DNA of 64,000 nucleotides from Patescibacteria group bacterium (GTDB taxonomy: Bacteria; Patescibacteriota; Minisyncoccia; Phycocordibacterales; Phycocordibacteraceae): positions 69,759-133,758 of the forward strand of contig JAIETW010000002.1 in the NCBI GenBank assembly GCA_019744845.1. Reading direction: 5' to 3'. Position 1 is the stretch's first letter. Each line of letters opens with the position of its first letter. Made by a program: the position numbers and the translations under genes. A model generated the notes under the pieces. The model did not search any database. It saw only the letters and a list, made by a program, of their open reading frames with translations, and was not told the DNA's origin. Positions 1 through 64,000 of this stretch are shown one piece after another.

Positions 1-2
1 CG

Positions 3-344
3 CACCAGTATCTCGCACTTCTCTTTTTCAAAGAAAAGCAGTGTGTCTCACACGATTCTGCGTTTAACGTTGATGAGGCGATCAGCGAGGCAGCACATCG
101 CATACAATCCCAGATTGGTCCGTGGGGTGACATATATCCAGAACAGGTCTCCTTTCTTCTTTATGGGGGATTCCAAGACCTTGTGTCGCAGGCACACATA
201 GACACCATACTTGCGCATCAAGAAGAAGACGGGGGATGGCGTCACGCACCGGAGGATCCAGGACCAAACCCCCACACGACCATATTGTCGGTGTGGGCAC
301 TCGCACAATGGGCAGACTTCTGTCCGTTTACGAACCAGCGCTAA
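3..344 (+). CDS. Partial CDS (5' end outside window); C-terminus with a QxxDGGW (prenyltransferase/terpene cyclase-like) motif
   Basis: Frame +3 is open from the window start: HQYLALLFF...ILAHQEEDGGWRH...PHTTILSVWALAQW...NQR*. Not in the ORF track. Confidence 0.6.
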   Translation, partial: HQYLALLFFKEKQCVSHDSAFNVDEAISEAAHRIQSQIGPWGDIYPEQVSFLLYGGFQDLVSQAHIDTILAHQEEDGGWRHAPEDPGPNPHTTILSVWALAQWADFCPFTNQR

Positions 345-384
345 GACTTTTGCGCGCGACTTCTAAAGCAGCTAAAATAGCCTG

Positions 385-1593
385 GTGACTCGCTCGTTCC
401 TCGCCTCTCTCCGTCGTTTTGGACCGCTTCTTCTTATTGTCCTCCTCATTGCCGTTGTGTGGGCAGTGATGGAATGGAAATCGTACTCATCGGATCCTAC
501 GTCGTATCCTGAAGTTCAGGAGATTGGTGTGCGATCCGATTGGCAGTTCCAAGAGTTGTCTACGTATTTTCAACGTCTTGCGGATGAGAAGGGGGCACTC
601 TACGCATATGAGGTATTGCGGTACGCCCCCTTCCCAGAAGGGGTAGATATCCATCTGCTTGGGCATGTGGTCGGAGACATGCTCTATGAGCAACAGGGAA
701 TTCAAGGGATTCACTCATGCACGCAAGAATTTAGAAATGCGTGCTCGCACTCGGTCGTGATCGGCATGCTTACCGAGTATGGGGAGGGTTCATTGTCTGA
801 CATTGCAGCAACCTGCATGGAAGCACCGGGAGGAAAGGGTGCATACACCATGTGTTTCCACGGTCTTGGTCACGGCGTGCTTGCATTTAATGGATACGAT
901 TTTGAGAAGGCAGTCGGTATGTGTGAGAGGACAGGAACGCCCGCCTACAACAACCGTGAAGCACATGAGTGCATTGGCGGCATGATGATGGAGATGATTG
1001 CAGGCGTACATGATAGGGAGGTATGGCAAACGCAAGTTGCACAATACTTCAAGAAGAATGACCCACTCTATCCATGTAATGCAGACTTCGTACCTGATGA
1101 GGCGCGATACACGTGTTACTCCTATCTCACTCCGTATTTATTTGGTCAGGCAAGTATAGATTTGGATGCACCTGATCCGGCACTTTATTCAACTGCGTTT
1201 TCATACTGCGAACCACTCTCTGGTTCCTCGCGAGAAGCATGCTATGGCGGGTTTGGGAAGGAATTCATCGTCCTCGCAAATGATCGCGATATTCGTACCG
1301 TTGGTGCACTTAGCACCGAACAACTTCAGAAGGTGCATGAGTGGTGTGAGTCTGCAGGTGTAGCTGACGGCGAGGTGTTTTGTAAGTCATCGGCACTTGC
1401 GTCTCTCTTTTGGGGAGGAGAAAGCGACCCGGAGGTTTCATTCGCATTTTGTGCACTTTCAGAACAGTCTACCCAAGAATCCTGCTATCGCGAGTTAGGG
1501 TCCGCCATTCGGTACTATCTTGGGAATACTGTTCGTGGAGACGCACTCTGTAGAAAGATGCCTGACCAGTATCGTAATTTCTGCAGTATATGA
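385..1593 (+). CDS. Membrane-anchored Cys/His-rich protein, paralog 1
   Basis: N-terminal TM helix; motifs HLLGH, CSH, CFHGLGHG, CIGGMMME; many spaced Cys. Confidence 0.8.
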   Translation: MTRSFLASLRRFGPLLLIVLLIAVVWAVMEWKSYSSDPTSYPEVQEIGVRSDWQFQELSTYFQRLADEKGALYAYEVLRYAPFPEGVDIHLLGHVVGDMLYEQQGIQGIHSCTQEFRNACSHSVVIGMLTEYGEGSLSDIAATCMEAPGGKGAYTMCFHGLGHGVLAFNGYDFEKAVGMCERTGTPAYNNREAHECIGGMMMEMIAGVHDREVWQTQVAQYFKKNDPLYPCNADFVPDEARYTCYSYLTPYLFGQASIDLDAPDPALYSTAFSYCEPLSGSSREACYGGFGKEFIVLANDRDIRTVGALSTEQLQKVHEWCESAGVADGEVFCKSSALASLFWGGESDPEVSFAFCALSEQSTQESCYRELGSAIRYYLGNTVRGDALCRKMPDQYRNFCSI

Positions 1594-2582
1594 ACCGTCT
1601 GTCGTATCTGATTCTTTTTGCTTTTCTTGTCGGCGTAGGAGTTTTTCTCTTCAGAGAAGTTCCGACGACTCGCTTTGGGGAGATTACTCCCATCACCGCG
1701 CAAGAAGTGCGGGCAGCAATAATTGCGTACACTGACGCACATGGTGCGAACAAGATGATGGAGGTGTTTCGGGAGTCATACAGCGCATCACATCCGAACA
1801 TACAACACAATGCGTCGCATCTTCTTGGAGAAGCGCTGTATCTTGCACTGGGGAGTAATGGTGTGTCTGAGTGTACGAGTGAGTATAACTTCGGGTGTTA
1901 TCATGGCCTCTTTGCAAAGGCGATTGCCACAGAAGGACTTGAAGTGGTGAAGGCTTTTGACGTCGCGTGCGCGAACTCTGATCGTGTGAGCGCATGTCAG
2001 CATGGACTTGGTCACGGGATTCTTGAGTACATGAGTGCAAAGAAGTTGGTGGACGCACTCAATGTATGCAGAGATCTCACGACGCCATCGGGTCCACTCG
2101 GAGGATGTGCCTCTGGAGTGTTTATGGAATATAACCACCCTCTTGTGTCAGAAGATGGGAATCAGCGTATTGAGGTGCGTCCGCTTGAGGACGAAGAGTT
2201 TCTTTACACGCCTTGTGAAGACGTGCCGTCAGAATTCAAAGCGGCTTGTTATCATTCGCTTCCACAGTGGTGGCGGCAGGTGGTGACTGCAAACGATTAT
2301 GCGCGTATGGCCGAACTCTGTGCGGTAATCCCGAATCAGTCGCACCAGCACGCGTGTATTGCAGGGCTTGGGTCAGTGATCCCTCCATCTCTTGATTACG
2401 ATGTGTCGTCTTCAATTGCGGCGTGCGACACTGTACCTTCCGAGCTGCTTCGTATTCAGTGCCTTGAAAGTGCATCTGGGGTGTTCTGGGGAAACATTAA
2501 TGATGTAGAAGGGGCGCAAGAGATATGTGAGGCGATGCCAGACGCAGATCGTACACGATGTCTGAATCTCATATATGAATGA
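1590..2582 (+). CDS. Membrane-anchored Cys/His-rich protein, paralog 2
   Basis: ATGA overlap with previous gene; HNASH, GCYHG, CQHGLGHG, CASGVFME. Confidence 0.8.
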   Translation: MNRLSYLILFAFLVGVGVFLFREVPTTRFGEITPITAQEVRAAIIAYTDAHGANKMMEVFRESYSASHPNIQHNASHLLGEALYLALGSNGVSECTSEYNFGCYHGLFAKAIATEGLEVVKAFDVACANSDRVSACQHGLGHGILEYMSAKKLVDALNVCRDLTTPSGPLGGCASGVFMEYNHPLVSEDGNQRIEVRPLEDEEFLYTPCEDVPSEFKAACYHSLPQWWRQVVTANDYARMAELCAVIPNQSHQHACIAGLGSVIPPSLDYDVSSSIAACDTVPSELLRIQCLESASGVFWGNINDVEGAQEICEAMPDADRTRCLNLIYE

Positions 2583-3585
2583 TGTTTCTTTGAAGCAGTA
2601 TGTGATTCTGACTATCGCGATACTTGTCATTGGCGGAATACTATTTGGCTCTCGCTTTTTCGGTCCTCAGTATGATCCACAAGACGAAGCGTATAACGCT
2701 TCGTACTGGTCGTACTCTATTCAGCGCTCTGGCGCGCCGAGCGCCTACCAAGAGTTCCTTGTTAGAAATTCAAGCACCGATTCTACGCGTCAGCATCTTG
2801 CCGCACACGTCTTTGGCGAAGTGCTATTCAAAATAGAAGGAGAGGAGGGCATTTCAGTGTGCGACGCCCAGTTTGGATTCGGGTGTTACCACGGCTTCTT
2901 TGGTCGTGCGATTTCGGAAGGGGGAGTGGAGTCAATCGCACGCCTTGATGCAGCATGTGTAAAGACGCACGGTACTCTTGGCACTGGATGTCAGCATGGA
3001 GTTGGGCACGGGATTCTTGAATACGTGGGCTATGACGCACTAGATGAGGCACTAGCCCTTTGTGCAGAAACCACACAGCTCACCTCGCGACTTGGCTGCA
3101 CCTCAGGCGTGTTCATGGAATACAATTCACCGCTTGCGGGTATTTCAGATGGACTTGTCCCGACGACACGTGCGCTTGATCCTTTGAACCTCTATGAGCC
3201 TTGTAATGAGGTGGAGGAGAAATATAAAGAGTCTTGTTTCCATGAACTTGGCGCATGGGTACTCTCTCATCATGCAGATGCTGCACGTGCAGGGTTCTGT
3301 GAAGGAATTGAAGGGAGAGGGCGTGAGTCATGTTTTGTGGGGATGGGTTCTGCCATTGCACACAAGGTTGGCCCATATCCAACACAGGGAATAGAGATGT
3401 GTGCGATGTTTGGGGAAAACGATATGCGTTCCTGCCGCGCAGGGCTTTCGTGGGGCTTTTTTACGGTCCCGGAGACCCGACTCCACGCACTGGAGGCGTG
3501 CGGGTATACTGAGGAGACACAGAAGAATGCATGCCTGCGCCTCGGCGATCTCACTGAAGGCCTGGATCCCACCTTTCCCTCATGA
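2575..3585 (+). CDS. Membrane-anchored Cys/His-rich protein, paralog 3
   Basis: HLAAH, GCYHG, CQHGVGHG, CTSGVFME; closest to paralog 2. Confidence 0.8.
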   Translation: MNDVSLKQYVILTIAILVIGGILFGSRFFGPQYDPQDEAYNASYWSYSIQRSGAPSAYQEFLVRNSSTDSTRQHLAAHVFGEVLFKIEGEEGISVCDAQFGFGCYHGFFGRAISEGGVESIARLDAACVKTHGTLGTGCQHGVGHGILEYVGYDALDEALALCAETTQLTSRLGCTSGVFMEYNSPLAGISDGLVPTTRALDPLNLYEPCNEVEEKYKESCFHELGAWVLSHHADAARAGFCEGIEGRGRESCFVGMGSAIAHKVGPYPTQGIEMCAMFGENDMRSCRAGLSWGFFTVPETRLHALEACGYTEETQKNACLRLGDLTEGLDPTFPS

Positions 3586-4811
3586 CACCTGAACTTAGAA
3601 ATCTTGGCATAGGAATTCTCTTGCTCGTTGCCATTTTTGGCGGGTCCTACGCGTACGAGACTGCATTGTTTGGTCTTCTTCCACGCTCTCTTGAGCAACA
3701 TGCAACGGCGGTTATTTCTACCTGTGCATCAGAGTCATACCCGCCAAGTTGCTACGATCTGGAAATACCAAAACTCATGGATCAAGGTCTTTCAATGGAA
3801 GAAACTTTTGAGGTGACGAGATTGATACAGAACCAAGTTGATAACTACTTCTATTGTCACGTGCTTGGTCATAACGTGTCGGCAAAAGAGACCGCCAAGG
3901 ACCCACTCGCATGGACGGACGTGGTGGCCCGATGTCCGACTGGCATGTGTAGCAATGGATGCCTTCACGGTGCCGCACAGGAACGCTTTCGCGACGATGC
4001 ACTCACCGATGCGGAGATTCAGGAATTGATTCCTGAATTGAGTCAGATTTGTGAGCCAGGCAGTGGTCGTGATTTTACTGGTCTTGAACAGGCGAGTTGC
4101 TATCACTCACTTGGTCATCTCACCATGTACATAGGTGGAGGAAATATCACCACAGCGGTCGGCGTGTGTGATCAGATCGCAGTGAAAGATACGCATGACT
4201 ATACGCAGACCTGTTACGAGGGTGCATACATGCAGATCTTCCAACCACTTGAGCCGGAAGATTTTGCGCTCGTACAAGATGTCCCCGCAACGACGACCGT
4301 AGATGCCAAGGTGTTTTGTGATGGATTCAGCGGAGAACGTCGTGCCGCTTGTCACCGAGAGTCATGGCCTCTCTACCGAGACTCATTCTCTGAACCAGGA
4401 GGTATTGAAACCTTCTGTACGCTCGTTCCTGACCGAGTCTCACAGCAACGTTGTTACAATGCCATCTTCTATGTCCTGACCGCACAGTATTCATTTGACG
4501 AAGAGAAGGTCACGAATATGTGCGAGAGTGTGCCGGAAAAGCGCATGGGGCAGTGTTTTGGAAATGCAGCCTCACGAATGGTGGAGACCGATTATCGGTT
4601 GACGCCCAACGCCGTGCGTATCTGTGAGCGCGCACAAGAGCACGGAGTAGGTGATAGATGCTACGAGGAACTTGTGTTCTACTCCACGTTTAATTTTCAC
4701 GAAGGTTCAGAGGCGTTCCTCACACTTTGCCGCTCGCTTCCTGAGCCATGGCAGACGCAATGTGTAAACGGAGAGGGGAAGACGTTTCAGCCAAGTAAGA
4801 ACGATTATTAA
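3582..4811 (+). CDS. Membrane-anchored Cys/His-rich protein, paralog 4
   Basis: CHVLGH, GCLHG, CYHSLGH, CYEGAYMQ. Confidence 0.8.
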   Translation: MTPELRNLGIGILLLVAIFGGSYAYETALFGLLPRSLEQHATAVISTCASESYPPSCYDLEIPKLMDQGLSMEETFEVTRLIQNQVDNYFYCHVLGHNVSAKETAKDPLAWTDVVARCPTGMCSNGCLHGAAQERFRDDALTDAEIQELIPELSQICEPGSGRDFTGLEQASCYHSLGHLTMYIGGGNITTAVGVCDQIAVKDTHDYTQTCYEGAYMQIFQPLEPEDFALVQDVPATTTVDAKVFCDGFSGERRAACHRESWPLYRDSFSEPGGIETFCTLVPDRVSQQRCYNAIFYVLTAQYSFDEEKVTNMCESVPEKRMGQCFGNAASRMVETDYRLTPNAVRICERAQEHGVGDRCYEELVFYSTFNFHEGSEAFLTLCRSLPEPWQTQCVNGEGKTFQPSKNDY

Positions 4812-4814
4812 TAT

Positions 4815-6278
4815 ATGAAAGAGTTTCTTACTCGTCGGAACATACTCATCGCGTTAGTTATCATCGCGGGGGGAGTGGCATACTACCTTTCACAAGTCCC
4901 ACCACCAAATACAATTATCTTGAGGGAAGATGGATGGCATCCGGAGTCACTTGTGGTAGAGCCAGACACGACGGTGATCTTCGTGAATAAGACATCTCAC
5001 TCATTCTGGCCCGCATCAAATAGCCACCCACAGCACGAACGGTATCCTGAGTTTGATGCAGGTCGCCCGATGGCACCCGGAGAGTCGTGGTCGTTCACAT
5101 TTACGCGACCCGGGAAGTGGGTATTCCATGATCACCTTCGTTCTTCGTATGTGGGGAGTATTGCGGTTGGGCAAGAGTACGCAGATTACGATTGTTTGAC
5201 TGATATTGCCGATGCATCTGTCTCAGAGAAGCGTGTGTGTTGGGGTGAGAAGTTGTATGAAGAGCTGCGAGAGAATGGCGCAGCCGCCGCTTTTCGCTTA
5301 TTCGCGAATTTCTATGAGTCAGACCCAGATTTCACGAAAGTAGGGTGCCATGTAATTGCACACCAGCTTGGTGACAATGCGTATGGAGAGTATCTGCGAC
5401 AGGGGAAGAAACTTTCGGTGCTTGAGTTTCCACCAGAGTCAGTGTATTGCGGGTATGGGTATTACCACGGTATTTTTGAACACCTCATTCGCGACAATCC
5501 AGACTTTGAAATGGCAAATGCGTTTTGTCAGGATCTCGTGGCTACGTATGAAGATACGGTGCCACGAATTCGTCTCAATTGTTATCACGCGATAGGGCAC
5601 GGGTTTGTGCCGGAGCCGAGCGATGTGGAGCAATGGGGGGATGTACAAAAGATGACTGAACCCGCGATTGCCGCCTGCGCACGACTCCCTGTGTATGATG
5701 AGCGATCTGAGTGTTTCCAAGGAACATTCAATGTGATTGGAGATTGGATGTGGAACAATCAGTTTGGCTTACGGTTTAGTGAAAGTGATCCGCTTTCAGT
5801 CTGTCGCTTGTATGAAGGGGAGATTTCAGAGGCATGTTATTACGAAGTCGCGATGCGTCTTCTTCCGTACGGTGACGATGATCTTTCACGCATCTACAAT
5901 CTCTATGTGGCGCAGATAGAAAATGATCAGATTGCAGGAATGGTAATTAACTCTGCTGCAGCCGGAGTCATTGGAACGAATATTACTGACGACAATTTCA
6001 TCCCATTTCTCCATACCTGCCGTACGTTGCCCGCACGTGTGCAAGAGGACTGTCTCAAAGGGCTTACCGGAGGGTTCGTGGCACATGGAGAGCCGGAAAA
6101 CGAATATATAAAGGCAATTGATTTCTGTAGTGACGAAGAGCTCACTCCCGACGAGAAAGATATTTGTTATTGGAATATTACTCGTACCTTCAAGGACTCA
6201 TACTCAAAAGAAAAGGTGGAGCAGGTATGTACCGGAGTTGAGGTTGAATACCAGCACTATTGCTCCTACGAATCATGA
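4815..6278 (+). CDS. Cupredoxin-like domain fused to Cys/His-rich domain, paralog 5
   Basis: WPASNSHPQH...PGESWSFTFTRPGKWVFHDHL followed by CHVIAH, YYHG, CYHAIGHG. Confidence 0.8.
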   Translation: MKEFLTRRNILIALVIIAGGVAYYLSQVPPPNTIILREDGWHPESLVVEPDTTVIFVNKTSHSFWPASNSHPQHERYPEFDAGRPMAPGESWSFTFTRPGKWVFHDHLRSSYVGSIAVGQEYADYDCLTDIADASVSEKRVCWGEKLYEELRENGAAAAFRLFANFYESDPDFTKVGCHVIAHQLGDNAYGEYLRQGKKLSVLEFPPESVYCGYGYYHGIFEHLIRDNPDFEMANAFCQDLVATYEDTVPRIRLNCYHAIGHGFVPEPSDVEQWGDVQKMTEPAIAACARLPVYDERSECFQGTFNVIGDWMWNNQFGLRFSESDPLSVCRLYEGEISEACYYEVAMRLLPYGDDDLSRIYNLYVAQIENDQIAGMVINSAAAGVIGTNITDDNFIPFLHTCRTLPARVQEDCLKGLTGGFVAHGEPENEYIKAIDFCSDEELTPDEKDICYWNITRTFKDSYSKEKVEQVCTGVEVEYQHYCSYES

Positions 6279-7681
6279 AGCGAGTCGCTATTGTAGCCGG
6301 GCTTCTTGTACTGATCGCGCTGCTCGCATTCATCCCTCCTCAAAACACCATCGTCCTTAAGGACGATGGTTTTCACCCTCGCGTTCTCACCGTATCGGTG
6401 GGGGACACGGTTACGTTCACGAATGCACGTGACAAGTACTTCTGGCCTGCATCAGACTTTCATCCCACACATGCGCTGTACCCTGAGTTTGATGCGAAGG
6501 AGCCGCTTGCGCCTGGTCAGTCCTATGCCATTACCTTTACCGAGCCAGGCACCTATCCTTTTCATGATCATCTTGCTGCGTTCTATTTTGGCATCGTACA
6601 AGTACAAGACGCAGATGGCCGTGTTGTAGATGACTGTATGGAGAAAGGAGGGCAGTTCCAGTGTTGGCAGAACAAGCTGTTTCTTACACTTGCCACTGAA
6701 GGTATAGATCGTACATATGAAGAAGTCGCCACACTTTACGAAGAAGATCCGGCATTCTCAGGTTCATGCCATTACGCAGCGCACAATATAGGACTCGCAA
6801 GCTACCAGTTTTATCAGAAAGATACGGATTTTATTCTCTCCCCACGAGCCACTGCATGTGCCGCCGGTTTCTATCATGGATTCATGGAGGGATACATAGG
6901 TGCTACCGGAGACATAGAGGGCGCTGCGGAAGTTTGCGATACCATCGGCGCACGCATAGGTGAAGAAGCTCCCGATGCGCGCCTCCAGTGCTATCACGGC
7001 ATTGGACACGGTGCGGTAGAAAGTGCGGTTGCGACTTCAGGTTCGTTTGGGAGTCAGCAAAGCTTTGTGGACGCCGCACTTTCTTCGTGTGAGGAGGTGG
7101 CAGACGGAGAGCAAGAACTCTACCGCTGCGTATCTGGGGTATTCAATGGAATCGCAAATTTCTACATCATCGGTGCCTACGGTCTTTCGGTGAAGGATGA
7201 CCCTCTGTTGCTCTGCGCGAATCAGCCAGAAGTATACAAAGAAGCGTGCTACGGAAACATGAACTCAGTAGTGTATTACGAAGCCAGGGGAGAGTTTACC
7301 CCTGCAGTGGAAGAAGTATTTTCTATTCCTGACGTCACCGAACGTCCGAAAGCACTTGAGTACCTTCTTCTTCTGTTCGCGCTTAATCACATTCAGGATG
7401 AGTCGCTCGCACCGCTCATACAAGAGTGTCAGGCGCTGCCGGATTCCTATGTCGCCTCATGTCTTGGTGGGTTGGTACGCGGGCTTCTTGAACACGGTAT
7501 TCCAGGGAAAGAGTATGAAAAAGCCTTGAATCTGTGCCGTGAATCAACTCTCACCGCAGCAGAGCGTGATGCGTGTTATGCCATCGTACTTACGGGCGCG
7601 GATGGATGGTACGGGGCTGAGAAAGTGAAGGAGATTTGTGCCTCCGTACCAGTGCAGGAACAGGCGTATTGCACGCCGTGA
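6275..7681 (+). CDS. Cupredoxin-like domain fused to Cys/His-rich domain, paralog 6
   Basis: ATG at 6275 overlaps the previous stop; WPASDFHPTH...FHDHL, CHYAAH, FYHG, CYHGIGHG. Confidence 0.8.
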   Translation: MKRVAIVAGLLVLIALLAFIPPQNTIVLKDDGFHPRVLTVSVGDTVTFTNARDKYFWPASDFHPTHALYPEFDAKEPLAPGQSYAITFTEPGTYPFHDHLAAFYFGIVQVQDADGRVVDDCMEKGGQFQCWQNKLFLTLATEGIDRTYEEVATLYEEDPAFSGSCHYAAHNIGLASYQFYQKDTDFILSPRATACAAGFYHGFMEGYIGATGDIEGAAEVCDTIGARIGEEAPDARLQCYHGIGHGAVESAVATSGSFGSQQSFVDAALSSCEEVADGEQELYRCVSGVFNGIANFYIIGAYGLSVKDDPLLLCANQPEVYKEACYGNMNSVVYYEARGEFTPAVEEVFSIPDVTERPKALEYLLLLFALNHIQDESLAPLIQECQALPDSYVASCLGGLVRGLLEHGIPGKEYEKALNLCRESTLTAAERDACYAIVLTGADGWYGAEKVKEICASVPVQEQAYCTP

Positions 7682-7693
7682 TAGAGTAGTTCC

Positions 7694-8080
7694 ATGAATA
7701 CAAAAGTGGCAATTGTGGTCGGTGTGCTCATACTCGCGGCTGCGGGATGGTACGTGTCACAGGAAAAACCTGTCACACCACAGGTACAGGTAAAAGTGCC
7801 AGAAGGGGCGATAGTAGTAGAGCTGACAAAAGAGGGCTTTTCTCCGTCAGAGCTTACTATCGCGAAAGGAGAGAGCGTGACATTTCGTACCACCGGAACG
7901 GATCTGTACTGGCCTGCATCAAATCTCCACCCGTCTCACGGAATCTATCCAGAGTTTGATCCTTTGAAGCCACTTCAACCGACCGAAGTGTGGAGTTTTA
8001 CCTTTGATCAGGTAGGGGAGTGGAAGTACCACGATCATCTTGCGCCCTATTTTACCGGCGTCATAACAGTGACTGAATAA
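7694..8080 (+). CDS. Stand-alone membrane-anchored cupredoxin-like protein
   Basis: GFSPSELTIAKGESVTF, WPASNLHPSH, GEWKYHDHL...TGVITV. Confidence 0.8.
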   Translation: MNTKVAIVVGVLILAAAGWYVSQEKPVTPQVQVKVPEGAIVVELTKEGFSPSELTIAKGESVTFRTTGTDLYWPASNLHPSHGIYPEFDPLKPLQPTEVWSFTFDQVGEWKYHDHLAPYFTGVITVTE

Positions 8081-8565
8081 TGCGCTCAATCGTACTTCTT
8101 TTGCTCGTGTTCCCATTGTCGGTCAGCGCACATGCGTTTGGCTTTTCTCACGAGACGACGGTAAACGGATATCAAGTTGATATTGGTTACAGTACCGCGG
8201 CGCCGACACCTAATGAGTCAGTGATCTTTGACTTCAATCTCCCGGCGGTTCATGCAGAGGTGCCATATTCGGATGTATGGGTACGAGTGACCAAAGAAGA
8301 TGGCACAGTGGTACTTGCGACTGGGCTCTACAACGCTCGCTTCGGTGGTCCACGTCTGAGCTACATGTTCCCTGAAGACGGACGCTACACTATAAGTGTG
8401 AGGTACGAGCAGGAATCAGAGGTTCTGCTTGAAACAGAGTTTCCCATCACGGTTGTGCCTGCATCTTCAGGTTCTATTCCGTATACCGAGCACATTCCGG
8501 GCCTTGTCGTAGGCCTCCTCCTCAGTGTGGGGGTACTGACCTGGTGGCAAAGGGGAAAGAAGTAG
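8080..8565 (+). CDS. Exported beta-rich protein with predicted mature N-terminal His and C-terminal TM anchor (putative metal-binding)
   Basis: Signal peptide ...SVSA|HAFGFSH; C-terminal hydrophobic helix followed by RGKK. Confidence 0.65.
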   Translation: MRSIVLLLLVFPLSVSAHAFGFSHETTVNGYQVDIGYSTAAPTPNESVIFDFNLPAVHAEVPYSDVWVRVTKEDGTVVLATGLYNARFGGPRLSYMFPEDGRYTISVRYEQESEVLLETEFPITVVPASSGSIPYTEHIPGLVVGLLLSVGVLTWWQRGKK

Positions 8566-8588
8566 GAAGAGGATGCTACACTAGCGGC

Positions 8589-9608
8589 ATGAAAAAAATA
8601 CGCGTCGCAATTAATGGATTTGGTCGTATCGGTCGTGCGTTTGTCCGTCAGGTGTGGAATCGTCCGGAAATTGAGTTAGTGGCTATTAATGATCTGGGGT
8701 CTCCAGAAACCGCCGCCTATCTTTTGAAATACGACACCGTGTACGGACGTGCACCATTTTCGGTTGAGCGTCGCGATGGCGTATTGGTGATTAACGGGGC
8801 AGACGTAAAACTTTTTGCAGAAAAGGATCCCATGGCGCTTCCATGGAAGGATCTGGCGATTGATGTGGTGGTTGAAGCGACTGGCGTATTTAACGATTAC
8901 GAAAAGGCGACTGTCCATATTAATGCAGGCGCACGTCGCGTCGTCATTACCGCACCCGCCAAGGGAGATGAAGGGCCAGGGAAGGGAGCAACGGTGCTCA
9001 TGGGAGTAAACGAAGAACTGTTGAAGACCTGTCCAGTGACGAGTAACGCGTCATGTACCACTAACTCAGGCAGTCCGGTAATTGCGATCTTGGATGAGAC
9101 GGTAGGCATTGAGCACGCCATGCTCTCCACCACTCATGCCTATACAGCAACGCAGGCAATTGTAGATGGCGCGTCTAAGAAAGATTTGCGTGAAGGACGT
9201 GCGGCTGCACAAAACATCATTCCATCCTCTACGGGTGCAGCGATTGCGGTGACGAAGGCGTATCCATCACTTGCGGGGAAGTTTGATGGCATCTCACTTC
9301 GTGTGCCAGTACCCGTTGGCTCTATTGCTGATATCACTTTTGTTGCAAAGCGTGATACGAGCGCAGAAGAGATCAATGACATTCTTCGCACAGCTGCAGG
9401 GGAGGCACGTTGGCAGGGTATCTTTGCGGCAACCGATGAGCCGCTTGTTTCAAGTGACATCATTGATGACCGCCATGCGTCTATCGCAGATCTTGCGATG
9501 ACACGCGTCGTTGATAAGCGACTTGTAAAAGTGCTTGCATGGTACGACAACGAAGCAGGATATACGCACACGCTTGTGGAGCATGTGATTAAGGCAGCGA
9601 ATGCGTAG
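8589..9608 (+). CDS. gap: Glyceraldehyde-3-phosphate dehydrogenase
   Basis: INGFGRIGR, NASCTTN, WYDNE. Confidence 0.97.
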   Translation: MKKIRVAINGFGRIGRAFVRQVWNRPEIELVAINDLGSPETAAYLLKYDTVYGRAPFSVERRDGVLVINGADVKLFAEKDPMALPWKDLAIDVVVEATGVFNDYEKATVHINAGARRVVITAPAKGDEGPGKGATVLMGVNEELLKTCPVTSNASCTTNSGSPVIAILDETVGIEHAMLSTTHAYTATQAIVDGASKKDLREGRAAAQNIIPSSTGAAIAVTKAYPSLAGKFDGISLRVPVPVGSIADITFVAKRDTSAEEINDILRTAAGEARWQGIFAATDEPLVSSDIIDDRHASIADLAMTRVVDKRLVKVLAWYDNEAGYTHTLVEHVIKAANA

Positions 9609-9613
9609 ACCGT

Positions 9614-10081
9614 ATGAAATTGTTCATCGCCACTGATCACGGGGGATACGAACTCAAGGAAAGCTTGAAGCCGTTTCTTACGGGCTTGGGCCATGAGGTG
9701 GAAGATTGCGGTGCGTTCACGTTTGATAAGGAAGACGATTATCCTGACTTCATTACGCCCTGTGCAGAAAAGGTGGCAGCGACTCCTGGAAGTATGGGCA
9801 TCATCATTGGTGGTTCCGGCCAGGGAGAAGCCATGGCCGCAAACCGGGTGAAGGGTGCTCGTGCAGCCGTGTTTTATGGAGAACCAACTCGGAAACAGAC
9901 GGATAGCGAAGGAAAAGAGATAGATATGATTGCCTCCACTCGGGACCATAACGATGCCAACATCCTTTCTCTAGGAGCTCGGTTTCTGACTGAGGAGGAG
10001 ATACGGGGGAAAATTGAGCAATTCCTTGCCACTCCGTTTTCCAACCATCCTCGCCACCAGCGTCGGATCAATAAGTTCTAA
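9614..10081 (+). CDS. rpiB: Ribose-5-phosphate isomerase B
   Basis: DHGG, DDYPD, GGSGQGE, HNDANILSLGAR, RHQRRI. Confidence 0.93.
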   Translation: MKLFIATDHGGYELKESLKPFLTGLGHEVEDCGAFTFDKEDDYPDFITPCAEKVAATPGSMGIIIGGSGQGEAMAANRVKGARAAVFYGEPTRKQTDSEGKEIDMIASTRDHNDANILSLGARFLTEEEIRGKIEQFLATPFSNHPRHQRRINKF

Positions 10082-10129
10082 GAATATGGATACCGTACGA
10101 ATGATGGAGGTACGGTATACTTTTAAGCA

Positions 10130-10855
10130 ATGGACGTGAAGGTCGTCCCCGCCGTGCTCCCCACGTCTCGCGACGATCTCGAGCGGCAGCTTAGTGAACT
10201 CTCTGGTGTCACTGACGAAGTGCAGTTGAATATTGTAGATGGAAAGTTCGCCGCTCCGGCGACGTGGCCATACGTGCTTCAAAGTCATGACCTAGAACAT
10301 TTGATTGCACAGCATCGCATGCTGCCAGGGTGGGGGAAGTTTCGCTTTGAAGTAGAGTTGCAGGTGAAGCGTCCTGAAGATGTAGTGGGGACCTGGATTG
10401 CACTTGGCGCGACGCGGCTCACTATTCACGTAGATAGTATTGGTACCCCTGATCGCGTTCTTCGTGATCTTGAGGTGCACTACGGGCACGATAAAGATTT
10501 TGCACCGGATCTTCTCTCCGTAGGATTTGCGCTTGGTGTTGATACTGATTTTAAAGTGGTTGAACCATACATTGATCGTTTGGATTATGTGCAGTTCATG
10601 GGTGTGTCTCGTCTTGGGAAGCATGGGGAACCATTTGAATCAAAAATCATTGATCGCATTAAAGAGTTCCGTAAGAAGCATCCAAGTGTCGCAGTACAGG
10701 TAGATGGGGGAGTATCACGCGCGACGGCCCCTGCGCTTCTTGCCGCAGGGGTCTCTCGTTTGATTGTGGGAAGTGATCTGTGGCGTGCGGAAGATAAGAT
10801 GACTCGGTACAAGGAAATCAAAGTACTTGCTGAGCAGTACGGTATTTATGAGTAG
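10130..10855 (+). CDS. Ribulose-phosphate 3-epimerase-like paralog with substituted metal ligands
   Basis: QLNIVDGKFA, FEVELQV, QFMGV, VQVDGGV, GS. Confidence 0.8.
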   Translation: MDVKVVPAVLPTSRDDLERQLSELSGVTDEVQLNIVDGKFAAPATWPYVLQSHDLEHLIAQHRMLPGWGKFRFEVELQVKRPEDVVGTWIALGATRLTIHVDSIGTPDRVLRDLEVHYGHDKDFAPDLLSVGFALGVDTDFKVVEPYIDRLDYVQFMGVSRLGKHGEPFESKIIDRIKEFRKKHPSVAVQVDGGVSRATAPALLAAGVSRLIVGSDLWRAEDKMTRYKEIKVLAEQYGIYE

Positions 10856-10902
10856 CATGGGGATTTCGGTATTCGTGGTCATGCAGGTAGAATGGCGGCA
10901 AC

Positions 10903-11559
10903 ATGATTGAGATAGTCCCGACGGTCGTCCCGGAGTCTCTACAGGACATCGTTGATACGGTGAATCGGTATAAGTCATTCGCGACTCGTATTCACGTAGA
11001 CGTAGCAGATGGAGTGTTCGCACCGAACACCACCTGGATGCCAGGAGAGGGAGAGATGCTTCCTGAGGGAATGGAGTACGAGATCCACATGATGGTGGCG
11101 GACCCGCATACCATGGGACTTCAGTATGCAAAGGCAGGAGCACATTCTTTGATTGGACACGTAGAAGCGTTTGACGGCGCAGAGAATGCGGCACGTGCAT
11201 ATGACGCCTGGCGCGCGGCAGGTATTTCTGAAGTACAGGCAGCGGCCCTCTTCCAGACCAAGGTAGAGGATCTTGCTGCGTACGTGCCGATCAGTGACCT
11301 GATTCTTCTTATGACTATTGCCTCTATCGGGGTACAGGGCATTCCGTTTGAAGAAGAGGGCATTACCCGTATACAGAAGTTCCATGCACTCTGTCCCGAC
11401 ACCAAGATTGCCGTAGATGGGGGAGTGTCCATGAAAAACATTGATCGCTTGGTAGGAGCCGGCGCACGACACTGCTGTGTGGGCTCTGCGATCTCTCGCA
11501 CCGAGGACCCTGCAAAGTCCTACCAGGACCTCATCGCACTCGGGAACACTGCGCTATAA
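10903..11559 (+). CDS. rpe: Ribulose-phosphate 3-epimerase
   Basis: IHVDVADGVFAPN, EIHMMV, VDGGV, VGSAI. Confidence 0.88.
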   Translation: MIEIVPTVVPESLQDIVDTVNRYKSFATRIHVDVADGVFAPNTTWMPGEGEMLPEGMEYEIHMMVADPHTMGLQYAKAGAHSLIGHVEAFDGAENAARAYDAWRAAGISEVQAAALFQTKVEDLAAYVPISDLILLMTIASIGVQGIPFEEEGITRIQKFHALCPDTKIAVDGGVSMKNIDRLVGAGARHCCVGSAISRTEDPAKSYQDLIALGNTAL

Positions 11560-11569
11560 TCCTTTCTAT

Positions 11570-12409
11570 ATGGCCCTCACCGACGAGACCCTACAGGCAC
11601 TTGAAGACAAGGCGCGAGAGATTCGCATTACTGTCCTCCGGATGTTGAATGCCGCAAAGAGCGGCCACACGTCGGGACCTCTCGGCATGGCTGATATTTT
11701 CACTGCGCTCTATTTTCATAGCGCAAAACATGATCCGAAGAATCCTGACTGGGCAGAGCGTGACCGCATCGTGCTTTCAAACGGACACATCACGCCGATT
11801 CGTTACGCCACTATGGCGCATGCAGGATACTTCCCAGTTGAAGAGTGTTTGACGCTTCGTAAGCTCGGCAGTCGTCTTCAGGGACATCCTGAGCGCGAAA
11901 AGCTTCCTGGTCTTGAAAGCACCTCAGGTCCACTTGGCTCAGGACTTTCGCAGGCATCTGGTATGGCGTACGCGCTTCGCATGGATAAAAATAATGCACG
12001 CGTCTTCTGTTTGACCTCAGACGGAGAACAGCAGGAAGGAAACACCTGGGAGGGTGCAATGTTTGCAGGCAAGTATCGCCTCTACAACCTCATCCAGATC
12101 ATGGACCGTAACAACATTCAGATTGAAGGAAACACAGAGGACATCATGCCGCTTGAACCCCTTGCGGATAAGTATCGTGCATTCAATTGGCACGTGATTG
12201 AAATTGATGGGCACAACATGCGTGACATCATTGATGCGATTGATGAAGCAAAAGCAGTGCGCGAGAAGCCAACACTTATTCTTGCCCGCACCATTCCTGG
12301 TAAGGGAGTGAAAGATATTGAGTACGATTACAAATGGCACGGGAAGCCACCGTCTGATGAAGAGCTTCCGCGCTTCATTGAGCAGGTAGAAGCCACCAAA
12401 ACCGTATGA
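11570..12409 (+). CDS. Transketolase, N-terminal subunit
   Basis: SGHTSG, DRIVLSNGH, LQGHP, SDGEQQEG..WE, WHGK. Confidence 0.93.
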   Translation: MALTDETLQALEDKAREIRITVLRMLNAAKSGHTSGPLGMADIFTALYFHSAKHDPKNPDWAERDRIVLSNGHITPIRYATMAHAGYFPVEECLTLRKLGSRLQGHPEREKLPGLESTSGPLGSGLSQASGMAYALRMDKNNARVFCLTSDGEQQEGNTWEGAMFAGKYRLYNLIQIMDRNNIQIEGNTEDIMPLEPLADKYRAFNWHVIEIDGHNMRDIIDAIDEAKAVREKPTLILARTIPGKGVKDIEYDYKWHGKPPSDEELPRFIEQVEATKTV

Positions 12410-13392
12410 TTAATCCACTCGCAAAACTTGTTCCAGGACTTCTTGAGGGGAAGCCGGAAAAGAAACCGACCCGTGATGGGTTTGGAAACGGTACGGTAGA
12501 AGCAGGGAAGGAGAATCCAAATGTGGTGGTGCTCTCTGCAGACCTCGGTGACTCTACGCGTGCCGCGTGGTTCCAGAAGGAATTCCCTGACCGCTATGTA
12601 GAAGTAGGGGTCGCAGAACAGAACCTTGCGACGGTGGGTTCTGGCATGGCAAATGAAGGAAAGATTCCTTTCATTGCGTCATACGCTGCTTTTTCTCCCG
12701 GACGTAACTGGGAGCAGATTCGCACCACGATTGCGCTCAATAATATGCCGGTAAAAGTGTGTGGTATGCATGCCGGGATTCAAACGGGTCCCGATGGCGC
12801 AACGCACCAGATGCTTGAAGACATCGCGCTTATGCGTGCGATGCCAAACATGATCGTGATGGTGCCAGGAGATGCAGAGGAAGGAAAGAAATGTGCCGTT
12901 GCGGCTGCGCGCAACAATCGTCCGACCTACATTCGCTATGGACGTGCAAGTGAGCCTGTATTCACGACCCCTGAAACACCGTTTGAGGTAGGGAAGGCAC
13001 TCAACCTTTGGGAGAGTGCGAATCCAAAGGTTGCGATTTTTACGACGGGCTCTATTGCATACCAGGCACTTGTTGCCGCAAAGACGCTCGCTGAACAAGG
13101 GGTGGACGTCATCGTCACCCATTTCCACACAGTGAAGCCGATTGATCGTGAGGCGATTATCACTGCCGCAAAGAACATTGGGAAGATTATTACTCTGGAA
13201 GAGCACCAGACCACCGGAGGATTTGGAAGTGCGGTCGCGGAGGTGGTGACTGAAGAATATCCCGTGCAGGTGATTCGTATGGGAGTACAGGATGAGTTCG
13301 GGCAGTCGGGAGAAGCGGACGAACTTATGGAGCACTACAAACTCACCGCTCCCCACATCGTGGCGAAAGTGAAGAGTGTGACGGGCGTATAA
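12406..13392 (+). CDS. Transketolase, C-terminal subunit
   Basis: GVAEQN, GPDGATHQ, EEHQ..GGFG. Confidence 0.93.
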   Translation: MINPLAKLVPGLLEGKPEKKPTRDGFGNGTVEAGKENPNVVVLSADLGDSTRAAWFQKEFPDRYVEVGVAEQNLATVGSGMANEGKIPFIASYAAFSPGRNWEQIRTTIALNNMPVKVCGMHAGIQTGPDGATHQMLEDIALMRAMPNMIVMVPGDAEEGKKCAVAAARNNRPTYIRYGRASEPVFTTPETPFEVGKALNLWESANPKVAIFTTGSIAYQALVAAKTLAEQGVDVIVTHFHTVKPIDREAIITAAKNIGKIITLEEHQTTGGFGSAVAEVVTEEYPVQVIRMGVQDEFGQSGEADELMEHYKLTAPHIVAKVKSVTGV

Positions 13393-13399
13393 TATCGCT

Positions 13400-13570
13400 A
13401 TGGGAAAACAGCGCGTTGATCCACACGTAGAGAAAGGGTTTGCGCTTCTCTTGGTAGTCATGGTTTCTCTTGCGATTGGATATCTTATTTCGCAGGCAAT
13501 GACACACAATAAATTTGAACGCTCGGAGCAGACTGTAGAAGAGAAGATTAAAGAGAGCGATAAGGAATAG
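13400..13570 (+). CDS. Small single-TM protein (56 aa)
   Basis: MGKQRVDPHVEKGFALLLVVMVSLAIGYLISQ...KESDKE*; fills the tkt-fbp gap and has TATAAT upstream. Confidence 0.6.
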   Translation: MGKQRVDPHVEKGFALLLVVMVSLAIGYLISQAMTHNKFERSEQTVEEKIKESDKE

Positions 13571-13571
13571 T

Positions 13572-14495
13572 ATGGCGACCTTGAAAGAGCATCTTATAGA
13601 ACTTGGTATAGACGCAGGACTCACGTCTATTCTTCTTGATCTTGCGAAGGTAGAGGTAGAGATCTACGACTCTATTCGTATGCGCGACATGGTGAAGAGG
13701 GGAGACACGAATGCGACGGGCGACACACAGTCCGCGCTTGATCTTACGTCTGAAGAACTCATTGCAAAAACCCTTGATGCAAATAGCCATGTCTGTTCGC
13801 ACCTCTCTGAAGAGTGTGTGGATCTGAAGACCTGTTCGGCGACTGGTACCTACTTTGTCTCGTATGATCCGTATGACGGCGGGTCGGTCGGAGATGCCGA
13901 TATTACCGTCGGCTCTATCTTTGGTGTCTGGAGCGAGCCACCAATGCTTGGAGACGCCGCAGGGAAGAACATTATCTGTGGTGCATACACGCTCTGGGGA
14001 CCGAACCTCGCGTTTGCGTTTGCGACGCGTGAGTATGGTGCGTTTTGGTATGAGTATGACGGAAGCGAGTATCAGCTCATTGGTCCTCTTAACTTTGACC
14101 AGGAAGGACTCCACAAAGGAATCTTCTGTCCTGGAGATAGTCCTGCGATGCTTACGAGTGCTGCGTATGAAGGATTGTTTAAATACGCAATGGAGCAAAA
14201 GTTCCGTCTTCGCTACACCGGCTGCTGCATGACCGACACACACCATGTCCTTCATAAGAAGGGAATGTTCTGGTATCCACCAGGTAAGAAGGGAGGGCTT
14301 CGTCTTATGTACGAAGCCGTTCCACTTGGATTTATGGTGATTGCCGCAGGGGGCACCGCGATAGATCACACGGGCGCGAATCTCTTAGAGGTACCGTTGA
14401 ACGAATGGCACCAGCGCTCCTCACTTATGTTTGTGTCTCCTGGATACGAAAAGGAAGCGACCGAGCGCTTCCTTGAAGTAGGGAAAGGAAATTAA
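13572..14495 (+). CDS. fbp: Fructose-1,6-bisphosphatase class 1
   Basis: NATGDTQSALD, LSEE, DPYDGGS, LRYTGC, LRLMYEA. Confidence 0.85.
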   Translation: MATLKEHLIELGIDAGLTSILLDLAKVEVEIYDSIRMRDMVKRGDTNATGDTQSALDLTSEELIAKTLDANSHVCSHLSEECVDLKTCSATGTYFVSYDPYDGGSVGDADITVGSIFGVWSEPPMLGDAAGKNIICGAYTLWGPNLAFAFATREYGAFWYEYDGSEYQLIGPLNFDQEGLHKGIFCPGDSPAMLTSAAYEGLFKYAMEQKFRLRYTGCCMTDTHHVLHKKGMFWYPPGKKGGLRLMYEAVPLGFMVIAAGGTAIDHTGANLLEVPLNEWHQRSSLMFVSPGYEKEATERFLEVGKGN

Positions 14496-15481
14496 ATTTC
14501 CTTAATTGCGTACTCCGTCGGTGCTTTGGCGAGATATTCTTCCAATGCTTTTCTCGGAAGGAGTCCGCGCTGTGCACCGATGTCCTGCACGACGGACATA
14601 GAGTTCACTGGGCCCCAGAGAAGTGCTTCCTGAAGTGTCTTACCGAGGGTGAGTGCTGCAGCCACAGTGGAAGCGAATGCGTCTCCTGCACCGGTGCGTT
14701 CTTTGGGAGCGCGAACATCTGGATACATAGGAACAAAGAATGTCTTGGTGCCATCATACGCGTACGCACCATTACGTCCGTCGGTGATAAGTGCAATTTT
14801 TGGACCAAGCGCGCGCATCTTCTCTAGAAGTTCTTTGATGTCTTGAGGGCCGGAGAGACCGAGAATGCGCTCCGCTTCTTCTTTATTGACGACGACAAAG
14901 TCTGCGCGCTTGTAGATACGCGCAAGCTTTTCAATACCAAGTTTCATCTGGAAGGTGCCAGGTTGAAACGCAAAGAATACTTCAGGATGCGCTTCTGCGT
15001 ATGCAGCAACCTGGTCGTGATATTCCTCTGTGCCTTCTCCAAGAGAAGAGAGATAAATGGTCTTTGGCTTGGGAAGCTTGGGAAGCGCGTAGGGGTAGTG
15101 CTCGTGCTTCACGAGGATGGTGCGCTCACTTTCAAAGGAGAGCACATAGTGATGATTCGTCGGGATACCCGCGTGCAGCTTCACGAACTTCGTATCAATC
15201 TTTTCTTTTTTGAATACGTTCAAGATCTCTTTCCCGTAGGCATCCTTTCCGGTGTTTGTGACAAAGGCCGTCTTAAGGCCAAGGCGAGCCGCAGACACCG
15301 CGGCATTTGCGGCATTACCCACGCCGGCGACCATGACTGCGGATTTAAAGGGGATCTTATCGCCCCATCGCATAGAAATCTCACACTCTTCATCATCAAT
15401 CTTGCAGTGTACGCGTGCGTCCTGCAGCTCAATAAACTCATCAACAACCGTATCACCAATGGAAATAAATTCTGTAGTCAT
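14492..15481 (-). CDS. PfkB/ribokinase-family carbohydrate kinase
   Basis: GNAANAAVSAARLG, NKEEA, TGAGDAF. Confidence 0.9.
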   Translation of the reverse strand: MTTEFISIGDTVVDEFIELQDARVHCKIDDEECEISMRWGDKIPFKSAVMVAGVGNAANAAVSAARLGLKTAFVTNTGKDAYGKEILNVFKKEKIDTKFVKLHAGIPTNHHYVLSFESERTILVKHEHYPYALPKLPKPKTIYLSSLGEGTEEYHDQVAAYAEAHPEVFFAFQPGTFQMKLGIEKLARIYKRADFVVVNKEEAERILGLSGPQDIKELLEKMRALGPKIALITDGRNGAYAYDGTKTFFVPMYPDVRAPKERTGAGDAFASTVAAALTLGKTLQEALLWGPVNSMSVVQDIGAQRGLLPRKALEEYLAKAPTEYAIKEI

Positions 15482-15513
15482 AGGGAAAAGTGTAGCATGC
15501 TATCCTTTTAGTA

Positions 15514-16494
15514 ATGATTGATCTTGAAGCCTGCGCACGGTCTCTCGTCGCCGAAGGGAAGGGACTTCTTGCGCTTGATGAAAGCGATGAGGCACTTGAT
15601 GCGCGATTTTCCGCGGTGGGGATCACACCATCTGCACCACTTAGAAAGAAATACCATGATCTGCTTCTTCAGACGCCTGGTATAGAAGAGTGTATTTCAG
15701 GTGTCCTGCTCTCTAAAGGAGGTGTAACAACCTATGCAAAGACTCTTCACGACCGGAACATCGTTCCTGGAATTCGTGCAGATGAAGGAGCAGAGCCAAT
15801 GGGCGAGAGTGAGCACGAGTGTCTCACCAAAGGGCTTATTAGCCTTCCAGAGCTACTTACCGAGTCTCGGAAAATGCATCACACAGGCTTTGCGAAGTGG
15901 CGTGCACTTATTCGTATTAACGGGGATCATCTGCCGACCGCGAATGCAGTCGTGGAGAACGCAAAACGACTTGCGATGTATGCACGCCAGGTACAGGAAC
16001 ACGGAATGGTGCCTATCGTAGAGATGGAAGTAAGCAGCGAAGGATCGCATAGTCGTCTTCGTGCAAAAGCAGTGACTGAGGAAGCGCTGTCTGCCCTCGT
16101 GCACGCGCTTGAAGATCAGGCGATTGATCTTTCCGGCGTGCTTGTAGAGACGTCTATGGTGCGTTCGGGAAAAGAGAGTGGACGAATAGACTCACCAGAA
16201 GAAGTGGCTGCAGATACCCTTGAGGTACTTCAAAAGGTCGTTCCTCGTCATGTACTTGGGATCGTCTTTCTTTCCGGAGGACAGACACCAGACCAGGCCA
16301 CTGACAATCTGCGTGCGATCGTACAGGCCGGAAAGAAGGGAAATGCGCCCTGGCCGCTCACGTTTTGCTATGCTCGTGCCCTTCAGGAAGAGGCACTCGC
16401 CATATGGGGAGGAAAGGAGGAGCATGCGGGTGCCGCCGAGGAAGCCTTCCTCACACGCCTACGGAAAGTAGGGGCCGCTGCCCGTGGGGAGTAG
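15514..16494 (+). CDS. Class I (eukaryote-type) fructose-bisphosphate aldolase homolog; Schiff-base Lys appears replaced
   Basis: GKGLLALDES, FAKWRA, VPIVE, FLSGGQ, PWPLTFCYARALQ. Confidence 0.85.
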   Translation: MIDLEACARSLVAEGKGLLALDESDEALDARFSAVGITPSAPLRKKYHDLLLQTPGIEECISGVLLSKGGVTTYAKTLHDRNIVPGIRADEGAEPMGESEHECLTKGLISLPELLTESRKMHHTGFAKWRALIRINGDHLPTANAVVENAKRLAMYARQVQEHGMVPIVEMEVSSEGSHSRLRAKAVTEEALSALVHALEDQAIDLSGVLVETSMVRSGKESGRIDSPEEVAADTLEVLQKVVPRHVLGIVFLSGGQTPDQATDNLRAIVQAGKKGNAPWPLTFCYARALQEEALAIWGGKEEHAGAAEEAFLTRLRKVGAAARGE

Positions 16495-16540
16495 GGAGCG
16501 CTTGATTTTATGGGGTTGGTAGGGCATACTCGCCCCTATC

Positions 16541-17185
16541 ATGCTTACGCTTACAGTTACGAAACGAGAGGAGACCGGCAAGCGCTCAAAGCGCCTTTTG
16601 AATGACGGATTCATGCCGGCAGTGGTTTATGGACCAAAGCAGGAGGCCACGGCAATCACCGTGCCACTTTCTGACTTTGTGAAGATGCTTAAGAAGGCAG
16701 GAGAGTCCTCAGTGATTGAGCTCTCAGGTCTCGGCGCATCAATGCAGGTGCTTGTGCACGAGGTAGACCGCGATCCAATTACGGACGCACCTCGCCACGC
16801 AGACTTCTATGCAATTGAGAAGGGTGCCAAGGTTGAAGTTGCGGTACCACTTACCTACGTTGGTGAGTCTCCAGCGGTGAAGGCAGGCGCAAACCTTGTG
16901 AAGGTGCTTCACGAGCTTGAGATTAAGGCGGATGCTGCAAACCTTCCTCATGACATTGAGGTAGACATCTCTGGTCTTGCTGCGATTGGTGATCAGGTTC
17001 TTGTATCTGACCTTACGATTCCTGCAGGTGTTGGAGTTGAGGTAGAGGCAGATCAGGTGGTTGCGGTCATCCAGGAGCTCACCGTTGAAGAGGAGGCACC
17101 AGTTGCCGGTCCTGACATGGCATCTATTGAAGTAGAGAAGAAAGGAAAGACTGAAGAGGAAGGAGGAGACGCCCCGAAGGAATAA
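16541..17185 (+). CDS. rplY: 50S ribosomal protein L25/Ctc
   Basis: PAVVYG, HADFY, LPHDIEVDISGL. Confidence 0.93.
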   Translation: MLTLTVTKREETGKRSKRLLNDGFMPAVVYGPKQEATAITVPLSDFVKMLKKAGESSVIELSGLGASMQVLVHEVDRDPITDAPRHADFYAIEKGAKVEVAVPLTYVGESPAVKAGANLVKVLHELEIKADAANLPHDIEVDISGLAAIGDQVLVSDLTIPAGVGVEVEADQVVAVIQELTVEEEAPVAGPDMASIEVEKKGKTEEEGGDAPKE

Positions 17186-17193
17186 TCTTCATG

Positions 17194-17220
17194 AACACGC
17201 CGGTCACACCGGCGTTTTTT
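17194..17220 (+). terminator. Rho-independent terminator
   Basis: acgccgg-tcaca-ccggcgt followed by a T run. Confidence 0.8.
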
Positions 17221-17265
17221 GTAATCCAGACGACAAAAGGTCGTCTGTTATACTGAAAGACATAT

Positions 17266-18612
17266 ATGGCGTTTCGCGCTCTTTTCGGTGGCTTCCTCAT
17301 CGTTCTTGTCTTCGTGACGAGTGGCATATTTGTCGCACCCACAAGCGCCCAGGAACTTTCGGAGAGTGAGCGCGAAGAACTTGAAGAGGAGTATGACAAG
17401 CTTCAAGAAGAAATTGCACAATGGGAAAAGATACTTGCCGAGACTCGTGCGCAAAAAGGCACACTCCAGGGAGACGTGACGGCACTCAATGCGCAGATTC
17501 GCGAGGCGGAGGCCCAGATCAAAGCAAAGAACAATGCCATTTCACGTTTGGGTGGAGAAATTAAGCAGCGCAATACTCGGATTGGGGAACTGGAAACGAA
17601 GATTGGATCGGGGCAACAATCGCTTGCGGCGATGCTTCGTCGTCAGAATCAAGTAGATGATCTTACGCTGTTTGAGATTGCGCTTGCGACCGAGAATGCA
17701 TTCTCCCTTTTTGAAGACGTAGACAACATGATTTCCGTACAGATTGGACTCCATGAGGAGTTTGCCGAGCTTCGTGGTGTGAAAGCAGAAACGGAAGCAG
17801 AGCGAGAAGCACTTGCGGCACGACAGGATGCAGAGCTTGATGCACGCTACGTGGTGGAAACAAAGAAAGCCCAAGTTGCCAAAGATGAAGCAGAGAAGCA
17901 GCGACTTCTTGCAATTAAGGCAAACGAAGAGGCTGCATACAACCAAGTACTGGTGGAGCGTCAGGCACAGGCCGCGGCAATCCGTGCACGTTTGTTCCCA
18001 CTGCGCGATACGGAAGGAATTGAATTCGGGGACGCCGTTGCGTATGCACAGCAGGCGTCGGCAAAGACCGGAGTGCGTCCGGCACTTATTCTTGCCATCC
18101 TTTCGCAGGAGTCTGCGCTCGGCACAAATGTGGGTAACTGTTATGTCACCGATCTCACCACTGGAGACGGAAAGGGGAAGAATACTGGCACGCCATTTCT
18201 TGGGGTGATGAAAGTGCCGCGCGACACCGTACCGTTTGAGCGGATTACGACCGCGCTTGGAAAAGATTGGTCAACGACTCCCGTGTCATGTCCGCAGCCT
18301 GGTGGATACGGGGGAGCGATGGGTCCAACCCAGTTCATTCCTTCTACCTGGGAAATGTTTGAAGGACGCTTGAAGACTGCACTTGGAGTGTCAGCCACCA
18401 ACCCATGGAATGCAGGGCACGCCATTATGGCCACCGGTATTTATCTTGCAGATGTCGGTGCAAGTGCAGGAGGATACAGCGCCGAACATCGCGCTGCAGC
18501 GACCTACTATGCAGGATCAGGATGGGCCACACGCGGCCAGACCTACGCAAACTCGGTGATGGCAAAGGCAACCAAGTTCCAGGAAGATATTGATTTCCTC
18601 GCGGACAACTAA
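17266..18612 (+). CDS. Secreted coiled-coil plus lytic murein transglycosylase (SLT/MltB-like) protein
   Basis: Signal peptide, long coiled coil, ILSQES, GAMGPTQFIPSTW. Confidence 0.85.
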   Translation: MAFRALFGGFLIVLVFVTSGIFVAPTSAQELSESEREELEEEYDKLQEEIAQWEKILAETRAQKGTLQGDVTALNAQIREAEAQIKAKNNAISRLGGEIKQRNTRIGELETKIGSGQQSLAAMLRRQNQVDDLTLFEIALATENAFSLFEDVDNMISVQIGLHEEFAELRGVKAETEAEREALAARQDAELDARYVVETKKAQVAKDEAEKQRLLAIKANEEAAYNQVLVERQAQAAAIRARLFPLRDTEGIEFGDAVAYAQQASAKTGVRPALILAILSQESALGTNVGNCYVTDLTTGDGKGKNTGTPFLGVMKVPRDTVPFERITTALGKDWSTTPVSCPQPGGYGGAMGPTQFIPSTWEMFEGRLKTALGVSATNPWNAGHAIMATGIYLADVGASAGGYSAEHRAAATYYAGSGWATRGQTYANSVMAKATKFQEDIDFLADN

Positions 18613-18669
18613 GAGTTATCCCCGTTATATACAAAATCGTAGAAAAATCCTGCGTACAATAGAAGGTAC

Positions 18670-19635
18670 ATGGAAAGTACCAAGCCGAATTCGTTGGTAG
18701 TGGCTGCGGGCGTGATTATTCTAATTGTGCTTCTCGTTCTTGCCGTTGCCTATCTGCCGTTTTTGAGTGGAGTGAAAAGTTGGTGGGATGTGGTGACTGC
18801 GCCTGCTGCAGTAAAAGAAGTGGGATACCTTGGACTTGAAGACGGGAAGGGAGTGGTCTACACCGTCGGCATGTTCGGCATTCACACACGTTCATTTGAA
18901 GGAATGTCCGTCATAGACTATGTGGCGAAGGGGTCATCTCAAGTGGCAGTACTTAAATCAGGAGATGTTTACGATGTGTACGACGTCTCATCTTCTGAGC
19001 CGGTGAAGCTTACGACTGATGGACGCCAGAAAGACTCACTAGATATTTCATCTGATGGATTGAAGGTGGTGTATGGCGTGAAAGTACGCGCAACCACATT
19101 TGCGGGAGCGGGCGAGAATGATCAGATATACAATCTTCCTGATTGGGAAGTGCATGAGATAGATATGCTCTCTCGCACGTCTCGTGTTGTTGGGCCAGGC
19201 AATCACCCTCGCTTTTATGCAGACGGGATTCTTTACCCAGCCCCTGCAGGATTCGTGTACCGTGTAGCGGGTGACAATGGCATCTTTGATGCGCTTGATA
19301 CCTGGAGCATCTATCCCGATGTGATGGCGTATCGTGTCCTTCGTCTTCCGGTACTGACGGACGCAGGGCTCATGGCATTCCCAAGTGTCGCCACCTCTGC
19401 CTATGATGCAGTATCGGTAACTTCAGTGGCACCACTCGCATTTGCAGCAGCACCCGACGCACCGATTGACGTACCGCCAGGCACCTACGACCTTATGATT
19501 CGTGGAGATCATGAGTATGTCCTTCTTCAAGGTGCGAGGGGAGCCGTAGTCGCGAAACTTACTGACGGAGCTATGAGGCAGGTCTTCACCTTCCCTGCGT
19601 CCTATGCCCCGCAGCGGTTCGCTCACATTCGTTAG
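18670..19635 (+). CDS. Membrane-anchored beta-rich (TolB/propeller-like) hypothetical protein
   Basis: N-terminal TM; KLTTDGRQKDSLDISSDGLKVVY; GPGNHPRF. Confidence 0.6.
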   Translation: MESTKPNSLVVAAGVIILIVLLVLAVAYLPFLSGVKSWWDVVTAPAAVKEVGYLGLEDGKGVVYTVGMFGIHTRSFEGMSVIDYVAKGSSQVAVLKSGDVYDVYDVSSSEPVKLTTDGRQKDSLDISSDGLKVVYGVKVRATTFAGAGENDQIYNLPDWEVHEIDMLSRTSRVVGPGNHPRFYADGILYPAPAGFVYRVAGDNGIFDALDTWSIYPDVMAYRVLRLPVLTDAGLMAFPSVATSAYDAVSVTSVAPLAFAAAPDAPIDVPPGTYDLMIRGDHEYVLLQGARGAVVAKLTDGAMRQVFTFPASYAPQRFAHIR

Positions 19636-19637
19636 TT

Positions 19638-21470
19638 ATGAACTTATCTATGAAAACTTCACACCTCTCAGTTGCTGGGCTCGTGTTTCTCGCCGTTGTG
19701 GCGATCGTGCAGTTCTCTCCGACACAGCTCGCGATGGCGCAGTGTGGCGGGGCGGGGAGCTTCAGTGGATTTAGTGGGCCAAGCTACATCGTGATAGATG
19801 GGATTATGGGTGATGTGTATTACTCGGGGAATATGGGTGGAGGGGTGGAGTGGGATCCAGTATTCCATGCCATGTTTGGAGATACTGTTAATCAACTTCC
19901 TTCAAAAGACTTCTTCAGCTTTCTCTTCCCAGAGAATATCTTTGCGCAGTGTGGGAACATCAACCCTCCTCCCTCATCTCCATCCGTATCGTTGACCGCA
20001 ACCCCCGGATCAATTAATTCTGGAGGAAACTCAGTACTCACCTGGAGCGGACAAAATGTGGTGTCTTGTACGGGGACTGGTTTCTCCACGGGAGGTAATA
20101 CCTCTGGTTCCGTGAACGTATCCCCTGATGACACCACGACCTACAGCATTACGTGTTCCACCACCGGCGGCGGATCAGGGAACTGGGAACTCAGTGACTC
20201 ATACACGACTGATTACTCGTGTCCTTTGTCGAGCGACAGAGTGGATCGTCCACACCGCCATGTCCCAGACTGTCCGACAGGCTCACCTGAAGGAAATGCG
20301 TGTAGCCCAGGTGGCACCAGTTGTAAGGTGAACTATGCGTCGGGGTGTAACGTAATTTCCGATATTTATTCATGTGAGGCAGATGGTGGTGTAGGTCAAA
20401 CAGTCAGTGATACCGCAACCGTTACCGTGAGTGCGTGTACGCCTTCGTACAACTCCTCACGGTGGTACACCGGTGGTACAGAAGTCGCAGTCTCCTCTCT
20501 TGAGATGGGAAATAGCGCAGCTGACTGTCGCACAATAACTCCAGGCAATATTGAGTACACATCCTGGAATCGTCAGGTGCAGTACCAAGACGGAGGTGTT
20601 GCTACGTATGATCCAGTGCGGACCATGTGTTGGTACTACAATGGTGCCACAGGCACGGAAAGCAAGCCAGGACAGAGTCAGGGTGATTGGTACTTCCACT
20701 ACGACTCAGGAAGTACGTGTACAGTTCCGGCAGTACCGCAGTGTTCAAACGGCGCGGACGATGATGGCGACGGGTACGTTGACTATACGGAGGACGGAGG
20801 ATGTGAGGACGGACTTGATGACGATGAAATTGGCGATACGCTGCCGCAGTGTAGCGATGGACAAGATAACAACAGCGCAGGCGGATCAGATTATCCAAAC
20901 GATCCATCATGTACCAGTGCAGATGATGATAGCGAAGATGGAGTGACTGCAGGCGTATCTTGTTCTGTAGATTCTTCATCAGTTAGCGTGGGCGGTACGA
21001 CCACCTATCGTGCAACGGCAAATAATGGCGCAAGCGCACCATTTACTTGGACCCCTTCGGGTCAGACACTTTGTACCGGAGGTGCAAACAACACCTGTAC
21101 CTTCCCAGGCACTGGTCCGTACACCATGTCAGTACGCGCGCAGGGTGCCACGAGCCCTGCCTCGTGTCCGATTGTGACTGCAGGATGTGCAGGCCCAACC
21201 GAAGTCTCTATCACTGCAAATGGAGAAGGGGATGATGTGCGTGTGAAAGATGGGGCTGCGGCGCTCATTGAATGGGAGGTTACGACGGCAGCAGCAAGCT
21301 GTACCGTGACGGAGAACGGTGCACTTCTCACGACGCTTACACCAAACGCATGTAATGCGACTGGACAGATGAGTCGCACGATTAGTACGCAGACTACCTA
21401 CCTTCTCACCTGTGGAAGTGAGACGGACCTAGTGATCGTGAACGTAGATACGAGCCTGCTTGAGTTCTAG
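19638..21470 (+). CDS. Secreted Cys/Thr/Gly-rich surface protein with C-x-[DN]GxDxDGDG repeats and Ig-like domains
   Basis: Signal peptide; QCSNGADDDGDGYVDY; TTTYSITC; ends VIVNVDTSLLEF. Confidence 0.75.
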   Translation: MNLSMKTSHLSVAGLVFLAVVAIVQFSPTQLAMAQCGGAGSFSGFSGPSYIVIDGIMGDVYYSGNMGGGVEWDPVFHAMFGDTVNQLPSKDFFSFLFPENIFAQCGNINPPPSSPSVSLTATPGSINSGGNSVLTWSGQNVVSCTGTGFSTGGNTSGSVNVSPDDTTTYSITCSTTGGGSGNWELSDSYTTDYSCPLSSDRVDRPHRHVPDCPTGSPEGNACSPGGTSCKVNYASGCNVISDIYSCEADGGVGQTVSDTATVTVSACTPSYNSSRWYTGGTEVAVSSLEMGNSAADCRTITPGNIEYTSWNRQVQYQDGGVATYDPVRTMCWYYNGATGTESKPGQSQGDWYFHYDSGSTCTVPAVPQCSNGADDDGDGYVDYTEDGGCEDGLDDDEIGDTLPQCSDGQDNNSAGGSDYPNDPSCTSADDDSEDGVTAGVSCSVDSSSVSVGGTTTYRATANNGASAPFTWTPSGQTLCTGGANNTCTFPGTGPYTMSVRAQGATSPASCPIVTAGCAGPTEVSITANGEGDDVRVKDGAAALIEWEVTTAAASCTVTENGALLTTLTPNACNATGQMSRTISTQTTYLLTCGSETDLVIVNVDTSLLEF

Positions 21471-22483
21471 CGTTCGTACTGAGAGAGTCCCGTACGCAAG
21501 AGTGCGTGCGGGATTTTCTCGTTCTCAAACAGCCATCTGTTCACCGTCTCAACTGCGTCAGCAGGGAGATGCGTCTCAAGAAGAGTAAAGAACATCTGCT
21601 CTGGCTGGTTGTGAAGCGTGGCAAAAAGATCGGCCACCGTTACATCCGCGCCATAGATCTCGAGCAATCCTTCAATCGCGACCATCACGAGTGGTCCAAG
21701 GATGTAATGGTCGTACTCTACTTCTCTGTAGGGAGGCATTGGTTCAGGGTACGCATGGTGGAGCTCATAGAGTGTGGAGAAGCGTGCGTGTCTCCGCTCG
21801 TTTGAAGGGAGTAGGGCAAGTTCAAGCCAACTTGCCTCAAGCTCTTGTATATCGGTACTGGAGAGAGGTGGTTGTTCGGGAAGCGGATAACTAAAGCGAT
21901 TATAGAGATGTCCCACCGCGTGGATGAAGAGCTCTTCTCCTCGTGGATTTTCAGGAGGAAGAATCAAATAACTCACGCGCTCATTGGGGTCTGGATAGAT
22001 ACTTCCTTCCTCAGTGTGAATGAATCCGAGCGCTGCTGTGACTACGACCGTGTGTGCGATTGCTTCTTCATGATCATAGAAGGCACCAATGCGTTCAAAG
22101 GCATGCCGCACCATCGCTTCATAGGCACCAGGATTTTCAATTTCCGTTGGGATAAGAAGAGAGACGGTGTAGGCACTGTCGGAGAAAGTGAGTGTGGTGG
22201 ATGCAAATGCGTCAGTTCGGATCATGACTGCGGTTTGTCCGGGAAGAAACTCAGCCCAGTCCGCGCCCTCCGCTTGAGCGCCTACCGCCATCCAACCCGA
22301 AGGGACGCACACCCGTTCTCCGGCCGTAATTGAGCTCATAAGTACGGTGCTATACCAGGTGCGATAGCCATGAGCACCAGTCTCAGGGCGCGCAGAGGGG
22401 AACGGTTCACAGGAGGAAGGGGATGCGACGACCGTGAAAACGACTCCGAGAAAAAGAACTGCAGGGATCAAAAATACACGCAT
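21467..22483 (-). CDS. Exported gluzincin (M1/M61-like) metallopeptidase homolog with HAxxH
   Basis: LFIHAVGHLYN...ELEASWLE...HYILGPLV; TATACT 7 nt before the ATG. Confidence 0.55.
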   Translation of the reverse strand: MRVFLIPAVLFLGVVFTVVASPSSCEPFPSARPETGAHGYRTWYSTVLMSSITAGERVCVPSGWMAVGAQAEGADWAEFLPGQTAVMIRTDAFASTTLTFSDSAYTVSLLIPTEIENPGAYEAMVRHAFERIGAFYDHEEAIAHTVVVTAALGFIHTEEGSIYPDPNERVSYLILPPENPRGEELFIHAVGHLYNRFSYPLPEQPPLSSTDIQELEASWLELALLPSNERRHARFSTLYELHHAYPEPMPPYREVEYDHYILGPLVMVAIEGLLEIYGADVTVADLFATLHNQPEQMFFTLLETHLPADAVETVNRWLFENEKIPHALLRTGLSQYER

Positions 22484-22555
22484 GGCCTTTAGTATACGCC
22501 CGCTATACACATAGCTTGGCCCTCAGAGAGGGAACAGGCACTACAATAGATACAT

Positions 22556-23551
22556 ATGACGCGAACCCGTATCATCGTGCTCACGGTACTCATTATTATA
22601 ATTCTCGGCGTGCTTGGGTACCTCGGCCTCATGTTCTTTGGTTACCAGCGTGCGGAGAATGCGCTCCCAGAGCAGGGAAGTGAGATATTGTTTGTGGATC
22701 GTGGAGTGGGCGAGCGCTATGTCATGGAAGGCAAGGCACTGGTTCTCGCCATGCCTGAACCACTCCCTGACGGCATTGTCGTTCATGAGAGTGTGCCATC
22801 TCCACTGGTTGCGGGTGAGTCAGTCATTCTTGCGACTGCACCGGGCGTGCCAGGGATGATTGCGGGTATCGCACACACCGATGGTGATGTCACTCTTCTT
22901 GCTGCAGGAGGTACCAGCAAGTCTAATCTCCTTGTGCGTGAGGACGGCCGTGCAATTTTTGTCACGAATCCTTCGGTTGTAATTGAAGAGGCGTCTGCGG
23001 GTGAAGAGGGGGCTGAGGATACGGTGGAAGAGACCGGGTCTGCATCAGAGCCATCCTCTCCCGCACTTGCGGCACAGGCTCCCGCATCTACTCCTTCGCA
23101 GCTCATCTCTGTGCACATTGGCACGGGTACCATCACCGCGCTCGGTGTAGGCCATGGACCGCGCCTACTTGCGGACGGATCAATACTCGCGCTTTCTAAG
23201 CAGGGTGTGGTGAAAATAAATCCAGTGACGGGTGATCGCTCCCTCATCCTTCCGTACGAAAGTACGGATACTCCTGCGGGCGGCATCTCACCATCAGGAA
23301 CAGTGGTGGCGCTTTCAGGTGCTGACGTGGGACAGCTTGAGTTCTATCGCATTAATCCAAGTGGCGCTGCCGCACCAGTGCATCTTGGATTCGTAGAGTT
23401 TGAAGGCGATATTACTCGCGTTGCCTTTACTGATGACGAACATCTCTTCTTGCGCACCAATGTACAAGTCGCACGACTGTACCAGATACCAACCGAATCG
23501 TTGCCAGTTGCGACACCACTGGCGATTCTCTTAGTCGCACAACCTGAATAA
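22556..23551 (+). CDS. Membrane-anchored beta-rich (propeller-like) hypothetical protein, similar to 18670-19635
   Basis: N-terminal TM; GTSKSNLLVREDGRAIF; GVGHGPRLLADG. Confidence 0.6.
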   Translation: MTRTRIIVLTVLIIIILGVLGYLGLMFFGYQRAENALPEQGSEILFVDRGVGERYVMEGKALVLAMPEPLPDGIVVHESVPSPLVAGESVILATAPGVPGMIAGIAHTDGDVTLLAAGGTSKSNLLVREDGRAIFVTNPSVVIEEASAGEEGAEDTVEETGSASEPSSPALAAQAPASTPSQLISVHIGTGTITALGVGHGPRLLADGSILALSKQGVVKINPVTGDRSLILPYESTDTPAGGISPSGTVVALSGADVGQLEFYRINPSGAAAPVHLGFVEFEGDITRVAFTDDEHLFLRTNVQVARLYQIPTESLPVATPLAILLVAQPE

Positions 23552-23562
23552 CATTCTCGCGT

Positions 23563-25755
23563 ATGACACATACATCTCTCATGCAGACAGTTCTAGGGAA
23601 GGCACTAATGGCGAGTGTGCTCTTCGCGGTCCTGCTCACCTTTATTGCTCCAATGACAGCACACGCTATTTTCCGTGAATCCGATCAGGAAGGCGGAGGA
23701 GGGGATTGGGGTGGCGGAGGAGGAGGTGGGGGTGGCGGTACGACCGCTGAGTGTGCCGACGGCGTTGATAACGACGGCAACGGAGTGACCGACTATCCAA
23801 GCGATCTCGGATGTACCAGTTACTCTGACACGACCGAGTCTGGGTATACGGTTGCCACACAATGTGCCGACGGCGTCGATAACGACAGGAACGGACTTAT
23901 AGATACGAACGATCCTGGCTGTTCTTCGGGGTCAGATAGTTCTGAGTCTGGATACACTACGCAATGTTCAGATGGTTCTGACAACGACGGGAACGGATAC
24001 AGAGATATTGGCGACCCAGGATGTTCCTCACTCTCAGACACGTCTGAGTCAGGATACGTTCGCCCACCTGCACCTCCTCCAGGTGTTGAAGTATATAAAA
24101 CACAGAGTAAACGTGACTACTACGTGAAAGTACAGCCAGACCAGCTTGCCAATGGTGGATTAGATGAGACGTCTGCGCACGGCTACCCTACGTATTCAAC
24201 TGGGCAAGCATCGCCAACAGGTAATCGTATTTGTTATCTCTACGATCCAACCGCCTTTATTACCGAGTGGTCGCTCGGAGGATTTAGTTCCCCAGGAAAC
24301 AACAGCATGGCTGCGTGGAATCCCTCAACGGGGAAATGGTACCGGGGGTCTGCAGGCAGCTTCGGCAACCTGCGCTATAACTATTTGACATGTAAGACGA
24401 ACGCAACCCCCGACACGTCACTCACTGCAACTGCAAACGGTACGACAGGGTCAAGCCTCTCCGTTACTTCAGGTACACCGGTTACCCTTACCTGGCTCTC
24501 ACAATGGGGGCAGACTCGTAAAGGAAGCTTCACAGCACAAAACTACAGCCTCACCACAACGACTGCGGGGTATTGGCAAACGGTAACTAATTATATCTGT
24601 GGCTATGATGGTGGAGGCGGTGGAGGAGACTCTGACTTCTTTTACGACTACGTGGCTTCTGGTCCTCAAAACACCCTAACGGCACAAGCGGGTGGTTCTT
24701 GTTGGGAAACCAGCACCGTGTGGGTAGCAGGATCAACAACGTATCGTCCATACGGTGGTACGACGGTCGTCACGCCGACCCAAACGACGACGTATACCTA
24801 CACAGGTACAAATGCGAACGGTTCTTCAAGTGCAAGCGTTACGGTGACCGTAACTGGAGAAGGTACGCTCTCCTCCAGTACATGTTCAGTAGATCCTATT
24901 GTTGCTGGAACAGGAGATAGTGTTACCTGGACGGCAGCGCCAGTTGGTGGCACTGGCACGTATAGCTACGTGTGGTCAGGAACCGACAGTTTGAGTGGTA
25001 CCACACAATCTGTGGTGAAGTCGTATAGCTCAGAAGGCGCGAAGACTGGAAGCGTACAGATCACCTCAGGTACTGAAGTTGCAAATATCAGTTGTACAAC
25101 CAGCCTCACCATCTCTAATGCTCCTGCATGTAATAACGGCGTGGATGATGATGGGGCAGGAGGAGCAGACTATCCTGCCGATCCATCCTGCAACAGTCTC
25201 ACCGATGATTCGGAAGACGGAAACGTAGTAGGCGCATCAGTGTCCTGTACGGTTGACTCTGCAGTCGTGACCGCTGGTACACAGACGACCTATCGGGTAA
25301 CCCCGGCAGGAGGAGCAACTGCACCGTACACATGGACCCCATCAAGTCAGACTGGTTGTACGGGAGGAGCAAATAACACGTGTACCTTTACCAACCCAGG
25401 TCCGTACACAATGTCAGTCCAGGCATCTAATAGTGCACCGGTGTCCTGTCCGGTCGTGACGGTGGGTTGTGTGGGTACTCCTGAAGTGTCCCTTACCGCG
25501 AATGGAGAAGCAGAAGACACTCGTGTAAACGTCGGAGAGGCAGCAACGATTGCATGGGAAGCAGAGGGAATCTCCGCTACCTCTTGTACGCTCTATGAGA
25601 ACGAGGTGGCGATCCAGACGCTGACGCCAAATGCCTGTAACGTGACTGGTTCTGTGGCACGCACGATTGATACCCAGATGGTCTATACCCTCAACTGTGA
25701 TGGGGAGACCTCAACGGTGATCGTGAACATAGACGCGGGTCCTGAGGAGTTCTAG
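23563..25755 (+). CDS. Secreted Cys/Thr/Gly-rich surface protein, paralog of 19638-21470, with PKD-like segment
   Basis: Three CxDGxDNDxNG repeats; GGTGTYSYVWSG; ends VIVNIDAGPEEF. Confidence 0.75.
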   Translation: MTHTSLMQTVLGKALMASVLFAVLLTFIAPMTAHAIFRESDQEGGGGDWGGGGGGGGGGTTAECADGVDNDGNGVTDYPSDLGCTSYSDTTESGYTVATQCADGVDNDRNGLIDTNDPGCSSGSDSSESGYTTQCSDGSDNDGNGYRDIGDPGCSSLSDTSESGYVRPPAPPPGVEVYKTQSKRDYYVKVQPDQLANGGLDETSAHGYPTYSTGQASPTGNRICYLYDPTAFITEWSLGGFSSPGNNSMAAWNPSTGKWYRGSAGSFGNLRYNYLTCKTNATPDTSLTATANGTTGSSLSVTSGTPVTLTWLSQWGQTRKGSFTAQNYSLTTTTAGYWQTVTNYICGYDGGGGGGDSDFFYDYVASGPQNTLTAQAGGSCWETSTVWVAGSTTYRPYGGTTVVTPTQTTTYTYTGTNANGSSSASVTVTVTGEGTLSSSTCSVDPIVAGTGDSVTWTAAPVGGTGTYSYVWSGTDSLSGTTQSVVKSYSSEGAKTGSVQITSGTEVANISCTTSLTISNAPACNNGVDDDGAGGADYPADPSCNSLTDDSEDGNVVGASVSCTVDSAVVTAGTQTTYRVTPAGGATAPYTWTPSSQTGCTGGANNTCTFTNPGPYTMSVQASNSAPVSCPVVTVGCVGTPEVSLTANGEAEDTRVNVGEAATIAWEAEGISATSCTLYENEVAIQTLTPNACNVTGSVARTIDTQMVYTLNCDGETSTVIVNIDAGPEEF
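23749..24057 (+). repeat. Three tandem intragenic ~33-35 aa Cys/Asp repeats (putative Ca2+-binding)
   Basis: ECADGVDNDGNG...ESGY / QCADGVDNDRNG...ESGY / QCSDGSDNDGNG...ESGY. Confidence 0.8.
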
Positions 25756-25797
25756 GCAATTGCATAGCCCTCTGGTGCGTGGTAAAGTGCCCGGATT

Positions 25798-26046
25798 ATG
25801 AAGGCAGACATTCATCCAGCAGACTACCGTACCGTCCTTTTTGAGGATATCTCCTCTGGTGCTCAGTTCCTTATCGGGTCTACGATCCGCACTGATGAGA
25901 CTGGTACCTACGAAGGGAAGGAGTACCCAAAGGTATTGATTGAAATCTCCTCAAAGTCCCATCCGTTCTACACTGGTGAGGATCGCACCCTTGATAAGAC
26001 CGGTCGCGTGGAGAAGTTCAAGCAGCGCGCACTCAAGAAGAAATAA
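25798..26046 (+). CDS. rpmE2: 50S ribosomal protein L31 type B
   Basis: MKADIHP, EISSKSHPFYTG, GRVEKF; no Cys. Confidence 0.93.
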   Translation: MKADIHPADYRTVLFEDISSGAQFLIGSTIRTDETGTYEGKEYPKVLIEISSKSHPFYTGEDRTLDKTGRVEKFKQRALKKK

Positions 26047-26057
26047 CGACGTTCATG

Positions 26058-26082
26058 AAAAGCCCCGCTCCGCGGGGTTTTT
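26058..26082 (+). terminator. Rho-independent terminator
   Basis: ccccgc-tcc-gcgggg followed by a T run. Confidence 0.75.
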
Positions 26083-26099
26083 CGCGTTATCATTGATCC

Positions 26100-27050
26100 A
26101 TGGAATATTCGTCCGAATTTAAAAAGAACTTTGCCACCGCCTATCTTGCGGAGGAGTATGAACGCCTTGAAGAAGAGCGCCTGTCTTCCGTTGAGGCTGC
26201 AGGCACCGATCCTGATCTCATTGCCATGGCCGCAGAGGATGAGACTCGCATACGCCTACGTCAGGAAGAAATACTTGGTGACATAGAGCGCATTTTGAGT
26301 AAAGAGAAGGAGGAAGAAGCGAAACCGAAGGCAGTGGTACTTGAGTTTCGTGCCGCCGCAGGAGGGGACGAAGCGACGCTCTTTGCAAGCGAGCTTAAGG
26401 ATATGTACCTCAAGTATGCAGAGGGCAAAGGATGGAAGGTGCGCCTTATAGACGAGCTCACGATTGAGATTGCGGGGGAGCAGGCATATGATGCGCTCCG
26501 CTACGAGACTGGGGTGCACCGCGTTCAGCGCGTCCCTCTTACCGAAAAGTCAGGTCGTATTCACACCTCCACTGCATCGGTGGCCGTACTCCCGATACGC
26601 ACCAAGCCGAAGTTTGAGATCAATCCTGCAGATATTGAAATGGAGTTCTCTCGTTCAGGTGGGGCAGGAGGTCAGAACGTGAACAAGGTGGAATCTGCGG
26701 TTCGTCTCATTCATAAGCCGACGGGTATTGATGTGCGGTCTACCAGCGAACGAAGTCAGATTGCCAACCGCGAAAAGGCGATGCAGATCCTCTCTGCGAA
26801 GTTGGATAGCCTATACGAAGAAGAAGAGGCAAAGAAACACGCCGCAGAGCGTAAGGATCAGATTGGGACAGGGAGTCGGTCTGAAAAAATACGCACCTAC
26901 AACTATCTTCAGGACCGTATTACCGATCACCGCATCAAGGAATCCTGGCATAACCTTCCTAAGATCCTGCTTGGGGGTCTGGACCCTATTGTGGAGACCC
27001 TACAGGAGCGGGCAGCGGCAGGAGGGATAGGAGCGGCCGAGGAGGATTGA
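26100..27050 (+). CDS. prfA: Peptide chain release factor 1
   Basis: [18 protein letters not shown] (PxT motif), GGQ, RTYNY. Confidence 0.93.
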
Positions 27051-27091
27051 ACCCCAGAACAAGGCATGGTAGACTCCTCCCTAATTGGCAT

Positions 27092-27793
27092 ATGACAGCA
27101 ACTGACCTCAAAGGCCCAGGTGTGGACCGTCTGTTTTCTACAGGCGCTCATTTTGCGCAGCTTAAGAGCCGCCGCCATCCATCTATGAAGAAGTTCATCG
27201 TGGGTATGAAGTCTCGTGTAGAGATCTTTGACCTCGCAAAGACTGATGAGCAGCTTGCAGCTGCAAAGGAGGCAATTGCCGCGATGGCCCGCGATGGAAA
27301 GGTGGTTATGTTTGTCGGAGGGAAGCGTGAGGTATCTGAGGCCGTTCGTCGTGTCGGAGAGCGCCTGAACGTTCCGTACGTAGACGGCCGCTGGCTCGGA
27401 GGCACTATCTCTAACTTCGTAGAGATCAAGAAGCGTATTGAGCGCCTTGCTGACCTTCTTGGAAAGCGTGAGAGTGGTGAGCTTGCAAAGCTTCACACCA
27501 AGCTTGAGCGTGTGTTTATTGACCGCGAGATCGCACGTCTTGATGAGCGCCTCCACGGCATTGCAGAGCTTCAGAAGCGTCCTGACGCCATGGTTGTTGT
27601 AGACACTCGCCAGGAGGCATACGCAGTGAAGGAGGCCCGTGCCGTTGGCATTCCCGTCATCGGTATCATGAGCTCTGACTGTGATGTGGCTGATGCGACC
27701 TTCCCAATCGTTACTAACGATGCGTCTCGTGCAACAGTAGGCCTTGTGCTTGATGAGCTTGCATCCGCATACGAGGCAGGCAAGAAGGCGTAA
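27092..27793 (+). CDS. rpsB: 30S ribosomal protein S2
   Basis: GAHF, RWLGGTISNF, AVKEA, TND. Confidence 0.93.
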   Translation: MTATDLKGPGVDRLFSTGAHFAQLKSRRHPSMKKFIVGMKSRVEIFDLAKTDEQLAAAKEAIAAMARDGKVVMFVGGKREVSEAVRRVGERLNVPYVDGRWLGGTISNFVEIKKRIERLADLLGKRESGELAKLHTKLERVFIDREIARLDERLHGIAELQKRPDAMVVVDTRQEAYAVKEARAVGIPVIGIMSSDCDVADATFPIVTNDASRATVGLVLDELASAYEAGKKA

Positions 27794-27831
27794 CTACGCC
27801 TTCGTTCTGTTCGCTTTAACCTTTTCTTTTT

Positions 27832-28413
27832 ATGGATATATCTACTGACGTACTTAAAACTCTCCGTGATAAGACCGGCGTTTCGGTCATGCAGTGCAAG
27901 AAGGCACTTGAAGAGGCAGGCGGTGATGTAGATAAGGCAGAAGTGATTCTTCGTAAGAAGAGCGGTGCCGCTGCAGAGAAGAAGGGAGATCGTGAGCTCG
28001 GTGCTGGCTGGATTGGTTCCTACGTACACGACGGAACCATTGGCGCCATGGTGCTTCTTTCTTCAGAGACTGACTTCGTCGCAAAGAACGAGGAATTTGG
28101 CGCACTCGCACGCGAAATCGCGATGCAGGTTGCGGCAGGAAACCCTACCTATCTTTCTGATAGCGAGATTCCTCAGGATGCAAAGGACGCCGCCAATGCA
28201 GTCTTTATGACTGAGCTTGAAGGGAAGCCAGAGGAAATGAAGGCAAAGATTCTTGAAGGAAAGCTTGCCGCATACTTCCAGAGCCAGGTGCTGTTGAATC
28301 AGCTCTATATCAAGGACGACAGCAAGACCATCAAGGATCTGTTGTCTGAGGCCACACAGAAGTTTGGAGAGCGTATTGAAGTCTCTAAGTTTGCGCGCTT
28401 CTCCGCCCGCTAA
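27832..28413 (+). CDS. tsf: Elongation factor Ts (short form)
   Basis: LRDKTGVSVMQCKKAL, ETDFVA. Confidence 0.95.
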   Translation: MDISTDVLKTLRDKTGVSVMQCKKALEEAGGDVDKAEVILRKKSGAAAEKKGDRELGAGWIGSYVHDGTIGAMVLLSSETDFVAKNEEFGALAREIAMQVAAGNPTYLSDSEIPQDAKDAANAVFMTELEGKPEEMKAKILEGKLAAYFQSQVLLNQLYIKDDSKTIKDLLSEATQKFGERIEVSKFARFSAR

Positions 28414-28417
28414 TTAA

Positions 28418-28834
28418 ATGATCTACCTCGCGATATTCGTCATCGCGCTCGTGCTGTTCTTTGGGTTCCTTTTCTTGACCAGTGTAGAACAGAAGAAGGG
28501 AGCTCGCGTGTTGTCAGGAATACGCAGTGCACTTGATGCGCGCGTTGCTCGGGCGACCGGAGTGGTTGCACACGTAGACTTCAGTGCCTTCATGTGGAAT
28601 CTTTCTAAGGATGTAGCGGGACGTGTGGTACATGATATTGCGCACATCTCACTCATTGCAGTGCGTTCGCTTGAACGTCTGCTCACGCGGCTCGTGCGCT
28701 TTATCCGCAGTCGGGTGCACGCACCACAGACCGTGGAAGGGAAGCGCTCTGCATTCGTAGAAACGATCACCTACTTCAAGAAAACACTCCGTCGCTCCAA
28801 GGAGACGACAGAACAGGAAGAACGTGTAAAATAG
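28418..28834 (+). CDS. Hypothetical membrane-anchored protein
   Basis: N-terminal TM, basic helical remainder. Confidence 0.65.
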   Translation: MIYLAIFVIALVLFFGFLFLTSVEQKKGARVLSGIRSALDARVARATGVVAHVDFSAFMWNLSKDVAGRVVHDIAHISLIAVRSLERLLTRLVRFIRSRVHAPQTVEGKRSAFVETITYFKKTLRRSKETTEQEERVK

Positions 28835-28842
28835 GGCACATT

Positions 28843-28918
28843 GCCGAGATAGCTCAGTTGGTAGAGCAACGCACTTGTAATGCGTAGGTCGCGAGTTCGA
28901 ATCTCGCTCTCGGCTCCA
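28843..28918 (+). tRNA. tRNA-Thr(TGT)
   Basis: GCCGAGA acceptor stem, anticodon loop CTTGTAA, TTCGAAT T-loop, encoded CCA. Confidence 0.96.
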
Positions 28919-28923
28919 AAGGA

Positions 28924-29415
28924 TTAGGTGCCACGCATTGAAACGGTCAGCACGAGAAGTGCGAATACAAGGAAGACGAGACTCGTGGTAAGGATGAGAA
29001 ATAGGAGCCGCTTTGGTTGGAGAGACATGGGTTCAATAGTGATGGAAGACGTTAGACGATGTGCGACAAGGCGTCCAAGTAAGGTACCCATCGCTACACC
29101 TGCACCCACAAGTGCAAGGACTCTTGTCCCTATTTCAGAGGCGCCCAGGAAAGGACCGAGGAGTGCGAGGAGCTCAAGCACGACAAGTATAACGACAACG
29201 AGAGGAATGTTGTCTCCAAAGGAGCGGAGCATTCGTGCGCGGGCATAAAGGAAATATCCGAGCGTGGCACAGAAAAGAAAGAGGAGTAGCTCATATTGCG
29301 TACGAGTATTTATTGCAACAATTGCGACTGCAAGTGCAGTAGTGAGGTATGTGTGTGTACCTACGTGAACCAGCACGGATTTCACCTCTTTTATTTGCGA
29401 AGACAAATCACCCAT
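28924..29415 (-). CDS. Hypothetical multi-pass membrane protein
   Basis: About 5 hydrophobic segments; TATACT 6 nt before the ATG. Confidence 0.6.
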   Translation of the reverse strand: MGDLSSQIKEVKSVLVHVGTHTYLTTALAVAIVAINTRTQYELLLFLFCATLGYFLYARARMLRSFGDNIPLVVVILVVLELLALLGPFLGASEIGTRVLALVGAGVAMGTLLGRLVAHRLTSSITIEPMSLQPKRLLFLILTTSLVFLVFALLVLTVSMRGT

Positions 29416-29462
29416 AGATCTAGTATACGTCTCACGTGGACTCACCTAGTAAACGTTGTTTA

Positions 29463-30149
29463 CTACTCATCAGATGTTGAAGTTGCGGTTGAGCTTGCAG
29501 GAACAAGGAGTCCTTCAGGGAAGGAATCTTCAAGGTCCTCAAGGGTCGTGAAGCCGTATGCGCGGGTGCCCTGGATCACGAATGCAGGAAGTTCTGCGTT
29601 TACCTTCTCTACCGCGATAAGGGTCTTGAGTGCCGCGAGGTCTAGGTTGTAGTCAAAGGAGTACACACGAAGGTCAGGGTACGTCTGACGAAGGTAGGAG
29701 AGGGCGTAGCCGGCACGATCACAGTCCTCACACTGTCCTGGGACGTTGCTGTAGAAGTAGAGAGCAACCACTGGTTCAAGATCACAAGTGCGGGCAAGGC
29801 GCTTGGTGAGAAGGTAGTCGCGAATCTGAAGAAGGGTGTAGCGTTCCTTAAGGCGAAGCACTTCAGGGTCGGTCGCGCCAAGGCGCTCCTCAGCAAAGGC
29901 AAGACGGTCACCAAGACCTCCAAGCTCAGTGGTGAATGCATTGCTGCCTTCAAGGCCTTCACATGGCGCTTCTGCAAGCAGTGCGTACTGCGTTTCAATA
30001 GAAAGGGTGTCGGTGGCAAGCTGGTCTTCAATGGCGCGAAGTTCAGCCACGCGCTGCTCGTTCAAGAAGTTTACTGCGTACAAGACGGTCGCAATGATGG
30101 CGACGGTAATGAGAAGTGCGATGAGTGCATTACGAAGGTAGAAAGGCAT
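29463..30149 (-). CDS. Membrane-anchored protein with C-terminal thioredoxin-like CxxC domain
   Basis: N-terminal TM; LYFYSN...CEDCDRAGYAL...VYSFD. Confidence 0.65.
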   Translation of the reverse strand: MPFYLRNALIALLITVAIIATVLYAVNFLNEQRVAELRAIEDQLATDTLSIETQYALLAEAPCEGLEGSNAFTTELGGLGDRLAFAEERLGATDPEVLRLKERYTLLQIRDYLLTKRLARTCDLEPVVALYFYSNVPGQCEDCDRAGYALSYLRQTYPDLRVYSFDYNLDLAALKTLIAVEKVNAELPAFVIQGTRAYGFTTLEDLEDSFPEGLLVPASSTATSTSDE

Positions 30150-30155
30150 GAAGGA

Positions 30156-31406
30156 TTAGCGCCAGGAACGGCGGGTAGAGGTAGCGACGTCAGCAACAGA
30201 GCGCACGAGCCAGAGTGGTGCGATAAGACCATACACGAACATATAGCCCAAGATTCCGACGCCAAGATTTGCAGGGGTGTGAGAGATCTTGCGACCCACG
30301 AGTACGAAAAGGATGCTGCCCACCACTGCCACGACCGCAAGAAGGGTGAAGAGGGTGAGAGGGAAGTAGAACCACTCAATGGCATTAAGTTTTGGCACGA
30401 TGGTGCTTACGGTGTAATCAAGCGGAACGCCTGACGCAATCAAGAAGGTGTTTACTCCTTCTTTGACGAGCTGATAGATCACAATACCGAACATAAGGAT
30501 ACCGCCGATGATAGCGAAGAATCCAAGAGGAAGGACGATAAGGCCGAGTGCACCATAACGAGGGTTACCCACGAGGCCACGATACTCGTAGAGCATGTTG
30601 CGGAGGAAGCCGGTGGTCCAGCGGGTGCGCTGCTTCACGAGAGAGGGAACGGAGCGTGGAGTAGCAGTCTCTACGCGTGCCTTTGGAGCGCTATCAATCT
30701 TGTAGCCTGCCTGCTGCATACGGAGTGCCATCTCCATGTCTTCGGTGTTGTGTCCGTGGCGGAACCCACCAATCTTTTCAATGATGTCGCGGCGGTAGAG
30801 AGAGAATGGTCCTGGTGTCACGTAGATGCCGTTCACTGCCGCAAGAATGTGACGAAGGGCAATACCCATGATGTATTCGGCATTCTGCATCCGCTCAAGA
30901 ATGTTCTTTGGTTTGTGGACTGACATGGCGGCGGTAGTAGCGCCCACCTCAGGATCATCAAAACAGGAGATCATCTCACGAAGTGCATCTGTATGTACGA
31001 AAGAGTCTGCATCAAGACAGCCCACAATCTCGGCGTCTTTTGCGGCGTCTATACCCGCGTTAAGCGCAACGTGCTTTCCACCATTTTCCTGATGAATGAC
31101 GGTGACCTGTGCGTAGTGCGCAAAGCTGTCCATCACTTTTCCAGTCGCATCAGTAGAGCCATCGTTCACGAGAATGATCTGGAGCTTCTCCTTTGGATAC
31201 TCAAGGGCGAGAAGGGACTCCACAGTGCCGCCGACCGTCTTCTCTTCGTTGAAGCAGGGCACAATCATCGCAACCATGGGGGTCTTCTTTGAGATCGCAC
31301 GATCTCGTGCGTCTTTGGCAGGCTGGGACAGGAAGGTTACGAGCAAAAAGGCCTCAAAGTAGATGGCCGCAAAGAGAAAAGGATACGCGAGTACCGTAAG
31401 ATCCAT
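30156..31406 (-). CDS. Processive GT2 glycosyltransferase (PgaC/cellulose-synthase-like)
   Basis: PCFNEE, NDGSTD, DAD, TED, QRTRW, C-terminal TMs. Confidence 0.9.
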   Translation of the reverse strand: MDLTVLAYPFLFAAIYFEAFLLVTFLSQPAKDARDRAISKKTPMVAMIVPCFNEEKTVGGTVESLLALEYPKEKLQIILVNDGSTDATGKVMDSFAHYAQVTVIHQENGGKHVALNAGIDAAKDAEIVGCLDADSFVHTDALREMISCFDDPEVGATTAAMSVHKPKNILERMQNAEYIMGIALRHILAAVNGIYVTPGPFSLYRRDIIEKIGGFRHGHNTEDMEMALRMQQAGYKIDSAPKARVETATPRSVPSLVKQRTRWTTGFLRNMLYEYRGLVGNPRYGALGLIVLPLGFFAIIGGILMFGIVIYQLVKEGVNTFLIASGVPLDYTVSTIVPKLNAIEWFYFPLTLFTLLAVVAVVGSILFVLVGRKISHTPANLGVGILGYMFVYGLIAPLWLVRSVADVATSTRRSWR

Positions 31407-31464
31407 ATGCCGTAATTTGTGTTGAAGTATAGCAAATTTGGCCTATTTTCTCTATACTGGGCGG

Positions 31465-32184
31465 ATGAACGAGGGGAAACTCCATCCTATTACGGTCGCG
31501 ACTCGTGACATAGCTGATATCTTCGGTCGCATGGGGTTTTCTGTTGAATACGGTCCCGAACTTGAGGACGACTGGCATAACTTCACTGCGCTTAACATTC
31601 CCGCCGATCACCCTGCGCGCGATATGCAGGATACTTTCTGGACCAAGGAGGAGACTCCCCGTGTACCGCGCACACATACCACGGCGGTGTCTATTCGCTG
31701 TCTCGAGAAGATGGCAAGGGAAGGGCTCACGTCCTATCGTGCCATTTCTCCTGCAAAAGTATTTCGTAACGAGCGAACCGACCTCACGCACGAGGCGCAG
31801 TTCTATCAGCTTGATGGATTTGCCGTCGGTCCTGACATAACCCTTGCACATTTGAAAGGAACCTTTGAAACATTCTTCCGGGAATTTCTTGGTCCGGAAG
31901 CAAAGATTAGATTCCGTCCAAGCTTCTTCGGGTTTACCGAGCCCTCAGTAGAAGTAGATATGTGGTTCCAGCCGGAAGGGAAGGAAGGTCGCTGGCTTGA
32001 GTACTGTGGCGCCGGCATGCTGCATCCGAACGTGATTCGCAATGCAGGCCTCGACCCCGCGAAGGTACAAGGCTTTGCATGGGGTGGGGGGCTTGAGCGC
32101 CTCATTATGATTAAGTCTGGGGTACCGGATGTACGCATGTTCCATAACGGAGACATTCGTTTCGTGCACGGATTTTCAAAATAG
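31465..32184 (+). CDS. pheS: Phenylalanine-tRNA ligase alpha subunit (no N-terminal coiled coil)
   Basis: HPARDMQDTF, FRNE, RFRPSFF.FTEPS, GFAWGGGLER. Confidence 0.95.
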   Translation: MNEGKLHPITVATRDIADIFGRMGFSVEYGPELEDDWHNFTALNIPADHPARDMQDTFWTKEETPRVPRTHTTAVSIRCLEKMAREGLTSYRAISPAKVFRNERTDLTHEAQFYQLDGFAVGPDITLAHLKGTFETFFREFLGPEAKIRFRPSFFGFTEPSVEVDMWFQPEGKEGRWLEYCGAGMLHPNVIRNAGLDPAKVQGFAWGGGLERLIMIKSGVPDVRMFHNGDIRFVHGFSK

Positions 32185-32186
32185 AT

Positions 32187-34052
32187 ATGAAAGTCTCACG
32201 TACCTGGCTGCAGAAATATTTTGATACTGAACTTCCTTCAGCAGAGGAGCTTGGCAATGCGCTTACCTTCCATGCGTTTGAGATAGAGGAGATAGAAGGA
32301 GACATGCTTGATGTAAAAGTGCTTCCTGATCGTGCCTGCTATGCACTCTCACATCGTGGTATTGCAAAAGAGATCTCCGCGATTCTGAGTATTCCAATGA
32401 AGTTAGACCCGCTTCGTGAGGCGGTGCCTGCGGTTGCAACGACTAAGAATCTTGTGGTGACTGCAGATCCTGAGTATGTGCGGCGCCACACGGGAGCATT
32501 GGTGCGCGGTGTAAAGGTGGGCCCTTCACCAGAGTGGCTCCGCACCGCACTTGAAGCAGTGGGGCAGCGCTCCATCAATAACGTGGTAGATATTTCTAAC
32601 TACGTAATGCTTGATATTGGGCAACCATCTGGTGCATTTGATCTTGCGAAACTGAAGCCAGAGAATGACGTCTACAAGATTGATATTCGTCGCGCTACAC
32701 AGGGTGAGAAGTTTCTTGCGCTCACCGGAGAAACCTATGAACTCTCTGACACCATGTTCGTATTCTCTGATGCAGTTGGTGGGTTAGTAATGGATGTGGC
32801 GGGTGTGAAGGGTGGAAAAGAGTCTGGAGTCACAGAAGCAACCACCGACATTTTCCTTTCGGTTGGAAACTATGACGGCACACTGATTCGCCGCACTGCA
32901 CAGAAACTCCACCTCTTCACGGATGCAAGCTCACGGTATCAGAATCGTCCATCACCAGAACTCACCGCGTACGGTATGCGCGATATTCTTGCGCTTCTTG
33001 CTGAGGTGACGGGAGGAACCGTAGAAGGTGTGGTTGATTTCTATCCGTCACCAGTACCTATGCCAACGGTGTCCTTCTCTCCTGAATTTGTTAACAAGAA
33101 ACTTGGTACGTCTTTCAGCGCACCTGACATACTTGGCGCACTGACTCGTCTCGGACTTTCGCATACCAAAGAAGGGGAGTCAGTTATTGTGACGCCACCG
33201 TATGAGCGGGGTGATATTAGTATCCCTGAAGATCTTGTAGAAGAAGTGGGACGCATCATTGGATATGATCAGGTGACACCGGTACCGATGCCAGAGATTC
33301 CGGCACCTCCACAGTTGAAATATCGTGGCATTGAGCGTATACGCGATCTTCTGGTTGCACGTGGCTTTACCGAAATCTCCACGCCTTCGTTTGCAGTGAA
33401 GGGTGACATTCTTCTTTCAAATCCGCTTCAGGAGGATAAACCGTACCTTCGTCCTAATTTTCGCGTGAACATGGAAGAGGCACTTACGCGTGCAGTGAAT
33501 GTGGCGCCACGCGTCCTTGGTCCGGTGTCAGAAGTAAAGCTTTTTGAGCTTGGAACTATCTTCACTAAGGAAGGAGAGAAGATGGCACTTGCGGTTGGAA
33601 GCAAGATCGTGACTGGTAAGAAGCGCCCACTCACGATTGAGAACATAGAAGAATTCTCAGGCATGCTCTCAGGGAGTGCAGACGAAGTGCTTGAGGTTAC
33701 GCTTGATGATGCGGCGCTAGAGACATTTGGCGCGGGATACGAGCCAAAGAAAGAGGGGCTTGGTGCGTTTGGACAGTTCTCGGTATATCCTTTTGCCCTT
33801 CGCGATGTCGCCGTGTGGACTCCTGAGGGAACAAGGGAAGAGACAGTTGCAGGCATAATCCGTGAAGGTTCCGGCTCTCTTCTCGTGCGGCTTGATTGCT
33901 TTGATAGTTTTGCGAAAGAAGGCCGCGTATCGTATGCGTTCCGTTTGGTGCTTGAGGCAGCCGACCACACGCTTACAGATGTGGAGCTTGGAGAGGTCAT
34001 GGGAAAGGTGACAAAGGCACTCCAGGAAACCTTAGGCTACGAGGTGCGGTAG
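32187..34052 (+). CDS. pheT: Phenylalanine-tRNA ligase beta subunit (reduced)
   Basis: PDR..ALSHRG, INNVVDISNYVM, DLVEEVGRIIGYD, C-terminal FDX-ACB. Confidence 0.93.
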   Translation: MKVSRTWLQKYFDTELPSAEELGNALTFHAFEIEEIEGDMLDVKVLPDRACYALSHRGIAKEISAILSIPMKLDPLREAVPAVATTKNLVVTADPEYVRRHTGALVRGVKVGPSPEWLRTALEAVGQRSINNVVDISNYVMLDIGQPSGAFDLAKLKPENDVYKIDIRRATQGEKFLALTGETYELSDTMFVFSDAVGGLVMDVAGVKGGKESGVTEATTDIFLSVGNYDGTLIRRTAQKLHLFTDASSRYQNRPSPELTAYGMRDILALLAEVTGGTVEGVVDFYPSPVPMPTVSFSPEFVNKKLGTSFSAPDILGALTRLGLSHTKEGESVIVTPPYERGDISIPEDLVEEVGRIIGYDQVTPVPMPEIPAPPQLKYRGIERIRDLLVARGFTEISTPSFAVKGDILLSNPLQEDKPYLRPNFRVNMEEALTRAVNVAPRVLGPVSEVKLFELGTIFTKEGEKMALAVGSKIVTGKKRPLTIENIEEFSGMLSGSADEVLEVTLDDAALETFGAGYEPKKEGLGAFGQFSVYPFALRDVAVWTPEGTREETVAGIIREGSGSLLVRLDCFDSFAKEGRVSYAFRLVLEAADHTLTDVELGEVMGKVTKALQETLGYEVR

Positions 34053-34065
34053 TATAGGGAAGACA

Positions 34066-35088
34066 ATGGAACCTGCTCCCGGACTCCGTATCGCGATCGT
34101 CACTGACGCCTACTTCCCGCACATAAGCGGGGTAGCGACGACGCTCAAGGCTACCTGCGAAGAGCTAGAGAAGCAGGGCAATATCGTAAAGATCATCGCA
34201 CCACGTGATTTCCCGTTGGTAATTCCTGCGCCGACGTACCCAGAGATTAAGCTGACTCTTTTTCCATACAAGCGTCTAGAAAAGATGCTTGATGAATTCA
34301 AGCCTGATTCTATTCACGTCGCTGTTGAAGGGCCTCTTGGTCTTGCCGCGCGTAAGTATGCAAAGAAGCGGAAGATGTGTTACACCACCGCGTACCACAC
34401 ACGCTTCCCAGAATATGTGCACTGTCGTACCGGCATTCCAACCTCATGGGTATATGCCTTTGCCCGCTGGTTCCATAACGGTGGATCAGGAGTGATGGTG
34501 GCAGCACACTCGCTCATAAAAGAGCTTGAGGGGCATGGTTTTAAGAATCTTCGCTATTGGCCGCGTGGCGTAGACAGTGAACTGTTTAATCCTGAGAATC
34601 CAATTGCGCTTACCGGAGAGCGTCCCATCTTTATGTACATGGGTCGCGTGTCGGTAGAGAAGAACCTTGATGCGTTTCTCTCACTAGATCTTCCGGGTAC
34701 TAAATATATTGTCGGAGATGGTCCGGCACGAAAGGCTCTTGAGAAGAAGTATCCAAACGTTATCTTTACCGGCTACAAATTCGGCAAAGAGCTCGCACAG
34801 CATGTAGCCGCTGCGGATGTGTTTGTCTTTCCGTCCCTCACCGATACGCTCGGGCTCGTGATGCTAGAGGCGAACGCGTGCGGAGTACCGGTTGCGGCGC
34901 TTCCATCACAAGCCTCTTCTACCGTCATCAAGGAGGGCGAGAACGGCATCGTGTCTGCCGATCTTAAGGATGCCTGCCTTCGTGCACTCACACTCTCACG
35001 TGAGCGCGCTCGTGCCATTGCAATTGAATCTGGATGGAAGGAGCCCGGCGAACTCTTTTTGAAGAATCTCGTGTGCGCGGTAGAGTAG
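34066..35088 (+). CDS. GT4 glycosyltransferase
   Basis: TDAYFPHISGV, GRVSVEKN, PSLTDTLGLVMLEANACG. Confidence 0.9.
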   Translation: MEPAPGLRIAIVTDAYFPHISGVATTLKATCEELEKQGNIVKIIAPRDFPLVIPAPTYPEIKLTLFPYKRLEKMLDEFKPDSIHVAVEGPLGLAARKYAKKRKMCYTTAYHTRFPEYVHCRTGIPTSWVYAFARWFHNGGSGVMVAAHSLIKELEGHGFKNLRYWPRGVDSELFNPENPIALTGERPIFMYMGRVSVEKNLDAFLSLDLPGTKYIVGDGPARKALEKKYPNVIFTGYKFGKELAQHVAAADVFVFPSLTDTLGLVMLEANACGVPVAALPSQASSTVIKEGENGIVSADLKDACLRALTLSRERARAIAIESGWKEPGELFLKNLVCAVE

Positions 35089-35091
35089 GGT

Positions 35092-35490
35092 ATGGCTGAA
35101 AACGTACAAGAAACAAAGGAGAGTGGTCCGAAGTGGGAGAAGATAACCGCACAACAGTTTCTTCTTGAAGTAGAACGCTGTGCAAACAATGCACGTCAGC
35201 AAAAGCTAGATCCGATGCATGCAGAACAATTCTCCTATGAGTTTGATGAGATACACATCGTCCCTCCTGCTGGTATAGAGCTTTCGTTTACCAATGCGGC
35301 ATACACCATGGATCCTGACCGCAGGTTTGTCATTATAGGGAATCGGGGACACGGTATGAAAGACGCCCGTCAGCAATCACTTGTCGGTGGGGCAATCGTA
35401 CGAGAGATCTCCGTATTCGTCAGTTCTATTGAGGATCCTTCCACCGTGATCAAAGTAAAGCGTGCACCCATAAAGAGGACGGGGTGGTAG
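35092..35490 (+). CDS. Hypothetical protein
   Basis: 132-aa ORF directly after GT4 on the same strand. Confidence 0.55.
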   Translation: MAENVQETKESGPKWEKITAQQFLLEVERCANNARQQKLDPMHAEQFSYEFDEIHIVPPAGIELSFTNAAYTMDPDRRFVIIGNRGHGMKDARQQSLVGGAIVREISVFVSSIEDPSTVIKVKRAPIKRTGW

Positions 35491-35574
35491 ATTTTGGGGC
35501 GTAGCTAAGCCGTAGATTTCCACTTCTGGACGCGCAAAATAGGGCCTCCCGTGCTATACTTTTGGTAACACTAC

Positions 35575-37668
35575 ATGGCAAAGAAGGCAGAGAAAGAGGT
35601 GAAAGCACGCGGCGCCAAGAGCGCCGGTGCTGCTAATAAGGGGTACGACGCCTCTTCCATTACTGTCCTTGAAGGACTTGACCCGGTGCGTAAGCGCCCG
35701 GGTATGTACATTGGTACCACCGGTCCCGATGGTCTCCATCACCTCATTTGGGAGGTGTTTGATAACTCACGCGACGAAGCGATGGGTGGGTTTGCAGACG
35801 ATATTGAAGTGGCGCTTCTTCCAGGGAACCGCATTCGTGTTGTAGACAACGGTCGCGGTATTCCAGTTGATAAGCACCCTGCAACTAAGGTCTCTGCACT
35901 TGAGACCATCATGACCACCCTTCACGCGGGAGGTAAGTTCGGTGGGGAAGCGTCGGGATACAAAGTGTCTGGAGGTTTGCACGGCGTGGGTGTGTCGGTG
36001 GTGAATGCGCTTTCTGTATGGACTCGTGCAGAAGTACATCGTGATGGCGCCTCACACTTTCAGGAGTACAAGATTGGTAAGGCGCAGGCGTCCGTAAAAA
36101 AGATCGGTTCCTCCAACAATCAGGGAACCATCATCACTTTTGAGGCTGATGCAACGATTTTCAATGAAGTGAAATATGACTGGAACCGTATCGTCGCGCA
36201 CCTCCGTCAGCAGGCATACCTCGTAAAGGGAACCCGCATCACGGTCATTGACGCACGTGGTCTTGAGAAGGTGAACGATCAAGAGGCCTTCTATCTCCGT
36301 GAGCTCGGTCTTGAGACTCCTTCCATGTCGTTCTACTTTGAAGGAGGTCTTCGCTCTCTTGTTGCGTTCTATAACCAGCATCAGACTGTAGGACACAAGA
36401 ATATTTTTTACGCAGATGCAGAGAAGGATGGAGTCGCAGTGGAGGTTGCGCTTCAGTACACTGACGACATTACGCCGCGCTTGATGGCGTTTGCAAACAA
36501 CATCTACAACCCAGAGCATGGCACGCATGTGACTGGCTTTAAGACCGCACTCACACGCACGCTTAACTCCTATGGTCGTTCCGCAGGTATTTTGAAAGAC
36601 AGCGAAGAGAACTTTACTGGAGACGATGTGCTTGAGGGTATTACCGCAGTCATTTCAGTGAAGATGCCGGAGATTCAGTTTGAAGGTCAGACGAAAGGAA
36701 AGCTTGGGTCTGTTGAGGCTCGTGGTGCCGTAGAGGCAGTGTTCGGTGAGCAGTTCGCATCCTTCCTTGAAGAAAATCCGGATGATGGACGTGCCATCGT
36801 CAACAAAGTACTTCTCGCACTTAAGGCTCGTAAGGCCGCAAAAGCCGCAAAGGATTCTGTGCTTCGTAAGGGAGCGCTTGAGGGCATGACGCTTCCAGGC
36901 AAGCTTGCCGACTGTCAGACCAAGGATGCCTCAGAATCAGAGCTCTTTATCGTAGAGGGAGATTCTGCAGGCGGTACTGCAAAGACCGGACGCGATCGCC
37001 GCACCCAGGCCATCCTTCCGCTTCGTGGAAAGATTTTGAACATTGAGCGCGCACGTCTTGATAAGATGCTCGCCTCTGAGCAGATTAAGAATCTCGTGAT
37101 TGCACTTGGAACCGCCATTGGCGACGTGTTTGATATTACGAAGCTCCGCTACCACAAGGTCATTATCGCAACCGACGCCGACGTGGACGGCGCACACATT
37201 CGTACGCTTATTTTGACCCTTTTGTATCGCCATTTCCGTCCGGTGATTGATGGAGGATTTATCTACATTGCGCAGCCACCGCTCTACAAGATTAAGCGTG
37301 GGAAGGAAGTTTATTATGCGTACACTGACGAAGAGAAGTTTAAGATAGTGGGTAAGGACGCAGAGATAGAAGAGCCACAGGCAGGCACAGAAGAGGAGCC
37401 TGAAGAAGAAGGAGAAGAGGAAGAGACGAAAGCAAAGAGCAAGAAACCTGCGAAGTTCTCTCTCCAGCGGTACAAAGGTCTCGGAGAGATGAATGCATCT
37501 GAGCTATGGGAAACCACCATGGACCCTGCACGTCGCATCTTGAAGCGTGTCACGGTGGAAGATGCGTCAGAAGCAGATCGTATCTTTGATGTACTCATGG
37601 GTAACGATGTTGCCAGCCGCAAGTCCTTTATTCAGAGCAACGCCAAGCTCGCCAACATTGATGTCTAA
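35575..37668 (+). CDS. gyrB: DNA gyrase subunit B
   Basis: VRKRPGMYIG, EGDSAGG, PLRGKILN, DADVDG, QRYKGLGEM. Confidence 0.95.
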   Translation: MAKKAEKEVKARGAKSAGAANKGYDASSITVLEGLDPVRKRPGMYIGTTGPDGLHHLIWEVFDNSRDEAMGGFADDIEVALLPGNRIRVVDNGRGIPVDKHPATKVSALETIMTTLHAGGKFGGEASGYKVSGGLHGVGVSVVNALSVWTRAEVHRDGASHFQEYKIGKAQASVKKIGSSNNQGTIITFEADATIFNEVKYDWNRIVAHLRQQAYLVKGTRITVIDARGLEKVNDQEAFYLRELGLETPSMSFYFEGGLRSLVAFYNQHQTVGHKNIFYADAEKDGVAVEVALQYTDDITPRLMAFANNIYNPEHGTHVTGFKTALTRTLNSYGRSAGILKDSEENFTGDDVLEGITAVISVKMPEIQFEGQTKGKLGSVEARGAVEAVFGEQFASFLEENPDDGRAIVNKVLLALKARKAAKAAKDSVLRKGALEGMTLPGKLADCQTKDASESELFIVEGDSAGGTAKTGRDRRTQAILPLRGKILNIERARLDKMLASEQIKNLVIALGTAIGDVFDITKLRYHKVIIATDADVDGAHIRTLILTLLYRHFRPVIDGGFIYIAQPPLYKIKRGKEVYYAYTDEEKFKIVGKDAEIEEPQAGTEEEPEEEGEEEETKAKSKKPAKFSLQRYKGLGEMNASELWETTMDPARRILKRVTVEDASEADRIFDVLMGNDVASRKSFIQSNAKLANIDV

Positions 37669-38431
37669 TCGCGACGCGCACCGACCACCACGAATGATCG
37701 GGGGAGGCACTCTTCCTGAAATGCCTGCTGCATACAAGACTGCAATTACCTCCATGTTCCCGTATGGCGTTGAAGATTACGATGGTCGTCGTGGACGGTC
37801 GCTTGAGCGGTATCTTGAACGTACTGGCCTTACTTTGGAAGAGCTATTCACTGCCGATATCATCCTTGATCTTGGATCAGGACCAGAAGCACGTTTTCGT
37901 GATGAACTTATGGAAGCAGCAAAAAAGGCCGGAGTAAGTCCGCTCCCTCACGTTATTTCAGTGAGTCTTGCGTATGCAGATCCAGAGATCCGTAAAAACT
38001 TACTTGATAAATCAGGAAGCGCAGAGGGTGTGGTGGCGGCAGACGTAGAAAAGCTTCCATTTAAGGACGGTACCTTTACGAAAATTGTGGCAGTGCATCT
38101 TTTTACACACCTTGCAGAAGAAAAGCTTGCAGGAGCAGTTGCGGAGGTAGAGCGTATTCTTGCGCCTAATGGAACTCTGGTCATCGTTCCTGTACTTGCT
38201 CCAAAAGAAAAGGGAGACTACGCGTTTGATCTTACCCAGGCTGAGGCGGACAATCTCAAAGGACGTGCAATGGAAGATGCCTGGGTGCGCCGATCAGTAC
38301 ACCTCTCAGGACTTATCAGTCATCAGTTTTTTGGGAAGGGGAAAGTGCGGGTGAGCGATCTTACTCCCGAGATGGGCTCAGAAGTACAGCTGTATAAACT
38401 TCGTCGTATTACGGCTGAGAAAGGAGAATAA
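37661..38431 (+). CDS. Class I SAM-dependent methyltransferase
   Basis: ILDLGSG, ADVEKLPFKDGTF, RILAPNG. Confidence 0.8.
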   Translation: MSNRDAHRPPRMIGGGTLPEMPAAYKTAITSMFPYGVEDYDGRRGRSLERYLERTGLTLEELFTADIILDLGSGPEARFRDELMEAAKKAGVSPLPHVISVSLAYADPEIRKNLLDKSGSAEGVVAADVEKLPFKDGTFTKIVAVHLFTHLAEEKLAGAVAEVERILAPNGTLVIVPVLAPKEKGDYAFDLTQAEADNLKGRAMEDAWVRRSVHLSGLISHQFFGKGKVRVSDLTPEMGSEVQLYKLRRITAEKGE

Positions 38432-38458
38432 AAACACCCGCGTCTAGCGGGTGTGTCT
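38432..38458. terminator. Hairpin terminator between convergent genes
   Basis: acacccgc-gtcta-gcgggtgt. Confidence 0.7.
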
Positions 38459-38459
38459 T

Positions 38460-39245
38460 TTAACTCTCTACGTCAATTCGTGCGGAGTCGTCGTTGTTGC
38501 GTTCGTTAGACTCAGTGATGGCATCGTTGTAGTCAACCTCAATCTCAATGACTCGGTTACGTCCTTCGTCTGGATCATCAAAGCCGATGGTAAAAATCTT
38601 AGAAGCGCCCGGGACTAGAGAAGACTGCCATGCGGACGTGTAGACATCATCATCGTTATCCTGGGTAGGGAGCTCTGCGCGGAAGCGCCAGAGGCCAGAA
38701 ACGTTAGTGCCGATATTGCGTACGGTAAAGCGGAAGGCACCACGCTCACCCTCAGGCACCTCGTCATCTTCGCGGAAAGAGGAGGCAGAAGAGGTGCGAA
38801 GGTATCCGACCTCAATAATTTCTACGGTGAGGTCAGGAAGACCGTAGTTGGAAGGAGTGCGAGGATAGTTGTAGTAGTACGTTGGGTACTGAACGATATT
38901 GGGCCCGCCCGTTGATGGGGGAAGAGTAGTTGGCGTTGTAGGAGTCGTGGTTGCGACAGGGGTGGTCGTTGCAGGAACTGGAACAAACACGGTTACAGTC
39001 GTGGTTGCAGGGCGGGTACCAGTGGTCGTTGCAGGCTCATTCGTTGGTTCAGACGAAAGATATACCGCAGAGGTGAGGCGAGAGATCGTGTCTGGTACAA
39101 AACGTGCGCCGTAAATGGCGAGCATGATGCCAAGGAAGACGAGTGCAAGAAAACCAACAACGGCAAGACCGTTTACGGCAGCGCGCTTTGCGGCCTGCTT
39201 TGTATCAGTTTCCTCTACGTGTGCGTCGTGATGTGGCGCGTTCAT
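38460..39245 (-). CDS. Membrane-anchored protein with Thr/Pro linker and CARDB-like domain
   Basis: LPDLTV...VRNIG...VDYNDAITESNERNN. Confidence 0.8.
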   Translation of the reverse strand: MNAPHHDAHVEETDTKQAAKRAAVNGLAVVGFLALVFLGIMLAIYGARFVPDTISRLTSAVYLSSEPTNEPATTTGTRPATTTVTVFVPVPATTTPVATTTPTTPTTLPPSTGGPNIVQYPTYYYNYPRTPSNYGLPDLTVEIIEVGYLRTSSASSFREDDEVPEGERGAFRFTVRNIGTNVSGLWRFRAELPTQDNDDDVYTSAWQSSLVPGASKIFTIGFDDPDEGRNRVIEIEVDYNDAITESNERNNDDSARIDVES

Positions 39246-39319
39246 TAAAGAGCAAGTTACCACACGAATTTGATTTGTCAATAGCACCCTCAGACTAGGC
39301 AGGCTATCCCCAGAAGAGC

Positions 39320-39348
39320 TTGACAATGCTATGTTTTATGCGTATAAT
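39320..39348 (+). promoter_or_regulatory. Consensus sigma70 promoter of the sortase gene
   Basis: TTGACA-N17-TATAAT. Confidence 0.85.
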
Positions 39349-39359
39349 CATTTTTAATT

Positions 39360-40013
39360 ATGGCCACCCTCGCAAAACAGGTGATCAAGGCCGCACGCCG
39401 CGCATACGCAAAGAAGTATGTCTTCCTTGGCGTATACTCATTCGTACTCTTTTTTGCACTCGTGATGCTTCAGGAACTTGGCGTCGCACCGTATCAGCTC
39501 GTGGATGCACGTGGCATGGCACCGATTGTGATTGATCGCAGTGAAGAAATTCGCGTTCCTGCAGATGCGGTAGGACAGAAGCCACTTCGCATTGAGATCC
39601 CAAAGGTAGGCATTGAGGCGTCAGTAAACAATCCTGAGTCTACGGATATCGCGGTCCTTGATGACGCGCTCCTTTCGGGCACCGTTCGTTACCCCACCTC
39701 CGCTACTCTTGGTGAAGAGGGGAATGTGGTGATTTTCGGCCATTCAAGTCACCTCCCTGTGGTACACAATCAGGCATTTAAGGCCTTTAACGACATTGAA
39801 AAGCTCGTAGAAGGGGACACGATTATTGTCTATGGTGAGACCTATCGTTATATCTACGCGGTAGAAACGGTAGAGCAAGCAGACGCCAACTCTGACCTCA
39901 TCCCCCTTGCGGTGGAGGGCTCAAAACTGACCCTTTCTACTTGTGACACCTTCCGGGCGAAGAGTGCTCGGTTCGTAGTTACTGCCACGCTCGTCCTCAC
40001 GGAGGCCGTTTGA
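39360..40013 (+). CDS. Sortase
   Basis: GNVVIFGH, LTLSTC, ARFVV. Confidence 0.9.
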   Translation: MATLAKQVIKAARRAYAKKYVFLGVYSFVLFFALVMLQELGVAPYQLVDARGMAPIVIDRSEEIRVPADAVGQKPLRIEIPKVGIEASVNNPESTDIAVLDDALLSGTVRYPTSATLGEEGNVVIFGHSSHLPVVHNQAFKAFNDIEKLVEGDTIIVYGETYRYIYAVETVEQADANSDLIPLAVEGSKLTLSTCDTFRAKSARFVVTATLVLTEAV

Positions 40014-40063
40014 CGGAGCGGAGGAAGAGGTATACTTATCACACAAGCTTAAAATTTATACTT

Positions 40064-40984
40064 ATGTCATCAGGACACGGAGCAGGAGGAGATCGGGTAC
40101 CACGTGAGTGGTCTACACAGAACATCAATCACAACGAACGTGGTGATGGCAGCTACGACACCAATATCACGTATGAACGTGGAGGAGGTGATGATGGCCA
40201 CGGAGGAGGACATAAAGAAAGTGGTCTTAAGACCGCGCTTGCCTGGGTAGGTGGTGCGGTTGTCGTGGTCGGCCTTCTTGGTGCTGCAGCAGCCGGAGGC
40301 TGGTTCGCACGTCCTGCAGGAACTAATGCGGCGGTAGAGGATGCGCGTGGTGACCGTGGGCAGACCCGTCGTGAAGATCCTGCCGCTGGAGGTGCTGAAG
40401 ACGGAGATGAAGATGCTGAAGAGGTGCCAGAGGTTGAGGTTTCCATGAGTGGAGAGCGTGTCCGCCTCGCACTTGAAGGACTTGATCCAGGAGAGGAGGT
40501 AACTGTAATAGTGGTTTCTGAAGGCTCGGAGAGCGAAGTGTGTCCGCTTGAGGGAGGTTGCGGGCAGCTTGAAGATTTTGCCGGTGATGTCCGCGCACGC
40601 ACTCGCGACGAGGTTATGGCAATGCTTACCCGCCCAAATCGTCAACCTCGTCTTACACGCGAAGAAGCGGAGCGACAGGACGCTTATCTCGCCGTAGAAT
40701 CCATGCGTCTTGGGGGTGCCATCATTACTCTCACCGCAGATAATGAAGGCCAGCTCTCAATTCCTGCCACGATTACAGTAGATCGTGGAGACGAGTCTGA
40801 AGCGGAAATTATTCACGTGAATGATCGCGCTTCTGTTCGTGTCATGGTCCCGCTTGATGTACGTGTGGATGGTAACCAGGAAATCACTACCACCATCCCG
40901 TACAGTGTTATGTTGGGTGGCACCTACCCCCAGGGAGCACTGCTCCGTATCCGTCGGGATGGAACGGTCAACGTTGAGCGCTAA
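40064..40984 (+). CDS. Hypothetical single-TM protein
   Basis: Gly/His-rich N-terminus, one TM, acidic linker. Confidence 0.6.
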   Translation: MSSGHGAGGDRVPREWSTQNINHNERGDGSYDTNITYERGGGDDGHGGGHKESGLKTALAWVGGAVVVVGLLGAAAAGGWFARPAGTNAAVEDARGDRGQTRREDPAAGGAEDGDEDAEEVPEVEVSMSGERVRLALEGLDPGEEVTVIVVSEGSESEVCPLEGGCGQLEDFAGDVRARTRDEVMAMLTRPNRQPRLTREEAERQDAYLAVESMRLGGAIITLTADNEGQLSIPATITVDRGDESEAEIIHVNDRASVRVMVPLDVRVDGNQEITTTIPYSVMLGGTYPQGALLRIRRDGTVNVER

Positions 40985-41010
40985 AACAACAAATTAGGTC
41001 CGAAATGGAG

Positions 41011-41037
41011 AAAAGCACCCTTGACGGGGTGCTTTTT
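41011..41037 (+). terminator. Rho-independent terminator
   Basis: aaaagcaccc-ttgacg-gggtgctttt. Confidence 0.8.
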
Positions 41038-41045
41038 GCATGTGC

Positions 41046-41074
41046 TTGACAAATATGTTGCTATGTGCTAGGAT
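41046..41074 (+). promoter_or_regulatory. sigma70 promoter
   Basis: TTGACA-N17-TAGGAT with TG extension. Confidence 0.7.
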
Positions 41075-41143
41075 ACTCTTAACTATGGAGGAACTCCGTA
41101 GGGGGCCAAAAAACCAATTAATTACTTATTTATCAAACATTCT

Positions 41144-42556
41144 ATGACTATCACGAACCGTGTGCTCTCCGTGCTTCTCGTGCCGGTATTTGTGGTTACG
41201 GCGTTTGCATTCGCAACGCCAGTGCTTGCCGATGACGGCTACAGTGCGCCAGGACAGGCGTGGGCAGGAAGCCCAACGACCAGCTCTAAGCCTCGTACGT
41301 CTTCTGTGCCTACGTATTACGGCGGAAGCTCAAGTGGTAAAAAGCCTACCTCTTCCTACTGTTACACCTGTGGTGGCGGTGGATACAGTAACTATGGCTC
41401 CCTCTCTTCTACGCGCTCCCTCTATCTCTCCCTCGACTTCTCTCGCAATGACATTGATCAGAGCGTAGACAACAGCATCACGAACAACGTGAACGTGAAC
41501 GGTAACAACAACAACGTTGGTATCAACAACAGCCAGGAGACTAATCAGAATGCAGGTATTACCACGAGCCGTGGATACTACGAGCACTCTGATCGCAGCT
41601 CCTACTACGACTACTTCCGTCGCTTCAACAGCTCTTCAAGCTACAACAGCAACTCAAGTGGGGACGCAGGTCAGACCAACAACACGCACCAGTCAAACAT
41701 CTTTAACAGCAACAAGAACAATGATGATGATGACGATGATGACAACGATAACGATGATCTATGGTGTGAAATTGATGCCTCTGATACCTCAGTAGACGAA
41801 GGCGATCGTATCACTCTTGAATGGGATACTCGCGGTGCAGAAGATGCTCGTATCAACCAGGGTATTGGTTCAGTAGATGAGGACGGTGGTACCGAACGTG
41901 TTGAGATTGACCGCACCACGACCTTCCGCCTTACGGTTGAAGACGAGGATGGTGATGAAGAGGATTGTTCAGTCACGGTGCGTGTGAACGACGAAAATGA
42001 GTTCTCTAACATCGTGATTGATGAGGAGCCAACCTACGTTCCTCCTCAGTATTACTCCGGTGTGTACCTCTCAGATATTCCGTACACCGGTCTTGATATG
42101 GGTCCTTACGCATGGGCATACTGGGCAGCCCTTGCTGCTCTCGGTGCCGCAGGAACCTACGTGTTCTTCTTCATGGGCCTTCCGTTCGTCCTCCGTCGTG
42201 CAGGTGCACTCAGTGAGGAAGTAGAGGCAGAGCTCTCTGAAGAGAATGCATCACCGGTTCAGCAGTCAACGATGACCATGCCGGTAGCAGCCACTTCAAC
42301 GGGAACCGCCGTCATTGCCTCTCAGTCAGATATTACGAAGTTCGTTGCCGCACTTCTTTCAGCCGACAACGACACTGCCTCTGATATCCTTGAGGACGCA
42401 ACGAAGGATGGTGCAAGTGCCTCAGTGTTCCTTAACCGCGCAAGCGCAATGCTTCGCTCTGAGGTAGCCGCCCCTACGATTGCCGCAGGAATTGATACTT
42501 CAGTTCTTGAAGCCCTTGTAGATTCTCTTGAGGCAGCAGCAAAGGCCCGCGCCTAA
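41144..42556 (+). CDS. Surface protein with IPYTG sortase-type signal
   Basis: Signal peptide, Asn/Asp/Ser-rich tracts, Ig-like domain, DIPYTG + TM + RR. Confidence 0.8.
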   Translation: MTITNRVLSVLLVPVFVVTAFAFATPVLADDGYSAPGQAWAGSPTTSSKPRTSSVPTYYGGSSSGKKPTSSYCYTCGGGGYSNYGSLSSTRSLYLSLDFSRNDIDQSVDNSITNNVNVNGNNNNVGINNSQETNQNAGITTSRGYYEHSDRSSYYDYFRRFNSSSSYNSNSSGDAGQTNNTHQSNIFNSNKNNDDDDDDDNDNDDLWCEIDASDTSVDEGDRITLEWDTRGAEDARINQGIGSVDEDGGTERVEIDRTTTFRLTVEDEDGDEEDCSVTVRVNDENEFSNIVIDEEPTYVPPQYYSGVYLSDIPYTGLDMGPYAWAYWAALAALGAAGTYVFFFMGLPFVLRRAGALSEEVEAELSEENASPVQQSTMTMPVAATSTGTAVIASQSDITKFVAALLSADNDTASDILEDATKDGASASVFLNRASAMLRSEVAAPTIAAGIDTSVLEALVDSLEAAAKARA

Positions 42557-42570
42557 GCCAGGCCTCACAT

Positions 42571-42605
42571 AAGAAAACGCCCCCACCCGGGGGCGTTTTC
42601 TTTTT
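42571..42605 (+). terminator. Rho-independent terminator
   Basis: aagaaaacgccccc-accc-gggggcgttttctt. Confidence 0.85.
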
Positions 42606-42632
42606 GCCTATGCCAAGTACAATAGACGCATT

Positions 42633-42908
42633 ATGAGTGCCCTTGTTCTTTATTGGATTCTTCTCCTTGTCTGGGTTGCGGTCGTTGCCTACTTCATTGT
42701 CTTTGACCTCTTTCCGCTTCTCTTTGGGCATGGCCATGGAAAGAAGGAGCATGGAGGAGGGCATGGTCACGGACATGATGACCATGCGCCAGAGGCATCA
42801 AGTGGCTACTCAGTCTATAGCGGCTTCAAATCCTTTGCTGATAAGGATGGGAAACTTACCCCAAACGATATTGTGAAAGGACTTTCTCGGGAAGAGAAGG
42901 ACATATGA
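42633..42908 (+). CDS. Small membrane protein with His/Gly tract
   Basis: LYWILLLVWVAVVAYFIVF, GHGHG repeats. Confidence 0.65.
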   Translation: MSALVLYWILLLVWVAVVAYFIVFDLFPLLFGHGHGKKEHGGGHGHGHDDHAPEASSGYSVYSGFKSFADKDGKLTPNDIVKGLSREEKDI

Positions 42909-43603
42909 GTTCTAGGGGAACACCAGCTGAAGTGCCGGCACCGGCACGTTCAAAAGGAGAGAGGCTCAGAGAGGCAGAACGGGATCCGCGCCTTGAGCGT
43001 CGGCGATTTGTACTTTCTCGCGTGCCAGAACTTCGTGAGAGAATCTTTCATCTCCAGAAAGTGTTTTCTGATCTCCAGAAAGAACATCCCGAATTGGTTG
43101 GTCTTTCACTCTATGGATCGCATACGAAAGGATATGCAGATTTTCTTTCTGATATTGATGGCGTCGTGTTTGTTGATTTTGACGAAGCGCAGAAGCGAGG
43201 GACAGATAAGCTTGAGCTTCGGCGCCTGGTACAGGAAACAGTACGGAAAGAATTAGGGCTCACTTCTGAACATGTTTCCATAGATGCTGTTAGTATTTCT
43301 CTTCAAAACAATAGTGTTACTACGCTCCGGACTCCGCGCCTCTTCCATCTCGCGATTGGTGACAAGCTGCGTCCATACCGTGACGCAGCTATCCGGTCCT
43401 ACGAAGAGAAAGGCGAAGAAGGAGAGAGGGAATGGGCACGTCTCGTATTTGAACTTGTGCTCCATGAGAATCACACTTTCTCTGACGAGTTTGTAGAGAA
43501 GCGTCTACACCTCTATCCGTGGTCGCTCAAGAAGGCGCGAGCGTATTATGCACCGGAGCGAGGAAGCGACTACACAGAATCTTCCGTAGAGGATTCCGCA
43601 TAA
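42905..43603 (+). CDS. Pol-beta-superfamily nucleotidyltransferase domain protein
   Basis: YGSHTKGYADFLSDID. Confidence 0.75.
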   Translation: MSSRGTPAEVPAPARSKGERLREAERDPRLERRRFVLSRVPELRERIFHLQKVFSDLQKEHPELVGLSLYGSHTKGYADFLSDIDGVVFVDFDEAQKRGTDKLELRRLVQETVRKELGLTSEHVSIDAVSISLQNNSVTTLRTPRLFHLAIGDKLRPYRDAAIRSYEEKGEEGEREWARLVFELVLHENHTFSDEFVEKRLHLYPWSLKKARAYYAPERGSDYTESSVEDSA

Positions 43604-43606
43604 AAT

Positions 43607-44248
43607 ATGGCTGACGAGGGGATGCGTAAGTTTGAGCGAATAGACGCGATAGAGAACGATACACGTCTGGTGCATCACCGATTCCTTCTTTCTGAAGACC
43701 CTGCACTCCGGGAGAAGCTCCGTATACTGCAAGATTCGTTCAAGCAACTTCAATCCAAATTTCCTGAGATCATCAGTCTACAAGTATTTGGATCACACAC
43801 GAAAGGGTATGCCTCCCCTGATTCGGATTTTGACTTAGGGCTGGCGCTAGATTCAAATAAACTTGAGGCAGCAAAACGTACTAGCGTTCAAGTGTCTAGC
43901 GAAGTGCGGAATTATTTGCATACAAAGCTTAGCGTGAACAAAAGAGATATCGCTCTTGAGTACTACGAACTCGGTGGACCAGAAAGTTACGCGCGGTATG
44001 AACCCTTTCTATTATCCCTCGGTAACGGGATGCGCCCGTATCGTGAGGCGATTATCCGGAAGCTTGAACAGCAGCCTGACGGTGAACGGGTATGGATGCA
44101 CATCGTCGGACAGCTATGGGAGCGAGAAAATCTCTATTTCAGTGCTGCGCTCTTACGTGAGCGAAAGAAGCTATACCCACAGACGCTCGCTGAGGCGCGT
44201 GCGTACTTTCTTCCCGAACCGAAGCAAGAGACTACGAGCGATTCCTAA
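43607..44248 (+). CDS. Pol-beta-superfamily nucleotidyltransferase domain protein (paralog)
   Basis: FGSHTKGYASPDSDFD. Confidence 0.75.
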   Translation: MADEGMRKFERIDAIENDTRLVHHRFLLSEDPALREKLRILQDSFKQLQSKFPEIISLQVFGSHTKGYASPDSDFDLGLALDSNKLEAAKRTSVQVSSEVRNYLHTKLSVNKRDIALEYYELGGPESYARYEPFLLSLGNGMRPYREAIIRKLEQQPDGERVWMHIVGQLWERENLYFSAALLRERKKLYPQTLAEARAYFLPEPKQETTSDS

Positions 44249-45977
44249 TCTCGTCGGTAAGGCGTGCAGCGAATGCCTCTACTGCTTCTGCGGCCTCTGA
44301 CTTTCCGTGGTCACGGCTCTCTACAGAAACCGTTCCATCGGTTACTTCCTTTTCTCCAACCACAAGAAGGTACGGAATCTTCTTCTCCTTGGCAGCACGG
44401 ATCTTCTTTCCGAGAGATTCGTTTGCGGCGTCTACTTCTACGCGAATACCGCCCGTCTTAAGAATCTTCTCCACTTCCGATGCATACTGATTGAACTTCT
44501 CTGACACAGGGAGAATGCGGGCCTGCACCGGGGAGAGCCAGGTAGGGAAGGCGCCTGCGTAGTGTTCCATGAGAATGCCCATGAAGCGGTCGGGGGACCC
44601 CACGAGCGCACGATGAATCATGCTTGGGGTCTTCTTATTTCCATCCTCTGCAATGTAGGAAAGTCCAAAGCGTGCAGGCTGGTTGAAATCAAGCTGAATG
44701 GTAGAGATCTGCCACTCACGCTTTAGCGCGTCCACTGCCATGATATCTATCTTTGGCCCATAGAAGGCTGCTTCGCCTAGTGCTTCTTTGTGTGGAATCT
44801 TCTGTGACACAAGGAGGTTGCGCATAATACCTTCTGCCTTCTCCCAAATTGCGTCCTCGCCGAGATACTTTTCCTTCTTTGCGGGATCGCGAAGGGAGAG
44901 ACGCATCCAGTAATCAATCTTATATACGGCAAGTGCTTTCTGGATTGCCTTCAATACGTTTGAGATCTCTGACTCTATTTGATCCTCACGGCAGAAGATG
45001 TGGCCATCGTCCTGGGAGAATGCGCGAAGGCGAGTGAGGCCAGAGAGTTCTCCTGGACGCTCATCACGGTAGAGCACGGCGAAGTCTGCGTAACGAATAG
45101 GGAGGTCACGGTAACTACGAAGTTCGCTGTCAAAGATCTGCGTGTGCTGCGGACAGTTCATGGGCTTTAGGAACATCTCATCGTCCACGTACTGACTCTT
45201 CGCCTGGAGCATGTCTTCTTTGTACTGATCGTAGTGTCCAGAGATCTTGAAGAGCTCACCTTTGTTGATGTTGGGGGTATGCACCTCACCAAAGCCAAGT
45301 TCGGCATTGAGCTCACGAGAGAACCTAATGATTTCTGAGCGGATGATATTGCCCTTAGGGGTAAATAGGGGCATACCGGAGCCCACAAGATCCGAGAACA
45401 CCAAGAGTCCCTGCTCTCGTGCGATCTTACGGTGGTCACGCTTCTTCGCCTCCTCTCGGTTTGCGATGTACTCGTCTAACTCTTCCTTCGTATCAAAGGC
45501 AAGGCCGTAGATACGAGTGAGCATCGTATTCTTCTCATCGCCACGCCAGTACGCGCCTGCAATGCGATCTAGCTTAAAAGAGTCAGGAGCTATTTCATGC
45601 GCAGGATTTTCACAGTGTCCACCACGACAGAGATCCCAATACTCACCAGACTTGTAGAAGGAGAGAGTGCCACCATCTTTTGAAAACTCATCTATGAGTT
45701 CGTGCTTGTAGGGGTTTTGAGGGTACTCTGCCTTTGCATCCTCTGGAGAAAGTTCGTGACGATCCATAGAGGTCCAGGACGGAAGGATGCGACGCATCTG
45801 CTTTTCAATCTTCTCTAGATCCTTCTCGTTGATTGGAGTAGGGAACTCAAAGTCAAAGTAGAAGCCGTCATCAATGGCCGGACCAATAGTGCGCTTGGCA
45901 TCAGGACGTACGGTAAGTACCGCAGCGGCAAGAAGGTGGGCGAGCGTATGGCGTTTATGTTCTAGGTCCTGGTTCAT
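44232..45977 (-). CDS. thrS: Threonine-tRNA ligase (lacks TGS domain)
   Basis: RHTLAH, DLCRGGH, KPMNCPQH, AAFYGPKID, MIHRA. Confidence 0.96.
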   Translation of the reverse strand: MNQDLEHKRHTLAHLLAAAVLTVRPDAKRTIGPAIDDGFYFDFEFPTPINEKDLEKIEKQMRRILPSWTSMDRHELSPEDAKAEYPQNPYKHELIDEFSKDGGTLSFYKSGEYWDLCRGGHCENPAHEIAPDSFKLDRIAGAYWRGDEKNTMLTRIYGLAFDTKEELDEYIANREEAKKRDHRKIAREQGLLVFSDLVGSGMPLFTPKGNIIRSEIIRFSRELNAELGFGEVHTPNINKGELFKISGHYDQYKEDMLQAKSQYVDDEMFLKPMNCPQHTQIFDSELRSYRDLPIRYADFAVLYRDERPGELSGLTRLRAFSQDDGHIFCREDQIESEISNVLKAIQKALAVYKIDYWMRLSLRDPAKKEKYLGEDAIWEKAEGIMRNLLVSQKIPHKEALGEAAFYGPKIDIMAVDALKREWQISTIQLDFNQPARFGLSYIAEDGNKKTPSMIHRALVGSPDRFMGILMEHYAGAFPTWLSPVQARILPVSEKFNQYASEVEKILKTGGIRVEVDAANESLGKKIRAAKEKKIPYLLVVGEKEVTDGTVSVESRDHGKSEAAEAVEAFAARLTDEIRNRS

Positions 45978-46003
45978 GATGTGTGTAAGTATACCGTTCT
46001 GAA

Positions 46004-46029
46004 ATAAAAAACCCCGCAGGTGGCGGGGG
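46004..46029 (-). terminator. Attenuator terminator upstream of thrS
   Basis: Minus strand ccccgc-cacct-gcgggg followed by a U run. Confidence 0.85.
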
Positions 46030-46065
46030 TAATAGTGTGTGAGGCTAGGACCACCGCCGGAGGCG

Positions 46066-46104
46066 CTACGAGGTAGTAGTGGTGGTCGTGGTCACGAATA
46101 CCAT
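46066..46104 (-). CDS. thrS leader peptide MVFVTTTTTTTS
   Basis: Seven consecutive Thr codons upstream of the terminator and thrS. Confidence 0.85.
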   Translation of the reverse strand: MVFVTTTTTTTS

Positions 46105-46131
46105 AGGGAGAAGTATAGGACGCCGTACGAC

Positions 46132-49100
46132 TTATGCAAGTGCCTTCAGGTTATCTACCGCAAGGGTAGTCTCACCGTTTCTAATAGACACCTTCGCCTT
46201 CAGAAGCACACAGGAACCCTCTATAAGTGCGGCACCTTGCTCCTTGTAGAGCTTGGGGAACACAACTCCTTCAATGGAGTCGGTCTTATCTTCAAAGCGC
46301 ACGAAGGACATCTTCTCTCCATTTTTAGTAAGAAGCGTACGCACGCTCGCAACGAGGGCCGGAATAATCACGGGAAGACTTTGCTGCGGCGCTTCCTTGA
46401 TCTTTGCAATAGTCATAGTCGCCTTACTTACGACGGTACTGTGCGAATCAAGAGGATGTCCTGAGACATAGATACCAAGAAGTTCCTTCTCCCATGCGAG
46501 CTTATCGCGAAGCGTGGTCTTGAGGTCGCTTGGGGGGAGATTCAGGCTTGGTGCGGCAGAGGCAAAGAGAGAATCCTGGGTTGCAGGCGCAGTTGCGTCT
46601 CTATGGAAGGTGAGAAGTGTTTCTATATGTTCTAGAAGCTGCGCGCGCTCACCAAAGCGATCAAGTGCACCGCACTTAATGAGTGACTCCAGTGACTTAC
46701 GATTCAAGTTCCTGTTGCCGATTCTACAGAGGAAGTCAGAGAGGGAAGTGAACGGTCCTGCATTTCCACGCTCGGTGATGATCGCTTCTGATATACCTTC
46801 ACCGAAGTTCTTGATGGACGATAGTCCAAAGCGAATCGTGTTCTTGCCTTCACCAGCGACCGTAAACACCGAACCTGATTCGTTTACGTCGGGAGGGAGC
46901 ACGGGAACTTTAAGTCGCTCACACTCAGCGACCATGACCGCGATCTGATCTACGTTTCCGGAGTCGGCGGTGAGCACGGCAGCCATATACTCCACAGGAT
47001 AGTGCGCCTTCATGTAGGCGGTTTGGTATGCGACTTTTCCGTAGGAGGCAGCATGCGCCTTGTTAAATCCGTAGGCAGCAAACGGTTCAATCAATTTCCA
47101 GAGTGCTTCTGCGTTTGGTTTAGAAAGCTTTGCGTGGTCCATGAATCCTGCGATGAGTTTTTCTTTCTGTGCCTCCATCTGTTCAGGAATCTTTTTACCC
47201 ATAGCCTTACGAAGTGCGTCCGCTTCAAGCCATGAATAGCCGCCAAGACGCACTGCGATCAAAAGCACGTCGTCCTGATACGTCACCACGCCGTAGGAAC
47301 GATCGAGAATTTCTTCTAGGCGAGGATCTAGATACTTCACCAGTTTTGGATTTCGCTTACGTTCAATATAGGAAGGAATAGATTCAATCGGGCCTGGACG
47401 ATACAAGGCCACCATAGCGTTGATGTCGTGAATGGTGGTAGGGCGGAGTTCCTTCAAGTATCGGGTCATACCGCTTCCGGCGAGCTGGAAGAGTCCTTCG
47501 GTTTCGCCGCGCGCAAGCATGGCAAAGGTCTCTGCGTCATCTAGAGGAATCTTTTCAATATCAATCCAGGTGTCGCGTGTTTCTTTTACGCGCTCCACCG
47601 AGTCCGCGAGGATCGCGAGGTTTTTAATACCAAGGAAGTCAAACTTCAAAAGTCCCACACCGCCGTATTCATCAGTGATGGAGTACATGTCGTACTGCGT
47701 GATGAGTGCACCGTTCTCGTCTTCACTCTTTGGGTCGTACTGAAGTGGTGCCCATTCCACAAGTGGGGAAGGCGCAATCACGACACCCGCGGCGTGCACA
47801 CCCACATGGCGTACACAGCCTTCAATACGTTTCGCAAGGTCTATCACTTCTCGTACGTCATCATCTTCGTCATAGAGTTTCTTTAGATCCTCTTCAAGGG
47901 TCATGGCGCGTTCTATAGTCATAGGGAATCCTTGAGAGCCAACCGGAATCAGTTTCGCGATGCGGTCACCCGTGCCGTATGAGTGTCCGAGTGCACGTGC
48001 GACGTCACGCACGGCGGCACGTGCGAGCATGGTGCCGAAAGTGCCGATCTGTGCGACACGATCCTCGCCATACTTACGTTTTGCATACGCGATCACCTCA
48101 CCGCGACGATTATCGGCGAAGTCCATATCAATATCTGGTGCTTTCGGACGCTCTGGGTTCAAGAAGCGCTCGAAGGGAAGTTTATAGAAGATGGGATCTA
48201 CGTTTGTGACGCCTGCGAGATAGGAGACGAGCGATCCTCCTGCAGACCCACGAGTGGTGGTGAGGATACCTTCCTTACGCGCAAAGGTAAGGAGGTCAGA
48301 CACGATGAGGAAGTACGGGGCAAAATTTTTGTCTTTAATAATCTGGAGTTCATATTCTATGCGCTCTTCTACCTCTTTCGTCTTCTCCATGCCGCGCATA
48401 GAAAGACCAGCATAGGCACGATCCTTGAGTTCTTCGTCGTGGGTTTTCCCACTTTCTACCTTGAACTCAGGAAACACCCATTCACCAAGAGTGAAGGAAA
48501 GATTGCAACGCTCTGCAATCTCGCCACTGCGATCTACCGCATCTTCCATATCCTTAAACCACTTTCGCATATCTTTCTCGCTGGTGAAGGAGAAGTCCTC
48601 GTCTTCGTTAAATCCTTTTTCACCATGCTGAATACGACGAAGCACTGCGCACGCTTCGCGATCTTCGGGATCAAGGAAATACACATCGTGCTGTGCAACG
48701 AGGGGCACCCCTGAAGATTTGGAGAGCGTAACCAGTGCGTCCATCTTTTTCTGATGCCCCTCTACCTTTGGGTGGTAGGTGATCTCAAGGAACACATTAT
48801 TTTTTCCAAAAATACTTACGTATTCTTCAAGCAGAGCAGATGCGGCCTTCAGATCTCCTGCGGCAACTGCCTGGACTACTTCACCTGAGAATGAAGGGAT
48901 AAGTGCGATGATGCCTTCTTTGTGTTCACGAAGTAACTCCTTATCTATCCGTGGCTTCTCGTTCAATCCTTCGGTGAACGACTTCGTGACCATTGCAAGC
49001 AGGTTTTTGTATCCCTTTTCATTCTCTGCAAGAAGCACGAGACGCGCACGCTTCTCATCGCGATTCTTTTCATGACGTGAACGAGGGGCCAGGTATGCAT

Positions 49101-49299
49101 CTACGCCAAGAATTGGTTTGATACCCGCTTTTGTGGCGGACTTATAGAAATCAATGGCGCCATGGAGGTTCCCAGCGTCGGTGAGTGCGACTGCCGGCAT
49201 ACCTGCCTTCTTTGCTGCCTCCACGAGCTCATCAGCCTTTGGGAGTGCCTGAAGGAAGGAGTAGTGGCTATGGGTATGAAGGTGCACAAACTTGCTCAT
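46132..49299 (-). CDS. dnaE: DNA polymerase III alpha subunit
   Basis: HLHTHSHYS, PDIDMDF, KFDFLG, YGFNKAH. Confidence 0.97.
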   Translation of the reverse strand: MSKFVHLHTHSHYSFLQALPKADELVEAAKKAGMPAVALTDAGNLHGAIDFYKSATKAGIKPILGVDAYLAPRSRHEKNRDEKRARLVLLAENEKGYKNLLAMVTKSFTEGLNEKPRIDKELLREHKEGIIALIPSFSGEVVQAVAAGDLKAASALLEEYVSIFGKNNVFLEITYHPKVEGHQKKMDALVTLSKSSGVPLVAQHDVYFLDPEDREACAVLRRIQHGEKGFNEDEDFSFTSEKDMRKWFKDMEDAVDRSGEIAERCNLSFTLGEWVFPEFKVESGKTHDEELKDRAYAGLSMRGMEKTKEVEERIEYELQIIKDKNFAPYFLIVSDLLTFARKEGILTTTRGSAGGSLVSYLAGVTNVDPIFYKLPFERFLNPERPKAPDIDMDFADNRRGEVIAYAKRKYGEDRVAQIGTFGTMLARAAVRDVARALGHSYGTGDRIAKLIPVGSQGFPMTIERAMTLEEDLKKLYDEDDDVREVIDLAKRIEGCVRHVGVHAAGVVIAPSPLVEWAPLQYDPKSEDENGALITQYDMYSITDEYGGVGLLKFDFLGIKNLAILADSVERVKETRDTWIDIEKIPLDDAETFAMLARGETEGLFQLAGSGMTRYLKELRPTTIHDINAMVALYRPGPIESIPSYIERKRNPKLVKYLDPRLEEILDRSYGVVTYQDDVLLIAVRLGGYSWLEADALRKAMGKKIPEQMEAQKEKLIAGFMDHAKLSKPNAEALWKLIEPFAAYGFNKAHAASYGKVAYQTAYMKAHYPVEYMAAVLTADSGNVDQIAVMVAECERLKVPVLPPDVNESGSVFTVAGEGKNTIRFGLSSIKNFGEGISEAIITERGNAGPFTSLSDFLCRIGNRNLNRKSLESLIKCGALDRFGERAQLLEHIETLLTFHRDATAPATQDSLFASAAPSLNLPPSDLKTTLRDKLAWEKELLGIYVSGHPLDSHSTVVSKATMTIAKIKEAPQQSLPVIIPALVASVRTLLTKNGEKMSFVRFEDKTDSIEGVVFPKLYKEQGAALIEGSCVLLKAKVSIRNGETTLAVDNLKALA

Positions 49300-49374
49300 A
49301 CCCACAGAATACCAAGCGGAGGAGCCATGCGCCTAATGTTGGTATACTGTCCCTATACTCATATTTTGTAGATT

Positions 49375-49557
49375 ATGTCTGATTCAATGGAAGCGGGTGG
49401 GAAGCCCCTTAAGCTTAACGAAACTCCTGAGGCGGCGTTGAAACGTCTGCAAGGCGCTGAGCGTTTGATGAGACTCAACCCATTTAAAGATCAGAATAAG
49501 TTAGCGGCCCTTCAGGCAGAGATTGCACGCCTCGGTGCGGAGATACGAGGAGAGTAA
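49375..49557 (+). CDS. Small hypothetical protein
   Basis: 60-aa ORF directly upstream of rnhB. Confidence 0.5.
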   Translation: MSDSMEAGGKPLKLNETPEAALKRLQGAERLMRLNPFKDQNKLAALQAEIARLGAEIRGE

Positions 49558-49559
49558 AC

Positions 49560-50147
49560 ATGTCGTGCCTCATTCTCGGCGTTGATGAGGCAGGCCGTGG
49601 ACCGCTCGCAGGTCCCGTTGCGGTGGGTGTCGTATTGGTAGAAGAGGGATTTGATCTTCTTGCGACGTTTCCGTACCTCAATGATTCTAAGAAGCTTTCT
49701 GAGAAAAAGCGCGAAGCAATCTTTGAGCAGCTTTTGGTATGTGAAAAAGAGGGAAGTGTATCGTTTTGTGTGAAGTCGGTAGATGCGGCAACCATTGATA
49801 AAGCAGGGATCAGTCCCTCAGTACGCAGCGCGGTACATGCCGGTATTCGCGCGCTTACGCCAGATCCTACGGGAGTGAAGGTGTATTTAGATGGTCTTCT
49901 TCACGCGCCAAATGAGTATGAACAGGAGACAGTGGTCGGAGGAGATGCGCTCATACCTGCGATCATGCTCGCCTCTATTGCAGCGAAGGTCTCTCGGGAC
50001 CGTTTGATGGTCCGATTGGCAGAGGAATATCCGGAGTATGGGTTTGAGGCCCATAAGGGGTACGGCACGAAGGCGCACCAGGCTGCCATCCGTACCCACG
50101 GTCTTTCACCGCTGCACCGGAGGAGCTTTTGTCGGGCATTTGCCTAG
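49560..50147 (+). CDS. rnhB: Ribonuclease HII
   Basis: GVDEAGRGPLAGPV, DSKKL, HKGYGT. Confidence 0.95.
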   Translation: MSCLILGVDEAGRGPLAGPVAVGVVLVEEGFDLLATFPYLNDSKKLSEKKREAIFEQLLVCEKEGSVSFCVKSVDAATIDKAGISPSVRSAVHAGIRALTPDPTGVKVYLDGLLHAPNEYEQETVVGGDALIPAIMLASIAAKVSRDRLMVRLAEEYPEYGFEAHKGYGTKAHQAAIRTHGLSPLHRRSFCRAFA

Positions 50148-50189
50148 GCCCCGTTGCGGGAAACGGCTATATACGGTAAGGTAGCGCCT

Positions 50190-50534
50190 ATGTCTGTACG
50201 AATGCGCCACACGAGCTCCCACACGAAGAATCGTCGGAGTCATCATGCCCTTAAGAACAAGAAAATAGTGACGGATAAGGAGACCGGAAATCTCCGTCTT
50301 CCGCACCGTCTTGATGAAAAGACCGGTATGTACCGCGGTAAGCTTATCGTCCCTCCAAAGGTAAAGAAGGCAAAGAAGGACTATGCTAAGGCGGATAAGA
50401 TCGGCCCTGCAGAAGGAAAGGTGCACCTAGAAAAGGTAGATGAGCCAAAGATAGAGAAGAAGGAAAAGGGTCTTCTCGGTCGCATGACCAAAGGAAAGGC
50501 AAAGGCACGTTCAGGAATGGGAGGAGGAGTATAA
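50190..50534 (+). CDS. rpmF: 50S ribosomal protein L32 (Cys-free) with long basic C-terminal extension
   Basis: RRSHHAL...PHR....GMYRGK. Confidence 0.85.
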   Translation: MSVRMRHTSSHTKNRRSHHALKNKKIVTDKETGNLRLPHRLDEKTGMYRGKLIVPPKVKKAKKDYAKADKIGPAEGKVHLEKVDEPKIEKKEKGLLGRMTKGKAKARSGMGGGV

Positions 50535-50555
50535 ATCCTGTCCCCACTGTACACA

Positions 50556-50582
50556 GGCCCACGCACGTGCGTGGGCTTTTTT
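50556..50582 (+). terminator. Rho-independent terminator
   Basis: gcccacgc...gcgtgggc followed by a T run. Confidence 0.8.
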
Positions 50583-50614
50583 GTCTGGTACTCTCATGAG
50601 AGTTCTTTCTATAT

Positions 50615-51514
50615 ATGGCCAATCGGCATCTCGCGCGTTCTCTTGTCCTTCAGTCCCTCTTTGAGTGGGATACGGCAGGTGTGCCTGTAGCGGAGGTGAA
50701 GAACATCCTTGCGCGTAACACCCGTGAGTTTGGAGGGGATGATACTGAAGGGCCATTTATGGAATCTCTCCTTGAAGGCGTGCTCGCAAAGCACGACGAT
50801 CTAGATTTGATTATTCAGAAGGCGGCACCCGACTGGCCGTTGAATCGCATTGCACCGATTGACCGAAACATTCTTCGGTTGGGACTCTATGAGCTTTTGT
50901 TTGCGGACCGTGACCAGGTACCACCGAAGGTGGCAATCAACGAAGCAATTGAGCTTGCAAAGATCTTTGGCGGGGAATCGTCAGGACGTTTTATTAACGG
51001 CGTGCTCGGTGCCGTGTACAAGGAGATGGGTGAGCCAGGAAAGGAAGATGGCGCTAAGAAGAAGGAGCGGATAGATCCGCGCACGCTTCCGGTGGAAGAA
51101 CTTGCAGGTGCGATCGTGTACGCGCCACACGAGGGTCAGTGCTACGTGGCACTGGTGCATGACGTCTTTGGACGCTGGACTCTGTCTAAGGGGCACATCA
51201 ATGAAGAAGAGACTCCGCAGCAGGGTGTGATTCGTGTGATTCAGGAGGAGCTTGGACTCACCGGTACGGTAGAAGAAGTGGTGGGAGAGAACGAATACAT
51301 CGCCTCACACCCTGAGAAAGGGAAGGTCCGTAAGCACGTGTACTTCTTTTTGGTAAAGACCGAGTTCTCAAAACTCTCTTTGAAGCAGAGTGGAGGCCTT
51401 GATGATGCCCGCTGGTTCCGGCTTGCGGATATTCGGGCCCTTAACTTCTACGACGACATGCTCCCAATCGTCACCTCGGCCGTCCAAAAGCTCCTTGATA
51501 AGGCTTTGAAGTAG
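50615..51514 (+). CDS. nusB: NusB fused to a C-terminal Nudix-fold domain
   Basis: RHLAR..LQSLFE, DRNILRLG, VAINEAIELAK, FINGVLG; WTLSKG...EELGL. Confidence 0.9.
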   Translation: MANRHLARSLVLQSLFEWDTAGVPVAEVKNILARNTREFGGDDTEGPFMESLLEGVLAKHDDLDLIIQKAAPDWPLNRIAPIDRNILRLGLYELLFADRDQVPPKVAINEAIELAKIFGGESSGRFINGVLGAVYKEMGEPGKEDGAKKKERIDPRTLPVEELAGAIVYAPHEGQCYVALVHDVFGRWTLSKGHINEEETPQQGVIRVIQEELGLTGTVEEVVGENEYIASHPEKGKVRKHVYFFLVKTEFSKLSLKQSGGLDDARWFRLADIRALNFYDDMLPIVTSAVQKLLDKALK

Positions 51515-51535
51515 TTGGGGTATACTCCCTGATAT

Positions 51536-52219
51536 ATGGAGTTTACTGACGCCGCAGAGAAGCTAGGGCTTCCGTTTCGTGATCTCGCGCTTCTAGAGGA
51601 GGCGCTCACGCACCGTTCCTATCTGAATGAGAATAGAAGCTCCAAGGCACACAATGAGCGCCTTGAGTTTCTTGGGGATGCAGTGCTTGAGCTTGCGACG
51701 ACACGCTTTCTTTTTGATAAGTTTCCAAAGAAACCAGAAGGGGAATTGACCGCGTATCGTGCCGCACTCGTGAATACGTATTCCATTGCTGCCGTGGCGC
51801 AGGAGCTTGGGGTAAACGACATGCTCCTTCTTTCAAAGGGAGAGAAACGGGATACGGGACGTGCGCGTCAGATCATTCTTGCGAACGCGTTTGAAGCAAT
51901 TGTGGGTGCGGTCTATCTTGACCAGGGGTATGACGCGGCAGAAGTATTTCTTGCGAAGCATCTCTATCCAAAACTAGAGAGTGTGCTTGAAGAGCGAAGC
52001 TATCAGGATGCAAAGAGTCGTTTCCAAGAACTCGCCCAGGAACATGATGGGGTGACGCCGAAGTACAAGACACTAGAGGAGACGGGACCTGACCACGACC
52101 GTCAGTTCACGGTCGGTGTATTTATAGGAGATGAGGAGATTGCGCAGGGAGAAGGGAAGAGCAAGCAGGAGGCAGAGCAGGATGCAGCCAAGAAGGGGTT
52201 AGAGAAGAAGAAGTGGTAG
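51536..52219 (+). CDS. rnc: Ribonuclease III
   Basis: HNERLEFLGDAVL, dsRBD. Confidence 0.96.
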   Translation: MEFTDAAEKLGLPFRDLALLEEALTHRSYLNENRSSKAHNERLEFLGDAVLELATTRFLFDKFPKKPEGELTAYRAALVNTYSIAAVAQELGVNDMLLLSKGEKRDTGRARQIILANAFEAIVGAVYLDQGYDAAEVFLAKHLYPKLESVLEERSYQDAKSRFQELAQEHDGVTPKYKTLEETGPDHDRQFTVGVFIGDEEIAQGEGKSKQEAEQDAAKKGLEKKKW

Positions 52220-52245
52220 GTTCGAGTCCTGGACAGCCAGCACGT
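52219..52245 (+). repeat. Repeat copy R1 / tRNA-Gln-like 3' fragment
   Basis: GGTTCGAGTCCTGGACAGCCAGCACGT. Confidence 0.7.
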
Positions 52246-52259
52246 GATAGCATTACTTC

Positions 52260-52754
52260 ATGAGTGAGCCGACGTTCCCAACACCCAAGCAGCCCGTGCC
52301 TACCGAAGTACCAGAAGAGGCGACCTCACGCGTTTTGCAAGACGTCTTCACTAGTTACTTATTTGATCTAAACGACGCAGGTGGGTCTAGTTCAACCGCT
52401 ACAAGCGCGATTTTCTATCGCTCAAAACTTCCTAGAGTGCTGGCAAGACAGATGGGAGCGATGTCAGGGTTACGCGCCGCCCTCCATGATCCCAGAGTAT
52501 CCAGGGCGAAAGCAGACTCTCTTCCCCCCGCCTACTTCGACAATCTTGATCAGATTATATTGTTCTTTACGCAAGCAGCCCATGACGAAGGTCTGCAAGA
52601 CAAGCTTTGGGCAAAAATGTGCGCAATTTGTGAACTTCCTCCAGAAACAAAGGAAATCCAGTTTAGTCAGGTTTTTGACACACTTAGAGCCAAGGGCTAC
52701 GGGCAATTAAAGATAGATAAGCGTGATGGCAGCAATTCATCTGAGGAGACATAG
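52260..52754 (+). CDS. Hypothetical protein (cassette 1)
   Basis: ORF bounded by R1 and R2; TAGCAT 6 nt before the ATG. Confidence 0.6.
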   Translation: MSEPTFPTPKQPVPTEVPEEATSRVLQDVFTSYLFDLNDAGGSSSTATSAIFYRSKLPRVLARQMGAMSGLRAALHDPRVSRAKADSLPPAYFDNLDQIILFFTQAAHDEGLQDKLWAKMCAICELPPETKEIQFSQVFDTLRAKGYGQLKIDKRDGSNSSEET

Positions 52755-52784
52755 GGTTCCAACATCGTCCAAGACAGCCAGCAC
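52755..52784 (+). repeat. Repeat copy R2
   Basis: GGTTCCAACATCGTCCAAGACAGCCAGCAC. Confidence 0.9.
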
Positions 52785-52799
52785 TGATATACTCGTTTT

Positions 52800-53357
52800 A
52801 TGAAAGTAATACTTTTTGACTTCTTTGGAGTGTTCTCCACCCCTGTATATAAAAAAGTAATAGATACATACATCCCTGAGTCAGAACGAGAGACATGGAT
52901 GAAGAAGCTTGATGTGCTTGATACTGGTGAACTTTCGGAAGAAGATTTGCGCAAGCAACTTGCCGAAAGAGCCGGAGTGGAAGAAGGTGAAATACGCGCA
53001 GCCGTTGATGGCGCACCAGTGCGAAATACTGAGCTCTTTAACTATGTTGAAGAGAATCTAAAAGGGAAGTATGTAGTCGGCTTGCTGACCAATATTCCAC
53101 GTTCTCTATTTGAAAGAATAGCCGCAGATAAGGCGTCGCTTTTTGATCCGCTCCTTATTTCATCTGACTTAAAACTTATTAAACCAAGTAGAGAAATATT
53201 TGAAGAAGCAATTCGTAGATGTGGTGTCCTGCCAGAAGAAATACTGTTCATAGACGACGGAGAAAAGAATATTGCTGCTGCCAAAGCGGTTGGACTAAAT
53301 GGCTTTGTCTATACGGACTTTCCCTCGTTTTTAGAAAACATAGCTCCTTATTTGTAG
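52800..53357 (+). CDS. HAD-superfamily phosphatase (cassette 2)
   Basis: FDFFGV, LLTN, KP, FIDD...N. Confidence 0.88.
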   Translation: MKVILFDFFGVFSTPVYKKVIDTYIPESERETWMKKLDVLDTGELSEEDLRKQLAERAGVEEGEIRAAVDGAPVRNTELFNYVEENLKGKYVVGLLTNIPRSLFERIAADKASLFDPLLISSDLKLIKPSREIFEEAIRRCGVLPEEILFIDDGEKNIAAAKAVGLNGFVYTDFPSFLENIAPYL

Positions 53358-53358
53358 G

Positions 53359-53393
53359 AAGGTGGTTCCAACATCGTCCAAGACAGCCAGCCA
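53359..53393 (+). repeat. Repeat copy R3
   Basis: AAGGTGGTTCCAACATCGTCCAAGACAGCCAGCCA. Confidence 0.9.
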
Positions 53394-53408
53394 AGCTATA
53401 CTTTTCCC

Positions 53409-53711
53409 ATGCTTGATAGTTTTCTTCTAACTAGACTCAAGAAAACAAATTACCCGCTCTATGTACTATGGCGGGCGATTCTTCATGTCGCTAGCTCCCT
53501 GGTTCTTCTCTTCGTTTCGCACCTTGTGGCGTTAGAGTACGGGTATAATGCGCCCGCGTACGTATTTGCCGCATTGCTTATTTTCATAACCTACCTAGAG
53601 TTTTATCTGCATCCAAAGCTCTATCACCAAAAGCTCTCAAAAGGCATCATAGATTGGCTCTCCTGGATCCTACCGTTCATACTGTATTTTCTCTTTCTTG
53701 GAATCCTGTAA
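53409..53711 (+). CDS. Small 3-TM membrane protein (cassette 3)
   Basis: Hydrophobic 100-aa ORF bounded by R3 and R4. Confidence 0.65.
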   Translation: MLDSFLLTRLKKTNYPLYVLWRAILHVASSLVLLFVSHLVALEYGYNAPAYVFAALLIFITYLEFYLHPKLYHQKLSKGIIDWLSWILPFILYFLFLGIL

Positions 53712-53748
53712 AGGTGGTTCCAACATCGTCCAGAGACAGCCAGCACGT
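53711..53748 (+). repeat. Repeat copy R4
   Basis: AAGGTGGTTCCAACATCGTCCAGAGACAGCCAGCACGT. Confidence 0.9.
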
Positions 53749-53751
53749 ATT

Positions 53752-54462
53752 TCAATTCTCTCGCTTTGTGCCAATAAGCACTTTGCGAAGGAGGGGGCTC
53801 ATGAGTCCAACCAGTAAACCAAGCAACAAAAGCCCCACAAAACGTCCCAATATCATAACGGCTTTTCCCGCTTCGGTTGCAGGCTCGGAATACGGCACGT
53901 CTCCAAGAATGATCAGAAGCGACCAGAACATGCCAGACGGTATGTCGTGTGCACTTGATCCAGCACCCTCGAATATATAGAGCAAGGTGCCTAGCAACAA
54001 AAGCGCTATGAGCATAGCGACAAAATAAATTTGAATATTCACGATATAGAGCGAACGTTCTCCGTGATGCTGTTCTATTCTGGCAACCTTTGCGAGCCGT
54101 ATCATCCTTAGGAGGCGAAGAATACGGAGTGCGCGTGTCGTTTTAAGAAACGTAAAGTTCCCAAGCGCAAGGAGTGAAGGAAGAATAGCCAACAAGTCTA
54201 TAATGCCGAAGAAGCTGAAGATGTATCGGAACTTGGCACGTGCGATATAGACACGCGCACCATATTCCGTAAGAAAACATACGACACTTATCCATTCAAT
54301 TGCTTTGAAGATTGCATGATACTCACTCAGTGACGGCACTGTCTCAAGAACAAGGGCAAGAACGGAGGCGATTGTGAGAAACGCCAGAAAGTCGTTAACG
54401 ATGATGAAAAGTCGTGATTGTGGATTTTCAAGTGCGTTGCGAAGTGCGTTCCCAGAGTTCAT
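53752..54462 (-). CDS. Voltage-gated ion channel (Ion_trans) family protein
   Basis: EYGAR, IIDLLAILP, S4 RALRILRLLRMIRLAK, pore-helix region. Confidence 0.85.
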   Translation of the reverse strand: MNSGNALRNALENPQSRLFIIVNDFLAFLTIASVLALVLETVPSLSEYHAIFKAIEWISVVCFLTEYGARVYIARAKFRYIFSFFGIIDLLAILPSLLALGNFTFLKTTRALRILRLLRMIRLAKVARIEQHHGERSLYIVNIQIYFVAMLIALLLLGTLLYIFEGAGSSAHDIPSGMFWSLLIILGDVPYSEPATEAGKAVMILGRFVGLLLLGLLVGLMSPLLRKVLIGTKREN

Positions 54463-54533
54463 ATGGTAGATAAACTATAACACTTGCCGCTATGTGGAGA
54501 GACAGTCTGTAAGTTGGTTGTATACTGTTCTCT

Positions 54534-54851
54534 ATGTCTGAAGATCTAAAACAGTCAGGTGAAGCCCTTCCCAAGGAGCTTCAAAATCTTATTACCACAT
54601 ACGAGGGAGCCTCAGAAGATCGTTGGATTGAATGGTCCAAAGAGTGGGATCTAGAAACCACTCGCCTTATCAGAAATACGGCCGTCGCCGTGCTGCAGCT
54701 TGGGGAAGAGAGCAGAAAAGCAAAACGCAAAGAGGGCATTGACCTTCATAACGATGGATCTCCAGAGTCTGCACTTACCGCTCCTCTGTTCTTTATTTCT
54801 GAAGCCGCATTGAAGCGCATTGAGTCGGGCCTCAACCAAGTCATCACCTAA
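54534..54851 (+). CDS. Hypothetical protein
   Basis: 105-aa ORF with TATACT 7 nt upstream. Confidence 0.55.
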   Translation: MSEDLKQSGEALPKELQNLITTYEGASEDRWIEWSKEWDLETTRLIRNTAVAVLQLGEESRKAKRKEGIDLHNDGSPESALTAPLFFISEAALKRIESGLNQVIT

Positions 54852-54882
54852 GACTGCGTCGGTAGGGTATAATTTTGAGTAA

Positions 54883-57072
54883 ATGTTGAAGCGACTAGAA
54901 ATCGCCGGATTCAAATCATTCGCGAAGAAAACTTCGCTTGATTTCTCGTCGTCGGTAACCGCAATTGTGGGCCCAAACGGTTCTGGTAAATCAAACGTCG
55001 CTGAAGCCTTTCGTTTTGCACTTGGTGAGCAGTCTATGAAAAGCATGCGTGGAAAGCGCAGTGAGGATCTTATCTGGAGCGGGTCTAACACCTCTCCTCG
55101 TTCTAACCGCGCGTCTGTTGCGGTGGTGTTTGATAACCGAAAGAAGATTTTCCCAAAGATGGAGTTTGATGAGGTGTCTATTGAGCGCGCCGTATTCCGC
55201 GATGGTGCGAGCGAATATTCAGTGAACGGATCTAAAGTACGCCTTCGTGATGTGCAGGAACTCCTTGCAAGCGCCAACATTGGTGACACGGGGCACCACA
55301 TCATTTCGCAAGGAGAAGCAGATCGTATTCTTCTCTCTGCACCTCGCGAACGTCGTGCCATGCTTGAGGATGCACTTGGTCTTCGTGTCTTTGAATTTAA
55401 GAAACAAGAGGCAGAGAAGAAGCTTGAGAAGACGGAAGAGAATGTAAAGCAAGTGGAGGCACTTCGTCGGGAGATTCTTCCGCATATTAAATTCCTTTCA
55501 AAGCAGGTGGAGAAGCTGGAGCGTGCAGAAGAACTCATTAAAGAGCTCACCGCTGCCGCGCGTGAATACTTTGCAATAGAAGAGCTCTACATTCGCTCAG
55601 AGAAAGCGACGTCTACCACGCGTCTTAAAGATGCGACAGAGCGTCTTGCAACTGTGTCTGCAGAACTCGCACCACTCCAAGACCGTGCCGCTATGGATTC
55701 TGAGGGAATGAAGCGTGCAGAAGCCGTACGGAATGCTGAGCGTGAGCTTGATCGTGCACTTGGGGAACACGCCACACTGTCTCGTGAGATTGGACGCATA
55801 GAGGGTGCACTTGAAGGAGCACGTAAGCGCGCAGACGCTGCTGCGCAAGAGCCATACGTGAAGGTATCTCGTGAAGACCTGTCTGCATTGAAGAGTGAAG
55901 TAGAGGCACAGACACGCATTGGAGATGGGAGCCCTGAAGCGATTCGTGCTGCCTTCATGGCCATTAAGTCTGCCCTCACAGCGTTCTTTGACCGCTTTGC
56001 AGGAGGAAGTGAGCGAATGGCGGAAGAAGAGCGTGAAGTGTATGCGCTAGAAGAAGAGAGGAAGAATCTCGTGGCGCGTGAAGAAGAACTTGCTGCTGCG
56101 TCTGAGAAAGCTCGCCACGCGCTCGTTCGTGCACGTGAAGAGTCTGCTGCGCACGAGGAGACCGGACGTGAGAATCAGTATCGTGTGCTTGATATGGCAG
56201 AAGCTAAAGCACGGGAGGAAGCAACGGTCGCTCGAGAAGAGGGTCGCCAGCGTGAACTCGCTATGCTTGCAGAAGAGCTTGAGCGTGACCGTGCGGAAGT
56301 CATGGCGCTTGCAGGCACTGCGGCACTTTCATACGCGCCCCTGTCTTCACTTCCAGAGGAAGAACGTCGTGTGCAGGAAGATCGTAAGCGCAGTATGGAG
56401 CGTCTTAAGATTCGCGTAGAAGAAGCGGGAGGAACCGGAGAGGACGTGCGTGCTGAATACAATGACGCGACTGAACGTGAGCAGTTCCTTACCCGTGAGC
56501 TTGAGGATCTTGCGAAGTCTGCCGAAGGACTCCGTGCTCTTATCAGTGATCTTGATGAGGAGCTTGGAAAGACTTTTGCGGAAGGGCTTGCCAAGGTGAA
56601 CGCATCGTTCACTGAATTCTTTGCAATTATGTTCGGAGGAGGAAGTGCACGTTTGATACTTGAAGAACCAGAGGAACCAGATGAGGAGGATGAAGAAGGA
56701 GTAGTACGCGAAGGGAAGCCAGGCATTGAAATTGCAGTGAATCTTCCAAAGAAGCGGGTGCAGGCACTCATGCAGCTTTCTGGAGGAGAGCGTGCCTTGA
56801 CCAGCATCGCGCTTATCTTTGCGATGAGTCAGGTGAATCCGCCCCCATTCCTTATTCTTGATGAAACGGATGCCGCACTTGATGAGGCGAACTCTCGCCG
56901 CTATGGCGACATGATTGAAGGACTGGCGAAGAAATCACAGCTCGTCGTCATTACCCACAATCGTGAGACCATGAGCCGTGCAGGTATACTCTACGGAGTC
57001 ACCATGGGAAATGATGGAATTAGTAAGTTGTTATCCGTTAAATTTGAAGAAGCGATGATGGTCGCTAAATAG
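54883..57072 (+). CDS. smc: SMC-family ATPase, short form
   Basis: GFKSF, GPNGSGKSN, LSGGE, LDETDAALD, ITH. Confidence 0.88.
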   Translation: MLKRLEIAGFKSFAKKTSLDFSSSVTAIVGPNGSGKSNVAEAFRFALGEQSMKSMRGKRSEDLIWSGSNTSPRSNRASVAVVFDNRKKIFPKMEFDEVSIERAVFRDGASEYSVNGSKVRLRDVQELLASANIGDTGHHIISQGEADRILLSAPRERRAMLEDALGLRVFEFKKQEAEKKLEKTEENVKQVEALRREILPHIKFLSKQVEKLERAEELIKELTAAAREYFAIEELYIRSEKATSTTRLKDATERLATVSAELAPLQDRAAMDSEGMKRAEAVRNAERELDRALGEHATLSREIGRIEGALEGARKRADAAAQEPYVKVSREDLSALKSEVEAQTRIGDGSPEAIRAAFMAIKSALTAFFDRFAGGSERMAEEEREVYALEEERKNLVAREEELAAASEKARHALVRAREESAAHEETGRENQYRVLDMAEAKAREEATVAREEGRQRELAMLAEELERDRAEVMALAGTAALSYAPLSSLPEEERRVQEDRKRSMERLKIRVEEAGGTGEDVRAEYNDATEREQFLTRELEDLAKSAEGLRALISDLDEELGKTFAEGLAKVNASFTEFFAIMFGGGSARLILEEPEEPDEEDEEGVVREGKPGIEIAVNLPKKRVQALMQLSGGERALTSIALIFAMSQVNPPPFLILDETDAALDEANSRRYGDMIEGLAKKSQLVVITHNRETMSRAGILYGVTMGNDGISKLLSVKFEEAMMVAK

Positions 57073-57074
57073 GT

Positions 57075-57422
57075 ATGCCCCTACATACTGGAAGTTGTCA
57101 TTGTCAGAATGTGCGTTATGAGGTGGATATAGATCTGACGCAGCCAGTGATTGAGTGCAATTGCTCATACTGTGAGCCAAAAGGATTTCTTCTTTCATTT
57201 GTACCTGCAGCATCTTTCTCTGCACAAGGAGAGGAGAATCTTACCGAATATCGCTTTAATACTGAGAAGCTCCAGCATCTCTTTTGTAAGACCTGTGGCG
57301 TGCAGCCATTTTGTCGTGGTGAGGGTAAGGCTGGTCCTACGGTCGCGGTGAACGTCCGAACCATTGATGGCATAGAGCTTGGGAATCTGACCCGTCTCCC
57401 GTTTGATGGCAGGAGTGCCTAG
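57075..57422 (+). CDS. GFA family protein
   Basis: GSCHC, CNCSYC, FCKTCG. Confidence 0.9.
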   Translation: MPLHTGSCHCQNVRYEVDIDLTQPVIECNCSYCEPKGFLLSFVPAASFSAQGEENLTEYRFNTEKLQHLFCKTCGVQPFCRGEGKAGPTVAVNVRTIDGIELGNLTRLPFDGRSA

Positions 57423-57470
57423 ATATCCCCAGGTCTAAATGGAATAACAGGCGTATGCTATATCCCAACC

Positions 57471-58697
57471 ATGGGAGCGTTTGATTACTACAAGTACTAC
57501 ACGGGCAAAGCGGCGGATCTTCTTGATCTGTCAGAGGGAGAGCGCATTAAACTTACGACCCCCGATCGTGTACTCAAAGCAGATCTCACCATTCCGCTTG
57601 ATGCCGGCGGGACGGCAACCTTTCCCGCATATCGCGTGCAGTTTAATAATGCGCGTGGTCCATACAAAGGCGGCATTCGTTTTCATACGAGCGCAGACGA
57701 GGATGAGGTGATGGCGCTGTCCGCAATGATGGCCATTAAGTGCGCCGTCGTTGATATTCCGTTTGGCGGAGGAAAGGGAGGAGTGAACGTAGACACGAAG
57801 AAACTTTCACAGAAGGAAATACATGAAGTGGCGCGTGCCTACGTGCGTGCATTCGGAGAACACTTTGGTCCTGATGTAGATGTGCCCGCACCCGACATGT
57901 ACACCAACCCAGAGATCATGGCCGTGATGCTTGATGAGTACGAGACACTTACGGGCACCAAGGCTCCTGCCTTCATCACGGGCAAACCACTAGATAAGGG
58001 AGGAAGCGTGGGACGCGACACCGCAACGGCTGATGGAGCAATCGCGGTATTGAAAGCACTTTTGAATGATCGTCACGTGTCTGCACATACACTTCGTGCT
58101 GCCATACAAGGAGCAGGAAACGCTGGAGCGCAGGCTGCAAAGCTGTTGTGTGACATGGGAACAAAAGTAGTTGCTATGTCTGACTCCAAGGGCACGCTTG
58201 CGGGAGATGAGGTTGATGTTGCAAAAGTATGCGACATCAAGGAAAAGGGAGGTTCAGTATGCGACGACATCAGTTGTGGTGGACAGAACGCACGCATTCT
58301 TTCTCCCGAAGCAGTTATTGAAGAAGAGGCGGAGATTCTCGTTCCTGCAGCGCTTGAAGATCAGATCCGAAAAGACAACGTAGACCGTGTGAAGGCGGGC
58401 ATAGTGCTTGAGATTGCGAACGGACCTACCACTCCAGAAGCGGATGACATTCTTGCGGCTCAGGGAGTTGCGGTGGTGCCTGACGTACTTGCAAACGCAG
58501 GGGGCGTCACCGTCTCATACTTTGAATGGCTTCAGAACAAGAGTGGCGAGACATGGACCAAGGATCAGGTATCTGATCGTCTGTCTGACACTATGCAGGA
58601 GGCATATCGTGATGTGGCTGACTTCGCACTTGATCGGGGCGTTTCTCTTCGTGAGGCAGCCTACGCACTCGCGCTTCTGCGCATTCTTGGGAAGTAG
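57471..58697 (+). CDS. Glu/Leu/Phe/Val dehydrogenase (likely glutamate dehydrogenase)
   Basis: GPYKGGIRF, GGGKGG, VPAPD, ANAGGVTVSYFEW. Confidence 0.92.
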   Translation: MGAFDYYKYYTGKAADLLDLSEGERIKLTTPDRVLKADLTIPLDAGGTATFPAYRVQFNNARGPYKGGIRFHTSADEDEVMALSAMMAIKCAVVDIPFGGGKGGVNVDTKKLSQKEIHEVARAYVRAFGEHFGPDVDVPAPDMYTNPEIMAVMLDEYETLTGTKAPAFITGKPLDKGGSVGRDTATADGAIAVLKALLNDRHVSAHTLRAAIQGAGNAGAQAAKLLCDMGTKVVAMSDSKGTLAGDEVDVAKVCDIKEKGGSVCDDISCGGQNARILSPEAVIEEEAEILVPAALEDQIRKDNVDRVKAGIVLEIANGPTTPEADDILAAQGVAVVPDVLANAGGVTVSYFEWLQNKSGETWTKDQVSDRLSDTMQEAYRDVADFALDRGVSLREAAYALALLRILGK

Positions 58698-58699
58698 CG

Positions 58700-60673
58700 T
58701 TACGGCACTAACTCAAAATCTAGCTCGCGTTCCATCACGCGTGCCGCGATAAGTTTTACTTTAATAGGGTCACCAAGTGCGTACTCTTTCTTCGTGCGTT
58801 CACCGACAAGGCGGTAGCGCTTCTCATCATAGATATAGTAGTCGTTTCCAATCGCAGACACACGGACCATACCGTCGGCACGGGTCTCGTTTAGCTCTAC
58901 ATAGAGACCACGATCGGTGACACCTGAGATCACCCCCTCAAATTCTTCACCAATACGTCCTGCAAGGAATTCTACCTGCTTCATCTTCACGGAATCGCGT
59001 TCTGCTTCTGCGGCAGATACTTCGCGCTCAGATGAATGCACGGCAAGACGCTCAAAATCTTCCATCTCTTTCTTGGACACTGGATCACCCGTAACATAGT
59101 GCTTCAACATGCGGTGCACGAGTACGTCAGGATAGCGACGAATAGGGGAGGTGAAGTGGGTGTAGTGATCAAAGGCAAGACCGAAGTGCCCGACGTTCTT
59201 TGTCGTATAGATCGCCTTAGACATGGAGCGAAGGGTTGCGGTCTTGATCAAGTATTCCTCTGGCTTACCCTTCACTTCACCCATAAGGCGATTCAAGTCC
59301 ACGCCGCGTACGCGACCATCAGGAGTGACGTTAAGGTCGTAGCCAAGCACCTTCAAGAACTGTGCAAGGTTTAGGATGCGCTCTGCATCCGGTGCATCGT
59401 GGATGCGGTAGACGGATGGCTGATTACCATTCTTCTTTCCAAGTGAAGACAATTCTTCAGCCACTGCGACGTTGGCAAGAAGCATAAAGTCTTCAATCAG
59501 AAGATTCGTCTCTTTGCGTTCCTTAAGACGAACGGCGATAGGCTTACCTTCCGCATCAAGCTCAATCTTTACTTCTGGAGTATCAAATTCAATCGCGCCC
59601 TTTGCGACACGGCGAACGCGAATCTTCTTTGCAAGATCACGGATGGTTGCAAGTTCTTCGTAGAGTGTGCCAGAACCGTTATCTAGTACCTCCTGTGCTT
59701 CTTCGTATGCAAAGCGCTTGTCAGAGTGTATGAGGGTTTCGCCAAACCAGCGATCTACCACATTACCCTCGGTATCAAGGGTGAAGACTGCTGCCATCGC
59801 GAGGCGATCTACATCTGGATTCAAAGAACAGAAGTTCGTAGAGAGCACATGGGGAAGCATGGGAATGGTGCGGTCCACGAGATAGACGGACGTGGCACGT
59901 GCGCGGGCCTCAGCATCAATGGTATTGCCTGGCTTTACGAAGAAGGAGACGTCTGCGATGTGTACCCCTACCTCAATCTTTCCATCAGGAAGCGTGCGTA
60001 CTGAAAGGGCATCGTCAAAGTCTTTGGCGTCTGCGGGGTCAATGGTGAAGGTGGTGATGAGACGGAAGTCACGGCGCGCCTGACTCTTCCGGTCCTCATT
60101 CCACGGAATCACGGTCTTCGTCTCTTCCGCAATCATTGCTTCACCAGTCTCTTCAAGCTTCTTGGCATCAGTAACGACACCAGGAGGGAATTCAGAGGAG
60201 AATCCCTGAGAGAGGGCAAGTGCACGCATCTCAGTTTCGTGTACGCCCGCGACCCCAATGTCTTCAATGACTTCACCAGAAGGGAACTCATTTCCTTGGC
60301 GCCAGCCGGTAAACTGGAGCACCACTTTGTGATCTAGGGGAAGAGACGCACCCGATGCTTCAAAGGGCACATACATCTTTTTCCAATCAGGAATAAGAAG
60401 GACGCGGCCACCATCCTGGACCAGTTTTCCTACAAAACGCTCGCGAGTACGAGAGACGACTTCTAGCACTTTTCCTGCGGCGCGCGCTTTGCGGGTGCGA
60501 GGATCAGCATATGCACCGGTGCGTACCACCTTCACAATATCGCCAGGGAAGGCCCCTCCAAGATCCTCTCCAGTGATGAAAAGGTCCTCCTTATCAGGGT
60601 CGTAGGCGAAGAATCCCTTACCCGTTCGGGTGATGGAAATGGGTCCTTCGTACACGGTGTCCTCTCGCTTCAT
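58700..60673 (-). CDS. rnr: Ribonuclease R
   Basis: TIDPADAKDFDDA, HFTSPIRRYPD, S1 domain. Confidence 0.93.
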   Translation of the reverse strand: MKREDTVYEGPISITRTGKGFFAYDPDKEDLFITGEDLGGAFPGDIVKVVRTGAYADPRTRKARAAGKVLEVVSRTRERFVGKLVQDGGRVLLIPDWKKMYVPFEASGASLPLDHKVVLQFTGWRQGNEFPSGEVIEDIGVAGVHETEMRALALSQGFSSEFPPGVVTDAKKLEETGEAMIAEETKTVIPWNEDRKSQARRDFRLITTFTIDPADAKDFDDALSVRTLPDGKIEVGVHIADVSFFVKPGNTIDAEARARATSVYLVDRTIPMLPHVLSTNFCSLNPDVDRLAMAAVFTLDTEGNVVDRWFGETLIHSDKRFAYEEAQEVLDNGSGTLYEELATIRDLAKKIRVRRVAKGAIEFDTPEVKIELDAEGKPIAVRLKERKETNLLIEDFMLLANVAVAEELSSLGKKNGNQPSVYRIHDAPDAERILNLAQFLKVLGYDLNVTPDGRVRGVDLNRLMGEVKGKPEEYLIKTATLRSMSKAIYTTKNVGHFGLAFDHYTHFTSPIRRYPDVLVHRMLKHYVTGDPVSKKEMEDFERLAVHSSEREVSAAEAERDSVKMKQVEFLAGRIGEEFEGVISGVTDRGLYVELNETRADGMVRVSAIGNDYYIYDEKRYRLVGERTKKEYALGDPIKVKLIAARVMERELDFELVP

Positions 60674-60697
60674 TAGTTAGTGCCACTTTAGCATCCT

Positions 60698-60726
60698 TTG
60701 ACTCTTAGTGCCTCATTTGCTAGTCT
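60698..60726 (+). promoter_or_regulatory. sigma70 promoter of rpsP
   Basis: TTGACT-N17-TAGTCT. Confidence 0.65.
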
Positions 60727-60736
60727 TCGTTAACTT

Positions 60737-61180
60737 ATGTTGATGATCCGCTTTCAGCGCATTGGCCGCAAGAACGACCCGTCGTTCCGTATGGTCGTAC
60801 TTGAGAAGGCTTCAGGCCCAAAGGCCGGGAGCAATGTAGAGGTAGTTGGTACCTATAACCCAAAGACCAAGCAGTTTGCTGCTGAGGGTGAGCGCATCCA
60901 GTACTGGATGAGCAAGGGTGCCCAGGTATCCCCATCTCTTATGAACCTTCTTATTGATAAGAAGATCGTAGAGGGTAAGAAGGTAAATGTTCTTCCAAAG
61001 AAGGCTCCTATCAAGAAGGATGAGCCTGAGGTAGCAGCTGCACCTGCAGCCGCCGCTCCTGCCGCAGAGGCTGCTCCAGAAGCAGAGGCAGTCGTAGAGG
61101 CTGCTATTGCTGAGGCAGAGCCAGCTGCAGAAGAGGTGGTCGCTGAGGCCCCAGCAGAAGAGGCTCCTGCAGCCGCGTAG
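60737..61180 (+). CDS. rpsP: 30S ribosomal protein S16 with Ala/Glu/Pro tail
   Basis: IRFQRIGRK, GTYNP, WMSKGAQVS. Confidence 0.95.
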   Translation: MLMIRFQRIGRKNDPSFRMVVLEKASGPKAGSNVEVVGTYNPKTKQFAAEGERIQYWMSKGAQVSPSLMNLLIDKKIVEGKKVNVLPKKAPIKKDEPEVAAAPAAAAPAAEAAPEAEAVVEAAIAEAEPAAEEVVAEAPAEEAPAAA

Positions 61181-61247
61181 GTTCTTCATCACCGCTTCTT
61201 GCGGTGTGTGCTTCTATTAACTGAATATCCCGTAACGCTGACACTCT

Positions 61248-61559
61248 ATGGAACAAGATCACGCATTTCTTGAATACGTTGTTAAGGCTCTCGTTGATAA
61301 TCCTGATCAGGTAGAGATTTCTCGTACCGTTGATGAAATGGGTGTACTTCTTACACTCACCGTTGCTCCAGAAGACATGGGCAAGATTATTGGAAAGGAG
61401 GGAAATATTGCGAAGGCAATCCGCACCCTTCTTCGTGTCGTGGGTATGAAGCACAATGCCCGCGTGAATCTTAAGGTGAATGAACCAGTTGGCGGAAAGC
61501 GCGATGGCCGTCCTGAGGAAATGAAGAGCGTAGATCAGGTGGTTGAGGAGCTTGGGTAA
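61248..61559 (+). CDS. khpA: KH-domain RNA-binding protein KhpA
   Basis: LVDNPD, DMGKIIGKEG..AKAIRTLL. Confidence 0.9.
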   Translation: MEQDHAFLEYVVKALVDNPDQVEISRTVDEMGVLLTLTVAPEDMGKIIGKEGNIAKAIRTLLRVVGMKHNARVNLKVNEPVGGKRDGRPEEMKSVDQVVEELG

Positions 61560-61584
61560 GCTCTTCCAGGTATATACTGGTGCT

Positions 61585-62088
61585 ATGAACTATCACAAAG
61601 GATTTGTGGCTGTATCGGCCCTTCTTATCGTGCTCGGCATTATTGTGGTTGGAGCTGTGGGATATGTGGCACTTAACCCAAACGTGATTCAGGCACCGAC
61701 TGAAGAGGCGGTAGAGGAAGAAAAGAAGGCGGAGACTGGATCCACAGTATCAGGAGATGCAGTTATCACATGGAAGTTTGTTGATACAGGAGAGAAAGAT
61801 TACATCCCATACACGCAGGTGTTCGTGACTGTCGGCACCAAGGTGTATGACATGGGGGAGTTCCAGGGATCATGTAGCGAAATCGGTGCGACTGGTGGCG
61901 TAGATGGGAAAGGACTTCTTGCCGGAGAGCTTTCCGCTGCACAGTGCTGGTTTGCCGGAGGAGGGGACGAGATCGGAGTCTTTGCGCACGAAGATGGTGG
62001 CTACGACATTATGGTCGGAACTCTTGAAGAGCCAATAGAAGGAAGTGCAGGATTCCGCGGGAACTTTGAGGTGAAGATCCCTATCTAA
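61585..62088 (+). CDS. Hypothetical exported protein with pilin-like N-terminus
   Basis: MNYHKGF followed by a hydrophobic helix. Confidence 0.6.
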   Translation: MNYHKGFVAVSALLIVLGIIVVGAVGYVALNPNVIQAPTEEAVEEEKKAETGSTVSGDAVITWKFVDTGEKDYIPYTQVFVTVGTKVYDMGEFQGSCSEIGATGGVDGKGLLAGELSAAQCWFAGGGDEIGVFAHEDGGYDIMVGTLEEPIEGSAGFRGNFEVKIPI

Positions 62089-62093
62089 AAGCA

Positions 62094-62747
62094 ATGCTTT
62101 CGTTTCATCTCATTACGCTTTTCCCAGAGGCATGTGAAGCCTATCTTTCCGCGTCCATTCTCGGACGTGCACGAAAGAACAAGAAGATCGCGGTCGCGTA
62201 TCAGTCACCACGTGATTTTGTAGATAATAAATGGGGGAAGGTAGATGAGCGTCCATATGGTGGAGGTCCTGGCATGGTGATGACGGCGCTTCCGGTTGTG
62301 CGGGCAGTCAAGAAATCCTTGGGGCGCAAAAAGGGGAAGACCGCCATCATCTGGTTCTCTCCATCAGGAAAAGCATTTGATAACAAAGAAGCGGATGTAC
62401 TCACAAAGTTCAATAACGTGGTGCTTGTGTGTGGTCGCTACGAGGGGATTGATGAGAGGGCAAAGAAGATCATTAAGACCACGGGAACTCTTAAGACGTA
62501 CTCCGTCGGCAACGCCGTACTTACCGGAGGGGAAGTGCCTGCGCTCGCGATTGTGGATGCAGTCACGCGTCGTATTCCTGGAGTCTTGGGACGAGACGAG
62601 TCAGTGGAGGAGCGTCGTATTGCATCAAAGGAGGTGTACACCCGCCCAGAGACGATCGTATGGGAGAAGAAGAGCTACAAAGTTCCTTCGGTTCTTAAAA
62701 CCGGGCACCACGCAAAGATTGATGGTTGGAGGGGGAAGAAGCGGTAG
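62094..62747 (+). CDS. trmD: tRNA (guanine-N1)-methyltransferase
   Basis: DERPYGGGPGMV, CGRYEGIDER, VLTGGE. Confidence 0.95.
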   Translation: MLSFHLITLFPEACEAYLSASILGRARKNKKIAVAYQSPRDFVDNKWGKVDERPYGGGPGMVMTALPVVRAVKKSLGRKKGKTAIIWFSPSGKAFDNKEADVLTKFNNVVLVCGRYEGIDERAKKIIKTTGTLKTYSVGNAVLTGGEVPALAIVDAVTRRIPGVLGRDESVEERRIASKEVYTRPETIVWEKKSYKVPSVLKTGHHAKIDGWRGKKR

Positions 62748-62756
62748 AATATCTGT

Positions 62757-63698
62757 ATGGCGAAAGATGAGCTAGGGCCGAGGGGGAAGATGCGCCGCGC
62801 AATCCTCGCTGCTGGCGCAGGAGGACTCATTGCGGGCGAAATACCGCATGCAGAAACTGAAGAGGCAAGGCGCGTACGTGAATCAACGGGCAGATTTAGT
62901 GAACGAGTGCAAGCTGCGCGTGAACTGTCAGGAGAAGATAGAGGAATTGCAGGCGGGGGCATCACTGCATTTCAGCGACGTGCCTATAAAGGACCAGTGA
63001 GTGAAGCTCTCGCGCAAGGCGTAGACCCGACCTATGGAATCCCAAGGGCAACCCCTGGTGATATTGCGCCAGTACTGAGCGATTCTCTTACTGGAATTGT
63101 GCACGACAACAACACTCCTCGTTTAGAGCAAATTATTCGTGACTATGAGGAAGCAGAAGAAGACGCAATTCCACCGAGGGATAAACGATCAAGGTGGCAT
63201 ACAGTTGCCGAATTTAAGGCAAGTTGGGACGCATGGCGAATGTATCTTGGAGTGCCGCAGCAATTTTCTACATTTGAGATTTCCTCTTATAAACCAGAAA
63301 ACGGGTCTCAGGATATTTATTACTACAAACTTTCCAGGGAAGTGTTGAAAGACATCATGGTGAATATGTACGACGACAACGAAGAAGGCTTCTCGGTAGA
63401 GACTCAAGTCGTACGTCAATTTCTCTGGGACGTAGAAGTAGATTTCAATCTTTTGAGCGATCGCGATGCAGCACGTGATTTAGATAATGACCCGAATCGT
63501 GCATATCAAGAGAATCTAACCTTGGGAATATTTTTAGTGTCTAAGGGGCAAGATGAGCGTGGGCACTACGTCTCGTACTATGACCGATGGGATTTCACTC
63601 CAACCGGTAACCTCCAGGCGATAGGGCAGCCATTTGAGATATACGACCGTATTTACTATGACCCTGAGACTAAGGAAGCCCTTAATCCCCAACCTTGA
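62757..63698 (+). CDS. Hypothetical protein
   Basis: 313-aa ORF with YVSYYDRWDF and FEIYDRIYY motifs. Confidence 0.6.
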   Translation: MAKDELGPRGKMRRAILAAGAGGLIAGEIPHAETEEARRVRESTGRFSERVQAARELSGEDRGIAGGGITAFQRRAYKGPVSEALAQGVDPTYGIPRATPGDIAPVLSDSLTGIVHDNNTPRLEQIIRDYEEAEEDAIPPRDKRSRWHTVAEFKASWDAWRMYLGVPQQFSTFEISSYKPENGSQDIYYYKLSREVLKDIMVNMYDDNEEGFSVETQVVRQFLWDVEVDFNLLSDRDAARDLDNDPNRAYQENLTLGIFLVSKGQDERGHYVSYYDRWDFTPTGNLQAIGQPFEIYDRIYYDPETKEALNPQP

Positions 63699-63878
63699 CC
63701 CTTTTTAGCCCCAGGTGTATCTTTTAGGGAACCAGAACAGATTGAGTGACGGGGGCACTCTGGGGGGAAACATTCGGGCGACAATATTTTACAAGCGTCT
63801 CAAGGAACGAGGCGCAGGTCCATGCGCATATGGACCCGTTTTCCGTTCCTGTACGACATACGTTCACGGATACTACAT

Positions 63879-64000
63879 ATGCCGACAAAGAAGAACCTTG
63901 TGCAGAAGACCTTCGCTGCGTTTCGCAAGCCACGCGTGGAGTTCCCGGACTTGGTCGCCCACCAGCGCCAGTCCTTTGAGTGGCTCGTCAAAGACGGGTT
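63879..64000 (+). CDS. rpoB: RNA polymerase beta subunit, N-terminus (partial)
   Basis: MPTKKNLVQKTF...FPDLVAHQRQSFEWLVKDG resembles the RpoB N-terminal PDL..Q..SF.W motif. Confidence 0.8.
   Translation, partial: MPTKKNLVQKTFAAFRKPRVEFPDLVAHQRQSFEWLVKDG

Follow-up and report, generated by a model that had tools for sequence, protein, structure and literature searches.

In integrons, an anchor precedes a series of single-gene cassettes that are unrelated to one another and each end in a repeated site, and the set of cassettes varies between strains; their recombinase, IntI, is a tyrosine recombinase, and their attC sites are imperfect palindromes that take on a folded form when single-stranded. 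Tandem arrangements are also known from serine recombinase systems, such as the ssrA-specific genomic islands of Dehalococcoides with the serine integrase DsiB (McMurdie et al. 2011, PMC3146451). The attP and attB sites of the large serine integrases of LI and A118 have been described (Rutherford et al. 2013, PMC3783163): the motif of the LI integrase occupies positions 16-24 in attP and 11-19 in attB, and the serine integrases that have been studied act with strict directionality on sites with two defined arms. The array reported here, from the genome of an ultra-small bacterium of the Patescibacteria, is integron-like in layout but is not an integron; we regard it as serine-integrase tandem accretion in miniature.

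The array lies within a 64,000-nt stretch of DNA, referred to in its entirety as the window, between the core genes rnc (RNase III; 51536..52219, plus strand) and smc (54883..57072, plus strand). The first-pass annotation of the window had recognized four copies of a direct repeat there, each beginning close to an upstream stop codon, and both observations hold: R1 (52219..52241) starts on the final base of the rnc stop codon, a junction found also in the sister genome L278, and R2 (52755..52782), R3 (53364..53391) and R4 (53716..53744), all on the plus strand, begin 0, 6 and 4 nt after the preceding stops. However, only R2-R4 are copies of one repeat, R4 with a 1-nt insertion; R1, the anchor, is a different kind of site, 5 nt shorter, and resembles the T-arm and acceptor of tRNA-Gln without an accompanying tRNA. 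A search of Rfam yielded no match at R1-R4.

The genes between the repeats are unrelated, as had been claimed, and all three cassettes are on the plus strand. Cassette 1 (52248..52754) comprises a -10 box (52248-52253) and a 164-aa gene of unknown function (52260-52754), for which all Atlas matches scored below 0.9 and serve as leads only; cassette 2 (52788..53357), a -10 box (52788-52793) and a gene for a HAD-family hydrolase (52800-53357; Pfam E 6e-15); and cassette 3 (53397..53711), a -10 box (53397-53402) and a gene for a 100-aa hydrophobic membrane protein (53409-53711) with no family match, no relatives in a search of genome contigs and no usable Atlas match. Past R4, and hence outside the last intact site of the array, is a convergent ion-channel gene (53752..54462, minus strand; Ion_trans E 6e-15), a variable gene without an intact closing site that is missing at this place in L278. 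A decayed fifth site may follow at 54498..54509 (plus strand), where a right half alone agrees with R4 at 10 of 12 nt, the left half is not recognizable and the -10 box of a 105-aa gene comes directly after. That gene (54534..54851, plus strand) forms the distal flank of the array, and its L278 counterpart, with 71% amino acid identity, is preceded by a P-type site. The block is more AT-rich than its surroundings, as the annotation had it (GC 0.456, whereas rnc has 0.519 and smc 0.515), and no integrase is nearby, the element of the large serine recombinase (LSR) discussed below being absent from the window. The -10 hexamers at 52248, 52788 and 53397 indeed lie exactly 6 nt before an ATG, but this spacing is not special to the cassettes: TAnnnT occurs 5-10 nt before the first ATG of 244 of the 594 long ORFs in the genome, versus 5% of random positions.

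Further copies of the repeat are present both elsewhere in the genome and in its relatives. The R2-type 16-mer pattern occurs 11 times in the 760-kb genome and 0 times in each of 10 shuffles. The genome contains six such arrays, each headed by the 3' end of tRNA-Gln or by a 23-nt look-alike of the R1 type, after which come genes closed by a 28-nt site of the R2-R4 type. Five of the six are headed by a tRNA-free anchor beside a core gene, which suggests that the 23-nt B half suffices as the start of an array. Decay is strongest at the last site in three of the six. Counts of loci exclude 20 that are not from CPR bacteria. The segments of the arrays have a median period of 510 nt (128 segments), with genes fitting tightly between the sites in both orientations, and the cassette pool is very diverse, with 170 distinct clusters among 172 segments. 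Sites within long arrays are nearly identical to each other. Viral contigs were considered as carriers of the repeat and rejected: 34 stretches contained a 19-mer, with one match each, and we attribute these matches to chance because nearly all fall in one GC-rich context that is also found in alphaproteobacterial genomes, and none has the array layout.

The orientation of the genes bears on the alternative raised in the first-pass annotation, a duplicated promoter module, and on the related idea of a module for RNA processing. The -10 boxes located 6-10 nt behind many sites and the resemblance of R1 to a tRNA T-arm would fit such a module. However, 37 of the 101 single-ORF cassettes in relatives run in the opposite direction, with terminator-like hairpins located behind the site, no forward gene follows R4, the -10 layout is genome-wide, and, as detailed below, the site codes for the tail of a recombinase and cassette junctions map inside it, making this explanation highly improbable.

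Judged from sequence and position, the 28-nt site marks the far end of LSR elements that integrate at tRNA-Gln in Patescibacteria. Among the 28 CPR loci of this LSR family, the 3' end of the recombinase gene runs antisense into tRNA-Gln in 23, and 15 have a P-type site on the same strand at a distance of 2.5-8.3 kb (12 of the 16 loci for which the full 10 kb was fetched); L198 is a further complete element of this type. The reverse strand of the site codes for LLAVWDDVGT, the C-terminal tail of the LSRs (VLAVLDDVGT in R2), and a native ending in such a tail is found in L228 and in 5 of 50 LSR proteins. Third codon positions vary more (0.20) than first and second ones (0.09) across 13 sites at element boundaries. 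The native P-tail genes indicate that joined P'-P sites exist, an observation on the joined sequence rather than on free circles. The linked LSRs, in the elements of relatives, share with the LI and A118 integrases the Resolvase, Recombinase and zinc-ribbon domains (Pfam; PMC3783163), and the catalytic YxRxS motif is present in 31 of 31 LSR sequences. The R1 and R2 types differ by 5 nt, and a TTC-led motif, counted from AG, occupies positions 16-24 in R2-type sites and 11-19 in R1 and tRNA-type sites; thus, as in LI/A118 (PMC3783163), the putative binding motif is 5 bp nearer to the crossover, here a predicted base, in B than in P. Direct associations of element and array also exist. At L195/L206, an intact LSR element occupies a tRNA-free R1-like site, 6 nt past a gene stop, and stands at the head of 11 P sites in 10 kb; at L214, a unit of about 190 nt that has no gene and terminates in a P half is located between tRNA-Gln and the LSR. 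The earlier claim that the array uses a non-attC site is supported, the repeat being linked to an LSR family in both sequence and position.

The search for a recombinase elsewhere in the genome revealed one other LSR and one tyrosine recombinase but no LSR of the tRNA-Gln type; Y1 transposases, IS110 and reverse transcriptases were likewise not found in this genome (99% complete, 8 contigs). Its only LSR is 40% identical to the tRNA-Gln type, has a different P arm and falls on a separate branch in a quick tree that carries a long-branch warning. An LSR at least 45% identical occurs in only 5 of 251 genomes of the order and in only 3 of 36 site-bearing genomes. The element P' sequence is not kept in the right flanks of the cassettes, where 1 of 120 scores above 0 bits; conservation stops 2 nt right of CAGC in the 120 cassette sites, which lack a pair of conserved, roughly inverted arms on either side of the crossover. 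Unlike in LI/A118 (PMC3783163), only left halves are conserved and P halves stand in tandem.

The tyrosine recombinase of the genome, encoded on another contig, and an array beside a tyrosine recombinase gene in one relative, L040, would be consistent with the sites being used by a tyrosine recombinase, either a host Xer-like enzyme or an integron integrase. Yet the enzyme looks Xer-like and scores 141.9 bits against the integron-integrase model TIGR02249, for which the cut-off is 265, the sites neither fold (eight folds, z from -1.68 to +1.36) nor form inverted repeats, and they are tied by sequence and position to serine recombinases, so that we regard this possibility as very remote. An Xer/dif reading, with a 28-bp site and inverted 11-bp arms, was dropped, together with IS91-type, CRISPR-type and group II intron readings, on finding the LSR link; in a hand count on the R2-type consensus, only 5 of 11 positions match between the arms. 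The array shares with integrons, and with attC clusters that have no integrase, a variable set of unrelated single-gene cassettes behind a fixed anchor and differs from them in having no IntI and no folding attC palindrome, in cassettes with their own promoters and in both orientations, and in its link to a serine recombinase. The Ccr recombinases of SCCmec are distantly related serine recombinases that likewise form composite islands at one site, but P0002, an LSR of the tRNA-Gln family, scores 79-87 bits against Ccr cut-offs of 700-900, and target and unit size differ (PMC3146451, NCBIfam).

The cassette content varies between strains at the same anchor. In L278, R1 has the same position after rnc and is followed by four non-homologous cassettes, two of whose four sites share the R4-like 1-nt insertion. 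Against this, the rnc-smc gap varies even without sites, ranging from 176 to 1406 nt in 16 of 29 genus relatives, none with a site after rnc. A homologue of the HAD cassette (81% amino acid identity) lies between the same sites at another locus, L279, and the cassette could be aligned to the copy at the other anchor over 553 of about 580 nt; lower homologues (L280-L284) have no sites by the patterns used. In contigs of samples X5 and X6, R1 is joined directly to cassette 3 and cassette 1 is missing. The joint, with R3 as its right side, maps within 52232-52241, that is, to the 10 nt common to both sites, AG included. The X8 junction joins a P site to a P site through 16 shared nt that end 2 nt before AG, unless the X8 strain carries the consensus base there, and homologous deletion accounts for it equally well. 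These were the only two junctions retained, both with long sides; most of the joints had sides below 31 nt or unknown spacing and came from other repeat copies. Of the junctions and circles that the first-pass annotation had anticipated, cassette-precise junctions are therefore present, whereas no circular ones were seen in the search, which covered contigs only.

The window derives from a metagenome assembly, and the one contig spanning all of it, at depth 17, is not independent evidence because it is probably from the source sample, so an assembly artefact at the repeats had to be considered. Since the repeats are shorter than 31 nt with unique flanks, X4 contigs run through R3 and an equivalent array exists in L278, the chance of such an artefact is negligible.

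A more substantial alternative is that the LSR half-sites are relics of full-size elements that integrated serially and were then cut down to single genes by deletions, the present variation arising by homologous or slippage deletion and transformation through the rnc and smc flanks, with no recombinase acting on the cassettes. The missing cognate LSR, the unconserved P' arm, the P x P junction in X8 and the lack of circles among contigs are in line with it, as is the fact that this is the accepted path to cis-mobilizable elements (PMC5704250). The arrays share with CIMEs and the tandem accretion of IMEs and ICEs the loss of the integrase with retention of att sites stacked at one target, and integrase-less, att-bounded units stand in tandem with an autonomous element heading the array in L206, L207 and L212; the difference is that CIMEs are decayed multi-gene elements, whereas here there is a large pool of minimal one-gene units with several anchors per genome (PMC5704250). 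Trimming explains less readily why one cassette is present end-to-end at different anchors and array positions, why sites within long arrays have stayed near-identical and why genes of both orientations fit so tightly at this short period. The 10 shared nt of the X5/X6 joint are, moreover, very short for RecA-type recombination. We therefore consider the relic explanation unlikely.

Instead, R2-R4 are probably P halves and R1 the B half of the tRNA-Gln LSR family, and the array likely arose from successive circle integration at R1. Small recombinase-less circles, each with a promoter, a gene and a P half, would integrate one after another, the B half recombining with the P half by crossing at the AG of CAGC (tRNA positions 72-73; 52239-52240 in R1, a predicted position). 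No LSR element lies next to the window array, and the recombinase would come from elsewhere and act in trans, unless it has since been lost. Because conservation is confined to the left half of each site, the head product is predicted to remain a target; incoming cassettes would then stack at R1 while older ones move outward, and recombination between R1 and an internal P would excise head-proximal cassettes. Such seeming re-use of the head site is what the strict attP x attB directionality of LI/A118 would forbid (PMC3783163).

With the Dehalococcoides ssrA islands (PMC3146451), the arrays share tandem units at the 3' end of an RNA gene, a reverse-strand serine recombinase gene whose 3' end overlaps attL, and the occurrence of units without an integration module. 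They differ in that most units consist of a single gene, the boundary that recurs is the P arm of the element and not a 20-bp duplicate of the end of the RNA gene, the target is tRNA-Gln or a look-alike rather than ssrA, most arrays of this genome (5/6) start at a tRNA-free core-gene anchor, and the six-gene dsiB module is missing at the window array.

An integron-like gene-swapping array is thus likely, because the repeats match LSR attachment-site halves and relatives carry different genes there, and the earlier reading of the locus as a gene-capture array that grew by recurrent site-specific insertion at a site other than attC is strengthened by the additional copies, differing cassettes, precise junctions and linked recombinase family. 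The tRNA-free anchor at a core gene and the cassette-precise strain variants are new, and no description of an array of this type was found in the literature searched. More tentatively, at somewhat less than an even chance, Patescibacteria may possess a genome-wide integron analogue on serine-integrase chemistry, in which a visiting recombinase inserts and excises one-gene cassettes that require no more than a 27-nt P half-site, at portable B-type anchors. If so, B anchors would have left tRNA-Gln and been seeded at core-gene ends, each 0.7-Mb genome would have several independent platforms for gene capture, and the cassette pool held in common would be very large. The 28-nt site offers a tag for mining the cassette pool. 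The arrays also point to serine integrases for which a single defined arm per site may suffice and which may re-use the product site; such enzymes would depart from the directionality rule and be useful for iterative DNA assembly. For the streamlined genomes of Patescibacteria, they represent a testable route by which accessory genes may be gained and swapped.

The four repeat copies claimed in the first-pass annotation were recovered at 52219-52241 (R1), 52755-52782 (R2), 53364-53391 (R3) and 53716-53744 (R4), each no more than 6 nt from a stop codon. The genes of the array encode an unknown 164-aa protein, a HAD hydrolase and a 100-aa hydrophobic protein, with an ion channel gene facing R4, and the block is, as had been suspected, more AT-rich (45.6% GC) than rnc and smc (~52%). 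The reported −10 hexamers 6 nt before the ATG are present behind R1, R2 and R3, but the same layout precedes 244 of the 594 long ORFs in the genome, versus 5% of random positions, and hence shows only that every cassette carries its own, probably leaderless, promoter; that the repeat itself is a promoter module is unlikely. The first bases behind R1 (52241-52253) recur behind an anchor of another genome (L044:3420-3435), suggesting that cassette heads, which are extended −10 promoters, form lineages. GGTAGG occurs at either end of the 2.66-kb rnc-smc insert (52213-52220 and 54861-54868), the 16-nt gap in G308 resembles the empty site, and a microhomology origin of the anchor is possible. Nearby, NusB is fused to a NUDIX domain (50615-51514), and the SMC protein (54883-57072) is short (729 aa), with no hinge-domain match.

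A search of the source genome (760 kb, 99% complete) for copies of the repeat, suggested by the same annotation, returned 11 R2-type sites in all, distributed over six arrays, versus none in 10 shuffles. An assembly artefact at the repeats is unlikely. One array starts at a real tRNA-Gln(CTG). The other five begin with an R1-type site, a 23-nt sequence that resembles the T-arm and acceptor strand of this tRNA but lies, without a tRNA, at the stop or promoter side of a gene; R2 corresponds to R1 with 5 nt more between the GGTTC motif and GTCC. The five arrays outside the window, all of the same build, lie on contig C1 of the source genome (G000) at 4743-6262 (plus strand) and at 86045-87275, 224071-225156, 295769-296579 and 314320-315481 (minus strand), one headed by the tRNA-Gln(CTG) and four by tRNA-free anchors adjoining other genes. 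At C1:337044 there is a sixth, degenerate anchor with a single gene and a transposase-like ORF behind it; no element-side (P, attP-like) site was found there.

The repeat also recurs in relatives: a 15-mer with at most one mismatch matched 36 of 251 genomes of the order, some of these matches being sister sites at other tRNAs, versus 9 for the reversed control. An exact 19-mer search covering half of the GTDB species set yielded 146 loci and, after exclusion of 20 non-CPR loci, 149 unique sites, across which conservation stops just right of CAGC. Of the 74 longer loci, 26 (~20 distinct places) have a same-strand tRNA-Gln upstream. Inter-site segments (n = 128) have a median period of 510 nt, and 101 contain a single ORF (64 forward, 37 reversed). 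Homology among 172 segments was confined to two pairs, both alignable nearly end to end. Near tRNA-Asp, -Glu, -Tyr, -Asn and -Thr, the P half's left 15 nt are found joined to different 3′ ends (L199, L200, L202, L204, L205), which suggests that sister recombinases target other tRNAs; Acidobacteria and Anaerolineae have R1-like 23-mers at which no tRNA was called (L268, L269, L272, L273, L274).

Both site kinds recur around genes for large serine recombinases (LSRs). Locus L198 comprises a tRNA-Gln, an antisense LSR gene that extends with its 3′ end into the tRNA, cargo and, at the opposite end, an R2-type site. Among 28 LSR-related loci (30 retrieved, one truncated and one non-CPR left out), the LSR 3′ end lies in tRNA-Gln in 23, at tRNA-free R1-like sites in 2 and in a P-type tail in 3, and an R2-type site is located 2.5-8.3 kb upstream of the LSR gene in 15 (12 of the 16 for which 10 kb was fetched). 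Read in reverse, the R2-type site encodes LLAVWDDVGT, and a similar tail forms the C-terminal end of the L228 LSR and of 5 of 50 LSR proteins; by pattern, 24 of the 50 have tRNA-derived residues at their end and 21 show neither type. Third-codon-position variation at 13 boundary sites is about twofold that at first and second positions (0.20 versus 0.09). R2-R4 thus match the element-side arm, whose host-side (B, attB-like) counterpart is matched by tRNA-Gln and R1. The LSR proteins carry Resolvase, Recombinase and zinc-ribbon domains; a tyrosine recombinase is unlikely to act on the sites. According to Rutherford et al. (PMC3783163), the zinc-domain motif occupies half-site positions 16-24 in attP and lies 5 bp closer in attB. 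Counted from the AG of CAGC, the TTC-led motif occupies positions 16-24 of R2 and positions 11-19 of both R1 and tRNA-Gln, and this agreement in geometry predicts AG as the crossover.

The only LSR of the source genome (G000:C1 329504-331075) is 40% identical, differs in its P arm and, in a quick tree, falls on a separate branch; a close LSR is found in only 3 of the 36 site-bearing genomes. The element of this LSR sits at an intron-containing tRNA, and its P arm, of different sequence, has an inverted internal copy (C1 322904 and 327308). A gene-free unit of ~190 nt lies between tRNA-Gln and LSR at L214:1850-2040, with a start that matches the right flank of the L223 P site. Directly upstream of the L229 LSR, an ORF (9222-10004) resembles, by eye, a rolling-circle replication initiator, suggesting that autonomous members may replicate as circles.

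The first-pass annotation further called for comparing rnc-smc content across relatives. The sister genome L278, 89% identical over nusB-rnc, carries an R1-type site at the identical base behind rnc, followed by four cassettes unrelated to those of the window, each with a P site closing it, after which come the 105-aa gene common to both genomes and smc. None of 29 genus relatives has a site behind rnc; their rnc-smc gap ranges from 14 to 54 nt in 8 genomes and from 176 to 1406 nt in 16 (smc not reached in 3, contig end in 2), so the interval varies without the cassette system too. The HAD cassette is found again at a different anchor, between a degenerate B-type site and a P-type site. Two samples from one study (X5 and X6; depth 3.5 and 3.1; compared at 88% likeness) each contain one contig joining 52231 to 53382 without cassettes 1 and 2. 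This joint, flanked towards rnc by 62 and 93 nt of sequence, lies within 10 shared nt that include AG, an overlap too short for a repeat collapse, and is compatible with both cassette loss and cassettes never gained. Of the tRNA-Gln array, precisely the middle cassette, 610 nt long (L266:18725-19336; G000:C1 314324-314935), is missing from a contig of run X8; the 16 nt shared at the joint stop 2 nt before AG unless the X8 strain carries the consensus base. The main rival explanation, to which we give a low probability, holds that the units are trimmed relics varying today by homologous processes.

Recombination of P-half circles with the B half at R1 is the most likely mechanism, and we consider it probable. 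A circle with promoter, gene and P half would recombine at R1, and the head site would stay usable after insertion because right arms are unconserved (of 120 cassette flanks, one is similar to the sequence of P′, the element's right arm). Cassettes would stack at the head site, recombination between R1 and an internal P site would excise them, and the enzyme would be supplied in trans. At L195/L206, an intact element occupies a tRNA-free anchor and heads 11 P sites, which suggests that such anchors function as targets. Some anchor sequences at core-gene ends resemble the P half minus 5 nt, others tRNA-Gln fragments.

The proposed integron-like, non-attC capture array stands as regards single-gene cassettes, variable content and way of working, whereas the array fails the tests for the integron features IntI and attC. 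Dehalococcoides ssrA islands, in which attL overlaps the gene of a serine integrase and the integration module is missing from some of the tandem islands (PMC3146451), and CIME accretion (PMC5704250) come closest; the cassette arrays differ from both in unit size, cassette-pool size, one-armed sites and tRNA-free anchors. In the literature covered, mostly open-access papers, no account of this system for Patescibacteria was found. The array system is real, and what the window newly contributes is a tRNA-free anchor that a sister genome uses too, together with cassette-precise strain variants.
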